A stretch of DNA of 62,468 nt, the filler included, from Dirinaria sp. TL-2023a (lineage: Eukaryota): the NCBI GenBank assembly GCA_051941275.1. It is 8 parts of 8 records of this genome, joined end to end, with 100 filler letters (N's around TTAATTAATTAA, not from the genome) between each part and the next. Parts side by side here need not be neighbours in the genome. Positions count along the whole stretch, not along the records: positions 15,730 to 23,472 come from JAVEBF010001275.1; 7 more parts are not named here. The stretch is one strand, 5' to 3'. This document shows, in pieces, positions 1 to 62,468 of this stretch (position 1 is the stretch's first letter; every line of letters starts with the position of its first letter). A program made the position numbers and the translations under genes. The notes beneath the pieces are model-generated. The model did not search any database and had not been told where the DNA came from. It saw only the letters and a list, made by a program, of their open reading frames with translations.

Positions 1-996
1 GAGTGAGGAGGAGGTTTATGGATTGGTCTGTTAATGTTATTGTAGATCTTAAGAAGGTTTTCTTTGATTTTTTTTTATTTATATGTTCCTTTATATGTAG
101 AGATATGGCTAAGTAGCTCTCTGCTTCTTTTTTTCCCCCCTCAAGATTAATATACGGATCTTAAAGATGCGCTGTTGGGAAAGAAAATATCCTTTCTTAG
201 AGGTGGTGAGTCTGGCTTCGCATGAGGGGTTGTTTCAGGGAGCTGTTAAATGACTAAAGTCTTCTTTTTCTCTCTCTTTCTTTTGTTGCACATTAGATAG
301 TCGCTATCACCCTCTGTAACGGAGATGGCTAATCTCCAGAAAAGGAAAAGGGGGAAAAGAAAAACTGTGAACGATGAGACGAAGTCCTCATCGATACTAA
401 ATATTTCGTTCTCTTAAAAGCTGATGAAATGAAAGATCTTTATCAGAAGAGAAGGACTAGGTAGGATGTCACTCAACATGCTTTGAAAAGGACCTTTTTT
501 TTTTTTTTTTTTTTTTTTTCAACTTCGGATCTCAACTCGTATTGAAATTTTTGACGAGGGCGAAGGGGGAAAACAAAACACCTAATTGCTTTTCCTCAAT
601 TTCTCCATCCGCGCAATCTCATTCCGCTGAAATAGTCGGATTAAATAATCTGCGCTATATATGTACACGGCGCCTCAATGGTGCCAAGAAAAAAGGCGTA
701 TGATAAATAGCTATATCAAAATCGGGGTACTGTAGAGCCCGGCGGTCTGCAAATGCGGGGTTCATTAAGGATCTTGGAAAATGGGTCGTGAATGTGATGA
801 TAGATGACCCGAAATACTGAAAATTTGCGGGTATTGTTGCGCCGTTTTTTGTTGCCCAATGCTCAAAACTGCGCCTAAGATTGATCCAGGTTCTCTCCGG
901 CATAAGAACAGTCGTAGATATTCGTTAGTTTGCACTGCAATATTTTTCTTCCATTCTGCCGGAGGGTTTTCTGCTTAGCTGGGACTTTCGATCGCG

Positions 997-3313
997 CTAG
1001 CATTCCCTTGCCAATCCGACCTCGAGATCATCTCCAATTTGTTGCCGTGAACGTACATTCTGTAGAATGCCCGCTTGTATTTCTTCCACTGTACTATTTA
1101 ATGACGTCGATCCATCCAGGCCTGGAGCGTATAGACGCAATTCTGCGTCTGGCCTGGAATCCCGCCTACGGAACTCTTTAACGAAGAATTGGTACGCCGC
1201 GTTTACATTGGTGCCTCCGAGGAAACGCGGGAATCGGGTATGAATCGGTACGTCGATGATGCGCTGGGGAAAGATGTCGGTTTGGGTGAAGAAGATCGTG
1301 ATCGCGGTATGGCACAAGATGTCCAAGCGCGTCATACGTGAGACGAGCTCGAGACAGGCTTCCATCTGGTTGCGAGATGGCATATCATGGATAAAATCCA
1401 GATCTGCGCAGTAAGAGCACAGGGGTACCACGTAGAATATGTGATCGAGACCGGCTAAGATGCGTGTTATCGGCTGTGACGGTAACGCGGTAATGCTGGT
1501 CATTTCGATAGAGAAATGACCACGACCATCATTCAGCTTGAAAGTAGTCCGGTTCCTACCGCTCATGCAACTAAGCATGTGCAAGACATCCTGATTAGAT
1601 TGAGTGCAATGGCAAAGCAGATCTTCGAGCAGATCCAAGAACCTGCTCTATAGTGAGCATGTGACGATTGCCGGGACGGAGTTTAGAAAAACATACCGGA
1701 CCTCGTCAGCATGAACTCCTGATTTTTGCCGTCGTTGTATCCTGAAAGTCGTAGGGAGCGTAGGGCACTCCCATTCGATAGCTATGCGGATGTCGCGGTC
1801 CTGGCAGAGCTTCTGACACAGCTCAGTCAAGGCCCGGTCACTAGCCAAAGAGGACCCAATTCTGAAAGACTTCACGGTTTGTAGGAGCTGTGGTTTTGCG
1901 CCTCAGTTATTCGCATGAGATTTGGATTTTGCTTCGGCCTCTGTGTAGGTACGTACGTACCTCTCGCGTTTCGCTGTCTACCTGGATCTTATGTTCTTTA
2001 ATAAGCTCTTCCAAATTCAGAAATGTCGTCTGAATATGCTGGAGGATCATTCTGTTCTCGACATTTCGATTGCCATCGCTGCTCCATGACAAGTAAAGCA
2101 GCATCAAGATAGTTGAACTTCCACCGAGATTTGTGCCTGTAACAGTTAGTAATTCAATTGTTGAATCACAGTTCCAAAGGCTCTAATGAGAACGAGCGGA
2201 GTCATGGGAAGTTCTTCCTTGCACTGACCTAGTAAGGCAATCTTGTAGTCTGGTGCTTCACGCACTAGCAAATGGTCAATTAATGAATCCATTCCGGTCA
2301 TTGTCGACGCTGTGTCTTGAAAAAAGAAATCTTTCATGCTTTCATCACGTCCACTGTCGGGAAGCAGGTAATATTGTGGATTCCAGAGATCGCACCAGTA
2401 TATGGGCAGTCGAATGACTGAAATGTTGGAGACGGCGGCGAGACTACATTTCGAGAGATAGGAGTAATTAAGGGACGAAGCTACGGACGAAGAAATTGTA
2501 TTGAGGGAAAACCGACGCCTGTTTCGAGCGTAGACTTGCGACTCGTTTAGGTCACGTTGTAGGCTCTGATCAAAGCCACCGATATTTGACAGTCTATGAA
2601 AGAGAGTAGGCGACTTCTCGATAAGTGGCTCCGTGGATCCGATCGTCGACATCTCGTCAATGGACTCTAGCGGAACCAGTAAGCTCGAGGCTCTGTGGGC
2701 GTTCGAGGCTTCGATTTGCACTTGCATATCAGCAATGCGCAAAGCCAGCTCATTGTTACTTTCCAGGACCCTGTTTACGAGTGCGGCAAGGTTAGACACG
2801 GCACTCTGTGCTTCTTTGACAGAAGAGCTGTTCCGCGTAGTCAGTATTAGACTATCTTGAAAAGCAAGGAGATCAGGTGATCTACCAAGTCAGCGTTGTC
2901 AACATCAGATTTAGAGTGCTCTTCGAGGCTTGCAGGCGGATCAAGATCCCGGCAATGGTTTGCTCTTCCCTTGTCCAGCGTATACGCGCACGTGCAGAAA
3001 ATGATTGGGTCATCTTGAGGGAGTCAATAAACTTCTCAAGTTCAGACATGGTCAAGACGCTGTGAGACAGCGCAACGACAAGCTGTTCAACCATCAAGAG
3101 TTGCATTCTTGATTGATCGGCTTGCTGATCTCCTAATAGAAAAGCTTGGACTTGGCCCATACAGGCACCGAGATCTGCTATCTCTCGTAGGACGCACTGA
3201 GCAGAAGCCGGACATCTTTTTATATTCCTGAAAACGGTTGTTATGGTAGTCGTGACTTTGGCTACTACAGCTAGAATCCCCGTGACCGACGCGATGATAG
3301 AGAGTGGATCCAT
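997..3313 (-). CDS. HeLo-like (fungal STAND N-terminal) domain fused to a degenerate G-protein alpha-like domain, ~679 aa, 5 exons (3313-2886, 2827-2229, 2136-1961, 1887-1697, 1642-997)
   Basis: Five ORF-track pieces join in frame through GT..AG introns (2040 nt = 680 codons). The N-terminus MDPLSIIASVTGILAVVAKV is typical of HeLo-like domains. The C-terminal half follows the G-alpha pattern: KIALLGTNLGGSSTIL, IFYVVPLCSY, NQMEACLEL, ITIFFTQTDIF, FPRFLGGTNVNAAYQFF. Confidence 0.75.
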
Positions 3314-4191
3314 GAGGAGGAATTGCTGTCATTCCTGTGATCTTGCGAACGGGCGCCCCAAATATGTCGCGCCCATGGCAATTGTGCTTATACGGCAAGG
3401 CTGTGGATCGGGGATTTTCATGGTCTAAATTTGTAGCGCATTGACGCATGATCATGCAGGCCGAGTGGAAAATGGGCGTCTCATTGGATCAATATCGGTA
3501 GCGGCCGTTCACGGCACCATCCAACGCTAACAGGCTGACAGCCCAGGCCCCAGGGTGACTCTCCAGTTATCACTGTACCTAATTCGTCTGCTCTAAAAGC
3601 AGGCTACCGAACTTCAGCCGATTGGATGGGTCTCTTTCGCCCTAAATCATGTCAATGCTAGTCATTCCCAAATTTGTCCAACTGTTCTGACCACTCAATC
3701 CATCCAACGCCACAGCTTTTGGCGTCGTGTCAAATTGCCCCATGAGACACCTTGCAGCGCTAGATTAATGTCCTGATCAAATCCGCTGCGTTCGGTCAAC
3801 CGGTGAAATCCACAGCACTTCGCCCCCGAAGTTCAAGACCTTCGAGGCGGCTATGTTCGTCACGAAAACGCCAAGATCTGATTGGCTAATGGCGTCGATA
3901 TGATGGTGAGATTCTCAGTGCAAATTCCCCCCACGGCCGAGCGCAAATCTTGTGACAGACTCTGTCTTTCGTTAGACGAATAATGAGTCCCGATCTGAAG
4001 CAAATCCTTCAAAAGGCCTGCCTCCGTTAACGGATGCCTTGGCGATTGCTGCTTTATGTGAGAGATCAGTCGGGTTCTATTGATACAAAAAGGCGGCAGT
4101 CCGTTGATCCTAGGAATAGCAGCGCAGGTGGCAGCGAATGTCAGAGGATGTCGAACATTAGCCACGGCACAGCGAACAAAGTACTTCATTC

Positions 4192-6529
4192 CTAGGTATA
4201 GGCCCACGTATTTGACAAATTCCCACTATCTGCCCAAAACGGTTCGAAGCTGTTGAAAGAATCGACTGTGAAAACCAAGCCCATGGAGTCCGCTGATCCA
4301 TCCTGAGTTATCGCAGACGATGTCTCTGGCTGCAGGGTAATGGTATCATCCGTGGCTTGACTCTCGCTTGGATCGAGACCGGCGCCATGATCCTGCACTA
4401 GGTCGCCATTATTGTAGACTGAAAGCGCGTGTGTAGTTGTCAGACCGGTAGTCAGACCGGTACGGAAGCGGTCAATGAGAAGATCAGCTTTAGCGAGGAG
4501 ATTACGCGTCACGTTTGCTGCGCTGGCAGCCATTGCGAAATTCTCTCCGAAGCTTTCGAAAGCGTCGATAGCGCTATTGATAGCTTTGCGTGCCGATGGG
4601 GTCGAAGGGTGGACGGGGTATGCTAGGATGAATCCGATCATTGATAACGTTGCGTTCCATTGCCACTGATACACCTCGTGCCAGCCGCTCATGATATCTG
4701 TCTCCGTGAGTATCTGGTGGATAATGTGAATCATCGCTATGGCATGGTTGACGCAGGATATGGCATTCCTTTCCGCGAGCGGCGTGCTGTGGTTAGATTT
4801 AGGAGAGAAGCAGATGAAAGGTCGATAGAGATTCATAGTAAGGTTGTGATACAGAAGCTCTAGCATAAGCCGTTGCCGTTGGAGCCACACAGGAGCAAAA
4901 GGATCGACCTCTAATGCCGACCTGTCGGTGGAAAAAGATTGACCGGGACCCTTTCTTTTCGTCCTCAAGGCATCTGGAACATCCCGTAACCAGTTCTGAA
5001 GACATCTCATACTTGATAAGAGGAACTCAGCACAACTCTCTAGGGATTCAGAATCATTGTAGAGGCTCTTTCCGCCATTTATGTCAAGAATGTTCGCACA
5101 TTTCTCGAAGAACGCAACGTAGATAGCACGTGCTGCCAAAATCAATTTGGTGTTTTCCAAACCATAAGTGAGCCAAGTTACATCCTCATTAAAGGATGCA
5201 AAATTAGACCCAGAAAGTACAGCCGACTCTTTGTCGGCTCTTGGTAAAGTGCACGTCACCTGGGAGATCTGAGCAGAAAATGGTCTTCCGAGTTTCATGC
5301 AAGTCTTGATCTCAATAGCAAACACAGTCCACCAAATCTGTTTTTGGAACTCCTTTTGGGCCTGAGGAAGACCATCTGCTGGCTCTAAATGAAGACCTAG
5401 GATGTGAGCAGTCCGCACCGCCAAAGCCAGAGCACTGTGAGCCATGTTCTGGAAGGATGCATTGCAAAGGTAGGCAACTGACAAAATCTGGCATTGCAAG
5501 GTCGTGATCGATGGGCTCTCTAGCTCACTCGTCAGCAAGATCTGACATCTACGATAGAACCACCGGCCAGCGATAGTTGCATCATCGCCGTCTACAACGG
5601 CTCTAAGCGCCGCATCTGTATGGCTTCGTGGTAAAAATGCGATTCCATATTGCATACATATGGCGAGAATGATATCGGCGAGTGCTGAAGGTTTTCGAGA
5701 CGTCCCAGATGTCACCCAGAGCGACTTATAGTGTTCTCTAAAACGGGACTCGTCAAGAATTGGCATAGTGCAGTGATAAGATTGCCAAAACAAGCCTAAG
5801 AAATATTCCTCTTGAGATCTAGTTAAGTAATCAGCTTTCAGCGGAATCTCGTCCGACATTAGACTCTCTTCCGAGTCGCCCATCCATAGGCTTGTAGGAC
5901 TAGCAAAAGCTCTGCTCGCGGAGTTAGGGTGCATGAGATGGTCCGAGGGGGCCTGTTGGAACGCTGTGTCAAGATATGAACTCATTCGACCAATGAAGTA
6001 GAATGCAGAAGATGGACCGTAACTTTGGGTTTGACTTGACTGTGCAATACTTGTGTGGATGCCATCCCAGAACCTCCTCCCCGCTCCATGCTCTCTCAAA
6101 GGTTCGAGGTTTGGAGAAAGTAATCCCGCAGACGACGATCGCGGACACGGAGGTGAGGCGACTGATTTCATAGACGCGTGCTTATGAGCCTCAAGTTGCG
6201 TTTCTAACTCTTTAACGCGTGACTTCAGTCTTTCAATTTCCCTGACACCGTGTCAGCCCACACGCGCTTCGTGCCAGAGTATGCACAACGGACCTGATTG
6301 CGTGTGGCAGCGTCCGCACTTGGTTAGGACTCCTGTTGCTGCACTGTGCACCTCGATTTTGACAGTTGTTGCATGGGTAATAGTTATCACACTTGATCCG
6401 GTGTGCACGGCACCAGTCGCAAGCTCTGGCGACTTGACTACGTTTTAGCCGTGCTATAGATTGGGACGTCGTTCCATTCTGTTGCCCTTGATGAACTGAC
6501 TCCGGCATGCTTGCGAAAGTTGCGTACAT
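4192..6529 (-). CDS. Zn(II)2Cys6 fungal transcription factor with fungal-specific TF domain (exons 6529-6294, 6241-4192)
   Basis: ACDWCRAHRIKCDNYYPCNNCQNRGAQC binuclear cluster, coiled coil EIERLKSRVKELE after the intron, and middle homology region (AVRTAHILGLH, IWWTVFAIE..KLGRP). Confidence 0.92.
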
Positions 6530-7322
6530 CTTGGTCGTCACTCATAGGAGTCGGGCTGAAATGATTTTTAAAAGTTTCACTTTGGCTCGACGCTTGGGTT
6601 GATCCTTTACATGCAATGAGACTGACAATGCCAAAGACACTAAAAGTCCGCAGCGCAATCGTGGTAGCTGAAGAGGAATCAGCCCACTGAGTATTAAGCC
6701 AGTTTGCAAGCACTAGGCTTGGCAACGATTTCAGATGACAGTGCTATGGACGTTGCTCTGATGAGAAGAGAATATCAAAATTAGCAGACTTTCGCAGAAT
6801 TGTCTGGCTGTTGATATGTAATGGTACAAAGGACAGCAGCGCCCATTGTGCTGAGAACTGAAGCAGCTGAATTGTAAGAAAGAGCAACTGACCGACATTT
6901 GTTCGGCAATCCTGCAACGCAATTGTATATCATGAGGATACATGTAAGTAAGATGAGGTAGGCCGTGTGCAAACCTATCAATAATGCCAAGACCTCCGAT
7001 AACGCGCGGCGGAACGTCACTGGGAAGTTTAGCGGGGGAGTAGCCAGGACGGATTTTCGACTCGCAAGCTCCCAGCCGTGGGAGTTACAAAAAGTTTTTA
7101 TTTTTTCCCCCCTTTCAAACGATTCACAGACGACTATGTTGAACGAATGGCTGATGTCAAAAATAGATCTTTGAAGGAGTACTAAGTGTTGAGTATACTC
7201 GAGTAAGCGTTTTAGGGCAAGGAATACCTCTGATAACAACGGGATGCGAGCCCAGCTCAAGGCTCATTACGGTATTTTAGCCATTCGGTCCATATTCAGT
7301 TCGTTATCAAGCCACTTAACCT

Positions 7323-7771
7323 ATGGCTCACTTGCTAGAGCTCGTAGCTGCTGTCTTGACGCTGTACCTCTTCTTTTCAGCCCTCCAAGCTCTGTCTGTA
7401 TATTCTCGATATTCCAACGCAGCCCGACAGCATGGCTGTAAGCCAGCAAGGCGCTATCCCAACAAAGAGCCATTGCTCGGTCTAGATCTATTTCTCCGCA
7501 TTAGAGCAGCAAGGCGAAACGGTCACCGATCCGATGCATTCTTAGCTCTCCATCGAGAGTATGGAGCAACCTTCGAGCTGAAGGCTCTGAGTCGTACGGA
7601 GGTTCTGACCGCTCATCCAGAGAATATCAAAGCAGTAGCGACAACTCAGTTCGAGGATTTTGGAGTCGGGCCAAGACGGGGCAATGTCGGCGCTCCGTTT
7701 CTGGATCGAGGGGTGTTCACTGAGGACGGTGATTTCTGGAAACACTCACGAGCCCTCATCAGACCTACCTT
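7323..7771 (+). CDS. Cytochrome P450, CYP52-like, 3'-truncated at contig end
   Basis: N-terminal TM anchor, HGCKP..YP..EPLLGLD, TAHPENIKAVATTQFEDFG, GVFTEDGDFWKHSRALIRP. Confidence 0.85.
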
Positions 7772-7871
7772 NNNNNNNNNNNNNNNNNNNNNNNNNNNNN
7801 NNNNNNNNNNNNNNNTTAATTAATTAANNNNNNNNNNNNNNNNNNNNNNNNNNNNNNNNNNNNNNNNNNNN
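7772..7871. other. Artificial contig spacer N44-TTAATTAATTAA-N44
   Basis: An identical 100-nt pad with a stop-codon linker recurs seven times. Confidence 0.98.
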
Positions 7872-7881
7872 GTTGGGGGGT

Positions 7882-7914
<33 letters not shown>

Positions 7915-8174
7915 GTGAAGCTGATTGACAGGAAACGACTTTTTGAAGAGAAAGAGGAAGGGGGGGAACGGAACGTAAGATGGCGGGTTCTGAAAATGCC
8001 TTTTGTGTGCGCGCGGGAAATATATGTGTGTATTCTCTCTCGAAGATGATGATCGAAAAATCATCGAGAAAACAGGTGTGCAGCCGAGTGATTGCTACTG
8101 AAACTCGATAATGCCAGCCGTCTATTCCAGTCCAGTCCACACGCACACATACTCTCTCTTTCTGTGTGTGTGTT

Positions 8175-9071
8175 TTAATTATCTCTCATATCAGGTTGCT
8201 GCCAGCTGGTACAATTCACGCAACGCTTCGCCTAAAGTAAGGTACGGAAACATTTAGCCAGCCCCTCCAAAGCACATCGCCAAACTCAAGACGCCAGGTG
8301 TATATATCCCCCCAAAAAAAAAAAAAAAGGCACACATACCTTCTCACTGATCCTCTTCCTACAGAATTTACACTTGACGGTGTGCTTGACAATCGGATCC
8401 TCCGAGGCCCACGTATACAGCTGCGCAATGGCATACAGCGCGATACCGATGCCGAAGAAATTGAATACCTTGTCCAGAAACGATCTGATTGTATGTAGTA
8501 TTGAATTAGCACGAAACCCTGGCTCCCATTTGGCAAAGAAAGAAAACACCGTTTGAAACACGAGAGTGAAAGGGGTAAAGAGAAGGGGGGAAAGGGAGAA
8601 CAAAGCACCCATAAGCCAAAACAACAGCACCATCATCCATCGCCTGCTTTATCGTATTATATCCACCCTCCTTGGAAAAATTCTTCCCGTGTCTCAAAAC
8701 CGCGAACTTCTCCTCGAAGTTCTTGTTTATGAACGGGATCAGAGATATGATGGGCAATAGCAGATCGCTGATGAAACTGTTCACGACTCTGGTGAATGCT
8801 GCGGCGATTCTGGAGGGGTTTGATTAGTATTATCATCGTTAGATTTGAGTTTTATACATGATTTGGCTTCTGGGAGGGAGGGAGGAGGAGAAGAAGGCCA
8901 GAGAGGGGGAAAGGAAGGTTGGGGGAAAGACTACATGAGTCCAACTGCGACTTCGAGCACATTATCGCTCAGCAGGAAATCCGTGAAGTCGTCCCAAACG
9001 CGTTTTACACGCTTCGAAGCATCGGAGCCGGCATGCAGAAGGGCCTCGCCGCTGTCGTCCAGGCGTGGCAT
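8175..9071 (-). CDS. mscL: Fungal MscL-family (large-conductance mechanosensitive channel-like) protein, ~4 exons
   Basis: Spliced pieces: WDDFTDFLLSDNVLEVAVGL / IAAAFTRVVNSFISDLLLPIISL ... GYNT..QA.DDGAVVLAYG / SFLDKVFNFFGIG ... KCKFCRKRISEK / AKRCVNCTSW. Confidence 0.88.
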
Positions 9072-12000
9072 TTTTGGCGCTCTGTTGTATCTTTGACGAA
9101 AAGTAACGGTTTTGGAGTTGGATGAATAAAATATTGAACTACGTTGAGGAATGAAAGAGTCGGTAGGAATTAGTGGATGAAAGATGGGCATTCAGTTTTA
9201 GATTGTTTTGTTGGAAATGAGGCGATGTCATCGCATGAAACACGTAGTCATTTAGACTGTGGTAACTGTATGTGGCTTGGCTTCCTTGCAAAATTCCACT
9301 CGTCAGTGTTCATGTCAATGAGCCAACACATGATGAGTTGACGATTCGGATCGGGACGCATGACAATGTAGTAAGGTAGCCTTCAGGATTGTATTATCGG
9401 ATTCCTTGAAGCAGGTGGACACTGGACAGGCTCTGATGCGCATAAATTGAGGGTTTGGTCAACTGCCCAGAGTACTTTAGGGTTATTGGGCCACTTGCAT
9501 TAAGGTAGTAAAGACCGAGGCCTTTCCCTATTGGCCAACCAATCACGATATATATTTGCACAAGGTATCTTCTGAGACCTTTCCAAGTAAATCGGCTTTG
9601 AAGATCGCATCCCGTGATCGAAAAATGATTTTGACATCTCTTTCTTTGTCTGCCATTCCCATTGACGCTGAGCGCTTTCGAAAATGATATGAAGGTGAAG
9701 ATTAATGACGAGTCGATTTTTACGTAGCTACGTACCAGAGTCAGAACTTATTCGAATTCCTAAACTCTCATGGGATAATATGCTCATGCCGAGACCACAC
9801 TCAACAGCATCCCACCACAGAAAAGCAGTCGGTGCACAACTAGGATCCCGAGCACCACTTTTCAATCTCCAAGGCAGATGGAAATCAGACATAAACGCAA
9901 CGGTAGCTGTCCAGGATAAGTCAAAGCCCAGATGTCTTGCAGTCCTCATTATCGCTTTACATATCTCGCGTAGGGCCCGGCAATAGCCTTTTCACCCAGC
10001 GAAGTACAAAGCTGATTTGGAAGATACCTTGTAGTGCATTGTGCTACCACTCAAGAGCTCATCAGCTGGGCGTCAGCTGGACGCCGAATTACGCCCGGTG
10101 GTGCAGAATGGCGCAGGCTGACCATCAAATATGTAGGGAATTTGTCAAATCCTGGGCCAGAGAGGAGAGAGAGAGAGTGGATAGTGACACTGAAACACCC
10201 AAGGTACGAATTGGAGACAGTGACGCGGAAAGAAAGAGGAGAAGTGGCCGATTGACAACTGTTGCACACATGTTACAGTATGCTCATGGCTGTTTCTGCT
10301 AGGACCATTCAAAGAGCGATTAGACGCAGCTGGTTTGCGATTGATGGTACTAGTGAACTACTGTGCCCCGTCGTCTAAGATGGCCGTGATGAGCCAAATT
10401 CATGACGGTGATCTAAAGATTCCAATTTTGATGCATCTGGAGTCACGGCGATGTTTGGCGAGTGGCGTCTCTCGAACATCTCTGCCGCAAAAGAGCAAGG
10501 GAGAACGGTGAAATTTCAACGATCTAGGTGATGGGATGGCCTGCGTGAGTACAGAGATCGAGTTGCGCCACAGATGCCGCCGAATGTTGCAGCTTAGGAT
10601 GAGCGCGATGTGTGGATAGTTCTGGTGTAGGCATACAAATTTGTTACAGATAAAGCATACCGTAGAAAAAGTAAAGGAACCTTTCTCGTGATGTAGAGTT
10701 ATGAATATGGATTAAACCGATCCAGTTCTGGATCTACTACAGTCCAGGGCTTGAATCTAGATGTGTACCATAGATACCCAAGGCTGCTAGTCTGCCGGAT
10801 TAGGATCGGAAGGCATTGCTCCTTGGCGGAGGCCTTGAGCAGACTGTCTGTATAACCAGTGAAGCGAAGAAGCCGTGCTAAAAACCCCTCGGAGAGACTA
10901 GTGCGTCAAGGGAATACTATTCTGAAGCTGCAACCGAGTCATTACTTTCCAGAGAATGTATGTACGCAGCGCATAACGAGCATGTACCCGACTGAGATGG
11001 CACCCGCAGTTGACAGCCGGCTGGCTAGACCTGATGAGAAGATCATTGCCATGTGTGTGTGTGCCCGCAGTGCACGAGCTGTCGCAGATCCGAAAGCCGA
11101 TACCAAGACATACATAATCTTGCATTGACAGTGACGTGGTACGCCTTTTGCAGAATCGGGACCCTACTGTAGGGTCTTCAAGGATCTTCAACAAGAACAG
11201 GATCGTGGTAGAATATTCATGAAAATGCAAATACGTATGTGCGTAGGATTCGTTGCCATACCATGCGGGCTTCGATGCCACAGTTCGCACTGCATCTGCG
11301 ACTTGTGGCCGCCTCGAAATCGGCCAGGCATGGGAAGAAAATGACTCTCGTAGCGGCTTCGAAGCCTAGTCTGTCAGCCGTGCAGGACCGGGTGTTGCTG
11401 CTGTTGCAGCACACGATTTTCTGGATGGGATGGATTATTGAGCACAGGACCGTCAGGACTTGTCATGGGATGAAACAGAGATCTCTCTTGAGTAGCAGAC
11501 ATGCAAATGATTGGCTGCGCCAGAAAGGAGAAGCTCGGACTGAAGATCAATTCGTGGAGAAAGCTGAAAATAGTTCCATCTATATGGGAAGTCCGGCACG
11601 AAACAAATCCAAACAGCGCATCAAATAGAAGCTGCATAGATCGTCTTACCCGCAGGACGTGAGTCAGATGCAGCCGCCATCGGTTCCTTCCACACCGCAT
11701 GACTGCATGGGAGTGTGAGAGATCATGCAGAGCGAGTCCCTACTCCGTACTGCTGCAGACCACGTAATAGGCACCCGGACACAGGGCGCCCCACTGCTTG
11801 CTCAAAGTCAGACACGCTTCTATGCGGGTCGTCGCCTTTTCGTCAGCTGTGTGGGTGTGTGGCATGGCGACCCACGCTGGCTGGGTCTTGACAGATGCGG
11901 ACGCGTGCATGCATCAGCCTACTTGTACCGGGTACAGTAGAGTACGAATGTTGGTCGCTTGACGAATTCCAGGCAGCCTTGCCGATACGCTCTTGGTCGA

Positions 12001-13429
12001 TCGAGCTGTCATGTGACAAATCGACGAGGCTTGGGCGCGTACTCGTGAAGGGGGTTGATTGGAAAGCCTGAACTCGACTCCCATTGTTCAGCTTATTGTC
12101 GTCGTGACGTCAAATGATCATTCTGATCAGCCCGGCCGAGCTCTCTCGCGCGACAGAGGCCGCATTGTTGGTGGATTCCCATACAGGTTTGTATGCGACC
12201 AGTCGGGGAACAGGTTCGTGGGGGCATACCTCAAGGCAATGCTAGCAATCGTGTTTAGAGTATGACAAGCTTCTGACAGGAGCATCTCAACCGGACCCGA
12301 CAGCTGTAGTCTACAATTTGACAGGCGCGCGAGTGGAAGATCGTGGGCATGTTATTAGCCTCCGCTTCTTTTCATCTGCTTTCGGTTAATTACGTTGAAC
12401 GAGTGAGGCTCCGGCATACCTGCCAAACCTCCTAAGCAGTAGTGTAGAGGATGCCATCGTCGGTTTAGGTAAGGAAGGGATGCTAAGAGCGAATCCTGCT
12501 GCCCTGCAGGTCTGCCGTGTGGGCCAAAGCCCGTAGACGTTGTTGGGCTCCCCATACTTGTGGAATGGGGCAGCAACAGGTGGGCTTGATCAACGTTCTC
12601 CTTAATGTCCATCTCCACTTCTTTCCCGAAGGTTCTACAAACAGCAATGTAATTTCGCTCCACCGTCACGTAGCTCGTCTCCTTATTGAAAACATTTGGG
12701 ACTAGCCACCCATAGTAAGCGCGGCCATGATCATACTTTCCGAGGGAGGCAAAATTGTGTTCGGGGAACGGAAGCATCAAGTCACAAATGGAAACGGGAT
12801 GAGAACACTGGGACAATTGAATAACAGCACATCTGTAGATTTGATCCGAGATGCAGCTGGAGGGCCACTCCGTCTTAAACCCGGCCATCAGGGATCATGG
12901 TCTAACACCGATGGTAGCTCGTCTCCGAACATGAATTATGTACAGGTGATGATGACTCCTGTAGTCAACTGAGCCCACGTAGGGTAGCTGAAAGGTGTAT
13001 ACAAAGATGAAATCGAAAAATTAAAACTTCGTAATGGCAAGCCAGTCGCCGAATCCATGTCCCGGTAAGCAGGAAAAATGTTCCGAAAGTCTTTAAAGAA
13101 GCCTCCCAAATTGGACCCAGTCATCATCCATCGTGATCTCGTGGGCTTTGTCCCCCAAGTCTCCTAAACGCCATGGCTCTCTATCCTTGTCCATCTCAAA
13201 ATGCCATCTCATATCCCCTAAAAATGCCAAGAATGCATATCCGACTTATTTCATAGAAAGCAAATTACCACCCAAGCACACATAGTCCCGCCTTCTATAT
13301 TTTCCGTGTCTTAGGAACAAGACAGTACACGCAAGAAAAGAGAGCTCGTTATCATGATCGTCCCCTCGTCGCTGAAATGAGATTAGGAACTATGCAATGA
13401 AAGTCTAGAGTATTCCCCCCGTATATCCG

Positions 13430-14775
13430 CTAGCAAACCTGGACTGGGTAAACAAAGGGCGGAGCGCCCATTTGTTTCGATACCGGATCCAATGGTAGAC
13501 AATTTCCATAAAAGTTATGCGCTGGTTGGGCGGGCACGTATATAGGTTTGTGATGCTGGCCATGATCCTCGCAGTGTCCAGAGAACGATGCTGTCGAACA
13601 CAAAGAACCAACGGAGTATGAGGATCCATCGTCCGACGGGATGGATCCATTGGATGAGACCGTGTTTTGCGAATGTTGCGCTGACACAAGGTGAAGTGGG
13701 GGAGACGGTGAAGGAGTGTAGGGCGCATTTGAATATTGTTGGAACGAGTTGGCGATATTTTGGACGGTATCCATGAGTGGATCTCCTGGACAACTCCGAT
13801 CCGGAGGGGGCGTTAAGGGAGCGGCGGCGGTACGGGTTGTGAATCGCGGACAACGTACGACAAGATCCTTAAGCTCTGGAATACTTATCCTGCGTCTCGG
13901 ATCACACTCAAAGATTCGCCTTAAAATGGCATCAAGCTCAGGAGATAGTGGCAGGATGGAACTCAAAAACTTGGGATTCCTGAGGTACGCCCGGAATGTG
14001 GAGTCCTCGACAGAAGCCCGTTTCCATGGATTGCGACCACAGGTCAAATTTACCAATATTATTCCGAGGCTCCAGACGTCATTGGGTATCGAAGCGTAGC
14101 AGGTCGAGCTGGAAGAAGTCTGCTGACATTCTGGGGTAGGGTATTAGTCAAATCGTAGAAAGCCTGGAGGTACAGCGAAAACATACCCGGCGACATATAG
14201 AATGTCGATCCGCAGCCGAAATCCGATGTGAAATACTCCCTGGTGGCCAGACCGAAATCGGCAAGTTTGACTGTCAAACCTCCTTCGGCGACGAGGATGT
14301 TTTCGGGCTTCAAATCCCGATGGTATATCCCGAGTGAATGGCAGTAGCTTACCGCATCCAATATTTGAAGAAACGCTCGCTTTGCCATGAAATCATTTCC
14401 AAGATAATGGCCGGCTTCCGTGATGCTGGAAAAGAGATCACCTTCTGGGCAATACTCGAGAACGACGTATGTACAATCGTACGAATCCATGATCGTTAGC
14501 ATCGAGACCACGTTGGGATGCTGGCTGGCTTCATGGTGAAGCTGTATCTCTCTCTGCAAGAATTTTCGCTGCCTCGGATCCAGGCCAATCTTATTCAGGG
14601 CTTTGACTGCGTAGCGGACATGTGTGTGAATGTCGTCAGCGGTGTACACCACTCCGTAAGCTCCAACTCCCAGAATGCCGGTCAGCTCAAGCCGGTTGGC
14701 CAAAATGAGACCCAGTCTATCTTCTGGCGAATATGCTCCAAGTAATGGGGGTGATGGCGGAGGGGTAGGTAACAT
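13430..14775 (-). CDS. ran1: Ran1/Pat1-like (Sks1/Vhs1 family) Ser/Thr protein kinase (exons 14775-14187, 14130-13430)
   Basis: MLPTPPPSP start, [67 protein letters not shown]. Confidence 0.9.
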
Positions 14776-15629
14776 GGCAGTAGACAGGCCCACAGGAGAA
14801 TGGATAGAAAGCTCTGTCCAAGCCAGGCGAGGCACTGCTTTGAATTAATAACTACTTGGTTCTTCGAGCTTCTGTCCCGGTCATCGATCCAATTGTGCGG
14901 CCTCAAGGAGGGCAGAGGCCTAAGTGGCAAGGTCGAGTGTTTCGAGCTGCAGTGGGAATGAGGTGTCGGAGAGGGTCGGCGTGAACAAGAATGGTTCGAC
15001 TGGTGGGATGTATGAGGTGGAGGTTCTAGCTATGAGGCTGATGATATGTGAGGATGATGACTATTGCGTCAAAAGAAAAAAAAAGGAAATGTTAATGAAG
15101 GAACGGAGAGTGGTTGGTAGCGCATGGATGATGGGGTGCATACATAGCCTTGCTGCACGAGGAATAAGTCTGATACGATGAATCACACCCTCTTATTTTC
15201 CCGTTCACAGGGCTACCAACGGCTTAGGGAAGAAGCCAAGGATGTTTGAATATGGCATGAAGCAGTAAGGGAATAACCTAAGGGAACAAGGGGACAGTTT
15301 AGGGAGACCAGGTGGCAGGGGGGACAAGTGGGCAAGTGGGCAAGAGGACTCTTAGCGCCATGACTTGGTGTAAGCGAACAGGCAGGGCAAGGCTATAATT
15401 ACGAAAATGGGGGGTTAAGGCGAAACGGGAACATGGGATGCGCCATTTGTGATTTGTGCCACTTAGGGCGAGACACGACAAAGAGAAGAGAGAGGGAGAG
15501 AAAAAGCCTGCGGCTAAGTGCTCCGCACTACTACCTTTACCTGACGAGGATCTTGCGCAAAGGGGGATAAGAGAGGAGGAGGGGGGGGAAGGGAGAGAAG
15601 GGCTAGTGTGGCAGGGAGACGATGCAGAG

Positions 15630-15729
15630 NNNNNNNNNNNNNNNNNNNNNNNNNNNNNNNNNNNNNNNNNNNNTTAATTAATTAANNNNNNNNNNNNNNN
15701 NNNNNNNNNNNNNNNNNNNNNNNNNNNNN
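15630..15729. other. Artificial contig spacer
   Basis: N44-TTAATTAATTAA-N44. Confidence 0.98.
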
Positions 15730-17261
15730 AAAAAAAAAAAAAAAAAAAAAAAAGAAAAAAAAAAGAAAAAAGAAAAAAAAAAAAAGGTCAACGTCTTCAA
15801 GAATCGAGGCATCTAAACCCCCCCTCCCCCTCGCTTTTCAAATTAGATAAAGAACAGATCCTCATGCAGCGCCAGCACTAAAACACCAATCAATCCCATA
15901 TGATCAGATCTAGCTCTACTACAAAAAAAGCGTTGTGGGATGGATGGAATCTCACGTATAGATGGTCTCGAATCGAATGTCTTCTTCTGCATAGGGTATT
16001 GGTAATTTGTACGTGTGCGCGCGCGCGTGTGCGTGCGTGCGTGGCAGTGTGAGAGCTCTCGATAGAGCCGCTTAACTACAAATGAAGAAGAAAAAAAAAA
16101 AAAAAAACGAATGTGAGAAACCTCTTTTCTTCTTTTCCTTTCCCTTTTTTTTAAAAAAAACGATTCATTTCAAAATCAAACACATCGTCTCATCAAGTAT
16201 TAAGTATCAAGTAATCGAATCCAGATTCACATACCGCATTCTAATCCATCTCCCCTCTCACCAAAAAACCCCCCTTTAGTATTGTCAAGTCATCTCCCCC
16301 GTTCGCTCTCTCTCTATAAATCCCATCCCATCCCATGCACATCAGATCCAAGATCCAGAGTCGCAATGCTCGTCATTTTTTATTTTTTAAAAGAAATCCA
16401 TATCTAACTCTCCTACAGACAGACAGTCGACCGTGTTATATAATATCTCATGTACAATGCCTCTCTCTTAGATCGAACATATATTTTTCTGCACAACCGT
16501 ATAACTGTTTTGTATACGTGTGAGTGTGAGTGAGCGCTCGATTTTTTTGTTTTCGAATTTTTTTTTTTTGGGGACTGTTAAGCGACATAGGAAGAAAAAG
16601 GGAACCTCTTGATATCGTTTCATTTTTTCACTTTCGTTTCACAGAATCGGATGGATATACTTCGATTAGAAGCTCGTCATCTTTGGATTTCAAATCCATC
16701 CTATAGAAAGACAGAGCGGAAAGGAAGGGAGGGGTAATACACTATACAGTGTACAGTGTACAGTGTACAGAATGGTTGGATGGATGGACGAGGAATTTCA
16801 TTTTGGGGTCTATTGTATATGCTGAGGTCGCGAGGAGGCACTACTACGTAAGCGTAGTATTTTATTATCTTTGTATATATGCATGGATTTTCGAGATATC
16901 TTTCTGGCTCATCTGTAGTAGCTAGCTGATCGCGCGATGAAAATTGTTCATAAGAAGATCATAGATATGATATAGTACAGACTGAGAGATCTGAGATGGC
17001 AAAGTGCTGCCGCGCCGCGTGTGTCTTTGGGATTACTCGGGATCGGCGGCTCGAAATCATTATGCGGCGCAACTTTTGGGTTTTCCATAGTCTGCTGGAA
17101 CCTGCGGGTGGTGCTGTCGAAGTCTCAGCCGCGGTGGGGAAAGACAATCTCACAAGAAAGCCTCGACCCGCCCTCGCTGCTGCGGTCCTGGCTTTACCCC
17201 CTTTCAGATGCGGTTGAAAAGGTCCCGTGTTTTACACTGCCTTGGAGAAAAACCATCCTTC

Positions 17262-20200
17262 TCAAGCTCCAAAATGCGCATACCCAGCCCATACAAAAGG
17301 CGCCATGCCCGCCTCTCTAGCGCTCTTGGTAGCAGCATGCAGCGCTCTGGCAGACCGCCCGATATCAACAACCCCGTCCTGTCGGCCGACTTTCAACCCG
17401 GCATAAAACGCCTCAGCGATACTGCAAGCCTCTTTATCCAGGATCTCCCACCACGTAGCCACCACGTTCGGCACCCCGGCCATCTGGAAAGCGCCGCAGA
17501 TATGCAGCGCCTCCTCGGCCAACGCGTGGTCGTGGTTGACGGCCGTTTCGCACGCGGACAAGTACGCGAGCTGGCATTTCTCAAGCTCCATCCGCATGAT
17601 GAACCGCACGCTGAGAGGTTTCGGCCGCCAGTCGCTCAGGAGCAGTTTCGATTTCAAAGGGTCGAGCGCATCGGCCTCGCCATGGCAGGCGAGGTGCGCG
17701 ATGGTGCAAGTTCGCAGTCCTTGGATTATGTCCTTTCTCATTGGAGCCGGAGAGGAGAAAGACGATATGGTGTAGTTTGGCGATAGTAGGGTTTTTGCGA
17801 CGGCAATTTCTGTCACGGCGTTTGGTAGCGCGATATGGTCTGGTGTTGTTGGCATGGCGGCCAGGAGCGCTCGTGGGGCTTTGTTAGAAGGCTCTTCCGA
17901 AATTGATAGTTTCTGGATTTCCGCATCTGTATCTTCGGTGCTGAATTCGGGCGTCGCTGGAGTCGCTGCTGAAAGTGCTTTTGAAAACCTGCTCACGGGT
18001 TTTCCTTGGTCAGTCGTAGCTAAATCACCAGCATCAAGACTCTCCGTGGTCGGCATTGCTGTCGTGAGTATCTTTGGTGATTCCGCTCTGCGATCTCGCT
18101 GCACGGGCGCCTTTCCTGTTTCCAGGAGTGAATCGTCAGGTTGAAAATGCGACATTCTAGCCCTTGAATATATTAACGATCTCAATGTTGGGCTGTATGA
18201 GCTTATGGCTCGGTCCATCACCGCACAAGGTACCCCGGTATCCCGTGCTTTACGGTGATCGCCGGCTGCGTGCACGGGCAGCCTATTTGCCCAATCGCAT
18301 AAGATCCACCACACGCGCGGCAGCTCCATGCCTTCTTCCTCAATTTTACTCCCCTGGAGGCCTAATCGGTCCAAAACTGGCTCGGCAACTTGATACCAGA
18401 GCCAACTGAGAACTTGATCAAGCCCGCCGTCGTCTTCGCCAGATGATTGCCACTTCTTGACGGTTGAAGTCAAGTTGCTATATTGTGCTCTGCATGCGTC
18501 TGCAGAGTACCCAATCAACTCTTGACGGTACACTGATCCTTGAGCGACTACCAGAGCAGTCCCATTGGAAGAGCCGATCCCAGAAACAAGCATAATAGTC
18601 GGACCGCTCTGGGAAAGCTTCTCAAATTCCTCATCGCTTATATAAGGCTGCTGGAAATGTTCAAACCCCTTGTTCTTACGAATATCGGATACGACCAATC
18701 TGAGTTGCGACTCCACTCCGAATTTATCTATTGGTTGATTTGTAAAGACTTCGTCATTGCCAGCACTGCTCAACCGCTCGCTCAGCCTTTGATAGCGGTT
18801 TGCGAGCTCTGGGAGTTTTTCTTTCAGCTCCGCGATAGGCGTTCTTTTATTAAGCAGTCGGGTCAAAATTACACTCCTGCCCCGTTCATATACACGAACG
18901 ATGTCGCGCGGCTTTTTCTCCGCGATCTTTGCAGCCCATAGACTTAGATACGAGAAAAGATGGTATTGCCGTAATTGAGAAAGTTGCTGCGACCGAGCAA
19001 TACTCTCAGAAAGGATATCATCCACTAATTCCAATGCCAACGCGAGAGCCTCGTCAAATTGGATCTTAGAAAAGGGATCAGTCGACAGAATCCCCGTCAG
19101 ATCTTTGCTGTTAACTATACGAGCTGCGAGTAGAGCAAACGATGTTGCCGCTTTTAGCTTGGCATGAAGCTCATATTTCGAGTTTGCGAATATTTGATAG
19201 TTCGTTTCTGCGCATCGCATGCCATACTTCGCATCGCCAGTTAACTCAAATAGAGCGTCAAGTAATGTCGCCAGTGGCGGCATATGACCTGTGGACCGCG
19301 TGCCTCGTTCTTTTGAAAGGGTTTCAATTTGATCAAATAACCCAAGAGCGGTCTCCAGATCCTCGACGCGCTTGGGATTTTCCGAGGCTTGACCCCTCCG
19401 CGTCCAAGCTTCTGCAGCGCTTCGTAAAGAATCGATACGTGGGCCGAATTCAGCACACTCAACATTCACTGCGCAAGAATAGTGTTGAAGGACCTTGTCA
19501 ATCTGTGCTGTCAGAGGTTCTGATCTGGGTCGAGTCGAGATCAAATGGCCAAGTTGTAGAATCATTTCTATACGGTCGCTGCGGCGCATCGGCATAGGGC
19601 CCAGAATCATCTCCTGGATCCAGTACTGAGCTTCTATCAAATCTGCTGACTTCTGCGTCTGGTCGACCGAGGCGCTGTTGGCTCGACTTCTTAAAATACC
19701 GGACAACTCGGCTGCCCTCCGGCCGAACGGGTCTTCCCGCCGAGCAGTCAGAAGAACCGACAAACGAAACTGAGAAACAGCGTCCTCTAAAAGTGGTACT
19801 GCGCCGTATTTTTCAAAGCGGCTTCGTTGAATCTCGCCCAGAGTGAATCGAACATCTGCTTCAATATGTTGAACCGGCCATTCTGACTTTCTGGCCTGGA
19901 TCCTATCCAAAGCATCGACAGCGAATGAATGCGCCCTGGTGAGGATGAGTGGGTCATAAATCCAGTGATAGCTCAAACGAAGACTTTTGGCAATTTGATA
20001 AGATGCCGTGATTCGGCTTGCCTGAGGACAAGCACTATTTTTATCGATAGAAGTCAGCATTTCGAAGAAACACCGGCACATGGCAACCATGTCTTCTTGT
20101 TTCTTAAAGGCCTCAAATTTAGCTTGATGGAACTTTCCAAGCGTCTCTTGCTCAAACGGCTTGTGTGATGGCATGACCGCTGGCTTGGTTTGCAGCTCAT

Positions 20201-20900
20201 TAACGAACTTTTCTGCTCTCTCCAAGTCCTGGATATCTTGGCTGATGTGGAATCTTGTCGCGAGGATATTGGCAGACATGAGATGAAATATTGTCGATCT
20301 GTCCTCCTGCACGTCTCGAAACGGACACTCGACCCCCAACAATTCAATAGCAATGTCGAGGTCATCGCTCGAACCATCGTATTCCGCTCGCTCGTAAAGA
20401 GCAATGGCAGTAAACAATAGGAGATCGACGAAGAGACCGTCGTCTTGAGTGACGACCATCCACAGGGAGTTGATGGCATCAAATAAATCATCCAGCGTCT
20501 GATGGTCACCATTCACACCGTAACGACGATGCAGCACGTACATGATACCAGCTTTTGCTTGCAGATTCTCGGGGCTGATCTCAGCAGCTTTTCTATAGCA
20601 ATCGAGAGACTTGTCTACATCCTGCCTTTTCGATAAGCGGAACGCCCTTTGTTCGTGAAAAGAAGCTTTTTGAAGCCACAATTCGCAGATCAAAGTCTTG
20701 CTGACGATTCCTTTGGCCGCATCGGCCAATTGGATAGCCTTTTCGAGGAGTGATAGGGCATGATCCAGCTCAGGTCCTTTCAACCACGAGAGGCACCACT
20801 TTTGGAAAGATTCCGCGGCCTTCTTCTGAACAGCGCGAATTGTTGGCTCGACCAGACTCTCAATGGATTGTTCTACTACTGGCGCTGGACCTGTTGACAT
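17262..20900 (-). CDS. CHAT-domain (caspase-like clan CD) cysteine protease with long N-terminal helical/TPR-like region, 1212 aa, single exon
   Basis: Catalytic motifs AHLACHG (His codon 17682-17684) and LAYLSACETA (Cys codon 17550-17552). Fungal CHAT hallmarks: ERGRSVI, LSWLWYQVAEPVL, LPRVWW, LPVHAAG, ISSYSPTLRSL, EALHICGAFQMAGVPNVVATWW, WAGYAHFGA. Confidence 0.93.
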   Translation of the reverse strand: MSTGPAPVVEQSIESLVEPTIRAVQKKAAESFQKWCLSWLKGPELDHALSLLEKAIQLADAAKGIVSKTLICELWLQKASFHEQRAFRLSKRQDVDKSLDCYRKAAEISPENLQAKAGIMYVLHRRYGVNGDHQTLDDLFDAINSLWMVVTQDDGLFVDLLLFTAIALYERAEYDGSSDDLDIAIELLGVECPFRDVQEDRSTIFHLMSANILATRFHISQDIQDLERAEKFVNELQTKPAVMPSHKPFEQETLGKFHQAKFEAFKKQEDMVAMCRCFFEMLTSIDKNSACPQASRITASYQIAKSLRLSYHWIYDPLILTRAHSFAVDALDRIQARKSEWPVQHIEADVRFTLGEIQRSRFEKYGAVPLLEDAVSQFRLSVLLTARREDPFGRRAAELSGILRSRANSASVDQTQKSADLIEAQYWIQEMILGPMPMRRSDRIEMILQLGHLISTRPRSEPLTAQIDKVLQHYSCAVNVECAEFGPRIDSLRSAAEAWTRRGQASENPKRVEDLETALGLFDQIETLSKERGTRSTGHMPPLATLLDALFELTGDAKYGMRCAETNYQIFANSKYELHAKLKAATSFALLAARIVNSKDLTGILSTDPFSKIQFDEALALALELVDDILSESIARSQQLSQLRQYHLFSYLSLWAAKIAEKKPRDIVRVYERGRSVILTRLLNKRTPIAELKEKLPELANRYQRLSERLSSAGNDEVFTNQPIDKFGVESQLRLVVSDIRKNKGFEHFQQPYISDEEFEKLSQSGPTIMLVSGIGSSNGTALVVAQGSVYRQELIGYSADACRAQYSNLTSTVKKWQSSGEDDGGLDQVLSWLWYQVAEPVLDRLGLQGSKIEEEGMELPRVWWILCDWANRLPVHAAGDHRKARDTGVPCAVMDRAISSYSPTLRSLIYSRARMSHFQPDDSLLETGKAPVQRDRRAESPKILTTAMPTTESLDAGDLATTDQGKPVSRFSKALSAATPATPEFSTEDTDAEIQKLSISEEPSNKAPRALLAAMPTTPDHIALPNAVTEIAVAKTLLSPNYTISSFSSPAPMRKDIIQGLRTCTIAHLACHGEADALDPLKSKLLLSDWRPKPLSVRFIMRMELEKCQLAYLSACETAVNHDHALAEEALHICGAFQMAGVPNVVATWWEILDKEACSIAEAFYAGLKVGRQDGVVDIGRSARALHAATKSAREAGMAPFVWAGYAHFGA

Positions 20901-21506
20901 TGTTGCAAGATTAATACATGTGCGACTCTGACCCGTATCAGGATATGGGACAATTCAAGATTAAGTATATATTCGAATAGGTCGAGTAAAGGCTCCTGAA
21001 CGCCAATAACGAGTTAATGAGAAAGAGATAGGCAAATGGCCAGACACTGAGGCTGGGAGCATCGTGACAAAATCATATCGGATGCGGCGGCTGATTCGTA
21101 CCAGTCCATTGGTGAGGTGAAAAGTACGATTAAACAGTATGCACGATGCTAGTTGGAATATTATATATTACTTATTACAGAGTATAGCGAGACCACCCAG
21201 GCTCGCCAGGTTAGGTTAGCATCTCAAGAAAGAGACATTCGGGGAACGTCGGTGTTGCCAGCGGGCTGCAATACTATTACGTAATACACAGTCCGATGTC
21301 TTGGCACAGCTACATCCATCGGATAAGATAAGATACCTCGGTTCATGGAAAATTGCACTTTCCCTCTACCTACAGGTAAAGTACCTACAGGTATCTTGAG
21401 GTCCTTTTTCAATAGCTGCCTTATTTAAGGTACTTCAGGTATAAGGTACGTACTTCCCAAGGCATTATCACTTTCTAATCGCCACCTGATTTTTCTCCGC
21501 AATTCC

Positions 21507-22547
21507 ATGGCATCTCTCGAACGCGTATACGCGGACCAGATGCGACACCACCCCTATGGCTATGCCCTGTACCATCCCGCTTCCACCACCACTCTCCGAC
21601 CGGGCTCAGTGGGGGTTTTTGACGGGTTAGGGTTCTGGAACCCTATTGCTCACCTGGAAGACCCGACGAGTCTACAAAAGCACGGTCTGAAGCCACCAAC
21701 TGAGGGTCTGGAGCGGGCACCATCGGAAAGAATCCGGAAATGGTCCCCAAGGACCTCGTCAGGAGTCAGTGAGAAGCTGCTGGGATTCCGTATTGGCGCT
21801 GGGTATGCTGTCTTAGGATGAAGGGCTTTCTATCCTGCAAGGCTTACAGTTTGCAAGCGCCCTCGCCGCAGGTCTGCCCGTAGATGCGAACCTGGCCGTG
21901 GAATACCAATCGGCTGTCAGCTACGGCGCCGTTCTCATCTCCTCATCCCCGGTAACGCGCGAGGCATTCTACTACCAGGCCCCATTCAAGAAATGGGTCA
22001 AAGAGAACGCGGCCGCACTGTTGCATGGGCATTTGGCGGAAGATATCAAACAGCACGGGCTCTTTGTCGTAACTCAAACTTTTGCGACGAAAAAATGTGC
22101 GCTGACCGCATGGAGGCACTCCGAGAGGAAAGTCCATTTCGGATTTGGAGCTGGCATTTCCGGTCTCGCAGAACTAAGTCCTGAGGTAGACTGGTACGCC
22201 GGCTCCAGCGAAACAGGGTGGAATTTCCATGAGGCGGAAGGGTCCGAATCCAAAGTTGTGTTCGCTGGAGGCTTGTCATTCCACAAGGTCTTGGGGTCCG
22301 AGGTTACTAGTCTCACTCTCTGTGTACGCCTTAGGCGCGGACTCTGACGGCTTCTTAGAGCCGTTTACGTGAGAGCAAATCTCCCACCAGAGGAGCTTTC
22401 GATATCCGCGAGAGCATCCCTGTCATCCTTCCCGATGAAAAATGCGCTCTCAGCTGCGAAGTCTGGGGAGACCTCGATCGGCATTCTGATCTCGAGAATG
22501 AAGATGACGACGACATCGATGGGGAGCTTGAAGGCGACGAGGGCTAA
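21507..22547 (+). CDS. Fungal gasdermin-like (RCD-1/HET-Q1-type) pore-forming protein, ~309 aa, 3 exons (21507-21802, 21858-22302, 22359-22547)
   Basis: Exons join in frame (930 nt). Recognised family motifs: HPYGYALYHP..LRPGSVGVFD..GFWNPI, GAVLISSSPV, FKKWVKENA..L, HGLFVVTQTFATKKCALTAW, VVFAGGL. Size matches fungal gasdermins, the C-terminal tail is acidic, and the gene is adjacent to a protease. The second intron donor (GTTACT) is the least certain site. Confidence 0.82.
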
Positions 22548-23472
22548 AGAGCGCTTCAACGTTTACTCAATTTGTCCCTCTGCGTCTCCGTTTCTCAGTG
22601 TCTACCATCTCGATAGCCTAGCAGCAGCTACAGGTTCCGCTCGATGTCAGGAAGCTGATCAGGTAGCGACCGAATCTTTCAGTATCGCAGTGTTCGCCCA
22701 ATCGCCGCGACTCACATAGCCTGGCATGGAGGTGCCGGATCATCTCACTCCGCGTTCAACCCGCTCGAAAAAAATAATCTACTACGGAGCAATCGACCAA
22801 AAAAGGAACTTTTTCGCGTGTAAGTAAGCCAAAACATATACAATTCCAGATTTCATTTTTCGCAAACGTATCCAAAATTCAAGCCTTTGGGCAGCTCGTA
22901 TATCCGGAATAAAAGTGGAGGCTTCTTTTCAAATCCGACGCATTGCAATTTTTTACAAGCACATACACTACAAATCTTGTACCTCAAAAAGCTATCTCTC
23001 TCAGGCCTACCATCTAACAAGCTACTCTACAAGAACAATCATATCTCCATTACACTCCCCTATAAACCCCCCTGAACACTACCTAGAAAAGAATCTTTTC
23101 AATTTCAGTTAAAGAATAAGGATCTATATCCTCCACCTCGATCGCGCGCGACCTTGATGAAGAGTAGAACTTAAAATCCTTTTCCACCCCAAATCACCAC
23201 AGCAAGAAGATCGGTATATATATTGCTTCGGCAACTCCCCTCGATTTCATGCAAAACGAAGTTTTCGTCATATATAAAAAAAAAAAAAAAAAAAAAGAGG
23301 GGAAAAAAAAAAAAAACAAGAACACTACCTACACCCTCTTACACAAAAATAGCATATTGATCGCAGCTAGATTTAGCTAAAACCCCATCACCCATCACTT
23401 CCGACGCGACCGTATTCTTTCCTCTCAAAAGAAAAATATTCAACTAGGTAGATGGGCAATAAACCCCCCACC

Positions 23473-23572
23473 NNNNNNNNNNNNNNNNNNNNNNNNNNNN
23501 NNNNNNNNNNNNNNNNTTAATTAATTAANNNNNNNNNNNNNNNNNNNNNNNNNNNNNNNNNNNNNNNNNNNN
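23473..23572. other. Artificial contig spacer
   Basis: N44-TTAATTAATTAA-N44. Confidence 0.98.
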
Positions 23573-25177
23573 GGATATGCTGTGGCCGAAGGGAGGTGGG
23601 TTTGAGGGGATTAAAAAGAAAGGGGGAGGGAAGTAGGTAGGTAAGGTACATATACTGTAGAAGAAGAAGGAAGAGCGATTTAAGAGGGACTAAGAGAAGA
23701 ATTTGCTTGGCGCTTGCCTAAAGCAGTAATGTACATATCTTCGGTACATGTATATGTACCTAGCTTTGATAACTTACCTTACCAGTTGGGGAATTTTTGG
23801 GGAGGTCCTACAGTGTTCACAATGGCCTGGGTGAGTGAAGTAGCTGCGTCAGTGAAACGATTAGATTAGATCAGTCTGTGACGCAGGCAGGCAGGCTTTT
23901 CTTTGTGATTTGGGTTAGATGGGGGTTTGGTCATGTTTGTTTGAGTATGAGTCAGGGGGTGGGTGGACTGAGCATGCACTTTTCTCTTTCTTCTTCAGGG
24001 TTACGATTTTGAATGGGATTTTGGGTTGCATCGATTTGGGAGATTCTTTCACCAGATTGAGATCTGAGTGTACTCCTCGTTCATGAATATCATTGTTACC
24101 TAGGTACCTTGGACTCAGGGGAAAAATGGGGGTGGTAGATAGGTAGGGGATCATTTGAGCTACAAGCATCCGAAGAGGAGTCCGATTTTATGGGTGAGAT
24201 ATCATGACTTCTTTCAAAAGTTTTTTTTTTTTTTCAACGCGGCACCATCCAGGGCACCTAGCTTATGGAGGTATTGAGGTCTTTGCTCCTTGCAGTCATT
24301 AAGCCAGTTGTAAGGTTCTAAACTCCCATGCAGTGCCTCCTTTGGGATCACATATTTTTGCAGAGGAGGCTATACCAGCAGCATTCAAGAAGCAGGATGA
24401 GCTCAGAAAGATGCACACCGACTTCAACTCAACCGAAGCGCGGGTTGACAAAGACCAGAAGGAGGTTGAGCAAGAAACAAGGAAGGCAAGTTTGTTCACT
24501 TGAAAAAAAGAGGATTATTTCAAAGCCATCTTTGCAGTGGAGAAACGAGCATTTAATACCTCGAAGAGATCAAGTGGCTAATTCTCCTTCTGTGCCGAAA
24601 AAATGTTGCGCTTAAGTTTGATGGATAGTCGAAGTCGGTTTGTTTGGATTGTCCGCGATGCTCGTTGCTCGCCAACCTAGAAGTACGTAGCCGTCGCAGT
24701 CACTCTGCAGAATCTATCTCCGACCTTGACTAATACCTTCTGCTCATTTGCAGTTGACCCAGATGCCGATTATGCTTAGAATAATTGGGATGCGTCTCAT
24801 GTCCAATTTGAACTCTTCAACACATCAAACCAGCGGGTTTAGACTAGACGTTACACGCAGATGCTGGAGCTTTCCAAGCTTTTTATTCCTGAATTAAGCT
24901 ATCCCCCAAGGAGGGATGAAAATGATTGCTACGAAGATAGCACTTTCCATTTTGAGACGCTTTTCTTCGTACAAGTACTCGTCCAACTGCAGGTTCGAAA
25001 GACCATTCTGGAGGATAAACTGTTATCGCCGCCTCTCAATTCTAAACATTCAAAGTCCGCGTCTTTCAGTATACCTTACTATCGTTAGACAATCCATTAC
25101 TAAGCTCGCCATATCTCATCTTTTATTCGCAGGCGTTTTTTAGAGCCCATTTGAACACAGCCTGTATCTGCCGTACC

Positions 25178-25981
25178 ATGGCTGTACAACAGTCGCTATT
25201 CAGGGGAGACATGCCGTGGTTCTGGAACCTAGACGAACGGGAAGAACGACTCAATACTGCGCTTGTCAAGGCTTGGGAAAATCGACAAGAGATCCCATTT
25301 GATACTCAAGGAGATATCGAACATGAAGAGCAGAACTTGAAATGGCGTCTGATCTCGGTATGGTATTTTGGAAGTCCAGTGTACCAGGAAGCGAACTTGA
25401 CGATGGACGTCATGGATCCCCTTGACACAGACATTCTAGCGGTGTTGAAGGACAGCTTGACTGAAACACATTACAAATCGTTTGACATTGGTTTCATCTA
25501 TAAGCACTTAAGCAACCTTCTCAACAGCACGGTGGAGACCCAAGAGCTTCGCGATCGCTATGACATCTATTCTTTGAATTGGTTTCCCAAGCCGAATGGT
25601 GGTGGTAAGGCCAAGAAAAATTACATCCATTGCCTACGCTGCCGGTTCCATTACCGATTTTTTAAACCTTTGATAGACATATCAGGCGAGTCCCTCCGGT
25701 TCTCCTGCTCAGGCTGTGGAGATAAAACAAACCTTTACTGGTTCGGGGAAATGCCCACGCAGTGGCTCGACCGATACAGAACCTGGCTGCTGGCTAATCA
25801 TGCGAGAATTCGTGAGGCGGCGCAGGCTTGGCATTTTTCATCACTTTCACGCAACCGCGTTCCGCTTAGATTGCCTTTGGCGGGTATTTTCAAACTGAAG
25901 AACCGTCATGTGGAGCTCATCTGCCGCGATGGCACGCCCTGGCAGGTCGACGAGATGGGAGACATTGATGACGAGGAGTAA
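25178..25981 (+). CDS. Hypothetical protein with two CxxC motifs (possible upstream exon 24916-25083 spliced to 25133)
   Basis: 267-codon ORF with protein-like composition; CLRC...CSGC; no family recognised. Confidence 0.5.
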   Translation: MAVQQSLFRGDMPWFWNLDEREERLNTALVKAWENRQEIPFDTQGDIEHEEQNLKWRLISVWYFGSPVYQEANLTMDVMDPLDTDILAVLKDSLTETHYKSFDIGFIYKHLSNLLNSTVETQELRDRYDIYSLNWFPKPNGGGKAKKNYIHCLRCRFHYRFFKPLIDISGESLRFSCSGCGDKTNLYWFGEMPTQWLDRYRTWLLANHARIREAAQAWHFSSLSRNRVPLRLPLAGIFKLKNRHVELICRDGTPWQVDEMGDIDDEE

Positions 25982-26840
25982 GAGACTAGAGGAAGAGCGT
26001 TTCAAACATGGCAAGAGCTGAGAGCCTCAAACAGTTGGTGATCCCGACAGTCAGTCTTACTCTTTCGCGATCCTCGCGTTCGCTCTTTAGTCATCTATAT
26101 GCCTCATAGTACATTTCAGCATGCTCGAACGCATTGGCCACCATGCACAGTGCATGAGCCACGGCCAAGTCGACGGCGGTCTTCCGAATCATTGGTTTCG
26201 ACCTGAGGACATTCGGTGATCCAGCGCGTCGGCAGGACGCGAGAATCATTGGTAACGGCTCTGCTAGGTCAAAAATAGGAGAGATTGAGACCCAAGGTAG
26301 AGTCTTGAGCTGGCTTTATTTGGTGTCGTGCCGGTTCACTCGTTTTCGGATTAGTTCAATATCAGTCTATACGCTGCAATGAAGCAAGTCGCTTCGAGTA
26401 TCCAAGGATTCAAGGATCCTATGATTTATACACTGTGCCCTTCGTACTATTCTTTCAAGGTATCAGCCTCTAACAATGTACAACGTTAGTAGCTGTCAGG
26501 AATATCAAGCCTGAGAAGTCTTCTAAATCAGCCAAAGGTTGATCACCCACGCTGGATAAGAACATCATGGTTTTGACAGGCTCAAAGGGGTTCCAAGGTA
26601 GAGGACCAAATCCGCTTAGCTTGCCAAGCTCGGGGCTTACAGTAGAGTCGGGTATTCCCGGTGTCCCGGACCGTCGGGCCCCGACAGGTACTGCCAAGCC
26701 TTCGGTGTCTGACATCTCGTCATTTTCGAGGTTGGCAATTGAAATGCGAAGATGAATATCTTAACCATGCCTGTCCATATCTCGTAATTACGTCCGCAAA
26801 TTACAGCATTTATGCCATCGTGCTCATCTCACCCTTCATT

Positions 26841-28334
26841 ATGGCAGCGCCATCCATCCCACCAGACCGTCGAAAGCAGATTCTCCGAGTGATCTTCATC
26901 TCGCTTCTCCTCGACCTCGTAAGTAATAACCTTCAGAACCTTTAATCCTCTGTGGCTTTGCACTCACCAACTCTCGTAGATATCATTCACGTTCATCCTC
27001 CCCCTCTTTCCCCAGCTCCTCGCCTTCTACCGCTCCCTCGAACCCTCGTCGTCTCACCCTCACTCCCTCCTCAACCGCATCCTCCTTGCGCTGAATACAT
27101 ACAAAAGATCTTTTTCTCGACCCATTAGTGACCGCTACGACATTGTGCTCCTAGGTGGCGCACTCGGGAGCCTTTTCTCCTTACTCCAAGCCATCGCCTC
27201 CCCATTCATCGGCTCCCTCTCAGACAAATATGGCCGTAGGACGGCGCTACTGTGGTCAATGGCGGGAAACATTGCATCTGTCGCGCTATGGGTCGCTGCA
27301 ACGGACTTCAGAACGTTCCTAGCGAGCAGGGTTGTCGCCGGGTTGAGCGAAGGAAATGTCCAGTTAGCCACGGCCATGGCTGCAGATATCAGCGACGAGA
27401 AGCAGCGTGGCGCTACAATGGCCATGGTGGGCGCTTGCTTCTCCATAGCGTTCACATTCGGACCTGCACTGGGCGCGGCGCTGGCCAATGTGTCAACGGT
27501 AGCGGCTAATCCGTTCGCGACGGCAGCGGGGTTCTCCCTGTTCTTGATTGTGGTCGAGACGATCTATCTGTACTTGTATCTACCTGAGACGAGGCCAAGC
27601 GTACGAAGTACAGAAAGAACCAGAGAGGGAGCGCAAGCGCCAATAGCGGCGGCGAAAGATGAGAAAAGCGAGCACACGCGGACAAACTCGCACTCCCTAC
27701 TCAACACGACACATTTCACGTTCGTCCTCTTCTTCAGCGGCATGGAATTCTCCTTCCCCTTCATGACCTACGATCTATTCTCCTACACCTCCTCGCAGAG
27801 CGGGAAGCTGCTGGGATTCATCGGACTCATCGCATCGATCTTACAAGGCACCGTGACGCGGCGGCTGCACCCGCTCCGCGTCGTCAAACTCGGCGTGATG
27901 GCCTGCGCCGCGAGTTTTTTCCTGCTAGGACGGTTGTCGACCGAAAGAGGACTGTATGCGGCCGCGAGCTTGCTCGCGGTGGCGACCGCGACGGTCGTGA
28001 CCGGTTTGAATAGCTTGAGCAGCTTTGAGGCTGCGGAGGGGGAACGAGGTGGCAAGTTGGGGAATCATAGGAGTTGGGGTAAAATCTCTCCCTTCTCCCC
28101 ATCCTTAAATAACCAATTTCCTGTTCTTTCTTTTTCTCTAAATAATAAGAAGCAAAGCTGATCTGAATAATTAATATAGGTCAATTGGGCAGGTCCCTCG
28201 GTCCGCTCGTGTTCTGTACATTATACTGGTGGGCGGGCCGAGATGTAGCATACGGCATCGGAGGATTGGGCATGCTGGGCGTCTGCGCGTTGGTCTTTGC
28301 CGGGTTGAAAGCCCCGTCCTCCTCAATTCGATAA
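26841..28334 (+). CDS. MFS transporter, tetracycline/MFSD10-like (exons 26841-26918, 26980-28078, 28180-28334)
   Basis: ISLLLDL/ISFTFILPLFP, MFS motif A GSLSDKYGRR, GLSEGNVQL, FSIAFTFGPALG, RSWGQLGRSLGP; multiple TM segments. Confidence 0.9.
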
Positions 28335-29171
28335 TTGGGCAAATGTAGCTAGCTTCTCGAGAGCACATTTTGGAGCTTTTTTTTTTTTTTTTTTTTTTGG
28401 GGGGGTTGTTTAGTCAGATATCTGGATCGCATATTATTTAATCCATTCTCAAAAATTCGCATTTAGAAATGTTATTGAGGGGGGGAATGCGGGAATCATA
28501 GTTGATTTACGTTGAATTTGAATGCGCGAGCTAGAATTGAGGATCGTGGTGGTGAGAATAGGGATTGGAAGGAGATGGATAGATAGATGGGGGTTGTTGC
28601 TTGATGATGAGATATTGGAGGAAAAGCCGATTTAGTATTTGTGTGGATATATCAGATAGAGCAGCCGTCTCAAGAGGGGAAGAGAAGAAGAGAGAAGAAG
28701 AATCTGTGTCCCGAAAAAACAATTTTTGTCTTTATTTTTCTTGGCGAGATATTGACTGAAGTCGTTTCTTTCTTCTTCTTTTCTGTTGTTTTTTAGTCGT
28801 AAATATAAATCTATTTCTTCTCTTAATATGGGGGGTTTTAATGAATAAATCACTCAATCTCCTCCCTTCCCTGTCCCCCTTCCTTCCCTCAAATCCTACT
28901 ACTATTATCTACCCAATCCTCTACATCCTCCACCTCACACACTCAGCAAAAAAAGAGTTCTTAACCAAAACCCAAGAACCCATAACTAACTTTTCTTAAA
29001 CTCGAAACGCGCGAGGTGAAGGATGAGAATAAATAGGTTCTGGCTGTGATCATGATTTGGAGGTTTGGATAGAGATAGATTGGGATGCTTGAGAGAGAAA
29101 GGATCGGTGCATATTTTATCTGTTTTATTCCCCCCCCAAAATGATCAAACCATCCCAAAACCCCCATCATG

Positions 29172-30011
29172 TCAATCCCATGCCATACCCTCAAACCTCA
29201 AAAACGGCGCCTCCCCAAAATCAAAATCGCATTCAAATTCCATCCCAAATCCCTCCGCACCATCACCATCACCATCACCCATCACAATCTCCACCTGCTC
29301 CTTCTTCCGTCCGACCTCCTTCCTCGTTCGCGGCTGCAGCATCGGTCTCAACCCCACCTCCTGCTCCCTCCTCCCTGCCGCCACCGCACTAAGAAACGGG
29401 TTCGAGCGCAGGGGATCCGGATGAATTACGCTTGCGAGGAGGGGTGGTCGTACATCACTATCGTCGTCTTCTCCTCCCTCCTCAAAAAGTCGTTTATTGG
29501 TATTCACTAGTAATGGTAAGGTATCGAATCTCTGAGGAGGTATGGTTGAGGGGTCTGATTCCTGGCTCGAGGGCCAGAATTCGCTATCCTCTCCTCCGGC
29601 TGGTGCGCTGAAATCGAGTGGTGGGAGGGAGTATGAGTATGAGTGTGAGTTTGTTTCCTCCTGCTGGTGGTGCTGATAGGTTTCTAGATTGCCGGTTTTG
29701 AGGATCCCGCAGTAAGGGAGGAGGGTGTTGATGCGGTTGTTATTATTGGAAGTGTGAGGTGGGGATGAGATTCTGCTGCTGCTGGCGTCGTTCGTGGGCG
29801 CGGGGGGAGGAGGAAGGTTGTTGTTGGAGTTGGTTGACGAATAATGGGGTTTGGAAACCGTTTTGTAGCCCTCCGGCACGGCTTTCCGGATGCGCATCCC
29901 GACGTTCAGCAGCGATGTCTGGATCGTGCAGGGCAAGGAGGGGAGATGCGTTGGTGTCGAACTGGGGTTGCTGCTGGTGGGTCGGAAGGTGCGTTTGGTG
30001 GGTCTTGCCAT
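29172..30011 (-). CDS. Ribonucleotide reductase inhibitor-family protein (Spd1/Dif1-like Hug domain)
   Basis: IQTSLLNVGMRIRKAVPEGYKT motif, LLPYCGILKTG, and C-terminal DFGEAPFL in an otherwise disordered protein. Confidence 0.8.
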   Translation of the reverse strand: MARPTKRTFRPTSSNPSSTPTHLPSLPCTIQTSLLNVGMRIRKAVPEGYKTVSKPHYSSTNSNNNLPPPPAPTNDASSSRISSPPHTSNNNNRINTLLPYCGILKTGNLETYQHHQQEETNSHSYSYSLPPLDFSAPAGGEDSEFWPSSQESDPSTIPPQRFDTLPLLVNTNKRLFEEGGEDDDSDVRPPLLASVIHPDPLRSNPFLSAVAAGRREQEVGLRPMLQPRTRKEVGRKKEQVEIVMGDGDGDGAEGFGMEFECDFDFGEAPFLRFEGMAWD

Positions 30012-30508
30012 TTTTGCGGTCGTACAAACGTGGTGTATTATGTGTATGCAAGTGATGCGACAGTTCTGGGGAAACGAGAATTTTTTTTTTTCTTTTTTCT
30101 GGGGAGTTGGGGGAGTGATTATTGGCTTGTGGGCTTATGGATTCGCGGTTGCGGATGTGGGAACGCGTCACGCTCGCGTGCCGATGCACGGAATCTCGCG
30201 TTTTGGCGGGTCAAGTGTGGTTAGTTTTAGCGCACGTGATGAGCTTTACCATAAGATAGCGTAGTAGGGTATTATTCGGAGTTGTCGCATCTCCCTGCTA
30301 ATTGCATAGGAAAAACCATATCCTCATCAACCAATACTGAGTAGCAATTGGCCCCTCGTACCCCAAAGAGGTTTCACAAAGTCGAATAGAGAGAGTTTCA
30401 GTCTGCGATAAGTCAGCAGCGATTTGGAGTCGCTGGACTCGGATGCTGAGTGTCTCTATTGACAACAGCAGCAGAGAAGTAGCCAAGGCTACGTACTTAT
30501 AGATGACT

Positions 30509-31291
30509 TTATCCAACCAAATACCCGACCACACTGAAGGGAACGATTTTGTCCTTGTCTTCTCCTTTATTTCTCCTCAACCCTGGATACGCATAGTAAG
30601 GCGTTGCCACACTGAACCAGAACACCACCCATAAATAGCCAACCGCTTTTGTCCACAGCTTGCCCTTTTTCCGAACCGTCTTATCCTCGTCGGTGAGAGA
30701 CCAGACCCAATGCACCGCATCCTCAATCATAATTCCCACAGCCATCAACAGGAAGAAGCTAGTCGCCCCGGATTCTCTCCATTCCAGACCCTGCGCAACC
30801 TCAATAGTCCCATGAAAGATTCCCGAAATCCAAAAGACGATAGTAAGATGTGTGTACTTGGTGAGAAGCCTCACGAACCCCGAAAACCGCGACACCTCGC
30901 CGCTACCCGCGCCAGTGCCGAGTCGCGGAAGCCTCAAAGCCTCGTAGGTCAGCCAATCGGCCCCGGCCACCAGGCGCCGGCGCATCACCTGATGCCATCC
31001 CTTGCCCCAAAACCCTCGCAGTGTGTATGCCTCTTCGATGACGCTGCCAAAGATCGGTCGTTCCAATTGCGGTCTCGAAAGGCCGAGTAGAACACCCAAG
31101 AAACTCCAATAGCAATAATAGCCCTGGATCGTCCAGTAGGCGCCGAACCAGACCCCGAGACGCGTCGTGATTCGCACGGAGAGATTCTCCATGGTCAACG
31201 TTCTGTGCCAGAGACGGCTGAAGACCGGAATCTGAGAGGGAGCATAGAGAATGGAATTTTGAGCGGGCTGACGGTTTCCGCGGGTGAGGAT
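30509..31291 (-). CDS. Membrane-bound O-acyltransferase (MBOAT_2 / TRI7-like), 5'-truncated
   Basis: PIFGSV.EAYTLRGFWGKGWHQ.MRR, FWISGIFH, FF...AVGIMIED, GYLWV. Confidence 0.85.
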   Translation of the reverse strand: MLTRGNRQPAQNSILYAPSQIPVFSRLWHRTLTMENLSVRITTRLGVWFGAYWTIQGYYCYWSFLGVLLGLSRPQLERPIFGSVIEEAYTLRGFWGKGWHQVMRRRLVAGADWLTYEALRLPRLGTGAGSGEVSRFSGFVRLLTKYTHLTIVFWISGIFHGTIEVAQGLEWRESGATSFFLLMAVGIMIEDAVHWVWSLTDEDKTVRKKGKLWTKAVGYLWVVFWFSVATPYYAYPGLRRNKGEDKDKIVPFSVVGYLVG

Positions 31292-31391
31292 NNNNNNNNN
31301 NNNNNNNNNNNNNNNNNNNNNNNNNNNNNNNNNNNTTAATTAATTAANNNNNNNNNNNNNNNNNNNNNNNNNNNNNNNNNNNNNNNNNNNN
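31292..31391. other. Artificial contig spacer
   Basis: N44-TTAATTAATTAA-N44. Confidence 0.98.
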
Positions 31392-32237
31392 GGGGATGAC
31401 GCACGTGGCCTGGTTCCACCAGCGTGGCTTTGATCCCGAAATGGTCCACTTCGTATAGCATGCTTTCTATCAGTCCCTCGACGGCGTATTTGGTTGCGCA
31501 GTAGGGACCTAAGCCCGGCACGCCGAGGGCGCCGGAGGTGCTGCTGAAGATTAAGTACCTTCCCCCCTTACCACCATCACCACTGCCTCGTGTATTTTCT
31601 TCTTGTTCTTCTTCGTCGTCGTCTTCTTCATCCTTTCCTTTTTTCTTTCCTTGCTGCTGCTGCCCGCGGGTGCGGAAGTACGGCAGGCTGAGCTGCAGGA
31701 TATTCACGGTGCCCCAGAAATTGACCTCGAACTGGTTGCGCAGCTCCCATTCGTCGTGGTCCTCGATCGATCCGATCACCCCGTACCCGCTGCAGTTGGC
31801 GATGACGTCCACGCGGCCCCAGTGCGCGATCGAGGTCTCCAGCACCGCCGACACGGTCTCCCGCACCCGCACGTCGCAGAGCAGTGGCAAGCAGGAACTG
31901 CTGAACGACGTCGGATAGGATTGCTGCATGCTGGACAGGGTGTCGTGGTAGCTGCGCCCCACGGCTGTGACGAGGTCCGAGTGCGTGAGCGCCGCTTGCG
32001 CCACTGAGCGGCCCATGTGCCCTGTTGCGCCAAAGACCTAGGCTTGTTAGATTTTGTTGGGGGTTTTGAGGCCAGGTTTTTGTCTGTGAGAGAGGTCGGG
32101 AGACTTACAATCCATACCAGCTGCTTTGGTGGGTTCTCCCGCCCCGGCGGATCGCAGCTGGCGGGCAGCTGGAGTTTGCGGGTTTGAGAGGCCGACGAGG
32201 GCGATAGAGTCGTTCGAGTAGTGGCTTCATTGTCCAT
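31392..32237 (-). CDS. Short-chain dehydrogenase/reductase, 3'-truncated (intron 32108-32038)
   Basis: VWI/VFGATGHMGRS Rossmann motif, NCSGYG, catalytic YCATK, LVEPG. Confidence 0.9.
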
Positions 32238-32649
32238 TGTTTGCGGCGTCTGGAGCCCGGCCTCGAGGGCGGGCTGTTCTCACCGATTCATTGTGAGTGT
32301 AGTGGAGTAGCTTCTAAGCTTCCGTACTGGAGTTACGCAGGAGAAAATGCGGGCCGAGGGATCTTGAGAGATGCCAAGGCTCAAACACCATTGGCCAATC
32401 ATATGCCAGAAGCTATACATCATTTCAACCAATTCCCGCATAAGCCTTGTTCCCACGGGCATCACTGACATCTTTCGTACCATCAACACGATTGTAAGAT
32501 ACCTGAAAGATTCCTTTACAGTGCTGACCCTATCGTCATGATCATTCTCTGTCTTTTCAATTCTCCACCAAGCAACTTCGTTCATTGGCAAAGCACTCGA
32601 TAGTGCTAATAACACGCTCGCTTCCTGCATCCGAACAAGCTGATAGATG

Positions 32650-34143
32650 TCAAGCACTGTAAGACGCGATGTAATACTAGCAGAAAAGACATCTGTCAGT
32701 CGAATTCATCGTCATGAGAGAGATAGGCGAAACAAGGAAGCGAAGGGGAAGGAGGGATGTACCGTGAGCACAGATTCGTCCGCGGAACCTGGATCCCCGT
32801 TCGTCAAGTAGACGTATAATATCAAGGCGTGCTCGTGGCAGAAACCTAAAACGTACATGCATCTTCAGTTCATGACCATTTCTACTTCCAGCCTCCAGTC
32901 ATGGCCAGGGAAGCGGAGAAGAAAAGCTGGAACTCACAAGCAATAACTCTACCGCCCAATCTGCCCACGCCCAACACCCGACCCCAATCTCTCCCCTCAA
33001 CCCTCACCCGCGCCCATCCGGCCTCCTCGCCCTTCGGCACCCCTTTCATCCTCGTGCTCGCCAGCTCTCTCATCCCCTCCTCCCCGCCTTCAACTTGGCC
33101 AGGGTCCAGCTCCGGGTTGTGCAGCCCTTCCCAAGTCGAGTTAATGCGGAGGGCGGGGGTGCTGATGGAGAGGGAAAGCTGCCCATGCATATTCGCTGCT
33201 AGCGTCAGTCGCGAGCTTGCTGACGACGGAGCTGTCGTCGGCGGCTCATTGTAAGCGCGCTTTGAGGAAAGGAGCGTGGATGTTGTAGCCGAAGAAGGGG
33301 CAAGAGACAATTTTGTAAAGCGCTCCGAGATCGCTTTGAGCTGTAAAAGTGGGGGAAGCATAATATGAACGTCTGGCTCGCGGCAGTGAGGTTCATGAAT
33401 TTGCGCGACGGTGTCTGGGGCTAGTACTACGACTGGAATTGATTGCGTAATGGTGGTTTCTCGATCGTGACCGCTATAATGGAAGTCTTCCGTCCGAGCT
33501 TCGTGGTCAGGGAAAGAGAAAGAATCGTCATTGTCCCCGTTGTTTACTGAAGGATTGTCAATAGGAGGGTTGTCGTTGCTGTAGGCGGTGGTGATAATAG
33601 CAGGCGCACGTGAGGAAAGGGTGTTCGTGGTTATTGTGAGGGAGAGTAGAGGGAGGTTATCCTTCTTGGTGAGGCGAAGGGAGGCAGAGGACGCGGCTAA
33701 GGCGGAGCGGAGCGCCCGCTGCAGATGCGCAAGCGGGCAACGCAGGTTGATGGCATTATTGTCGGCAGCAGACTGGATTGTGTAGGTCTCGAAGATGCTG
33801 TCCTAAATACCTGCTTAGTTCACTTGTTTCAGGAGATGCGCTCGAAAAGTAATGTAGAAACAAGTCTTTCCGTACGTACGATCGAGAGTACCCTACGAGA
33901 CTATTAGTAAGTCGAATTTTGACGGCACAAGCAAGTGCTCACGCCCATACTTGCGAGCCTTGCTCTGGGATCACAGTAAATCGGACGGCATTGTTGTCAA
34001 AACAGATCCAGACTTCTTTGCCGAGGGAGTTGAGGGACGCGGTCAACTCTAGCCAGAACGGTCATTGGGCGTAGGTGAGAGTAGGCAAAAGACGGCTTAC
34101 TCGTGAAGGTACTGATGTTGCGGATGGAGGCTTTGAACCTCAT
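32650..34143 (-). CDS. hus1: Hus1 subunit of the 9-1-1 checkpoint clamp (multi-exon)
   Basis: MRFKASIRNISTFT / LTASLNSLGK..VRFTVIPEQGSQVWA / IFETYTIQS..INL..LQRALRSA..LRLTKKD; EPDVHIMLPPLLQLKAISERFTKL; RDWGRVLGVGRLGGRVIAC / FCHEHALILYVYL; YYIASYSA*. Confidence 0.9.
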
Positions 34144-35001
34144 TCTCGGAGGGATTGAATGGACAATTACATAGGTTGAAGGTCCGAGGGGTCTGATCCA
34201 TCAAGACTTGGAAGGGCGATTGGATCGTTTGGTCATCCACTTTAGGGCTATAGTAGGGTTTGAAAGATTCGGTCAGCCATCGCAAGTACATAAGTAAGGT
34301 AGGTGAGATACCACAAGGAGGGAGACAAAATGAAGTAGGCGATTTCCGTATCAGTCTTCAAAATACTAAATCTGAACATGTACAATTTTGTACGGTGAAA
34401 GCTACAGGCATACTGGATCATTAGGTCATGATGCAAAAGAAGCAGTACGCGCAGAAAAAATGAACAAACAATTTCTACTCCAAAAATCTCGATGTTTCCT
34501 TTTCCAATTAAAACTTAGGTTGCTGGGAATAATTCACCTCAAAGGAGAAACTCACCTCGCAGTGTTTAAGAGCTCCAGAGTTCGACTGTGATTTGGAGAG
34601 CTTGTTTCAATTGAGGAATTAGGAAATTAGATAAATACATTAATCAAAGCGGATGCAAGCAGAGCGCCGTTTTTCTCGTCGTAGCAGTAGTAGCCCTTCT
34701 AAAACGCCTCCGTTTTCGTCTGTTTTGCTCGGAATTTTAGTTGCCATAGGTCGGATCACCGTTATGAAGCCGAAATCCGAAAATCAGACAACCCGATGTG
34801 TCGTTTCGAAGCGAAGGAAAGCCACGGTTTTCCGAGTCTCGTTAAAAATAAATGGAGTGCGGAGCATGCTAGTGCGGCTGTTGGAGCAGGCTTTGGAGTC
34901 GTGGAATGAAGACAAGATGCGCCAAAGCAACGTGGTTCGGTGTCGCATTGTGTGCGAAATGGCCCCGGGGGATTTCTGCTCCAAGCTTCTTACTTCCTCT
35001 T

Positions 35002-35751
35002 TCACTGCCGGCTCGTCTTCTCCTTCAATCCACCTATCATCTCCAGATCCAACTCCTTCCAATCCTGCCCCGCATAATACGCTGGCAACAGCCCTTCCTC
35101 CTCTTTCTCTTGCTGCTGCAGCGGTTCCAGTCCCACGCTGCCCATATCACTGACTTTTACCACGACCACGCGCCCGCTCTTCCGCTTCCCGCTCTCGTCC
35201 TCTTCTTCCGGGAACGTGATACGGATCTCGGGGATCGAGACCGGGCTACTCGATCCGCTATTTCTTTCACCTCCCATTAAGATCTCCTTCTCCGACACAG
35301 AGAAAACCGGTTTCGAGTTGCGGCCGTAGGGGGAGGCGGTGATGGTGAGCCGGCTACGAGAATGCCTATGAGTGCGTGCTATAGATTTCGTCGTCGGGGG
35401 AGCAGCTGAATAATTGTCAAGTATGTCTGCCGTCGAGGAGGTCGTAGCGGCCGAGATTTTAGCGGCTTGTTGCTGCACAATCGCGCGTTGACGGGTGCGG
35501 CGAGAGCGGAGGACAAAGAGGGCAATTATGGCAAGAATACCGACGATAACAAGTACAAGGAGCGCGATCAGCAGGTTGATCATTGTGGGAGTGAGAGCGC
35601 TGCTGGTTGCGGATCCGTCCGAGTGTTCTCGGACAACGAGTTTTTGTAAATTAGGCATTTTTCTGGATGTGGGTGCTTCCCGTGGCGATTGAAAGGAACG
35701 GCGATGATGATGGTGGGAGTGGGCGTGGGCGTGGGCGTGGTGAGCTGTCAT
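35002..35751 (-). CDS. Conserved ascomycete single-pass membrane protein of unknown function
   Basis: One hydrophobic helix (INLLIALLVLVIVGILAIIALFVL) followed by basic residues; C-terminal block PEIRITFPEEED..GRVVVV..GLEP..LPAY..LDLEMIGGLKEK. Confidence 0.75.
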   Translation of the reverse strand: MTAHHAHAHAHSHHHHRRSFQSPREAPTSRKMPNLQKLVVREHSDGSATSSALTPTMINLLIALLVLVIVGILAIIALFVLRSRRTRQRAIVQQQAAKISAATTSSTADILDNYSAAPPTTKSIARTHRHSRSRLTITASPYGRNSKPVFSVSEKEILMGGERNSGSSSPVSIPEIRITFPEEEDESGKRKSGRVVVVKVSDMGSVGLEPLQQQEKEEEGLLPAYYAGQDWKELDLEMIGGLKEKTSRQ

Positions 35752-36788
35752 TGTCCTTTCTTAGAACCTTTCGGAGGTTCAAGGAGACTAACACTGTTCA
35801 ATTGAGTTGAGCACGGGCTTGGGGGGTCTTGACGTAAACAAAGCTTCTTGGCGGTGCTGAAAGGAGGGGTTCCGGTTGTGGTTGGATTGTGGGATTGGGA
35901 AAGAACGGATAGGAAGCGAGCAGCTGAAAGAGTGAAGCTGCTACTTCCGAGAAAAAGAGTGTCTTTGGGTCGGAGGGAAGAAGGTGGAGAGAGGAAAGAG
36001 AAGAGACATCAAAGTACGGTAAAGTAAGGTAGGTAGTGACCCCCTTAGAAGAAGGGCAGGGAAGGGACTCCCGCTTCCCCTCTCGCGGTCCATATGAGGT
36101 GAGAAGGGGTTAGCCGGAATGAGCCTAGCGTGGTGAAATGCAATCTCCTTCCGCGCTTGGCGAGCTCGGCGAGCATTCCACCGATATGAAAAGCACAAGG
36201 AATGTAGCCAATGACGGAGTGACGATGTGACGATGGCAAAGATGGCAATCTCTAGACGCCCGTGTCACTTTTCACTATCTACCGTCCAGCATCTTTCTTT
36301 GGAACCCCAGTTCTGATGCTGGACACGTGCCGCGCACCCCGGAAGCCGCTCGATGGTGGATGGTGCAATCAGGGACTGTCATTATTTGCCCTGACCTCGA
36401 GGATGCCGAATCCGAGAAAGACCGAACGGTGGTGCAATCAATCATCAAGAAACCTCCCACGCTTCCATCCTGGTGCACCATCTAGCAGCTCCAATTCCCC
36501 ACCCCATCACGACCTTATATCCCAAGATCCAGCTGCAGGGACCAAGGAATATATCCCGCCATGTTACCTGATTGCTTGTACTGTAGTCTGCTTTCGCTTG
36601 TCGCCAAAAACCCATGTGCGCGCCGAAGGACCATGTGGCGCTTCGATGAGGCGAGGCATAGCAAGCGTCCGCGAGATACACATTCTGTAGATAAAAGTAA
36701 TGCTTTCAAAAATTGTTCTCAGTCTAGGTAGGAACGATGGTGCTTTCCTCAATCCACAGTTGATCCATGTGAGAAATCCACTTTGGAG

Positions 36789-37620
36789 ATGATGGCCGTT
36801 CTGAAGAAACCTCTTCGAGCTCTGTTCTTACTTCTGTCTCCTCTCCTTGCTTTGCACATCCCCTACAATGTTTCCACTGGGACGGCGACGACGACCGCTG
36901 CTGGACCCATCTGTCTTGATGCCCGTCTTTATCCCCAGTGGGCTACATCTTGGCTGTACCCCAAGGACTGCTTTGCGGCGGCAGTGGTTGCCTTCTATGG
37001 CCACGAAATGCAACATGGCTATCAGATCTTTGAGTTCGTAGCGCCAGGAGCTAGTTCTCGTACCCGCTACCCCTTTCAACGTACCCCACGAAAATACATC
37101 TACGGTAGGCTGTTGGTCCACGAACATGGAAATCAATCAGTGACTGTCATAGGCTCCTGTGTTATGGCCATTGCAATGCTTTCAACATTTGAACCAGGGC
37201 AAGTGCCTGGGCTGGGCGTAGATCTACAGAGGAGCCGTACGGACGTGGCAACATACGAGGATATCTGGGGTGCGGTGAAAGCGGTTTTGGACACGTGCAT
37301 TGAAAAATACTGTGAAGCCTGCCCGCATGGCTTCAATTTTCTCAGTACTGTGGGCTGGAATTATGCTGGTATAACGAGCTGCCCCTGCTTTGGTTATTTA
37401 CGGAGACTCGCTGACTCTGTACTTCATGCCTTTAGGTGCCCAACAAGACATCGGAGTCTTTTTCTTTGATGCAAATTCAGCCATCAATCGAATAATTGCC
37501 TCTGGACGCACTGTTCTTGTCAAGAGCCCAGATCTTCCTTCCCCTGGCGCCACCAAGGCTAGCACGAGCAGCTCACTGAACCCAAGCTCACTGTATCGGC
37601 AAGCGCTGAGAGGCTCGTGA
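36789..37620 (+). CDS. Small secreted cysteine-containing protein (probable introns 37105-37152, 37369-37435)
   Basis: Signal-peptide-like N-terminus, spaced cysteines, in-frame splicing to the 37436-37620 exon. Confidence 0.65.
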
Positions 37621-39094
37621 CACTGCGTAGCCGCCGTGCAAAAGCAGAAGTGCCCCATGCCAACGTCTTGAGATGAAAGACCCCAGCTTTAGGTCATCTG
37701 ACTCGCATGGATCGACTGGGATGCATGTGTTCAGCAATCTGACCAGCAACAGGTTGTCGAGGCCTTCTTCAATTCCAAAGTTCTGGCGGCGGATATTTGA
37801 TAGATGGCTGCCTTCGTGCGGGGGTAGTTGTCGATGTAGCATATTTCCCAACGTTAACGAAAGGGCCTGCGGAGCATGATATGGTGGCCCTCTCGAGCCA
37901 CATCAGTCGGCAGGACAGCTTACGGAGATGGAAAGGTCCATAAGATCAGTCACGGGGCACTGAATGATACCGCCACGAACGCAGGGCTTCGTCCATCTTC
38001 TTTGTGTTGCTCCAACCCCGGCACGGGAGAAGTTTCCCGTGATGGACGAGGCGGTCAAAAGTTGATTTTGCGTCCTAGCAAAAGCTTCCGGCCAAGTGAC
38101 TAAAGGAGACTATGATGCTTGGCAGGTGGAAAGGCCGTTACACTAGGAGTCTACGAGCACGACCGCTGGATGCAAGCAACCTCGATGTAGTTGTACAACG
38201 AATATATTGGAAGCCAATTTCACTGATTGCTCACGCTCAATCAGTCAGAGGCTGAAGAGTGCCACCACTCAAGGCAGTGTATAATTGGGAGCACAGGTAA
38301 AAACGGTCAATGTGGACAGTCAGGAAGTGCCAAGGTTAGGTAGGGTTGGCAGGAAGACAGATGTGCAAGCAACCAAGCAAGCATTTCCTCTATCGAGGAG
38401 ATATAGGGCTGAGTGCAGGCTAGCAGGGACACCCAAAAGGGATAAGCGCGGGCACTGTCGTGCTGTGCGCCCTTTCAGGGATGATGGCTGTACTTGGCTG
38501 CGCGCAGACAGATACAGACGCTATTACTCACAGCACCTGCGATCAGTCGGACAAAGGAATATGCACAGCACCATCATCACCCTCTCTTGCTACTGTAGTT
38601 GCTACTGCTCTCTTGGAACTACTACTGTACTATTATCAACTAAGGTAACCAACTACATACAGAGTATGGGGAAGGGTATTTTTCGGCAGCCCACTCCGAC
38701 GGGGCCCACGGGGGGACTGCTAAGTGCTAATTTTAGGGGACTTTTTTTGTTTGGGGATCGACGACTATTCGACTATTCGCCCTGTCCGGCTGTCCCTGAC
38801 TTTGCTTCCCTGAGCGCCCCGTCCTACGAAACTAGCCCCCGGACTTTAGGCGGGAACTTTAGCGGTAGGCTGTAGCCCCAACGTCTTATCAATCCGCGCG
38901 CTCACAAATTATTATGCGTGGCCTGTACTCTCTCTATCCTACCCTACCCTACCCTACCTACCTAACCTTACCTTAAGGTACTGTACACCTGCTGCACATT
39001 TGTATAGTACCTGACTCTTCGTTATTTTTTGTGATATGTGAACTGGCCCATTGCGAATTCACCCCTCCACCCACCACTACCACCACCACCACCC

Positions 39095-39194
39095 NNNNNN
39101 NNNNNNNNNNNNNNNNNNNNNNNNNNNNNNNNNNNNNNTTAATTAATTAANNNNNNNNNNNNNNNNNNNNNNNNNNNNNNNNNNNNNNNNNNNN
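39095..39194. other. Artificial contig spacer
   Basis: N44-TTAATTAATTAA-N44. Confidence 0.98.
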
Positions 39195-41225
39195 CTATGT
39201 GGGCGCGAAAGGGGGGGGGGGAGGAGTTGGGGTGCGTTGAGTTCGTTGAGTGAGTGTACAGGTAGGTATGAATTGGATACCTACAGAATGACCCCTTTCG
39301 AAACTGTATTTATGTTTCCCCCCTCACGAATTAAAGTTTTATTTTGGTAATTCGTGGTATGATTTATTTGGTGATGATTGAAGGACGTTGATTATCGAGT
39401 TTGGAAGGAAGAAAAGGAAAAATGAGAGTGGAATTACCATGTTGCGGTATGGAGATATTGGATGGGTGTTTTTCCTACTGGCGAGATCGGTTGGATGGAT
39501 CATGCTGTGGATGTAGATGGGATGTTTTATGAGGATCTTGAATGTGTTGGGGGGCGCTGTATAAGATCTAAGGGGATGTGCTAGGTGCAGGAGATATTTC
39601 AGATCGCCTCGAGGGATATTTTGGGAACAATGAAATGATATGGGAAGGAGTTGGTGGCAAGATGCATTTTCGATACTGTTATTGATGGAGCGTAAGAAAA
39701 TTCCATATGTCCTCCGCAGAGATAGGATAAGAGAATGGTGAGGTGTTGGTATTGTCTTCTACTCTTTCGACGTACGTCAATCTGCGACAAGGCCCTTTAT
39801 CTGTGCTGTGATTGAGCAAGGACTCTGACGTGAGTCGATATTCCATCTGTAGGTAAGGTATCCCTGAACTTGTTGTCGGGGACTTGTTGGCACATCGTTG
39901 CCAGGCGGTACATGGTTTCTGGATTGTGGCGACTTGGTTCGCTCTTGTCATGTTCCATTCCTGCAAAAATTCTCATTGACTGTTACGAGTTGACAATTTG
40001 AAATTGTGAAGGTATTAAACGAGCAGCGTGAAGTCTATTTACTATCAATTCGTCGTGTATTGAAAAGGACTGAAATCTTTTCGCAAGGGCAGTGCCAATA
40101 TGATTTGTAGGAATACTAGTTCAATATCTGGTAAGCATGTATATTCAAGCCCGGTGTATCTAGCCTGGTGGGTCATATACGAATGCTTTAGGTCCTCGCC
40201 ATGCTTCCAAGCTGATAGTGAGAGCTAGTGCTTTCTTTGCTGATAGAGCTCCGCTAAATTTTATGCGTATTGAGCTCCACCCGTTTTTTTGGCGTCTTTC
40301 TACTACAATGTATGCAAGGAGTTTACAGCAGCAGTAGCTGTAGGTGTAAGAACGCCTAATAAGATGCCAGCAGTAGCAGTCTTGCGCCCATGCGAAGGCT
40401 CAAACGCAAAAGGGAGACACAAACAAGAATATCATGGTTGTTGGGGCTGCTCAAGATCCAGGACTTGTCTGTGCAGGAACCACAGTCTAGTAATATTTTA
40501 TGAATGCATAGCCCTTCGCTAGACAGTAGGCATCAAGTTCACAGCAGATGTTTAGCAAGTCCATGTAATTCATTGTTTGGTAGTCGAACCATACCCACGA
40601 GGATAGGTAGCACTGGCTAGAAAAAATTTAAGGAAAGGAATAACGAGAGAGTGTATCATGAGAGCTCAAGAAGAGCTTTATAGTTGAATTATTTCTGAGA
40701 CGATAATAAGGAAGCGATGATGTAAATAACATTCAGAGAGCTCCTCGAGCAAAGAACTATCTGTTAGATCTGAGTTACGGATGTCTATCATGTAGAAACA
40801 AAGCATGGGAGGAGACTTTGTACAACATTCAATAGCTTGTGATGTACAAATGCGCTCAAGTAGATCTTGAGCCTTGATATACCGTAGATCATTAGCTATA
40901 ACTTCACCTTTTGCTGTTGACTAGGCACATGTAGTAATTGAGATTCATTCTTCAGCCTCTCGCCTGTATCTGTCTTCCTAAACCACGCTAATGACGGATG
41001 ACTAATCTAGCATCGGATATTGTGCCGTGCTGCATATTAAACCTAATGGCTCCTCCGGCGCGTCTGTCTGGCCTTTTTTTTCTTGTGCTTCAGGCCGATA
41101 CCATAGGTACTTTTCGTCTTTGTGTTTAGCCATACTCAATTAGAATCTTGTGTCAAGGGAAACGAACCTGTTCGTGAAGGATTGGCACACAGCGATCGAT
41201 ATTGTTCGTAGTGCGAAGAGCCGCA

Positions 41226-43317
41226 ATGGCGTACTCCCAAAGAAGCCCGCATCCATCACAAAGACAAGCGTCAGTGCACTCCAGTGGTTACCAGCATTCG
41301 CCCATGTCAAACCACTTGCGGGGGTCTCGGAGTATATCAAGTCAATCAGGTCAGCCACTCAATGCGCAAAATCCTCAGAACATTTCTGCGAGCGGTAATT
41401 ATTCCGATGATATCCTGCGCCAGTCAGAAGAGCAGCAATCAATATATCGTGATCCTGGAGCTAGCGGAATCAACGAGTACGAGGTGGAGGAGTACAACAT
41501 CTCTAATCCTCGGAAGCGCGTTCACACTGACGGTCCGGAGAACCCGAAAAAGCGTGCCGCTGTTGCTGTAAGCTCAGAAATGACTTCCTCCTCACTTACG
41601 CTTTCCCCATTAACACTACAATATGTCTAACCGACGACAGTGCAACGTCTGCCGCGGGCGTAAGTCGAAATGCGATGGGGCGAAGCCAAGATGCAGATTG
41701 TGCACCGAACTTAATGCAGAATGTATCTATCAAGAGCCTGGAATCAAGCTTGACGCTGGGGATCGGATGATCCTGGAGCGCTTGGACAGAATCGAGGGCT
41801 TTCTTCAGTCAGGCTGGAGTGGACAGCCAAGTGCGACCGGCTCTGTCAACATACCTCCTCAACGAGCAACAACCGCTATTGCTGGTAATGGTGGCATGCC
41901 AGAGGATAGATTCGGAGCACCTCAAAATGGGGGACTCGCAGCCAGGACAGCGGTGATGCTTCCACCCGCCAGGCCTGAAGATCCACTTCCACTCATGCGA
42001 CCCATTTTTGATTGGCCCAAGGTACAAGACCTCATTGCCCAGCCGTACGATCAGCACACGTTGCTGCAATTAGAGCTTGAGAAGGAGTCGTTAGAACTGG
42101 ATGCATCATTGAGCCTCGAGTACAAAAATAACCCGACACTGGTCCAAGCCTACTTCGACAATGTGAATACGTGGTATGCGTGCGTCGATCCCTACGACTG
42201 GAGCCGAATCTACGAGAAAGCGTCCATATCCGAGTACCGCGAAGGTGCAGAAAGTTGCCTTGTCCTCCTTGTCCTTGCACTAGGAGCCGTTAGCTATTCG
42301 CGAAATATATCAAACAGCGTGGCAAATGCCGAGCCTCTAGGCATGCCTTTTTTCTCCGCGGCATGGGGTTTACTATCCACTTTAACAGTTAGCCACGATG
42401 TCATTGCTTCGCAATGTACCATCTTGGCCTCCGTCTACTTCTGCTATTTGGCTAGGCCTCTGGAAGCATGGACTTTACTAAGCTCGACCATACCGAAACT
42501 CCAAGTTTTGATCAGTAAAGCAGCCGCCACTCCCCTTCGCCATGAACTGAGCTCACGCGTCTATTGGGATGCATTGCTGCTGGAAAGCTCGCTGCTGGCG
42601 TCTCTTGATCTCCCGTCATCTCAACTGTCCGAACTGTCGACCATGGTACCGCTTCCAGCGCCATTTGCGCCATCCAATGGCACGCCGCCATCGCATCAAG
42701 ATGACCCTTGGTTACTATCTGCCCTGATATCCTTCGACCGTCTCAGTTACAAGATATCTCATCAGACCACACTTCCCGACGCCACTCACGGACAGATCGC
42801 TTCGTCACTAAACGCTCAGCTTACGGAGTGGTACACAGCGATACCTTTCCATAGTACATCAGTCGTGCCACCACCACGCGCCGATCTTCAGCACCCTGCC
42901 CTAGAATACCTCCGTACTCTGTACTTCCTTGGGCGCATGCGCATCTTTCGCCCATATATCTCTTCCGTCCTGACCGATGAGTCAATTCCAATATCTCCGT
43001 TGTCGATTTGTCGAGATTCTTGCCGTGCGTGCATCGATAGCGCGTTACGCTTTGCAGAGGATCTGCCTGCATGCTTGGCTATCGCGCCGTGGCTCAAGTG
43101 GCAGACTTCACTTGCTGCTGTGGAAGCGGCGTTGCTACTCATGGGTGCGAGCCGAAGTCCAAACCTAAGTCTACTTATCGAATCGTCCGCGCAAGTCGAC
43201 TCAGCTTTGAATGGCGCGATTAGAGAACTTGATGGATTGAGCCCTCAAGCGCCGAGCCTTGCAAGAGCGTTCCAAGTGCTCAAAGAAGCGGAGGGGAGAA
43301 GGAAAGGGCTCAGGTGA
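41226..43317 (+). CDS. Zn(II)2Cys6 transcription factor (exons 41226-41567, 41641-43317)
   Basis: KKRAAVA/CNVCRGRKSKCDGAKPRCRLCTELNAECIY, GIKLDAGDRMILERL, fungal TF middle region. Confidence 0.92.
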
Positions 43318-44065
43318 GAGCATTGATTCCAGCTTGGAGAAGTGGAAATATGACGCTCGTGCTCCAACCTCCGGTCCAAGCGTACAATGCTATCGGTATC
43401 TCTCGAAAATTGTGGAGATTTACGGGCCCAAAATACTCAAAGGAGGCGGGTATTAGGTTTTTCTGTGAAATCGATACGAAAGTGGAATATTGCAACCTGT
43501 GTAAGGCAGGCTCGTCATCACGTTCACCAGCACTTTGCAATCTCGGTCAAGTGTACATTAGCTATCCGTCTTTCTGAATGCATCCAAGCAAGCGGCCGGC
43601 TCCATGGCACTCTTTAGCTAGATGAATAAGCAAAGACATGCTGCTCAGTCACTGGTATTTGATCATTGCTATTTGGTGCAGGCTGACCACGTTGTCGCTG
43701 CTGTGGTGTGTCGGCCCGTGAGCCATTTGCTTTTTCACCAAACGGACCACCTGCAGGACTTGTAGCTCACAGCACAGATTTCCGCCTCTGTCATGTTCGG
43801 CAGGCAGGCAGACAGTAGAGATTGCTTGTCGACGTGCCTGTGTGACGCAGCTCGCGATTTTAGAGGAATTCCCTTGGAATAATTTACAACCCTTTTGCAA
43901 CTGCTTTGGTCCTATCCATCATACTGCAAATGACGGCTTCACAGATTTCTACGATAACCTTCGCGACAACGGGCTTTTTTTTTTCACGGCCTTTCGAATA
44001 TCAAATGGCAAAGAGCGTACTTTGAAAAGAGGTACAAATGAAAGCCTGCATTATGCTCCATAAGC

Positions 44066-44433
44066 TATATATAGAAAATTACCTAGTCAATTGAAGGCAT
44101 TAGTGTTAGGATTTTCAAGGTCAAAAAATGAGCTTCATCGAGGTTTAAACCAGGGTTGTTGCGCCATATCGAATTATCATGGAGGTGCTTGAGAACGATG
44201 TCGAGGATGACCACTGGCAGTGTGTAAGATCGTCAAATAGTGCTTCTAGAATGATATTCTCAATATCGTTTCCAAGCATTTTGGAAGCATTATCAGGTGC
44301 GTTTTGCATGGTGATTCGATATGGAGAAACAACCCTGGTTCAAACCTTGATCAAACTTATTTTTTGATTTCAAAAATAGCAAGATCCATGGAGCCATGTA
44401 TGCACTCGATTGACCGAATTGATTCTTTATATA
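44066..44433. repeat. Degenerate long inverted repeat (fold-back / MITE-like relic)
   Basis: The reverse complement of 44141-44181 (CATGATAATTCGATATGGCGCAACAACCCTGGTTTAAACCT) matches 44307-44347 (CATGGTGATTCGATATGGAGAAACAACCCTGGTTCAAACCT). Similarity extends outward and inward with indels. Confidence 0.7.
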
Positions 44434-45008
44434 CAAATTGAAAATGTGAGGGGGAATTGATCATGGAATACGCAAAAATATATGATTTCTGGCGTTTGAG
44501 ATGGCGCCTACTGGTTGGCATCCGATGATCCAGTAGGACACCTACGGTTAAGGTACGGTTTTCAGCTGAACAGGTCCGATATAAAGTACACGTTTAGGCA
44601 TTACCTTACTGAAAGTGCCCATTTCAGCCCGATTTTGCTTTTGACTTCTAGCGGTTCATCATAACTCCGTCGCCATCATACGTCAATGACTTGCTCAGCA
44701 TTGCTGCAGGTGGGACATCACCAGAACGTTTTTGCGAAGGCCGAAAGGTTCGGTATCACGGAAATGGCAGTAGTCCACTTTATATCATGATCCAACAGAC
44801 ATGCATGGAGTAGAAGAAAATGCCAAACATGTGCGAGCTGTTTGCAATTCTTACCCAAGATACCGAGGGTACCTGTTCGAAAAGGCTCCCTTGCAGGAAG
44901 CCTGCATCCTGGGTCATCAAAGAGCCCCCCTTAGAAGATGAAAATGACAGCTTATGGTGTGCAACACCAAAGCAAACATCTAAAAGCGCCAAGGTGCGTC
45001 CTCTTCGC

Positions 45009-45785
45009 ATGGCTAACCTTTGGAGAGCTCAATTTCGTCGTCTAACTTCTATCCCCCTGCCGAATCGTATTTGGGAGTTCTTCAAAGATAATGAATTCGT
45101 TATCAATCATTACCTATACCCATTCAACCGCAGCATTGGGATTTACACCCAAGGACGCTTGATGAGACCAACCATTTCGGGAAAGCGCGAATTTCAATGG
45201 GAGCAATGCTTCAGAGAAACGAACCAGCATCTTAAAGTTGGGGACGTTGTGAGTGCACTCCCTTGGCCTGCGGTACAACAGCAGTGGGATCAAGATGCAA
45301 AAGAAGGTGGTGCTAAAGCGGCGCATACTGGAGATAATGATCTGAAAAGGGAGCCAAATAGTGTTTGTAAGAGGATAATCGCCATGCCAGGAGATACTGC
45401 GTACTACTATCGAGTCTCGTAAGGAAAGTATAATCAGTACCCTAGAAGGAAAGTGGTGGTACGTTATAATTTCTCTCCCCTCGTATGCATGCGCAGATTG
45501 TTGACGCTACGCTTGCTGTAGTTGGAGCCAGGATTCTGCTGGCTTGTGGGCGATAATCGGCCAGAGTCCGAAGACTCTAGGCATCATGGTCCTATTCCTT
45601 TGGCTAGTATTCGTTTCAAAATACTTTGGCGGTGGGGCCCGGACGGTTTCAACTGGATCGATCACTCGTGGGAAGCAGCAAAGATACATGAGCTCATGCC
45701 GAAGGAAGAGAAGCCAGAAAATGCTGAAGAGAAGAACAGAACGGTAGCTCGGTCATCACCTGCAGTATACGCCACGCTCGCATGA
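45009..45785 (+). pseudogene. IMP1/IMP2-like mitochondrial inner-membrane (S26) peptidase, probably inactivated
   Basis: LKVGDVV, VCKRIIAMPGD, PGFCWLVGDNRPESEDSRHHGPIPLA. The catalytic-Ser motif reads GRLMRPT, and an in-frame TAA at 45420-45422 precedes intron 45459-45521. Confidence 0.7.
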
Positions 45786-46895
45786 CAGTTTAAAAAGGGA
45801 ATACCCGGCTCGCTGAAAATGCCTAGTCCTAGAGCACGTCGGAGAGAAGATCCGGATGATTGACATTAAGACGGAGGACGGACGGAAAACCACCTACCTA
45901 TATGGATCGAGCAGACATATTCGGAGCAACATTCGAAGTCCGCGTCTACAGGTTTGAGCCATGAATCAAGCTGAAAGGACTGAAAGTAATCGTCATTCGT
46001 TCATCGATTGATGAGAGAGTCCCATTGCCCGAAAGCCCTATCCCTTAGTGGCTAAAGGGTATGCCGCAGTGTAAGCGTAGAAGAAGTACCTACTGCACTC
46101 TCTACACGATCGACTCCGCGACCCTCACCATCTACCTCTCGGTGGGCTAGGTCTCTGATTGGGTTGCTTATACCCAATTTCTGAAAGTCGGCATGGGAAG
46201 AGAAGATGCTATTCTGTGCGCCTGCATGCCCGATAGCGGAGGAGCAGCTAGTACACTGAGGAAATGATGCTTGGGGACACCATCTCTCCAGGTCAATTGT
46301 GCTCAGCTGTGACCGCTTTCATGGGATTGAGCCTTCGAGCTCTTCGATCACATGCTTTACGAACCTCCCACACATCGCCCATGAATCACTTCCCCATACT
46401 GGGCATTAGCCATCTGAGCCAAATCGCTGCTAGTAGCCTCCTCTGCCTCGTGCCTCGATTGCTACTAAATCCTTTCTATATGATCTTCACTCCCCATTTT
46501 CTGAGAATAAATCAACCACCAAGCGACCACTGCATGCTGCGCTGTCTAAAAGCAATCAAATGAAGCCGACACTGGAACAGGCACGAAAAAACAATATCGA
46601 ACTGTAAAACCGGGACCGGGTGGACCGGTTCACCACCAAGAATGTGGAAAGTATAAGTTGACGAAAACGGTTAGCTTCCGCAAGATGGCAGTCCTCGGAA
46701 ACGCTAGTGCTCAGAGTAATAGGTAATGGATAACAGATATAGGCAGTGGCCCGGATAGTATACATGGCAGTCCGCAGAATGGCAGTCCGCGGATAGGTAA
46801 ACCGCAGGGCTCCGGGTAATAGTAATATCGGGTATATAGTAACCCACAATTCCTCGCTTTTCTTATAGAAGGGAGGCAATTAATCACACACATAC

Positions 46896-46995
46896 NNNNN
46901 NNNNNNNNNNNNNNNNNNNNNNNNNNNNNNNNNNNNNNNTTAATTAATTAANNNNNNNNNNNNNNNNNNNNNNNNNNNNNNNNNNNNNNNNNNNN
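46896..46995. other. Artificial contig spacer
   Basis: N44-TTAATTAATTAA-N44. Confidence 0.98.
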
Positions 46996-48918
46996 GCTTG
47001 TTGACAGGTGTAGATTGAGGCGGGAGGCGCCGGTTTTGATAGATATGTTCGGGTGTAGGATTGCGCGCCGTATGGGTTCACCTTCAGTCAGTTCGTGATC
47101 CGCCTTTGGTGATGCTGTAGGAGAAGGGCTCGGCGTTGGGAGAGGAGGTGGTTTGTGAGCGTTTTCAGATGCGGCTTGTGATGAGGATTCTTTGGGAGTA
47201 ATAGATCCCTGGGCTGGGACGCAAAGGGTTGTAGTGCTTGGTGCAATGGATGGTGATGTTGCATCAGCTATGTGTTCGACTTTTGGAGGTGGTTCGGATG
47301 AGATTGGGTCCGGCCTCTTCGATTCTAACGATAAAGAATCTTCAAAGCAGATTGGATCATTGGGTATCACTCTTTCAGGCAGCTGCTCCCACTTTAGTAC
47401 AGAAGCGAAGGGTAATTGCTATTCAAAGAACTGGGGGCAGTACCTTGGTGGTGGGAGATAAAGATCTGATCTGGGGGCTCTCGTTTGGGTAGTAAGCCCG
47501 TACTGGCCCCCTATCTAAGGCTACTCCGACCTTGACCTTCAGAATGTCACTGAAATTTCTCAGAAGGACGTCAAAGTCGCGACGACGCATCTCTGGTAGT
47601 AAAATATGCCAGTCTGGTAGAGTCCATTTATGGTAAAGGCGGCCATGAGTCCTAGGAACGTAGTACTGGCCGTGGAGCCTGAAGAAAAGATCGCAAAGAT
47701 AGCATGCACTCTTGCTGGAACAGATTGTCCTTGGTCGTTTCCTCTCCAAATTCAGCTCGTAGAAGAAGAGAAGCTGAATCTCAGCATGCACCTTGACCAA
47801 TCTATGATAATCTGCGGTGGCCTGACGGAACTCCTCAACTATGACTTGGATTGGCTTTCCCAAACATTTCTCTAACAAGGGCTTGAATGATCTCGACTGC
47901 GCAACAGTTCGAGGTCGAAATATGTTTTGAAGAACTGTAAGAGGATGAAGTGCCTGATCTACATTTGAAGGTTGAGAGGGACGTGAGATTGGACATGATT
48001 CAATATTGATGCTCTTGAACATAGGGTACTGCTCGCTTCGAGCGATGCAAACGAGGTCGCAGCAGATCGAATAGTATCGACCGAGCTTTCCCACAGCTTC
48101 AGGGAGGAATGCTTTGAGCTCAGGGTCTAGCGTTTTTGAGGAATTGAGAGCCACTTTAAGCTTCGTACTTGAAGCTAAACTATGCATCTGAGTTATCAAC
48201 TCCATGGCCGCGCCTTGCACTGCGGAAGACGCAGCAGAATGCTCTTGAATGTCTTCAAATTTCAGGAACAAAGCTTTGAGAATCGTTATCTTTGTAAGGA
48301 TATCCGCCAATTCCATAACTGTGATATTCGGACTGGGCTTTATAGATTGGTCTCTGATGGCAGTATCCAACAGCGTAATTAGCACAGACTTGCCCTTGCT
48401 TCGACTAGATTGCTTAGCATGCTTTGATCGTAGCCGGGATAGGATACGGCAATAATCTAAAGTAACTATGCATCGGAAAAGAGCCTTCGTATCGTCATCT
48501 TTACTATTCGCTGGGACATCATCAGTTGACACTATACTTGATCGAATGTAGTGTATGAACCTCTTGAAGCTCCTTGTTCCAAGATCGTTGCCATAAGCTT
48601 GAACCCAAGCACTACCTTATTGACATCACCGTTGTTTGAAGTCAATCGAATCGTACAGCTGCGACCATCACGAGCTTCCTCGAGGCAGACCGCCATGACC
48701 TTAGCCGAGTCATGCGTAGTATCTGACAAGAACGCCAAATTCTCCGAAATCTGCTTTTCATGCTGGAAAGATAGTTGGTATATGCTTGAGAGTACCGAGA
48801 AGTCTTTTGGCTGGTTCTCTTTTGGACATTCGGGATATTCGTTGAGCATGGATAGTAGTGTAATCGCCTCCTTCAAGCTCTTGTGAGGTGTAGTTCTGGA
48901 TATTATGGTGTTCATCAT
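46996..48918 (-). CDS. OTT_1508-like nucleic-acid deaminase (exons 48918-48561, 48510-47444, probably 47382-contig end)
   Basis: VHAEIQLLFFYE..ICSSKSACYLC..F..HG.YYVP.THGRLY.KWTLP (HAE + CxxC Zn deaminase); N-terminal LSFQHEKQISENLAFLS..KVMAVCLEE. Confidence 0.85.
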
Positions 48919-50740
48919 GGCATTGCACGCTTGCGTATTCGAGAATGTCGACTGCAGAAGCCCGTGAAAGTCGGAGACTGGAAATTTTCGAATATCGGAT
49001 CTGGCTCACCACAGCTATTAGTTTTGTCATTGCGCGAAGCCTTCTTTTCCAGATCCTACCAAGATTTGAGATTACTCCAGCGTGACTTTGCGAAGAGCTG
49101 ACTATTTCGGCGGTCAGTCCACCCTCATGAACAATGCACAGTCCGATTGTACTTGCAGCTATTGCCATTTACATCTGGTACGCTTCTGCAGGGCCGATCA
49201 TATCGCAGGCAGATCTTGTCTGTTCGCAGCCGAAGATTGAGCTAGGTTATGTACTCAGACGCTTGGAATTGTTGGGTTTTCCGAACCGTGGACTAAGGTA
49301 TATCAGCAGTTACCGCATCACTGGCCCCTCATCTGATGTTGTACAAATCTTTGCCAAGAAGTCCGTATGATAATGTAATGTATTTTTTTGGCAGAAGCTT
49401 TGAGCAGAGACTGTGGGCACGATGCACATACCTCAAACGCTTCATGTTCTGATATTTAGGCATCAACGCCATAGACTGTGTTCCCCATACTTGCCCTCGT
49501 CCCTCTTCAGTCTACACACCTACTCCACGTCTTTGCACTCATCCTGCGCGGCATACATGCAGGGATCTGTCCGTGAGGACGCTTGTTCTTGGGGCACAGT
49601 AAATAGTCCACCCTCGATCGCGCCACCGTTCGTCCCCTTGTTGCCGTCCTTGCTTCCTAGACTTCGCTACTTCCACGAAATGCTTTCGACAAGTCGAGCG
49701 GTCAAATAAACCTTCTAGCTTGCAAATTGCCCGAGGCTTCGGTAACGGATTGGTTGGGACTTGAAAATTGCTAGTCTTAAGAGTCCGCCACCAGAGACTT
49801 TCGAGATATTCCCAATTCTATTTTCCCTTCCATCACCATCTTTAACATGTTTCTACTTAAAGCAAGTTTTGTGCGAAATAAAAAAGGCATGCAGTTTTAT
49901 TGCGCTTGGTCCTTCAATAGTGCTTGCAAAAGAGGTGTATTCGTGCATGTTAACAAACAGCATTCATTTGGAGGTTGGGGACGCTGGCAAGGGTGCTAGA
50001 CCCATGGTCGTTTCCTTTTGGGTGCCCACTGAAGACCGTGTCGCGCTTCTGAGCGTAGTATTCAATTCAGCGAAGATTTATGGCAAAAAACAAGCACCAG
50101 AACAAAAAGATTCAGTCTAACCATCTTCGACAAGTTGCTCCTATTCGATGCCTGGACTGGGTGAGTCAGTAGATGCCGAGTACTGGTCCGGTGCACTAAA
50201 TCTAGAGGGATCTTCACGCGTGGCAAGAAATAGCTTCGTGCCTTTCCAGAGTTGGACGATTCCATTTGTGCAGGAGAGCGGCGCAACCTCGAAGCACATT
50301 ATTCCGACACCTCTCCAATAAAAGGAAGAGTCCGGGAGAGGGCCCAAAAGGATGCGTATCTAATACCTATAGCTCCGAGGGTTTTGCAGCTAATATATGG
50401 TATTGGAAGGCAAGCTAGGTCCTAGACGGCAGAAACAGGATTTTCCATATGTTGAATGGCAGCAGGGGATCAGTAGTCTCAAATAGAGCATGCTATTATC
50501 ACTCTACACGGCCTGCATCGAGGGGACGCAATGGAAGGAAATGACATGGTGGTTTCGTCCGAGCTTGTAGGAATGAGACTTCCATTGCAACTGATGATAG
50601 CTGAAGTGCCCAGTCCGATCCTTTACGTTCTAGCGGCCTTGCTCGTTTTTGATCTCTTCAAATGTCTGTGACCCCTTTTTGTCACCTGTGCTCATTCGTG
50701 TAGTTCAACCATTCTCAGAGAAGGAAACGTTATCAATTAT

Positions 50741-53700
50741 TCATCGGTTAGCTTTTTCGTCCAAGGCCATATTATCGAGCGCTGAAGCTGAAATTGCTTC
50801 ATTCTCAGCCTTTGCCATTATTTCTGCATCAGCACATCTTTCACAAGACGAAGGATCGCAGACCCAGTTTAGAAGCCTCAGCGTCTCCTGATCATTAAAT
50901 AGTGTGGCCCAGTACCGAGCCTTCCAATCATTTGGGCCAGCCCGGTGAATGTCGGCTCCGTGGTGTAAGAGAATCTTCACGATACCATGACATTTGAAAA
51001 AGCATGCCCAATACAAGGAGGTTCGTCCTCCCATGTCGGCCTCGTTGATATTGATCCATTTCTCGACAAGCAGCTTGAAAACTGTTTCATGTCCTTTGAG
51101 AACTGCTTGATATGGTGCAGAAACCTTAGGCTGATACGATTGATGATTGAACTCCGGAGGACTAACTGTCCACCCGAACGAGGTCTTTTCGATGATGGGC
51201 ATCGTGTCGATCAGGAGTTGTATGATGTCCTCATACCCTGAAATCGCCACCCAGTTCATTGCCCAACTTTTTGTTATTTGACTTGCAAAAGAAAGAGCGC
51301 CATTTTGTAGTAGACGCACGACTATGGCGCGATTGGGAATTTCTGACTTTCTTAAAGCATCGAGCGGGCTTCCTAGAGTGCCTTTATATTCGACGTTCGC
51401 GCCACTGTTGATTAGAAACTCTACGATTTCAAGATTTCCAGCAAAACACGCTGCATTGATGGCGCTGCCGAAGAAGCCTCCTCTTTGATTGACATTTGCA
51501 CCGTTATGAACGAGTGTCATGACGACAGCAACGTGGGACCTTAGACGCCGCCTGGAGCGCATTTCCAAAAAGCCCTCCCATTTTGTTGGCTTCCACATCT
51601 TTTCTGAGCAAGTACAGGACGATTCCGTCGTTAAGTCCGAGACACGCTGCATAGTAAAGTGCCGAAGGTGATTCAGAAGATAAAATATCCTTTTTGTAAT
51701 CTCTGACCTCTCTGGTCAAGCCACACCATTCGGGTTTGGAGTAAGAAGCCCACAAGTCTGGGTGTCCAAGAATATCGACAATCATCTGCATTGTACCTTC
51801 TGTCATGTGTTCACCGCACTCTTTGGCATGAAAACCCCGGGCACTGGCAGCGTATTGGAAGAGCGGGCTTTCGAAATGTTTTCCTCCATTCGACTGATCG
51901 TGTGGGCCCCATATTTCAGGAGGCGGATCACGCGGGCCCCAGTGTTTCATATAGTGTAAGCAATTGTGGACTATTTGCTCGTGCGCTACAGTATGTAGTA
52001 TTGCAAAGCATGCTGCTGGCCCCTCTGATGCTCGTTTCGAGGTCAGATATTCCTTTACCGAATAGTGAGCGAGATGAACTTCTAGCACCGACCCAACATT
52101 GCCGCTTTGCCACGTCGTTGCGACGAGGCTTGATAAGGTGGTAAGAGGGGTCACTGAATCAAAAAATCTATGACTCGGGCTAAAAGCCGGCTCTGCGGAG
52201 TCATGGATGACCATTGCTTCTGCAAGCTCCCTCAATGAAAGAGGTCGCTTGGAAAAAAGTAGCCACATAAGTGCCGAAAGTGCTTCCTTATGATATGCTT
52301 CGTCAATGCTCAACAGCATCCGATCGTAAGTCTCGTCCAGAGTCCGAGGTAAGGTATGGAGAGTCTGCTTGACTGTACTTGCTCTCAAGCATTTTCTTAA
52401 TGATTCCAGCTGGCAAGACGCCCACCTGAACCTGCCAAGCCTCGCATCAAAACTTCATTTTCAGTCATTGAAGATACACTTACATGCCGTGCGCACCACT
52501 AGTCAGTTTTTGTTCGACCTGATCTTTTACCTCTTGGGGCCAATTGCACAATTTGGGGTCGTTGCATAGCTGCGTTCGAACGTGCAAGAGTATGTCATTG
52601 TCAACGTCGCTGTTTTGGATACTTATAGGCCAAGATGTCACAAGCTTCTCTAGATCGACTAGGTCTAGCTCCTTGCGACTTGTCACGAGCATGTGTAAAT
52701 TGGTCATATCGAAGTGTTTGAAAAACTTGAGCATCGACACAAGCTTGGCGCGTTCGTTGTTGCTAGACGGACATTCGTCAAGGGCATCTAATATAATGTA
52801 AACCTGTTTACATTTAGAAATCATAGCTTCCAATGCTTTAAGCAAACCCTCTCTGGAAGGTTGCTCGTGCTCATGACCCTCATATATACCCAAGACAGCG
52901 TCAGGCACAACAGAATGCTGACGCAGAATCTGAAGCACTAATGACCGGAGCATTGAACTTGTCTTCTGCCTTGCCGCATCCTTGAAGCTGAAATAGTAGT
53001 ATGCGAGATAGTGAAAGTCTCGATGCGAACAAAATTTTGCCGTTTCTTCAACTATTGTTGAGCTGGGACCTGTCAGTCGTGAAGGAAAGTGTAAGCGGTG
53101 CCATACCACAAGACTGTCTTCCCACACCCCGGAATTCCATGAAGCCAGTAGAATGGTCCAGGATTATCTCTCCAAGACCTATAACTATCGCTGCGGATGA
53201 ACCAGTTGCCTGTATCTGGCTCGCGCTGCTGACATGCCCATTTGTGGTAATCTGCTACATGGTCTGAGGTAGAAATCCATTTCTGTACTTTTTCTCTTCG
53301 ACCCCCTAGGGCATGATAGAGCAATTTAGTATGTACGATCAATAGCGTGAATTTTCAGCGGATCTCACCCGTATTAAGGTCTTTTGTGAGAAGAGCAGCG
53401 CTTGAGACAATGTCTCCGATCTCGTTGAAAGCAAGTCTTGTCTCATCCAGCGCGGAAACGACGTTTGCATGACTAGACAAGCCCATCTGCACGCTTTGGT
53501 GGTTGGCTTCCGAGACGTCTCTAGGGAAGTGTGAGTCTTGTATTCAAAATGGGAAAGCACGCATTGACGTACAATTTAAGAACACGTAGGGAAAGGCCTA
53601 GATGGCCCATAAGTTCCAAAGAAACGATCTCCCTCAATTTGGTGATAGTACTCTCTCTGAAAGGGTATTGCAACTGGATTGGAAGCCTGCGCACGGTAGT

Positions 53701-53997
53701 ATCTGTCATTGCTTTACGAGATTTCTCCATCTTCTTTGCCAGTCAATCCAGACCCACTTTGCAGGATTCAAGGTTTTCAAATATCGTTGCAGCTACGTGG
53801 TGATGACCAGATGGTTGTACAATTCTCTTAACCTCATTGAGCGTTCTTTGGAGCCTTTCAATCGCCCCGCATAGATCTCTGACATCTCGCCGAGAATCTT
53901 CCACAGAGTGGTAGAAGTTTAAAATCGTCTTGCACAATGTAATTCCGAAAGATGTGATGTCAATAATAGAGGCAGTGACGGATAGAGGGTCTGCCAT
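50741..53997 (-). pseudogene. Fungal NLR (HeLo-like - NACHT - winged helix - ankyrin) with a premature stop and a frameshift
   Basis: MADPLSVTASII N-terminus, Walker A WLHGIPGCGKTVLC/STIV, Walker B YIILDALDEC, GMFRWASCQL, LPRTLDETY, AHYSVKEYL and ankyrin repeats. In-frame TGA at 53743-53745 and frameshift near 51535-51540. Confidence 0.8.
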
Positions 53998-54646
53998 CCT
54001 GCTGATCTGACTCTATGTGATTTTGAAAGTGAGTATTGCGAATATGAAATAACATTGCTCAAGTCTTATCTACAAGCTCAGCCTGATCACGTGTGGGCGA
54101 GGTTTCTTGATCTAGCGGCACTAGGATCGCTGCAAGGCAAACAACATAACTGAACCGTTGCAGTAATCGGTGAATACTGGTGATGATTATCATTGCTGAT
54201 CAATACAGTAATGCATCTCGGTGGAAATTGACATTTTTGATGACACTGAGGATAGAATTGCCAGGAGGATTTGGCCCCTTAAAATACACATGACCATGCC
54301 AAGGCGCTAGTTATAAGCGACGTTTCCGACACATCTCCATCGACTAAGGTAATTCAATATGAGAATTGAGATGAATGCTGATGGACAATACTGACGATAA
54401 AAGACACCATTTAGCCGAGAGTTACAGAACCCTTCCACGACAATGGAGAATATTCAAGATTCTCAAGTCCAGCAACCGACTTCATCAAACATAAGATAGA
54501 ATGTTTAAAGTCCCTTATCATGGAAAAAAAAGTCCCAAATGAAAACCTCTTGTTCATCCGATACTAAAATCGCAAAGTCACCTTCTACAGAGAGAGAAAA
54601 TTAAAGTCCATACTTTCTATTTCTCTAAACGTTTTCGTACCGCCCA

Positions 54647-54683
<37 letters not shown>

Positions 54684-54783
54684 NNNNNNNNNNNNNNNNN
54701 NNNNNNNNNNNNNNNNNNNNNNNNNNNTTAATTAATTAANNNNNNNNNNNNNNNNNNNNNNNNNNNNNNNNNNNNNNNNNNNN
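54684..54783. other. Artificial contig spacer
   Basis: N44-TTAATTAATTAA-N44. Confidence 0.98.
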
Positions 54784-54979
54784 ATCTACATCTACCCATA
54801 GGTGACTTCCGCGGCCCCCGCTCCCCCCCCAATAACATAGGGGAAGTGGTAATTTGCCTCACCGGGGCCGCTCCCCTCCCTTCCCCCTTTTCCGCGCCTC
54901 CTTTTTGCCGCCTCACCGGGCTCACCGTAAAAAAAAAATCCAGTCAAGTGGGCCCCCTCCACCTCACCACACTGCCGAC

Positions 54980-55803
54980 TTATCGGCTCCTACCTGCACT
55001 AGGGTGCACTTTGCGGATGTGCTCTTTGCGGTGATCTTCCCTGGTGAAACCCCTCGCGCCCATTCTCCCGCAGAAGCCGCCCCGCGCGTAGGGACAATCG
55101 AGTCGCTCGACGCTCTCCGGGTAATGCGTTTTCACGTGGCGCTCGAGGTCGTAGGAGCGCGCGGCGGTGTAGTCGCAGCCTGGATAGAGGCATGTGTAGC
55201 GGGCGCCAGAAGAGGGTGGTGAGGGTCTGGCGTTGTTGTTAGTTGAGGTTGATACAGAATTAGGCAAAGAGGGCGCGGGGTGGAGAGAGATTGTCAAATA
55301 AGGAAGCGGTGTTCTTGGATGGGATGAGAAAGTGGACAAAGACAATCGACAAGCTCAGAAATGGGCAAGTCAAGCAGGGCAAAAGGCCAAGAATTGAAGG
55401 GTTCAAGGACCACAGGCGCTTACTTTTGGCTGTTGCTGGATCTTCCATCACCACTGTGGGATTGAATCGAGGGACGCGAGCTGGCGTGCTCTCGTCCAGT
55501 ATATTGACGGCTACGCAGTGGAGAATGATCATGTGGTAGTGACACCGGTGAGTCCTCGTGTGATGTCCAATATGAGGGTTGTGAATGATAAGCTCTTGTG
55601 GAGTTGGAAGAGCCATTGCGCGACTTGGATCTGTCGTTGATCATAGGAAGGGCAGCATTGCTCAATCCATTTGTGTAGGTTGGATGCAGTGTGTTGGCGT
55701 ATTCTCGTGCGTAGAGCTGTGACTGTCCAGTAAGCCACGCGGCCAGTAGTAAACGCAAATACGGTTCGCTCACAAGGTTGTGATAACGTCCAGAAGAACC
55801 CAT
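54980..55803 (-). CDS. C2H2 zinc-finger protein (intron 55423-55227; start uncertain)
   Basis: YTCLYPGCDYTAARSYDLERHVKTH and CPYARGGFCGRMGARGFTREDHRKEHIRKVH, spliced in frame to an upstream Ser/His-rich exon. Confidence 0.7.
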
Positions 55804-57843
55804 TGTGACTGAGGCCGTGGAGTTGGCTCGGTGCGGACGAAAGACCAAAGAAACCAGGTGCGATGAGCTAAATGATAGATTATGTTGCGAAATTGATCAC
55901 CATAAGCGTACATGAAGTCTAAGTATATATATTGACAAGTGCGAAGCATGGGAAGGAGAGATGCTGATGTTTGGTCAAGTCTGAAGGCTTGACGCCCGTT
56001 CTTATGGATGGCGATACCAAAGCCTCAACCAGCATTTGCGACATAATTCAAAGCAGTGCGAATTCTTGACCGGCTTTGCAGGCAAACAAGGAAACCACAA
56101 CGTGGTCAGGTGTTGGCATGGTGCAGTGCAAAAAAACGCTCGGCGAATGCAGCGGCGGCTGAAGCCTCAATGATCACACGGAATTGAGGGCGAGGGCCTT
56201 TGTTACTGCGGTGAACAACTTATCAACACGAAGGGACGGCCATCAAGGGCCCACCGGATCATTCGAAGGGGCTGACATACGGTCGCGGTCGAACCCGGTA
56301 GACGGATTGTAAAATTTTGTCACTAGTGCCGAGAGCTTCCAGTTGGACATAGCCCTGATACAACATGTGATGAAATTGATTCGCCGCCTCGAACGGCACG
56401 AACCGTGAAATCCTGAGCTGTTTGTGGTTGACTTCAGGTGCCCTTTCTCCACACCGGCAAGTGTCAGCATGGGAACATGATTATTGCAGGCGCTAGAAGC
56501 ATTTTTCCCCAATCATCCAGATTCTTCAGATCTTGATCCTGTCAAGATTGGCTTAGACAGCTGCGGACCGAATGAGAAGGATTGTGATTGGCAACTTTAG
56601 GTTGCGGGTGGCTGTGGTACAGTCCACGCAATCCATCAGAGGATCAATACAGCCATGCGATCAAGACTAAAAGCACATGGAGCACGAGCCTTATGTTCCT
56701 GCTCGAGGGAGCGTCTGAGAGAATGATTCTCGCTGACGCTATATGCTCGGTAACGAGAGCTGCGCCATGCGCTAACGATCAGGCTGATGAGAGCCTGGAG
56801 TGCAGCCTGGGTACTCAGCATTCGATGGAGCAATCTGATTAGCCTGACTGACAACATGTCTCTTACGCCCGAGTGCCGTTCCACATCCAAATTGGTCAAA
56901 GCTTTGCTCGACAATCTATGACAGAAGAAACGGGCTCGTTGATAGGGCTGGGGAAAGCCAGTAAGGCTTTGGCCACGCCGAGTGACAAAGTGCTTCTCAC
57001 GCTATCATCCCCGCCCTGATCCGCCGTGGCACGCGATATTCAGGAGAAGGGAGGATGCTGCCCTTTCTCAAGGTCTCATCGTCGTCTTCAAGCTTCAGGC
57101 GGCGGGTCGGGTATGTCTTCGGAGGCCGAGCTTGACGCAAAGAACCCGAAGCGAACAGAGACGGACGTGGTGGCTTATCGCTGCTTCTTCACGAGGTTGG
57201 TGCTGAAGATTCAATCACTCGTCTTAAGTGATGGATAACAGGGCAATGAGGTGGCCAGGTAATGCTATAGGAGTGAGGGAGGGGGCCGGGGGCCATGGGC
57301 CGGGTGCCGGGAGGCGAGGGCGATTGTGCCTGGTATGCCAAGGCTTTTAGCGCAGTTGCCCTCTTTTGCCTGACTCGCATCGAGGATTGCCCGGATCGCA
57401 CGAGCACGAGGCTGCAGTCAACTAAAACCCAGACCGAGGGAAACTAAAGCGAGCATCCGGATTGTCCAAAAGGGTCGGGGAGGGACATGGCGGAATGGCG
57501 GGCCCGCGGCGCAATGTCAAAACGAATAGCACGAGGCGATCCCCTGATGAATACTGCAAGAAGCTCGTAAAGCATAGTATCCTCTCCTGCTGCCTTGCAA
57601 TCCGGGTAGTGATTCGGATTCGACTTTGGCGCTGGATCCTCCTCAAGCCAGCGAAGCTGGAGTGAATGAAGCCTTGAAAATCTCGACAGGGCGGTGCCAA
57701 CCTGTTATTGCTTCCTCGTTTGCCAAATAAGGTATGAAGCGCGAGAAATAGTCCAGAAGTACAATATTAAGCTAGGTACGAACTTTCATAGCTAGGACTA
57801 AGAAATAGCCAAGGATCACAGTGATACCTAATGGTATTACCGC

Positions 57844-57877
<34 letters not shown>

Positions 57878-58372
57878 GGAAAAACAAAAAGAAATCGCTG
57901 CTTAACAAAGTGAGGTAAGCTAAGGCATGACGACTAGCAGAATGTTCCGCCGATGAAACTGAAAGCAGAAACTTAAGGTAATCGAGATTTGAGCCCATAC
58001 CCTTGACTTACATTCCGTCCCATCGGCCACCTTCCGGCTCGCTCATATCTCCTCGGCTTGGCTCACAGCACACATGCAACAGATTTTATAACAATATCCA
58101 CGTCCCTGACGGTGCACGTGGCTTCCCCGTTCCATGCGCTGACCATCGACTCACTTCTGGTCTGGCCAAACAAGTCCTGAAAGTCACACACACCGTGGCA
58201 CAATAAGATCACAGAATGACTGGATGCTGTTAGCTGGGCCGAAGAGACCCAGACTGCTGTTGATGATTGAACGATATCAGTAGCAAGCTTAAGGTACTTG
58301 CCGCATTCATCCTTCCACCTTTCAGCCTGCGATGCCCGCATCAACGAACTGAACTGCCGCCCTGGGTTCGAA

Positions 58373-60547
58373 TCAGAGATCATCCTCAAGGAACTTATAA
58401 GCGAACTTGAAGTCGGCTTTTCGACGATTCATCCTGTCACAAGACAGTTTAGCATTGTTCGAGTAAGAGATTCAAGCGAATGCAGCTGGAAGGTCGCTGG
58501 AAGTTCTCAGCATACCATGTACTCTCATAGTCAAAGAACCGATATGTCCCTTGTTCAAACTCCTCCGTAATAGTCTTTGGCTCCTCGTGCCGCTGAAACC
58601 ATGTTTGGTACTGCTTGTGAAAGCGCCAACTTTGGCTCTTCAACGACTTGGCCGCCATGTACTGCTGATATGTGTTTTGTCGGTAGTAGAATATGTAGAA
58701 GAGTGTATCGGTGTCGATCTTGGAGTACAGAGATGGGTCTTCAATCATCATAAAAGGTTCCTGAGGATAGTATCTTGGTGTATTGTATTTCGTTTGGGGC
58801 CTATAATGCCTTGGCCTCTCTGCATCCGAAAATTCTGGACACGTAGCACGAGAAGCACTGAGGAGTCGCTGTGTCGATGGCGACGCAGTGGTGGTGGCGC
58901 GGCTCTTGGTTGCCTCGAACGACTGAATCAGGTCTTGGAGACCTGGGGGAAGATGGTACACGGACTCATCTTCTGCTTGCTTGACCTGGAGATCACTTGT
59001 GCTTTGTTCAGCCTCGGGAACTTGAGAAGATAATTCTGTTTTCTGTGCGGCTTGTGATTGGGGCAGTGAGGATTTCTGAACCGTGTACTGAGGTTTAGGA
59101 GAGGTTTGTGAAGGGGATTTTGCAACGTCGTCAACAGCAGCAGGCGGCGAACTCGGCGCCACAGCACGCTCTTTTCCAGGCACGCTCGCTACTTTGGGCT
59201 GACTTAGTGTGGGAGATTTTGTAGGTACATGATTATTGTCCACAATATCAGGGCCTGCTGCAGGCTTTGGCGCTGGGGTCTGCCCGACGCTCGTAGGCTG
59301 CGATTGGGCTACACTTGGCGAAGTCGTAGTACTGGTCTTCTGACCTTGAGCTTGAGATCCGGCGCTGAGCCCGGCGCTCGTGCTAGAAGCCTGCGATGCC
59401 ACGGCGCCAGGCGGAGGCGGTAAAGGTGCGATCCCAATGGCAGATTTGTCACTGGCAGCGGCGGCGGCGGCTGCTGACGCGTATTTCAACGTCTCGCCAG
59501 GTGCCCTTGTTGGTAGAGGAGCTGGTTTCATTGCATTATTGGTGGCGCCGTTAGCGATATTAGCCAGTGGAGTATGTAACGTCGCAAGTGCAGGTAAAGG
59601 CGATTTTGACTGATTTGAAGGTCTTCGAACAGCTGCTCCTGTGGCCTCAGAAACAGAGCCTGACTTCGGCTTGCCTCCACTTATGCTTGAGCCTCGGCCA
59701 TCACTCGTGTCAGGCTGATCGTCTTGTACCGATTGCGTGTCCTGCGAGGAGACTCTATCGACATCATTGGCAATTCCGAAGGCTCCTTCATCTTCTTCAA
59801 GATTCATGTCATCATATAGCGTGTCGTCCTCATTGAAATCCACATCCTGGTTCTGCTCTACGTAGTATTTTATGCCTTCTTCGATTTCCTGGACTTGCTC
59901 AGTCTCGACATTTCCATTCTCCAACGAGCGCAAGAGCAGCTCTAGCTTTGCTTGATGCCATTTATGTCGTTCCACCAACCTTGTGATCTCGCCCAACCGA
60001 TCCGCCTTTCCAGTATCCTTCTTTTTTCTGACTGTCGCATTGATTGCGTCCTCCTCGGCTTCCAAAGTCTCGACTTGTCGGTCCAACTCTTCGACCATGT
60101 TGGCTAGGAATTGTACGGCTTCGGCTTTCTCTTGCTCCTTTGGATCTAGTTTCGCGGCAGCTGAGAGTCCCTCTTTCGAAAAAGCTTTAGTCTTCATTTC
60201 CTTCTCAACAGCCTTAAATTTCTCCATTTGCTACGGTCGAGCGGAAGGTCAGCTCTTTTTCTCAGAAACAGCGGTGATTTCTGGACACGTACGTTCTCGA
60301 TGGCCTTTCTCTGTTCCAGAAGCGGCTTCTTATCCTTGACTTCGTTGCCAGCGGCCCACGTCTTAATCTGATCTCGATGCCGTTGGAGCTTCTTGATCTC
60401 TCTTTTAAGCGCATCCTCAAGCTTCTCTTTCTGTGATGCGTTGTTGGATTGCTGAATCTTATCATATATGTTCTCGAAGGCCTGTATGCCTTCTGCAATC
60501 TTCTTGAAGCATTTATCGATCTCTTGCTGCACCTTTCGTGCTGCCAT
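58373..60547 (-). CDS. not3: CCR4-NOT complex subunit Not3/Not5 (exons 60547-60293, 60230-58516, 58433-58373)
   Basis: [58 protein letters not shown] box [46 protein letters not shown]. Confidence 0.95.
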
Positions 60548-61262
60548 ATTTCATATGGTTCTGAGGTGAAGAGCATAGAAGTAAGGCGTGTCGAATAGGC
60601 AATGATGGGTACCTAGAGCGCAGATTTCCAGATGGTAGGACAAGGAATTGCTGCGCTGCTCATCCGATTTGAAAGGTGAGAATAATATTGTAGGTTTGAG
60701 TTGTACTTGAAGTGAACCCATAAGTACTGTAGGTATGATTACAGCTTTGACACAAATCGCGAAAGTCAAGCGCTTGGCGCTAGCCTAGCGCGTGCACATG
60801 TGGTGCTCGGCACATCCATTATCCCATTTCGGGGTGTGCCTACCTGCGATTAGGTAAGGTAGCGCCAAGTGCAAAGGCGCTCTAATAGTCATGAAGTGAG
60901 GCCGAAGGCTCATGACTTTGTCAAAATCAGGACAGGAAGCGGAGTCCGGAAAGAAACCCCTGACTGGCGTCGTGTCAATGGAGATGAGAGCGCCCGCCTT
61001 TATTTGATCGGATTTCAGAGCCATGACAAGCCAAAATGAGGTGATTGTAGGCTTCCATCACTGAAAGCTGATCGGCAATTGTGATCAGATGAGAAGTGAT
61101 AGGGAACGGCCAGTACTATTTACGCACATATTGGCAAACAGCTAGCAGCCAAGAGATCAAGGGACTCTTCTTCGTACATTTCCTTAGAGGCTAATATATG
61201 TTGCCTTTTGGGTGCCCTGCATATGATTTTCGCGGAGGTTTCATTCTATACTGGCCAGCATT

Positions 61263-62127
61263 ATGAAAGGTGCCCACCTTTGATCGCATGAAAAAGATTT
61301 ACAGTTTGACCTACATATAGCGATTCTACAACGTGTCACATCAGCCTCAGTCACTGTTGACTCAAATCTGGTTTCTTCAATTGGCAAAGGTATCTTGGTC
61401 TTTGCTGCTGTCGACCGCGATGACACCCCAAAAGAGGTTGAGTCCATGGCAGCCAAGGTTCTAAAGATGAAAATGTGGCCGGACGATGGTGGTGGAGCAG
61501 TAAGCGTAACAGCGATCTCCATGGCCAAAGAAGCTGTCTGACGGCTTATTTTAGTGGAGACACAGCGTACAAGACATCAAAGGCGAAGTACTATGTGGTA
61601 GGTTCCCCTAGTGAGAGTACACTAGAACTCCGTCTCACCAGATACAGTATCTCAATTCACACTGTTAGCGTCAACGAAAAAGGGCAACAAGCCAGACTTC
61701 CACGGTGCCGCGGGAAGCGACAAAGCGAAGGAGCTTTATGATCGCTTCTTTGCGAAAGTCCAGGAGCTCTACGACTCTGGTAGAGTGAAAAACGGCGTTT
61801 TCCAGGCCATGATGCAAGTTGGACTGGTGAATGATGGTTAGTATCAATTTGGGTAGTAATCAAACGCTTGACTGACTGACCCCTGTGCAGGCCCGGTAAG
61901 CGTTGACTACCACAGCAATGATGCTGAAGTACTTGACTCACTTTCCTCTCTGTTGTCGATTTTCTACAGGTTACTAAGATAATTCTCTGCAGGTCACTCT
62001 CGAGATCCAGACGAATCCACAAAAGCCTTCCAATACACCAGGAGTTGCCCTGGATCAAAGCAGCCATGGCAATCTTGGAGAGTCTAGGGGTAGTGGTCTA
62101 CCCCTATCGGCGTCCCTAGTAGAATAG
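61263..62127 (+). CDS. dtd1: D-aminoacyl-tRNA deacylase, 6 exons (61263-61269, 61321-61499, 61555-61597, 61648-61836, 61891-61895, 61993-62127); missed by the ORF track
   Basis: Spliced translation [71 protein letters not shown] contains the SQFTL and Gly-Pro motifs. Confidence 0.92.
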
Positions 62128-62468
62128 ACAGTACTCCGAGTTCGAGTACATCCAATATAGGCAAGGTCACTCTGATATCATATGCATGAACCACATATGC
62201 ACAGTAGATCTAGATCCTAAACATTTGATGTGCTGTTGCCTTGATAGCGGAACTCGCATTAGATAGGTACAAAGGTCATGTGACGCACCTACAACCCGGA
62301 ACCACACAAAATTTAACGTACATTTGAGAACTTGCACCATTTGCATCAACTTTTTTGGCCACCACGAAGTATTCTCTACAGTGAAAATTCGTCATTTCAA
62401 ACTTGAAGATATTGGACCGTAAACACTGCAATAATGTCCCCAAAAAAAAGTTGTAGGCGCTATATCTA

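Follow-up and report, generated by a model that had tools for sequence, protein, structure and literature searches.

Organization of the gene

The window (the whole stretch of Dirinaria sp. DNA that was analysed, 62,468 nucleotides) carries on its minus strand a gene of five exons, coding for a helical head, a linker and a G-alpha-like half (Table 1). That five scattered open reading frames join into a single 679-aa frame had been proposed in a sequence-only reading, and the gene model agreed: the pieces add up to 2037 nt of coding sequence after splicing, and the strings quoted in that reading (MDPLSIIASV.., DLNESQVYAR, SLAAVSNISVIRLPI, WNPQYY, GTNLGGSST and TQTD) were all found. A database model of the protein, P0001 (610 aa; 'hypothetical protein, Dirinaria sp.'), is 100% identical, contains the same four GT-AG introns, and begins at the internal Met70, without the first 69 residues of the 679-aa protein. 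The start MDPLS.. adopted here agrees with the family consensus, and the five exons were found to be colinear in four metagenome loci, with conserved intron positions. The junction across intron 1 (..LTTLT-C-SSVKEA..) is identical in P0001 and in the intact orthologue L002. For intron 4, three in-frame donor/acceptor options lie one residue apart, and the one listed was chosen because it is used by P0001 and matches the L002 junction. Intron 2 splits the opening Gly codon of the P-loop. The predicted five-exon gene is real, and selection maintains it in this lichen-forming ascomycete.

Table 1. Positions of the gene, its exons and introns, the linker motifs and the equivalents of the G-boxes in the window
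Feature	Position	Strand	Remarks
Whole gene	997..3313	-	ATG 3313-3311, stop TAG 999-997; 5 exons, 679 aa
Exon 1	2886..3313	-	aa 1-142 plus 2 nt; HeLo-like/PF17111-family bundle (weak from the protein's own score)
Intron 1	2828..2885	-	58 nt, GTAGAT..CAG, phase 2
Exon 2	2229..2827	-	aa 143-343; long helix, linker, start of G-alpha (beta-1, ..DYKIALL)
Linker motif 1	2524..2574	-	FDQSLQRDLNESQVYAR; family consensus F-E-x-D-L-x-x-S-R-V-Y-x-R
Linker motif 2	2368..2448	-	CSLAAVSNISVIRLPIYWCDLWNPQYY; consensus L-S-L-A-x-V-S-N-I-S-x-x-x-L-P-I..D-L-x-N..Y
Intron 2	2137..2228	-	92 nt, GTCAGT..CAG, phase 1; position supported by P0001 and L002
Exon 3	1961..2136	-	P-loop, alpha-1, start of helical domain
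G1/P-loop equivalent	2111..2136	-	G-TNLGGSST versus GxxxxGK[ST]T in relatives; Lys to Ser
Intron 3	1888..1960	-	73 nt, GTACGT..CAG, phase 0; position supported by P0001 and L002
Exon 4	1697..1887	-	Helical-domain portion of the G-alpha fold; moderate-to-low model confidence
Intron 4	1643..1696	-	54 nt, GTATGT..CAG, phase 2
Exon 5	1000..1642	-	Ras-like core of G-alpha, switch I to alpha-5; pLDDT 80-97
Switch-I equivalent	1540..1590	-	DVLHMLSCMSGRNRTTF; by alignment to P0148
G3 equivalent	1489..1506	-	EMTSIT versus D-V-G-G-x in relatives
G4 equivalent	1276..1287	-	TQTD, relatives having [NT]KxD; Gln in place of Lys, Asp unchanged
G5 equivalent	1111..1128	-	APGLDG versus T-C-x-T-D in canonical-type P0148

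The C-terminal half is a G-alpha homologue

P0001 matched the Pfam G-alpha profile PF00503 with an E-value of 3.8e-17 and 62.9 bits, above the cut-off of 48.8, over its residues 267-559 and over positions 21-303 of the 333 in the profile. No NACHT/NB-ARC domain, C-terminal repeats or kinase domain were detected by Pfam either in P0001, for which G-alpha was the sole match at E <= 1, or in scans of the exons. Exon 5 alone was recognized as G-alpha (E 7.8e-12), and exons 2, 3 and 4, each scanned alone, gave no Pfam match except a chance-level one to Rv2632c-like (E 0.054). All 60 matches listed by phmmer against PDB were chains of G-alpha or constructs engineered from it (5.6e-6 at best). The 50 matches listed by Foldseek were likewise all G-alpha, with about 340 aligned columns, TM of 0.53-0.56 normalised to the target, and Gαi3 as the best (E 3.3e-13). 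Word-index homologue searches with the G-alpha half and with the family alignment returned only the protein itself. In the AF2 model, a Ras-like core (pLDDT 80-97) holds an inserted helical domain, and the beta-1/P-loop/alpha-1 geometry was predicted at pLDDT of about 78-88. The G-alpha fold, on which the sequence-only reading had staked its proposal, was thus recovered by both profile and structure search, and the homology of the C-terminal half to G-alpha, with Ras-like core and helical domain, is genuine.

Alteration of the G-boxes

Changes of the G-boxes had also been read from the sequence, and the alignment bore them out, with other residues in place of the P-loop Lys, of DxxGQ, of the NKxD Lys and of TCAT. 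GK[ST] was kept in 14 aligned relatives; the P-loop variant GTNLGGNST was found in P0076, P0108 and P0114, and also in L001/L002. When aligned to the canonical-type P0148, switch I of the window protein has Leu at the position of the catalytic Arg and Ser at that of the Mg-Thr, and at G3 the positions of Asp, Gly and the catalytic Gln are all exchanged. The replacing residues are invariant within the clade, as T-S-x-T at G3, FTQxDIFPQR in the neighbourhood of G4 and A-P-G-L-x-G at G5, this invariance being that of a 7-row exon-5 alignment of four lineages. In the wider family of lichen-fungus proteins with the same architecture, GK[ST] is mostly kept, and neither the catalytic Arg nor the catalytic Gln is present. 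Judging from the residues exchanged, nucleotide binding has probably been lost in the window protein. The Ser-Thr of the P-loop, the Asp of G4 and the Ser at the Mg position are kept, and therefore some non-canonical nucleotide binding may be possible.

The N-terminal head and the linker

The AF2 model of the head (pLDDT 79.7, pTM 0.71) contains helices at 3-29, 36-59, 75-98, 107-115 and 117-141, that is, four long helices and, between the third and the fourth, a short one, the layout that PMC9815663 gives for HeLo-likes and MLKL. The first helix is hydrophobic, with a Kyte-Doolittle 19-residue mean of 1.9 at aa 6-24. Exon 1 alone was compared with PF17111 (Helo_like_N, now PigL_N; a HeLo-like family) and gave E 0.014 and 15.2 bits, under the cut-off of 27.2; the domain runs on into exon 2. 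In the homologue alignment A2, made up of the query and 79 homologues, PF17111 was matched at E <= 1e-3 by 55 of 80 rows; the query row gave no match. The window also codes for an NLR at 53997, the head of which was identified as PF17111 at 1.4e-6, and BLASTP aligned the two heads over 31 residues with 29% identity (pairwise E 0.001). The HeLo-like N-terminus claimed from the sequence was supported as a four-helix bundle of the PF17111 family; by its own score the protein is assigned only weakly, and the assignment is carried by its homologues.

Superposition of the head model on MLKL (4btf) gave Z 11.0, rmsd 2.6 and 17% identity with 100 aligned, a Z within the range (below about 13) where bundle likeness can be generic, and the N-terminal domain of MLKL (6ux8) gave Z 10.3, also below that mark. 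Unrelated bundles reached Z 11-12 against the head model, and IncA and tubulin-complex proteins scored as high as MLKL. The likeness to MLKL is not decisive, because helical bundles can reach about 13 through common arrangement. No match at E <= 1e-3 was obtained for the N-terminal model by Foldseek against PDB (best IncA, 6e-2), and the profile of the N-terminal module (hereafter N-module) found nothing significant among PDB sequences, including no MLKL or HET-s sequence. The best hit of the latter search, the influenza M2 transmembrane peptide (E 0.062), was treated as a chance likeness of a hydrophobic helix.

A long helix was predicted by AF2 at about aa 146-186 (helix 77-117 of P0001), within exon 2. 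The linker is of low confidence in the model, with pLDDT <50 over 119-160, 176-212 and 230-262 of P0001. A linker between the two halves had been expected from the sequence and was indeed marked by two motifs, whose columns are 50-90% conserved across homologues irrespective of the C-terminal domain. Complex prediction for the exon-1 head with the G-alpha half gave a score of 0.28 for a mark of 0.34, which speaks neither for nor against docking.

Phylogeny and selection

The clade with altered G-boxes was monophyletic (100/100), with a long stem of 1.36 changes per column and short tips. The G-box variants are conserved throughout this clade, which lies within a larger family that mostly keeps GK[ST]. 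P0010, in which the P-loop Lys is replaced by Met, was placed as sister of P0013 and P0018 (100/100), both of which keep the Lys, and its Lys loss is independent of that in the window clade. P0067 (Lys to Ile) was placed elsewhere on the tree, with weak support (80/82).

Comparison with the intact L002 gave dN/dS of 0.22 over 671 codons (NG86), a value only approximate because dS is about 1.0, near saturation; the values for exons 1 to 5 were 0.18, 0.29, 0.08, 0.18 and 0.23. The gene is under purifying selection, and such a ratio against an intact orthologue indicates no decay; the value near 1 that the sequence-only reading had named as the sign of a pseudogene was not observed. A close relative in other samples, L003/L004, is a pseudogene with two in-frame stops and a frameshift in the P-loop region, and therefore the family seems dispensable in some backgrounds.

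Other fusions of the N-module

The combination of the window protein is recurrent: in at least 21 of the 139 homologues scanned, the N-module or linker and G-alpha are present in one predicted protein. In other Pezizomycotina the N-module is fused to Cdc24/RhoGEF, RhoGAP, PAK-CRIB, Ras, LIM and SH3. Among 133 scanned matches, its partners were CDC24 (13), PH_10 (10), RhoGEF (8), RhoGAP (4), PBD (4), LIM (3), Ras (2), SH3 (2) and Spa2-SHD (1), and the same head was also found among homologue matches on NLR-like (AAA_16/TPR) and HET-domain proteins. The N-module is thus a promiscuous head, recurrent in several fusions. The named members found are all annotated as 'hypothetical protein'.

A literature search for HeLo-like or Helo_like_N domains together with G-alpha, RhoGEF or RhoGAP found no paper linking them, and no G-alpha-derived pseudo-GTPase fused to a HeLo-like head was found in the literature searched. 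The words 'G-alpha', 'GTPase' and 'PF00503' do not occur in the main text of PMC9815663, the supplementary tables of which concern NLRs. The architecture of a HeLo-like head with a dead G-alpha is thus undescribed in the literature found, and it resembles a switch or bait that is built into the protein. The comparative genomics paper of Anantharaman et al. (2011, Gene) on G-alpha architectures may include fungal G-alpha fusions.

Discussion

At about an even chance, we propose that the window protein is a pseudo-GTPase sensor or regulator that restrains a membrane-targeting head, with a logic like that of MLKL. The G-alpha domain would be a pseudo-GTPase in which guanine nucleotide cycling has been lost, and it would act as a protein-binding regulatory or sensor domain. 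The window clade has gone beyond the wider family, with the P-loop Lys, the switch II DxxG, the NKxD Lys and TCAT swapped for conserved residues. In the resting state the N-terminal bundle might be held back by the G-alpha domain, with the long helix and linker as a brace; a change of partner or a modification would then free the bundle, which might move to the membrane. A role as decoy or sensor, as cell-death effector or as 'non-NLR immune switch', as suggested from the sequence, is an inference, and so are autoinhibition, membrane targeting and any cell-death or immune outcome. We know of no record of cell killing by PF17111 domains of this subfamily.

With the HeLo-like heads of fungal NLRs and HELLP-type proteins the window protein shares the N-terminal position, the MDPLS.. 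start and the four-helix bundle with a short helix. Unlike those proteins, it is without NACHT/NB-ARC and without a C-terminal amyloid motif, a conserved linker and G-alpha come after its head, and its own Pfam score is below the cut-off. An NLR was ruled out, the protein being without the NTPase domain. MLKL, the executioner of necroptosis, likewise joins a four-helix bundle, by way of a helical brace or linker, to a dead nucleotide-binding fold, but this is an analogy of architecture only: the dead enzyme is here a G-alpha instead of a pseudokinase, and a sequence relation was not detected with the N-module profile in PDB. Canonical fungal G-alpha proteins (PF00503) have the homologous fold with Ras-like and helical domains, whereas the window protein has altered G1, G3, G4 and G5, has no catalytic Arg or Gln, and carries a module of about 335 residues in place of the N-terminal helix region for lipidation and G-beta-gamma.

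Pseudo-GTPases without nucleotide binding are a recognised class in the pseudoenzyme literature, and the window protein resembles them in that a GTPase fold is kept under selection and residues for nucleotide contact are lost. To our knowledge, those described are mostly small-GTPase-like domains. Plant XLG1-3 set a precedent: they carry an extra N-terminal region before a domain derived from G-alpha, the G-boxes of which are degenerate, they need no nucleotide for their action, and they have a part in defence signalling (PMC8584482). Their N-terminal region is unrelated and without a four-helix bundle, however, and the fungal case is of independent origin.

The strongest competing explanation, still clearly less probable than the restrained head, is a non-lethal, membrane-tethered scaffold, in which the head is only an anchor to membrane or cortex and the dead G-alpha sequesters or positions partners from the heterotrimeric G-protein pathway (G-beta-gamma, RGS or a receptor) with no cycling of nucleotide, in the manner of plant XLGs, and with no role in death or immunity. 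The N-module heads paralogue-like copies of domains of the polarity and pheromone pathways, as suits a localisation module, and simple anchoring at the membrane would account for the polarity-domain fusions just as well. The binding of XLGs to G-beta-gamma and RGS does not depend on nucleotide (PMC8584482), and the indecisive likeness of the head to MLKL leaves room for an anchor. Against the scaffold, PF17111 heads fungal NLRs and amyloid-controlled pore-forming proteins (PMC9815663), and the same head is carried by the NLR-like and HET-domain proteins and by the NLR of the window.

We regard as rather unlikely a bolder proposal, by which the window gene would belong to an NLR-independent guard system throughout Pezizomycotina, with the N-module and its conserved linker motif as a HeLo/MLKL-like executioner head. 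Its baits would be copies of G-protein, Cdc42 and Ras polarity-pathway components (G-alpha, Cdc24, RhoGAP, PAK-CRIB, Ras, LIM and SH3), and the lichen G-alpha would have become a pure decoy after losing nucleotide binding. Once the bait was attacked, or a hijacked partner engaged it, the head would be set free and the hyphal compartment killed or sealed. Polarity-pathway G-proteins, Cdc42 and Ras are typical targets of microbial toxins.

More doubtful again is a working nucleotide switch, in which GTP or another nucleotide, held through non-canonical contacts by the Ser-Ser-Thr of the P-loop and the Asp of G4, regulates the head. Such contacts are conceivable from the confident prediction of beta-1/P-loop/alpha-1, from the conserved P-loop Gly and Ser-Thr, G4 Asp and Ser at the Mg-Thr position, and from the GK[ST] of most of the wider family; yet in four of the five G-boxes the changes fall on residues contacting phosphate, Mg or base (P-loop Lys, DxxG, NKxD Lys and TCAT), and in P-loop NTPases the removal of just this Lys is usually enough to abolish binding. 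A decaying pseudogene, or an artefact of the gene model fusing two genes, is hardly credible in spite of the broken L003/L004 relative and the database model that starts 69 residues later: the pseudogene was ruled out by dN/dS (0.08-0.29 per exon) and by the five conserved open exons with GT-AG introns at conserved positions, the replaced motifs are invariant across lineages, the MDPLS.. start is conserved, and two separate genes were ruled out by the homologues that hold both parts in one protein.

As far as we know, regulated cell death in fungi has so far been ascribed to NLRs or to HeLo, HeLo-like or gasdermin proteins that are short and under amyloid control. To these two routes, the direct union of a HeLo-like head with a dead G-alpha would add a third, parallel to the bundle-plus-pseudoenzyme design of MLKL and to the integrated decoys of plants. 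The protein also provides, after the plant XLGs, a second and independent case of a G-alpha kept under selection with its nucleotide-binding residues lost. As the family forms a gradient from GK[ST]-keeping to fully degenerate members, with at least two independent losses of the Lys, the transition from switch to pseudoenzyme is directly testable within it.

Gene structure and selection

The gene encodes, as one selectively maintained fusion, a HeLo-like head joined by a conserved linker to a G-alpha fold that has lost the residues for canonical nucleotide binding. The coordinates 997–3313, proposed from sequence, were exact: the frame runs on the minus strand from ATG at 3313–3311 through five exons to TAG at 999–997, and encodes 679 aa. 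All four introns (58, 92, 73 and 54 nt) are of GT..AG type, with fungal-type donors (GTAGAT, GTCAGT, GTACGT and GTATGT) and branch-like CTGAC/CTAAC elements. For intron 4, three in-frame donor/acceptor combinations give products differing by one residue; GTATGT(1696)..CAG(1643) was taken because both the database protein and the orthologue at metagenome locus L002 read X-F-L at the junction. The database protein P0001 ('MAG: hypothetical protein [Dirinaria sp.]', 610 aa) is 100% identical to the window translation and has identical introns, but its model starts at the internal Met70 and therefore lacks the first 69 residues, namely, head helices 1 and 2 (window 3107–3313, minus strand). The HeLo-like domain is hidden in public annotation because of this omission. 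The window ATG agrees exactly with the family consensus start, MDPLS...

By metagenome scan, four loci were found with five colinear exons and the same intron positions. L001 and L002 carry an intact orthologue (61–77% identity per exon). Against L002, dN/dS was 0.22 (Nei-Gojobori, 671 codons), which is approximate because dS, about 1.0, is near saturation; exons 1 to 5 gave 0.18, 0.29, 0.08, 0.18 and 0.23, far below 1 in the head half and the G-alpha half alike. L003 and L004 (2314–4636 in each) carry a pseudogenised copy, disrupted by one stop each in exons 2 and 5 and by a shift of 1 nt near the P-loop. This copy is a mosaic relative to L002 (2313–4636): exons 1–2 are nearly identical (dS 0.02–0.04, dN/dS about 0.95) whereas exons 3–5 are far more divergent (dS 0.25–0.70), a pattern suggestive of gene conversion, or of recombination, among paralogues or strains.

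The genes around it are of ordinary fungal types, and none shows an apparent connection with it. The CHAT domain of one neighbour is a further domain type known from fungal NLR-like and death-related proteins. The NLR, about 50 kb away, has a head that only distantly resembles that of the window protein (31 residues aligned at 29% identity). Unknown bases (X in translation) follow a poly-T tract at about 54700–54731, and a long poly-A/T tract lies at about 470–520; both are assembly or low-complexity features.

Exons of the fusion gene and neighbouring features in the window
Feature	Position	Strand	Remarks
Exon 1	3313-2886	minus	
Exon 2	2827-2229	minus	
Exon 3	2136-1961	minus	
Exon 4	1887-1697	minus	
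Exon 5	1642-1000	minus	
Fungal_trans regulator	4192-6252		
Kinase	13430-14844		
CHAT-domain (caspase-like) protein	17262-20954	minus	1230-aa open frame, CHAT at its end, E 1.7e-29
MFS transporter			
OTT_1508-like deaminase	47423-48616	minus	open frame, E 2.2e-21
Not3 homologue			
Fungal NLR	50741-54012	minus	PF17111 head E 1.4e-6, NPHP3_N/NACHT P-loop region, ankyrin repeats; several exon-sized frames

The head and the linker

The assignment of the N-terminus as HeLo-like held at the level of the family, and was not reached by the protein's own exon 1, which matched PF17111 (PigL_N, formerly Helo_like_N) weakly (E 0.014; 15.2 bits, cut-off 27.2). PF17111 is equated with 'HeLo-like' in PMC9815663. 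HMMER scan with P0001 over 1.84 billion representatives yielded 750 proteins at E <= 1e-3, and the majority of the 150 matches listed align through P0001 residues 3–230 (positions 72–300 of full-length proteins). In an alignment of query exon 1 with 79 matches, PF17111 was detected at E <= 1e-3 in 55 of the 80 rows (best 1e-12), the query row itself giving no match. From this alignment, AF2 predicted (pLDDT 79.7, pTM 0.71) four long helices at 3–29, 36–59, 75–98 and 117–141, with a short helix (107–115) between helices 3 and 4; the same layout is described for HeLo-likes and MLKL in PMC9815663. On this evidence we accept the head as a family-level member of the HeLo-likes.

Foldseek of the head model against structures gave no match at E <= 1e-3. 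By a second, independent aligner, MLKL 4btf ranked fourth (Z 11.0, rmsd 2.6, 100 aligned, 17% identity), at a Z that can be generic for helical bundles (below about 13), and the MLKL N-terminal domain 6ux8 ranked eighth (Z 10.3); unrelated bundles (IncA, tubulin-complex proteins) scored 11–12, and plant CC and CC-R domains 8.3–8.9. An MLKL-like fold relation is consistent with the model but unproven. Helix 1 is hydrophobic (Kyte-Doolittle 19-residue mean 1.9). Its consensus MDPLSVAASI.GLL.. (profile positions 3–28) found influenza M2 transmembrane peptide as the best PDB sequence matches, at non-significant E of 0.06–0.6; the likeness is probably due to chance; it does underline the transmembrane-helix character of this helix.

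After the bundle, AF2 placed a long helix and then a low-confidence stretch holding two motifs, F-E-x-D-L-x-x-S-R-V-Y-x-R and L-S-L-A-x-V-S-N-I-S-x-x-x-L-P-I..D-L-x-N..Y, both conserved throughout the N-module family irrespective of the downstream domain. The strings marked as 'linker' in the sequence-only reading proved to be these motifs. Our guess is that they serve as brace, docking or autoinhibitory peptide.

The G-alpha half

The C-terminal half was found to have a G-alpha fold, as had been proposed. P0001 scored 62.9 bits with the Pfam G-alpha profile, above its curated cut-off of 48.8 (E 3.8e-17), residues 267–559 covering profile positions 21–303 of 333, and exon 5 by itself scored 45.4 bits. 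Phmmer detected 154 PDB sequences at E <= 1, the best 60 of which were all G-alpha chains or engineered constructs (top, Go, 5.6e-6). In the AF2 model (43-row alignment; mean pLDDT 69.5), confidence was 80–97 in the Ras-like core, moderate in the helical domain and low at 370–410. The best 50 Foldseek matches listed were all G-alpha structures, headed by Gαi3 (E 3.3e-13), with alignments of about 340 columns and TM 0.53–0.56 (target-normalised).

Alignment with relatives and with the canonical-type G-alpha P0148 (617 bits to Pfam, same search) confirmed the altered G-boxes. GxxxxGK[ST]T of G1 reads G-TNLGGSST (Lys to Ser); Arg and Thr of switch I are replaced by Leu and Ser; D-V-G-G-x of G3 reads EMTSIT, losing Asp, Gly and the Gln position; [NT]KxD of G4 reads TQTD, Lys being lost and Asp retained; and T-C-x-T-D of G5 in P0148 is replaced by APGLDG. 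GTNLGGNST is shared by three independent fragments (P0076, P0108 and P0114) and by L001/L002, and SGR.RTT.K, TS.T, H.FYVVPLCSYC, NQME, FTQ.DIFPQR..DVP and APGL.G are invariant in all seven rows of the exon-5 alignment (four lineages, 50–62% identity). Because the variants recur and are invariant across lineages, the changes are not random damage. Maximum-likelihood analysis of 19 rows covering the Ras-like region recovered the window clade as monophyletic (100/100); its stem is long (1.36 changes per column) and its tips are short (0.1–0.5), which is the pattern left when a burst of change gives way to constraint. GK[ST] is retained in 14 aligned members of the wider family, and the catalytic Arg and Gln are absent from nearly all of this family. 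The Lys to Met loss in P0010 is independent, as its sister lineage, formed by P0013 and P0018 (100/100), keeps Lys; P0067 (Lys to Ile) lies elsewhere, its placement weakly supported (80/82) on an unresolved backbone.

Partner domains and proposed function

Pfam scan covered 139 of the 150 listed matches (threshold 1e-3 or 1e-4 by batch), 11 short fragments being left out. G-alpha was present in 22, including the canonical-type P0148, which matched through its G-alpha half only. For other domains behind the same type of head, 133 scanned matches gave CDC24 (13), PH_10 (10), RhoGEF (8), RhoGAP, PBD/CRIB and ubiquitin-like (4 each), LIM (3), Ras and SH3 (2 each) and Spa2-SHD (1). Ankyrin repeats, DUF676 and beta-lactamase occurred in one match each, and one HET-domain protein and one NLR-like AAA_16/TPR protein were also included. 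Head and linker motifs together were found in P0035, P0061, P0056, P0085, P0123, P0144, P0145, P0012 and P0073, with RhoGAP, Cdc24-RhoGEF-PH, PAK-type CRIB, Ras, LIM, SH3, Spa2-SHD or ubiquitin-like partners. The partners form a strikingly coherent set, namely, the G-protein, Cdc42 and Ras polarity/pheromone-response pathway. Named G-alpha-type members are from lichen-forming Lecanoromycetes only (Physcia, Lecanora, Polycauliona, Calogaya, Xylographa and Gallowayella), and those with other partners from Sordariomycetes, Leotiomycetes, Dothideomycetes and Orbiliomycetes. Automatic domain-based UniRef labels aside, their annotations read hypothetical, uncharacterised or unnamed throughout. Neither of the two domains is new, nor is the notion of a pseudo-GTPase; our literature search, incomplete for older work, found no paper on the head/G-alpha architecture or on the signalling-domain fusion series.

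An even chance is given to the following model. The G-alpha domain, no longer cycling nucleotide, would bind a protein partner as sensor or regulator and hold the head back until a change of partner releases it to the membrane. The design would be that of MLKL, but with a pseudo-GTPase in place of the pseudokinase. Modelled as a complex, the head and the G-alpha half scored 0.28 (mark 0.34), a value that weighs neither for nor against docking. Plant XLGs retain G-alpha function although nucleotide cycling is given up (PMC8584482). A less probable alternative is that the protein is a membrane scaffold that assembles G-protein partners and has no lethal role. That the G-alpha domain still functions as a non-canonical nucleotide switch seems unlikely; Asp of G4 is kept and Lys of G1 and G4 is lost. 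A pseudogene or mis-joined model is very improbable: although disabled copies do occur at L003/L004, the ratio against the intact orthologue is well away from the value near 1 of a decaying pseudogene. In the boldest reading, a rather improbable one, such proteins would be executioner-bait fusions forming a guard system independent of NLRs.

Follow-up and report, generated by a model that had tools for sequence, protein, structure and literature searches.

Clusters of gasdermin and protease genes in fungi are regarded as the counterpart of pyroptosis, and a review raises the question of their triggers (PMC12881547). In the census of Clavé et al. (2022; PMC8851545), CHAT protease genes adjoin 353 of 1,884 fungal gasdermins, and the same authors report that the CHAT domain of Podospora anserina Q2L-6 processes the adjacent gasdermin Q1-6, which leads to localized cell death. 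The caspase-like/gasdermin axis that a sequence-only reading of the present locus had taken to be new for fungi was therefore published already in that study. The locus, from the lichen-forming fungus Dirinaria sp. TL-2023a, resembles Q2L-6 (Pa_6_6610) and Q1-6 (Pa_6_6615) in that a TPR-CHAT gene adjoins a gene for a putative gasdermin of ~300 aa in a filamentous ascomycete. Q1-6 is reported to run at ~35 kDa. The CHAT motifs of the census (HFACHG, LSACSTAE and WAGYVHFG, Dataset S2) match their counterparts AHLACHG, LSACETA and WAGYAHFG by eye. The proteases differ in length, 1005 aa for Q2L-6 against 1212 aa here, including a low-complexity insert of ~130 aa. CHAT-dependent processing and death were demonstrated for the Podospora pair, whereas the Dirinaria pair is known from sequence and model.

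In HET-Q1/HET-Q2 the executioner is described as being activated by a protease that cuts after F238 and so takes off a short piece of the C-terminus, and the mechanism we propose below is alike. HET-Q2 is an S8 subtilisin, however, whereas the partner here is a CHAT protease, and HET-Q1 and HET-Q2 are idiomorphs brought together only by cell fusion, whereas both Dirinaria genes lie on one haplotype.

RCD-1 is a gasdermin-fold protein that acts without cleavage and without a protease. RCD-1-1 and RCD-1-2 of Neurospora crassa (8jyx, 8jyy, 8jyz) share the gasdermin fold predicted for the small protein (Z 6.2-7.9), although no sequence similarity between them is detectable by profile (E ≤ 10). RCD-1 is described as acting when two allelic forms come together; the small gene adjoins a protease gene.

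Bacterial gasdermins (7n50, 7n51, 7n52, 8sl0) provide the best structural match and the only PDB profile matches of the small protein. Their operons, as described by Johnson et al., combine a small gasdermin that has a short C-terminal inhibitory piece and a flexible cut loop with caspase-like/CHAT proteases that carry repeat domains. In contrast, the Dirinaria gene belongs to a eukaryote, is interrupted by two introns and runs divergently from its neighbour. The N-terminal Cys that is palmitoylated in bacterial gasdermins is absent from the Dirinaria protein (a Cys occurs within the first 12 residues in 2 of 68 family members), and at ~66 aa the tail, which contains a hairpin and ends in acidic residues, is longer than the bacterial piece. 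The protease has the same TPR plus CHAT architecture as TPR-CHAT/Csx29 of Craspase (7zoq, 7y9x), with the catalytic dyad aligned; Csx29, however, is a bacterial protein that an RNA-guided CRISPR effector switches on, and its substrate is Csx30 instead of a gasdermin.

The two genes and their transcripts

The window, by which we mean the whole stretch of 62,468 nt that was analysed, is made up of 8 contigs with spacers N44-TTAATTAATTAA-N44 between them. Contig 3 (positions 15730-23472, 7743 bp) holds the two genes; no further long ORF was seen in its flanks, in line with the two-gene contig of the sequence-only reading. The predicted divergent arrangement is also correct, since 606 bp (20901-21506) separate the CHAT gene on the minus strand from the small gene on the plus strand. 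This intergenic region is presumed to act as a bidirectional promoter. The census counted an S8 or CHAT gene within 10 kb as clustered with a gasdermin gene; here the distance to the CHAT gene is 606 bp. The window contains no second copy.

The protease gene (17262-20900, minus strand; stop codon TGA at 17262-17264) is an intronless ORF of 1212 codons for amino acids. Its product is identical to the database protein P0192 and has homologues of 76, 69 and 50% identity. The CHAT caspase-like protease domain occupies aa 830-1211 (17268-18413, minus strand; Pfam PF12770, E 1.7e-29 at a cut-off of 24 bits), and a profile of the protease's own family matches TPR-CHAT 7zoq (E 5.4e-8) as well as Csx29. 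The low-complexity insert of ~130 aa lies inside this domain (aa 926-1055; 17736-18125, minus strand), and distant homologues have just ~50 aligned residues at its place. The catalytic residues are His1073 (codon 17682-17684, minus strand; motif ACHG, aligned with CHG of 7zoq) and Cys1117 (codon 17550-17552, minus strand; motif SACET, aligned with ACET of 7zoq), and the dyad is unchanged in all 30 aligned homologues. The protease is thus intact, with the helical-repeat/CHAT layout and His-Cys dyad originally assigned to it.

The N-terminal helical/TPR region (aa 1-790; 18531-20900, minus strand) is assigned from profile matches. The TPR signal from the single sequence is weak (Pfam TPR_2, E 0.018), whereas the protease family profile matches TPR proteins at E 1.4e-34 over profile positions 89-330 and kinesin-light-chain-like TPR over positions 543-768; the closest atlas clusters bear TPR_10 (0.91-0.92). 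Divergence is faster here than in the catalytic lobe, and the coding DNA of the region contains no tandem or hypervariable repeats. A sensing role for it is presumed.

The small gene (21507-22547, plus strand) has three exons and encodes 309 aa. The gene model reproduces the deposited protein P0001 letter for letter, which bears out the exon structure proposed earlier. Exon 1 (21507-21802, plus strand) encodes aa 1-98 plus 2 nt, exon 2 (21858-22302, plus strand) continues up to aa 247, and exon 3 (22359-22547, plus strand) encodes aa 248-309 plus the TAA stop and supplies the C-terminal extension. Both introns are GT..AG: intron 1 (21803-21857, plus strand) has 55 nt and intron 2 (22303-22358, plus strand), which contains a branch-like CTGAC site, has 56 nt. 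RNA-seq contigs from three runs (one lichen sample, one study) omit precisely these 55 and 56 bases in 3/3 runs, with joints at 21801>21857 and 22300>22357. Both genes are transcribed. RNA contigs span 17018-20916 over the protease gene; those of the small gene start at 21494, and 21090-21493 is without RNA contig. Window and RNA contigs differ by ~1.3-9% along the locus.

Predicted fold and sequence relations of the small protein

An AF2 model of the small protein, built from 68 sequences (pLDDT 86.3, pTM 0.85), has a gasdermin fold. When this model was searched against the PDB with Foldseek, ranks 1-13 were gasdermins throughout (best 8sl0, E 3e-5), at low TM-scores of 0.26-0.46. An unbiased VIA-align comparison with 48,161 PDB chains likewise placed gasdermins in 13/13 top rows, with 8sl0 first (Z 11.0, rmsd 4.1, 175 residues aligned) and the RCD-1 entries at Z 6.2-6.4. 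The first non-gasdermin is a CDC-like protein (Z 4.5), and Z has fallen to 2.6 at rank 50. In a second VIA-align look the first 22 rows are gasdermins and RCD-1-2 (8jyy_H) reaches Z 7.9. The gasdermin fold, here present in the model of the spliced 309-aa protein, was a point on which the original proposal could have failed. The best Z belongs to an active-state oligomer (8sl0), while the inactive monomer 7n51 gives Z 6.6; since the model is closest to the active state, it says little about autoinhibition.

The claim that the protein carries fungal gasdermin motifs did not hold at the sequence level: we found no Pfam family, no phmmer match in the PDB and no match to RCD-1. A Pfam search with the exon pieces, P0001, P0002 and the 68 members gave nothing above noise; the Pfam copy used lacks Bact_GSDM (PF26164), so this negative result says little. 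Pfam Gasdermin is matched by one of the 68 members (E 0.023). With P0001 alone, phmmer found no PDB sequence at E ≤ 10. The family profile found three at that threshold, all of them bacterial gasdermins (E 0.016-0.021), and RCD-1 was not among its matches. PADLOC bGSDM is the sole family matched by more than one member (4/68, best E 0.029), and in the nearest named atlas cluster (score 0.89) 11% of members carry Bact_GSDM. An hhalign comparison of the family with one actinobacterial bGSDM gave a probability of 0.43 (E 0.14) in a different region and so lends no support; that bGSDM is present in 1/401 Actinomycetota genomes. Sequence homology to any gasdermin is thus marginal, and the link to gasdermins rests on the predicted fold together with weak profile matches to the bacterial proteins.

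The gasdermin-like core (aa 1 to ~243) is the product of exons 1 and 2; its end is marked by the last long strand (231-243) and by a drop in alignment occupancy past residue 243. A linker of low confidence follows (residues 245-263, pLDDT 49-70). For the rest of the C-terminal extension DSSP of the model gives a β-hairpin (264-283) and then a short helix (288-294), after which the protein ends in an acidic tail; from residue 244 onwards 21 of 66 residues are Asp or Glu. In bacterial gasdermins the cut is reported to fall in a disordered loop just ahead of the inhibitory peptide (bioRxiv 10.1101/2021.06.07.447441). The modelled arrangement of a loop followed by a structured tail matches that of microbial gasdermins, and by analogy with the bacterial proteins the exon-3 extension is presumed to comprise the inhibitory piece and the cleavage region. 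The structural alignments reach residue 284-285, so to judge from the model the hairpin could belong to the core rather than to a removable piece. At least 45 aa lie beyond the VVF motif in 36 of the 68 aligned members, which were picked from the longer matches of the family search; the other 32 have shorter tails, some of which are possibly truncated gene models.

Spread of the family and conservation of the linkage

Related metagenome loci were retrieved with a 10-sequence alignment of the small-protein family. A homologue of the Dirinaria CHAT protein adjoins the small gene in 12 of 39 such loci. These represent 6 of 19 lineages, or 6 of 13 when lineages with less than 5 kb of flank are set aside; five of the six linked lineages show the head-to-head orientation. 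Among sequenced genomes, the two genes are consecutive by accession or locus tag in Xylona heveae, Fusarium verticillioides, F. odoratissimum and F. oxysporum; the entries of F. fujikuroi follow one another directly in FFB20 and lie two apart in FFUJ. The identities of both proteins drop in parallel across pairs (85/69, 74/50, 56/35, 52/35 and 48/29%). Linkage to CHAT genes is therefore conserved among relatives, a point on which the original proposal could have failed. In the remaining 7 of 13 long-flank lineages no CHAT gene is nearby. No S8 protease was found in its stead when 90 ORFs (≥170 aa) from 16 CHAT-less loci were searched, and six large ORFs neighbouring the small gene in such loci gave no protease when scanned under relaxed settings. 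Other neighbours of the small gene are a NACHT NLR (locus L014) and MORN/HET-domain genes (L026, L027).

Clustered at 50% identity, the family makes up at least 540 groups from both Ascomycota and Basidiomycota, and some members are fused to ankyrin repeats. Nineteen accessions of the family, which stand for 13 distinct proteins, and two accessions of partner CHAT proteins are all missing from Datasets S1-S3 of the census (PMC8851545), which covers F. verticillioides 7600, F. fujikuroi IMI 58289, F. odoratissimum NRRL 54006, Fonsecaea multimorphosa, A. alternata Z7 and N. ditissima of the species that possess the family. Judged by this absence and by the lack of an RCD-1 match, the family is not part of the set of HET-Q1/RCD-1 homologues. 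A literature search returned no publication on the family or on gasdermins of lichen fungi, which does not prove that none exists.

An origin of the pair by transfer of a bacterial operon was also considered and was dropped for lack of evidence. In 80 actinobacterial loci with full-length TPR-CHAT relatives, the six-frame ORFs contained no match to the small-protein family at E ≤ 1; Pfam and PADLOC detected no gasdermin among 142 same-strand adjacent ORFs from 50 of these loci, and bGSDM was present in 0/5 genomes examined that have such relatives.

Proposed mechanism and alternatives

As both the gasdermin fold and the conserved linkage were found, a path from sensor through CHAT cleavage to pore remains the best reading. 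We consider it probable that the two genes form a regulated cell-death module of a kind already published for fungi, in which a HET-Q2-like protease is paired with a gasdermin. The 1212-aa protein would be a latent sensor protease, the TPR region of which would respond to a cue that may be microbial, viral or from non-self fungi. The activated CHAT domain would then cut the flexible linker (~aa 244-263) of the neighbouring gasdermin-fold protein, ahead of the hairpin and acidic tail encoded by exon 3. Loss of the tail would free the core (aa 1 to ~243) for membrane insertion, and oligomeric pores would kill the hypha. By analogy, Q2L-6/Q1-6, the one tested fungal TPR-CHAT/gasdermin pair, offers a precedent for the cleavage step, as reported.

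The same mechanism could serve allorecognition, with incompatible alleles or presence/absence forms meeting after hyphal fusion and causing death. This alternative concerns the trigger and overlaps with the explanation above. HET-Q1/HET-Q2 and rcd-1 are described as allorecognition systems, the divergence between window and RNA contigs would suit allelic variation, and in one metagenome lineage a small gene (locus L003) 99% identical to the copy in L002 is flanked by AT-rich sequence in place of the L002 CHAT gene, beginning 108 nt upstream of the small gene. This AT-rich stretch lies at a contig end, however, so that an inserted repeat or a break in the assembly accounts for it just as well. 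Moreover, the window carries both genes on one haplotype and both are transcribed, as would be expected of a latent pair of sensor and executor more than of idiomorphs. We regard an allorecognition role as unlikely, if worth keeping in mind.

Somewhat less credible to us is that the gasdermin-fold protein is not switched on by its neighbour at all. It would then act without proteolysis, through partner recognition as RCD-1 does, or be cut by another protease, while the CHAT enzyme has its substrates elsewhere and the two genes share just a promoter region and a defence-island context. The long-flank lineages that lack a CHAT gene, the small genes beside NACHT NLR or MORN/HET-domain genes, the short tails of 32 aligned members and a model nearer to the active than to the inhibited state would all accord with this. 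Against it, the full-length CHAT architecture is kept beside the small gene across a span that reaches from Lecanoromycetes to Xylona and Fusarium, and the two proteins diverge concordantly; the model shows a loop followed by a tail, and the sole fungal TPR-CHAT/gasdermin pair reported as tested works by cleavage. That the adjacency is meaningless and the small protein is a β-rich protein of other function with a merely gasdermin-resembling model seems very improbable: sequence evidence for homology is marginal and middling Z scores are common in VIA-align, but Z 11.0 stands far above the unrelated rows, the top 13 are all gasdermins, and the linkage recurs across independent lineages and classes.

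The sensor-protease/gasdermin reading brings no new mechanism, because the TPR-CHAT-to-gasdermin axis has already been demonstrated in Podospora, and its novelty is modest: it lies in a small-protein family that is absent from the census and has no Pfam match. What the locus offers is a clean, expressed and intact gasdermin/protease example from a lichen-forming fungus; the census lists zero gasdermins in two genomes of Lasallia, which is also lichen-forming (PMC8851545). We tentatively suggest, with slightly more doubt than conviction, that the small proteins form a second, unnamed fungal gasdermin-fold family missed by the census, nearer to bacterial gasdermins than to RCD-1 in structure and profile, which in several classes of ascomycetes, lichen mycobionts among them, has independently kept TPR-CHAT partners, with transcription of both genes in the lichen thallus. 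The locus also points to a gasdermin-fold family, sizeable and unannotated, that censuses by sequence have passed over, so the number and spread of such modules are probably underestimated. If the suggestion is true, fungal pyroptosis-like immunity would be broader than counted and would extend to lichen-forming fungi, where it might serve to keep symbionts or invaders in check.

The divergent gene pair and its transcription

The window consists of eight contigs of ∼ 7.7 kb each, separated by artificial spacers (N44-TTAATTAATTAA-N44); contig 3 (15730-23472, 7743 bp) bears the protease gene and the small gene. The deposited record of the small protein is a hypothetical protein from a Dirinaria sp. 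metagenome-assembled genome; Dirinaria belongs to the Lecanoromycetes and forms lichens. The protease is encoded on the minus strand (17262-20900) by an unbroken ORF of 1212 aa, of which residues 830-1211 match Pfam CHAT (PF12770, E 1.7e-29). His1073 (ACHG, codon 17682-17684, minus strand) and Cys1117 (SACET, codon 17550-17552, minus strand) align with the CHG and ACET motifs of 7zoq, the solved TPR-CHAT structure that served as reference for the dyad, and both residues are unchanged in 30/30 aligned homologues. The intact CHAT protease with a His-Cys dyad described in the sequence-only reading therefore stands. A low-complexity insert of ∼ 130 residues (aa 926-1055), variable in length among homologues, interrupts the CHAT domain. 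As a single sequence, residues 1-790 give weak Pfam TPR matches; the family profile matches TPR proteins with E 1.4e-34 and the Craspase TPR-CHAT with E 5.4e-8, and the closest clusters in the language-model atlas are of the TPR_10 type. The N-terminal region diverges faster among homologues than the C-terminal catalytic lobe (21-30% versus 56% identity between the window and Xylona proteases). A search for DNA tandem repeats across the protease gene found none.

The small gene lies on the plus strand in three exons (21507-21802, 21858-22302 and 22359-22547), whose translation equals the deposited 309-aa protein exactly, as the sequence-only reading had modelled it. Its introns (55 bases, 21801>21857, and 56 bases, 22300>22357; both GT..AG) are skipped exactly in 3/3 RNA-seq runs, and the first junction is also backed by a homologue at 61% identity. 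The three runs, which come from one lichen-metagenome sample of one study and are stored as assembled contigs, contain contigs 90-99% identical to the locus. The protease gene is covered at 17018-20916 in the same runs; none of the three has RNA contigs on 21090-21493, and those of the small gene begin at 21494. Since the small-gene contigs carry spliced joints, their source is RNA; coming from one sample, they show the presence of transcripts and not the level of expression.

The RNA contigs (X1-X3) diverge unevenly from the window along 17000-22800: ∼ 1.3-1.5% at 19401-20401 (TPR region), ∼ 6% at 17018-18426 (CHAT end and 3′ flank), ∼ 9% at 20709-21089 and 2-5% across the small gene. The lichen sample therefore contains a related strain or species whose genome is another one. 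Elsewhere in the window, the minus strand of contig 7 (46996-54683) carries pieces of an NLR-like gene, namely an NPHP3_N P-loop piece (52483-53163) and ankyrin repeats (50744-51715), as well as an OTT_1508-like deaminase ORF (47426-48616).

Predicted fold and anatomy of the small protein

From its sequence alone, the small protein is barely recognizable as a gasdermin. A Pfam search of the protein and its family gave no matching family; the Pfam set used lacks the bacterial gasdermin model PF26164 (Bact_GSDM), with which the atlas does label clusters, so this negative leaves room for a gasdermin of bacterial type. Searched with phmmer, the protein matched no PDB sequence. At E ≤ 10, a profile of 68 family members, which we picked from the longer family hits, matched nothing among the PDB sequences except three bacterial gasdermins (E 0.016-0.021), each on a shared W-x3-N and strand region; RCD-1 was not matched. 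PADLOC bGSDM was the sole family matched by more than one member (4/68, best E 0.029), and Pfam Gasdermin was matched by one of the 68. The closest named atlas cluster scores 0.89, with Bact_GSDM in 11% of its members, and hhalign of the family against a single actinobacterial bGSDM lent no support (probability 0.43).

The structural comparisons are clearer. The AlphaFold2 model (pLDDT 86.3, pTM 0.85) places gasdermins of bacteria, animals and Trichoplax together with RCD-1 at ranks 1-13 in Foldseek against the PDB. TM-scores were low (0.26-0.46), in part because many targets are pore states. When the model was aligned, independently of Foldseek, to each of 48,161 PDB representatives, ranks 1-13 were again gasdermins, the best being 8sl0 (Z 11.0, rmsd 4.1 Å over 175 residues) and the RCD-1 entries reaching Z 6.2-6.4. 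Cholesterol-dependent cytolysin-like and MACPF proteins followed at Z ≤ 4.5, and rank 50 stood at Z 2.6. A further structural comparison gave Z 7.9 for RCD-1-2 and 5.8-6.6 for inactive bacterial gasdermins. Judged on this model, the small protein very probably has a gasdermin fold.

In the 68-member alignment, conservation and occupancy are high up to residue 243 and drop beyond. The model continues with a low-confidence linker (residues 245-263, pLDDT 49-70), a predicted β-hairpin (264-270 and 275-283) and a short helix (288-294) before an acidic end; from residue 244 onward, 21 of 66 residues are Asp or Glu. Exon 3 codes for exactly this C-terminal extension (aa 248-309), and 36/68 aligned members have at least 45 residues beyond the conserved VVF motif (median 47). 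According to Johnson et al. (bioRxiv 10.1101/2021.06.07.447441), a short C-terminal peptide keeps bacterial gasdermins inactive, the cut falls in a disordered loop immediately ahead of it, and in the Runella gasdermin a CHAT protease cuts after L247. The small protein shares this layout of loop and structured tail, but its tail is longer, and the cysteine that bacterial gasdermins palmitoylate near the N-terminus is absent from it (2/68 family members have a Cys within the first 12 residues). The structural alignments reach residue 284-285, so the modelled hairpin may be part of the core, which would leave a shorter presumed removable piece.

Linkage of the two genes in relatives

Relatives of the small gene turned up at 39 loci in a scan of metagenome contigs and represent 19 lineages at ≥ 90% DNA identity. 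With the window's protease as tblastn query, a full-length homologue adjoins the small gene in 12 of the 39 (L002, L004, L006-L010, L018-L020, L023 and L033). These fall into 6/19 lineages, or 6/13 when only lineages having at least one locus with ≥ 5 kb of flank are counted; tblastn found no CHAT homologue in the remaining 7/13, four of which have only partial or weak matches. The layout is head-to-head, as in the window, in five of the six CHAT-linked lineages; in L023 the protease gene lies downstream of the small gene on the same strand. In named genomes, where linkage was read from consecutive accession or locus-tag numbers and not from coordinates, the two families are paired in Xylona heveae (KZF19065/KZF19066), Fusarium verticillioides 7600 (FVEG_13435/13434), F. 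odoratissimum (FOIG_09764/09765), three strains of F. oxysporum and F. fujikuroi (FFB20_05642 to 05644; FFUJ_12735/12737). In three further pairs both members come from contigs of equal size. Identities to the window's small protein and protease drop in parallel (85/69, 74/50, 56/35, 52/35 and 48/29%), which fits inheritance of the two genes as a unit. Conserved CHAT linkage, one of the checks proposed in the sequence-only reading, is borne out in these relatives.

Several loci depart from the simple pair. L020:2156-10723 has a single CHAT gene followed by two gasdermin-like copies (6510-7342 and 10001-10723), and the F. fujikuroi FFB20 tags suggest a similar three-gene layout. The 90 large ORFs searched at 16 CHAT-less loci included no S8 peptidase. 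At L014:10001-13776 the small gene faces, in convergent orientation, an NLR-like ORF (NACHT/NPHP3_N, 915 aa) with no match for its first 246 residues, and its neighbours in L026 and L027 are MORN-repeat and HET-domain ORFs; at none of these loci does it have a protease neighbour. The small-gene copies of L003:1-2161 and L002:5001-9892 are 99% identical, with homology ending 108 nt upstream of the gene; beyond the break L002 has the CHAT gene and L003 AT-rich sequence up to the contig end. A presence/absence polymorphism could explain the difference, as could a repeat insertion or a break in the assembly. P0145, an 897-aa database member of the family, has a gasdermin-like region (residues 13-221) and, C-terminal to it, ankyrin repeats (Pfam Ank_2, E 3.5e-102), and the extra part of members of 631 and 782 aa has no Pfam match; these long members may be genuine fusions or the product of gene models run together.

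Full-length TPR-CHAT relatives also exist in Actinomycetota, where 80 loci were examined. Six-frame ORFs of the 80 contained no relative of the small protein, Pfam and PADLOC found no gasdermin among 142 same-strand adjacent ORFs at 50 of them, and bGSDM was found in 0/5 actinobacterial genomes bearing such relatives. Transfer of a ready-made operon from Actinomycetota was dropped, as neither a gasdermin nor a small-protein relative lies beside the TPR-CHAT relatives scanned. In four of the 50 loci (L045, L046, L052 and L055) a DUF6338 ORF lies directly upstream of the TPR-CHAT relative on the same strand, and two of these four have a Fic/DOC ORF downstream.

Relation to published fungal gasdermins

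The sequence-only reading had proposed that a trigger would be sensed by the helical region, that the CHAT domain would cleave the small protein, and that the resulting pores would kill the cell. On balance we regard this mechanism as probably the best reading, and infer each of its elements, from the trigger through cleavage at a putative site and relief of a presumed autoinhibition to pore formation. The caspase-like/gasdermin axis that it described for a fungus has precedents: in Clavé et al. (2022, PMC8851545), 353 of 1,884 fungal het-Q1 homologues have a CHAT protease gene within 10 kb, HET-Q2-like proteases often bear TPR, ANK or WD40 repeats, and the Podospora anserina gasdermin Q1-6 is processed by the CHAT domain of its neighbour Q2L-6 (TPR-CHAT, 1005 aa), with a barrage reaction as the outcome. 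A 2025 review (PMC12881547) restates these findings, and Johnson et al. (bioRxiv 10.1101/2021.06.07.447441) give proteases adjoining fungal gasdermins in 40/52 cases. As such clusters and the processing of Q1-6 are published, the axis is established and the window pair is a new example of it.

What sets the pair apart from the het-Q1 set of Clavé et al. is the family of the small protein. It comprises 540 clusters at E ≤ 1e-3 (279 at E ≤ 1e-10), with members named exclusively 'hypothetical' or 'uncharacterized'. None of 19 accessions of 13 distinct members, nor either of two accessions of their CHAT partners, is present in Datasets S1-S3 (PMC8851545). That census includes F. verticillioides 7600, F. 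fujikuroi IMI 58289, F. odoratissimum NRRL 54006, Fonsecaea multimorphosa, Alternaria alternata Z7 and Neonectria ditissima, each with other gasdermins, and it counts zero gasdermins in its two Lecanoromycetes genomes, both Lasallia (PMC8851545). A literature search found no publication on the family, and one may exist. The novelty is thus modest: an unannotated family with a predicted gasdermin fold and the same CHAT partner, present and transcribed in a lichen fungus.
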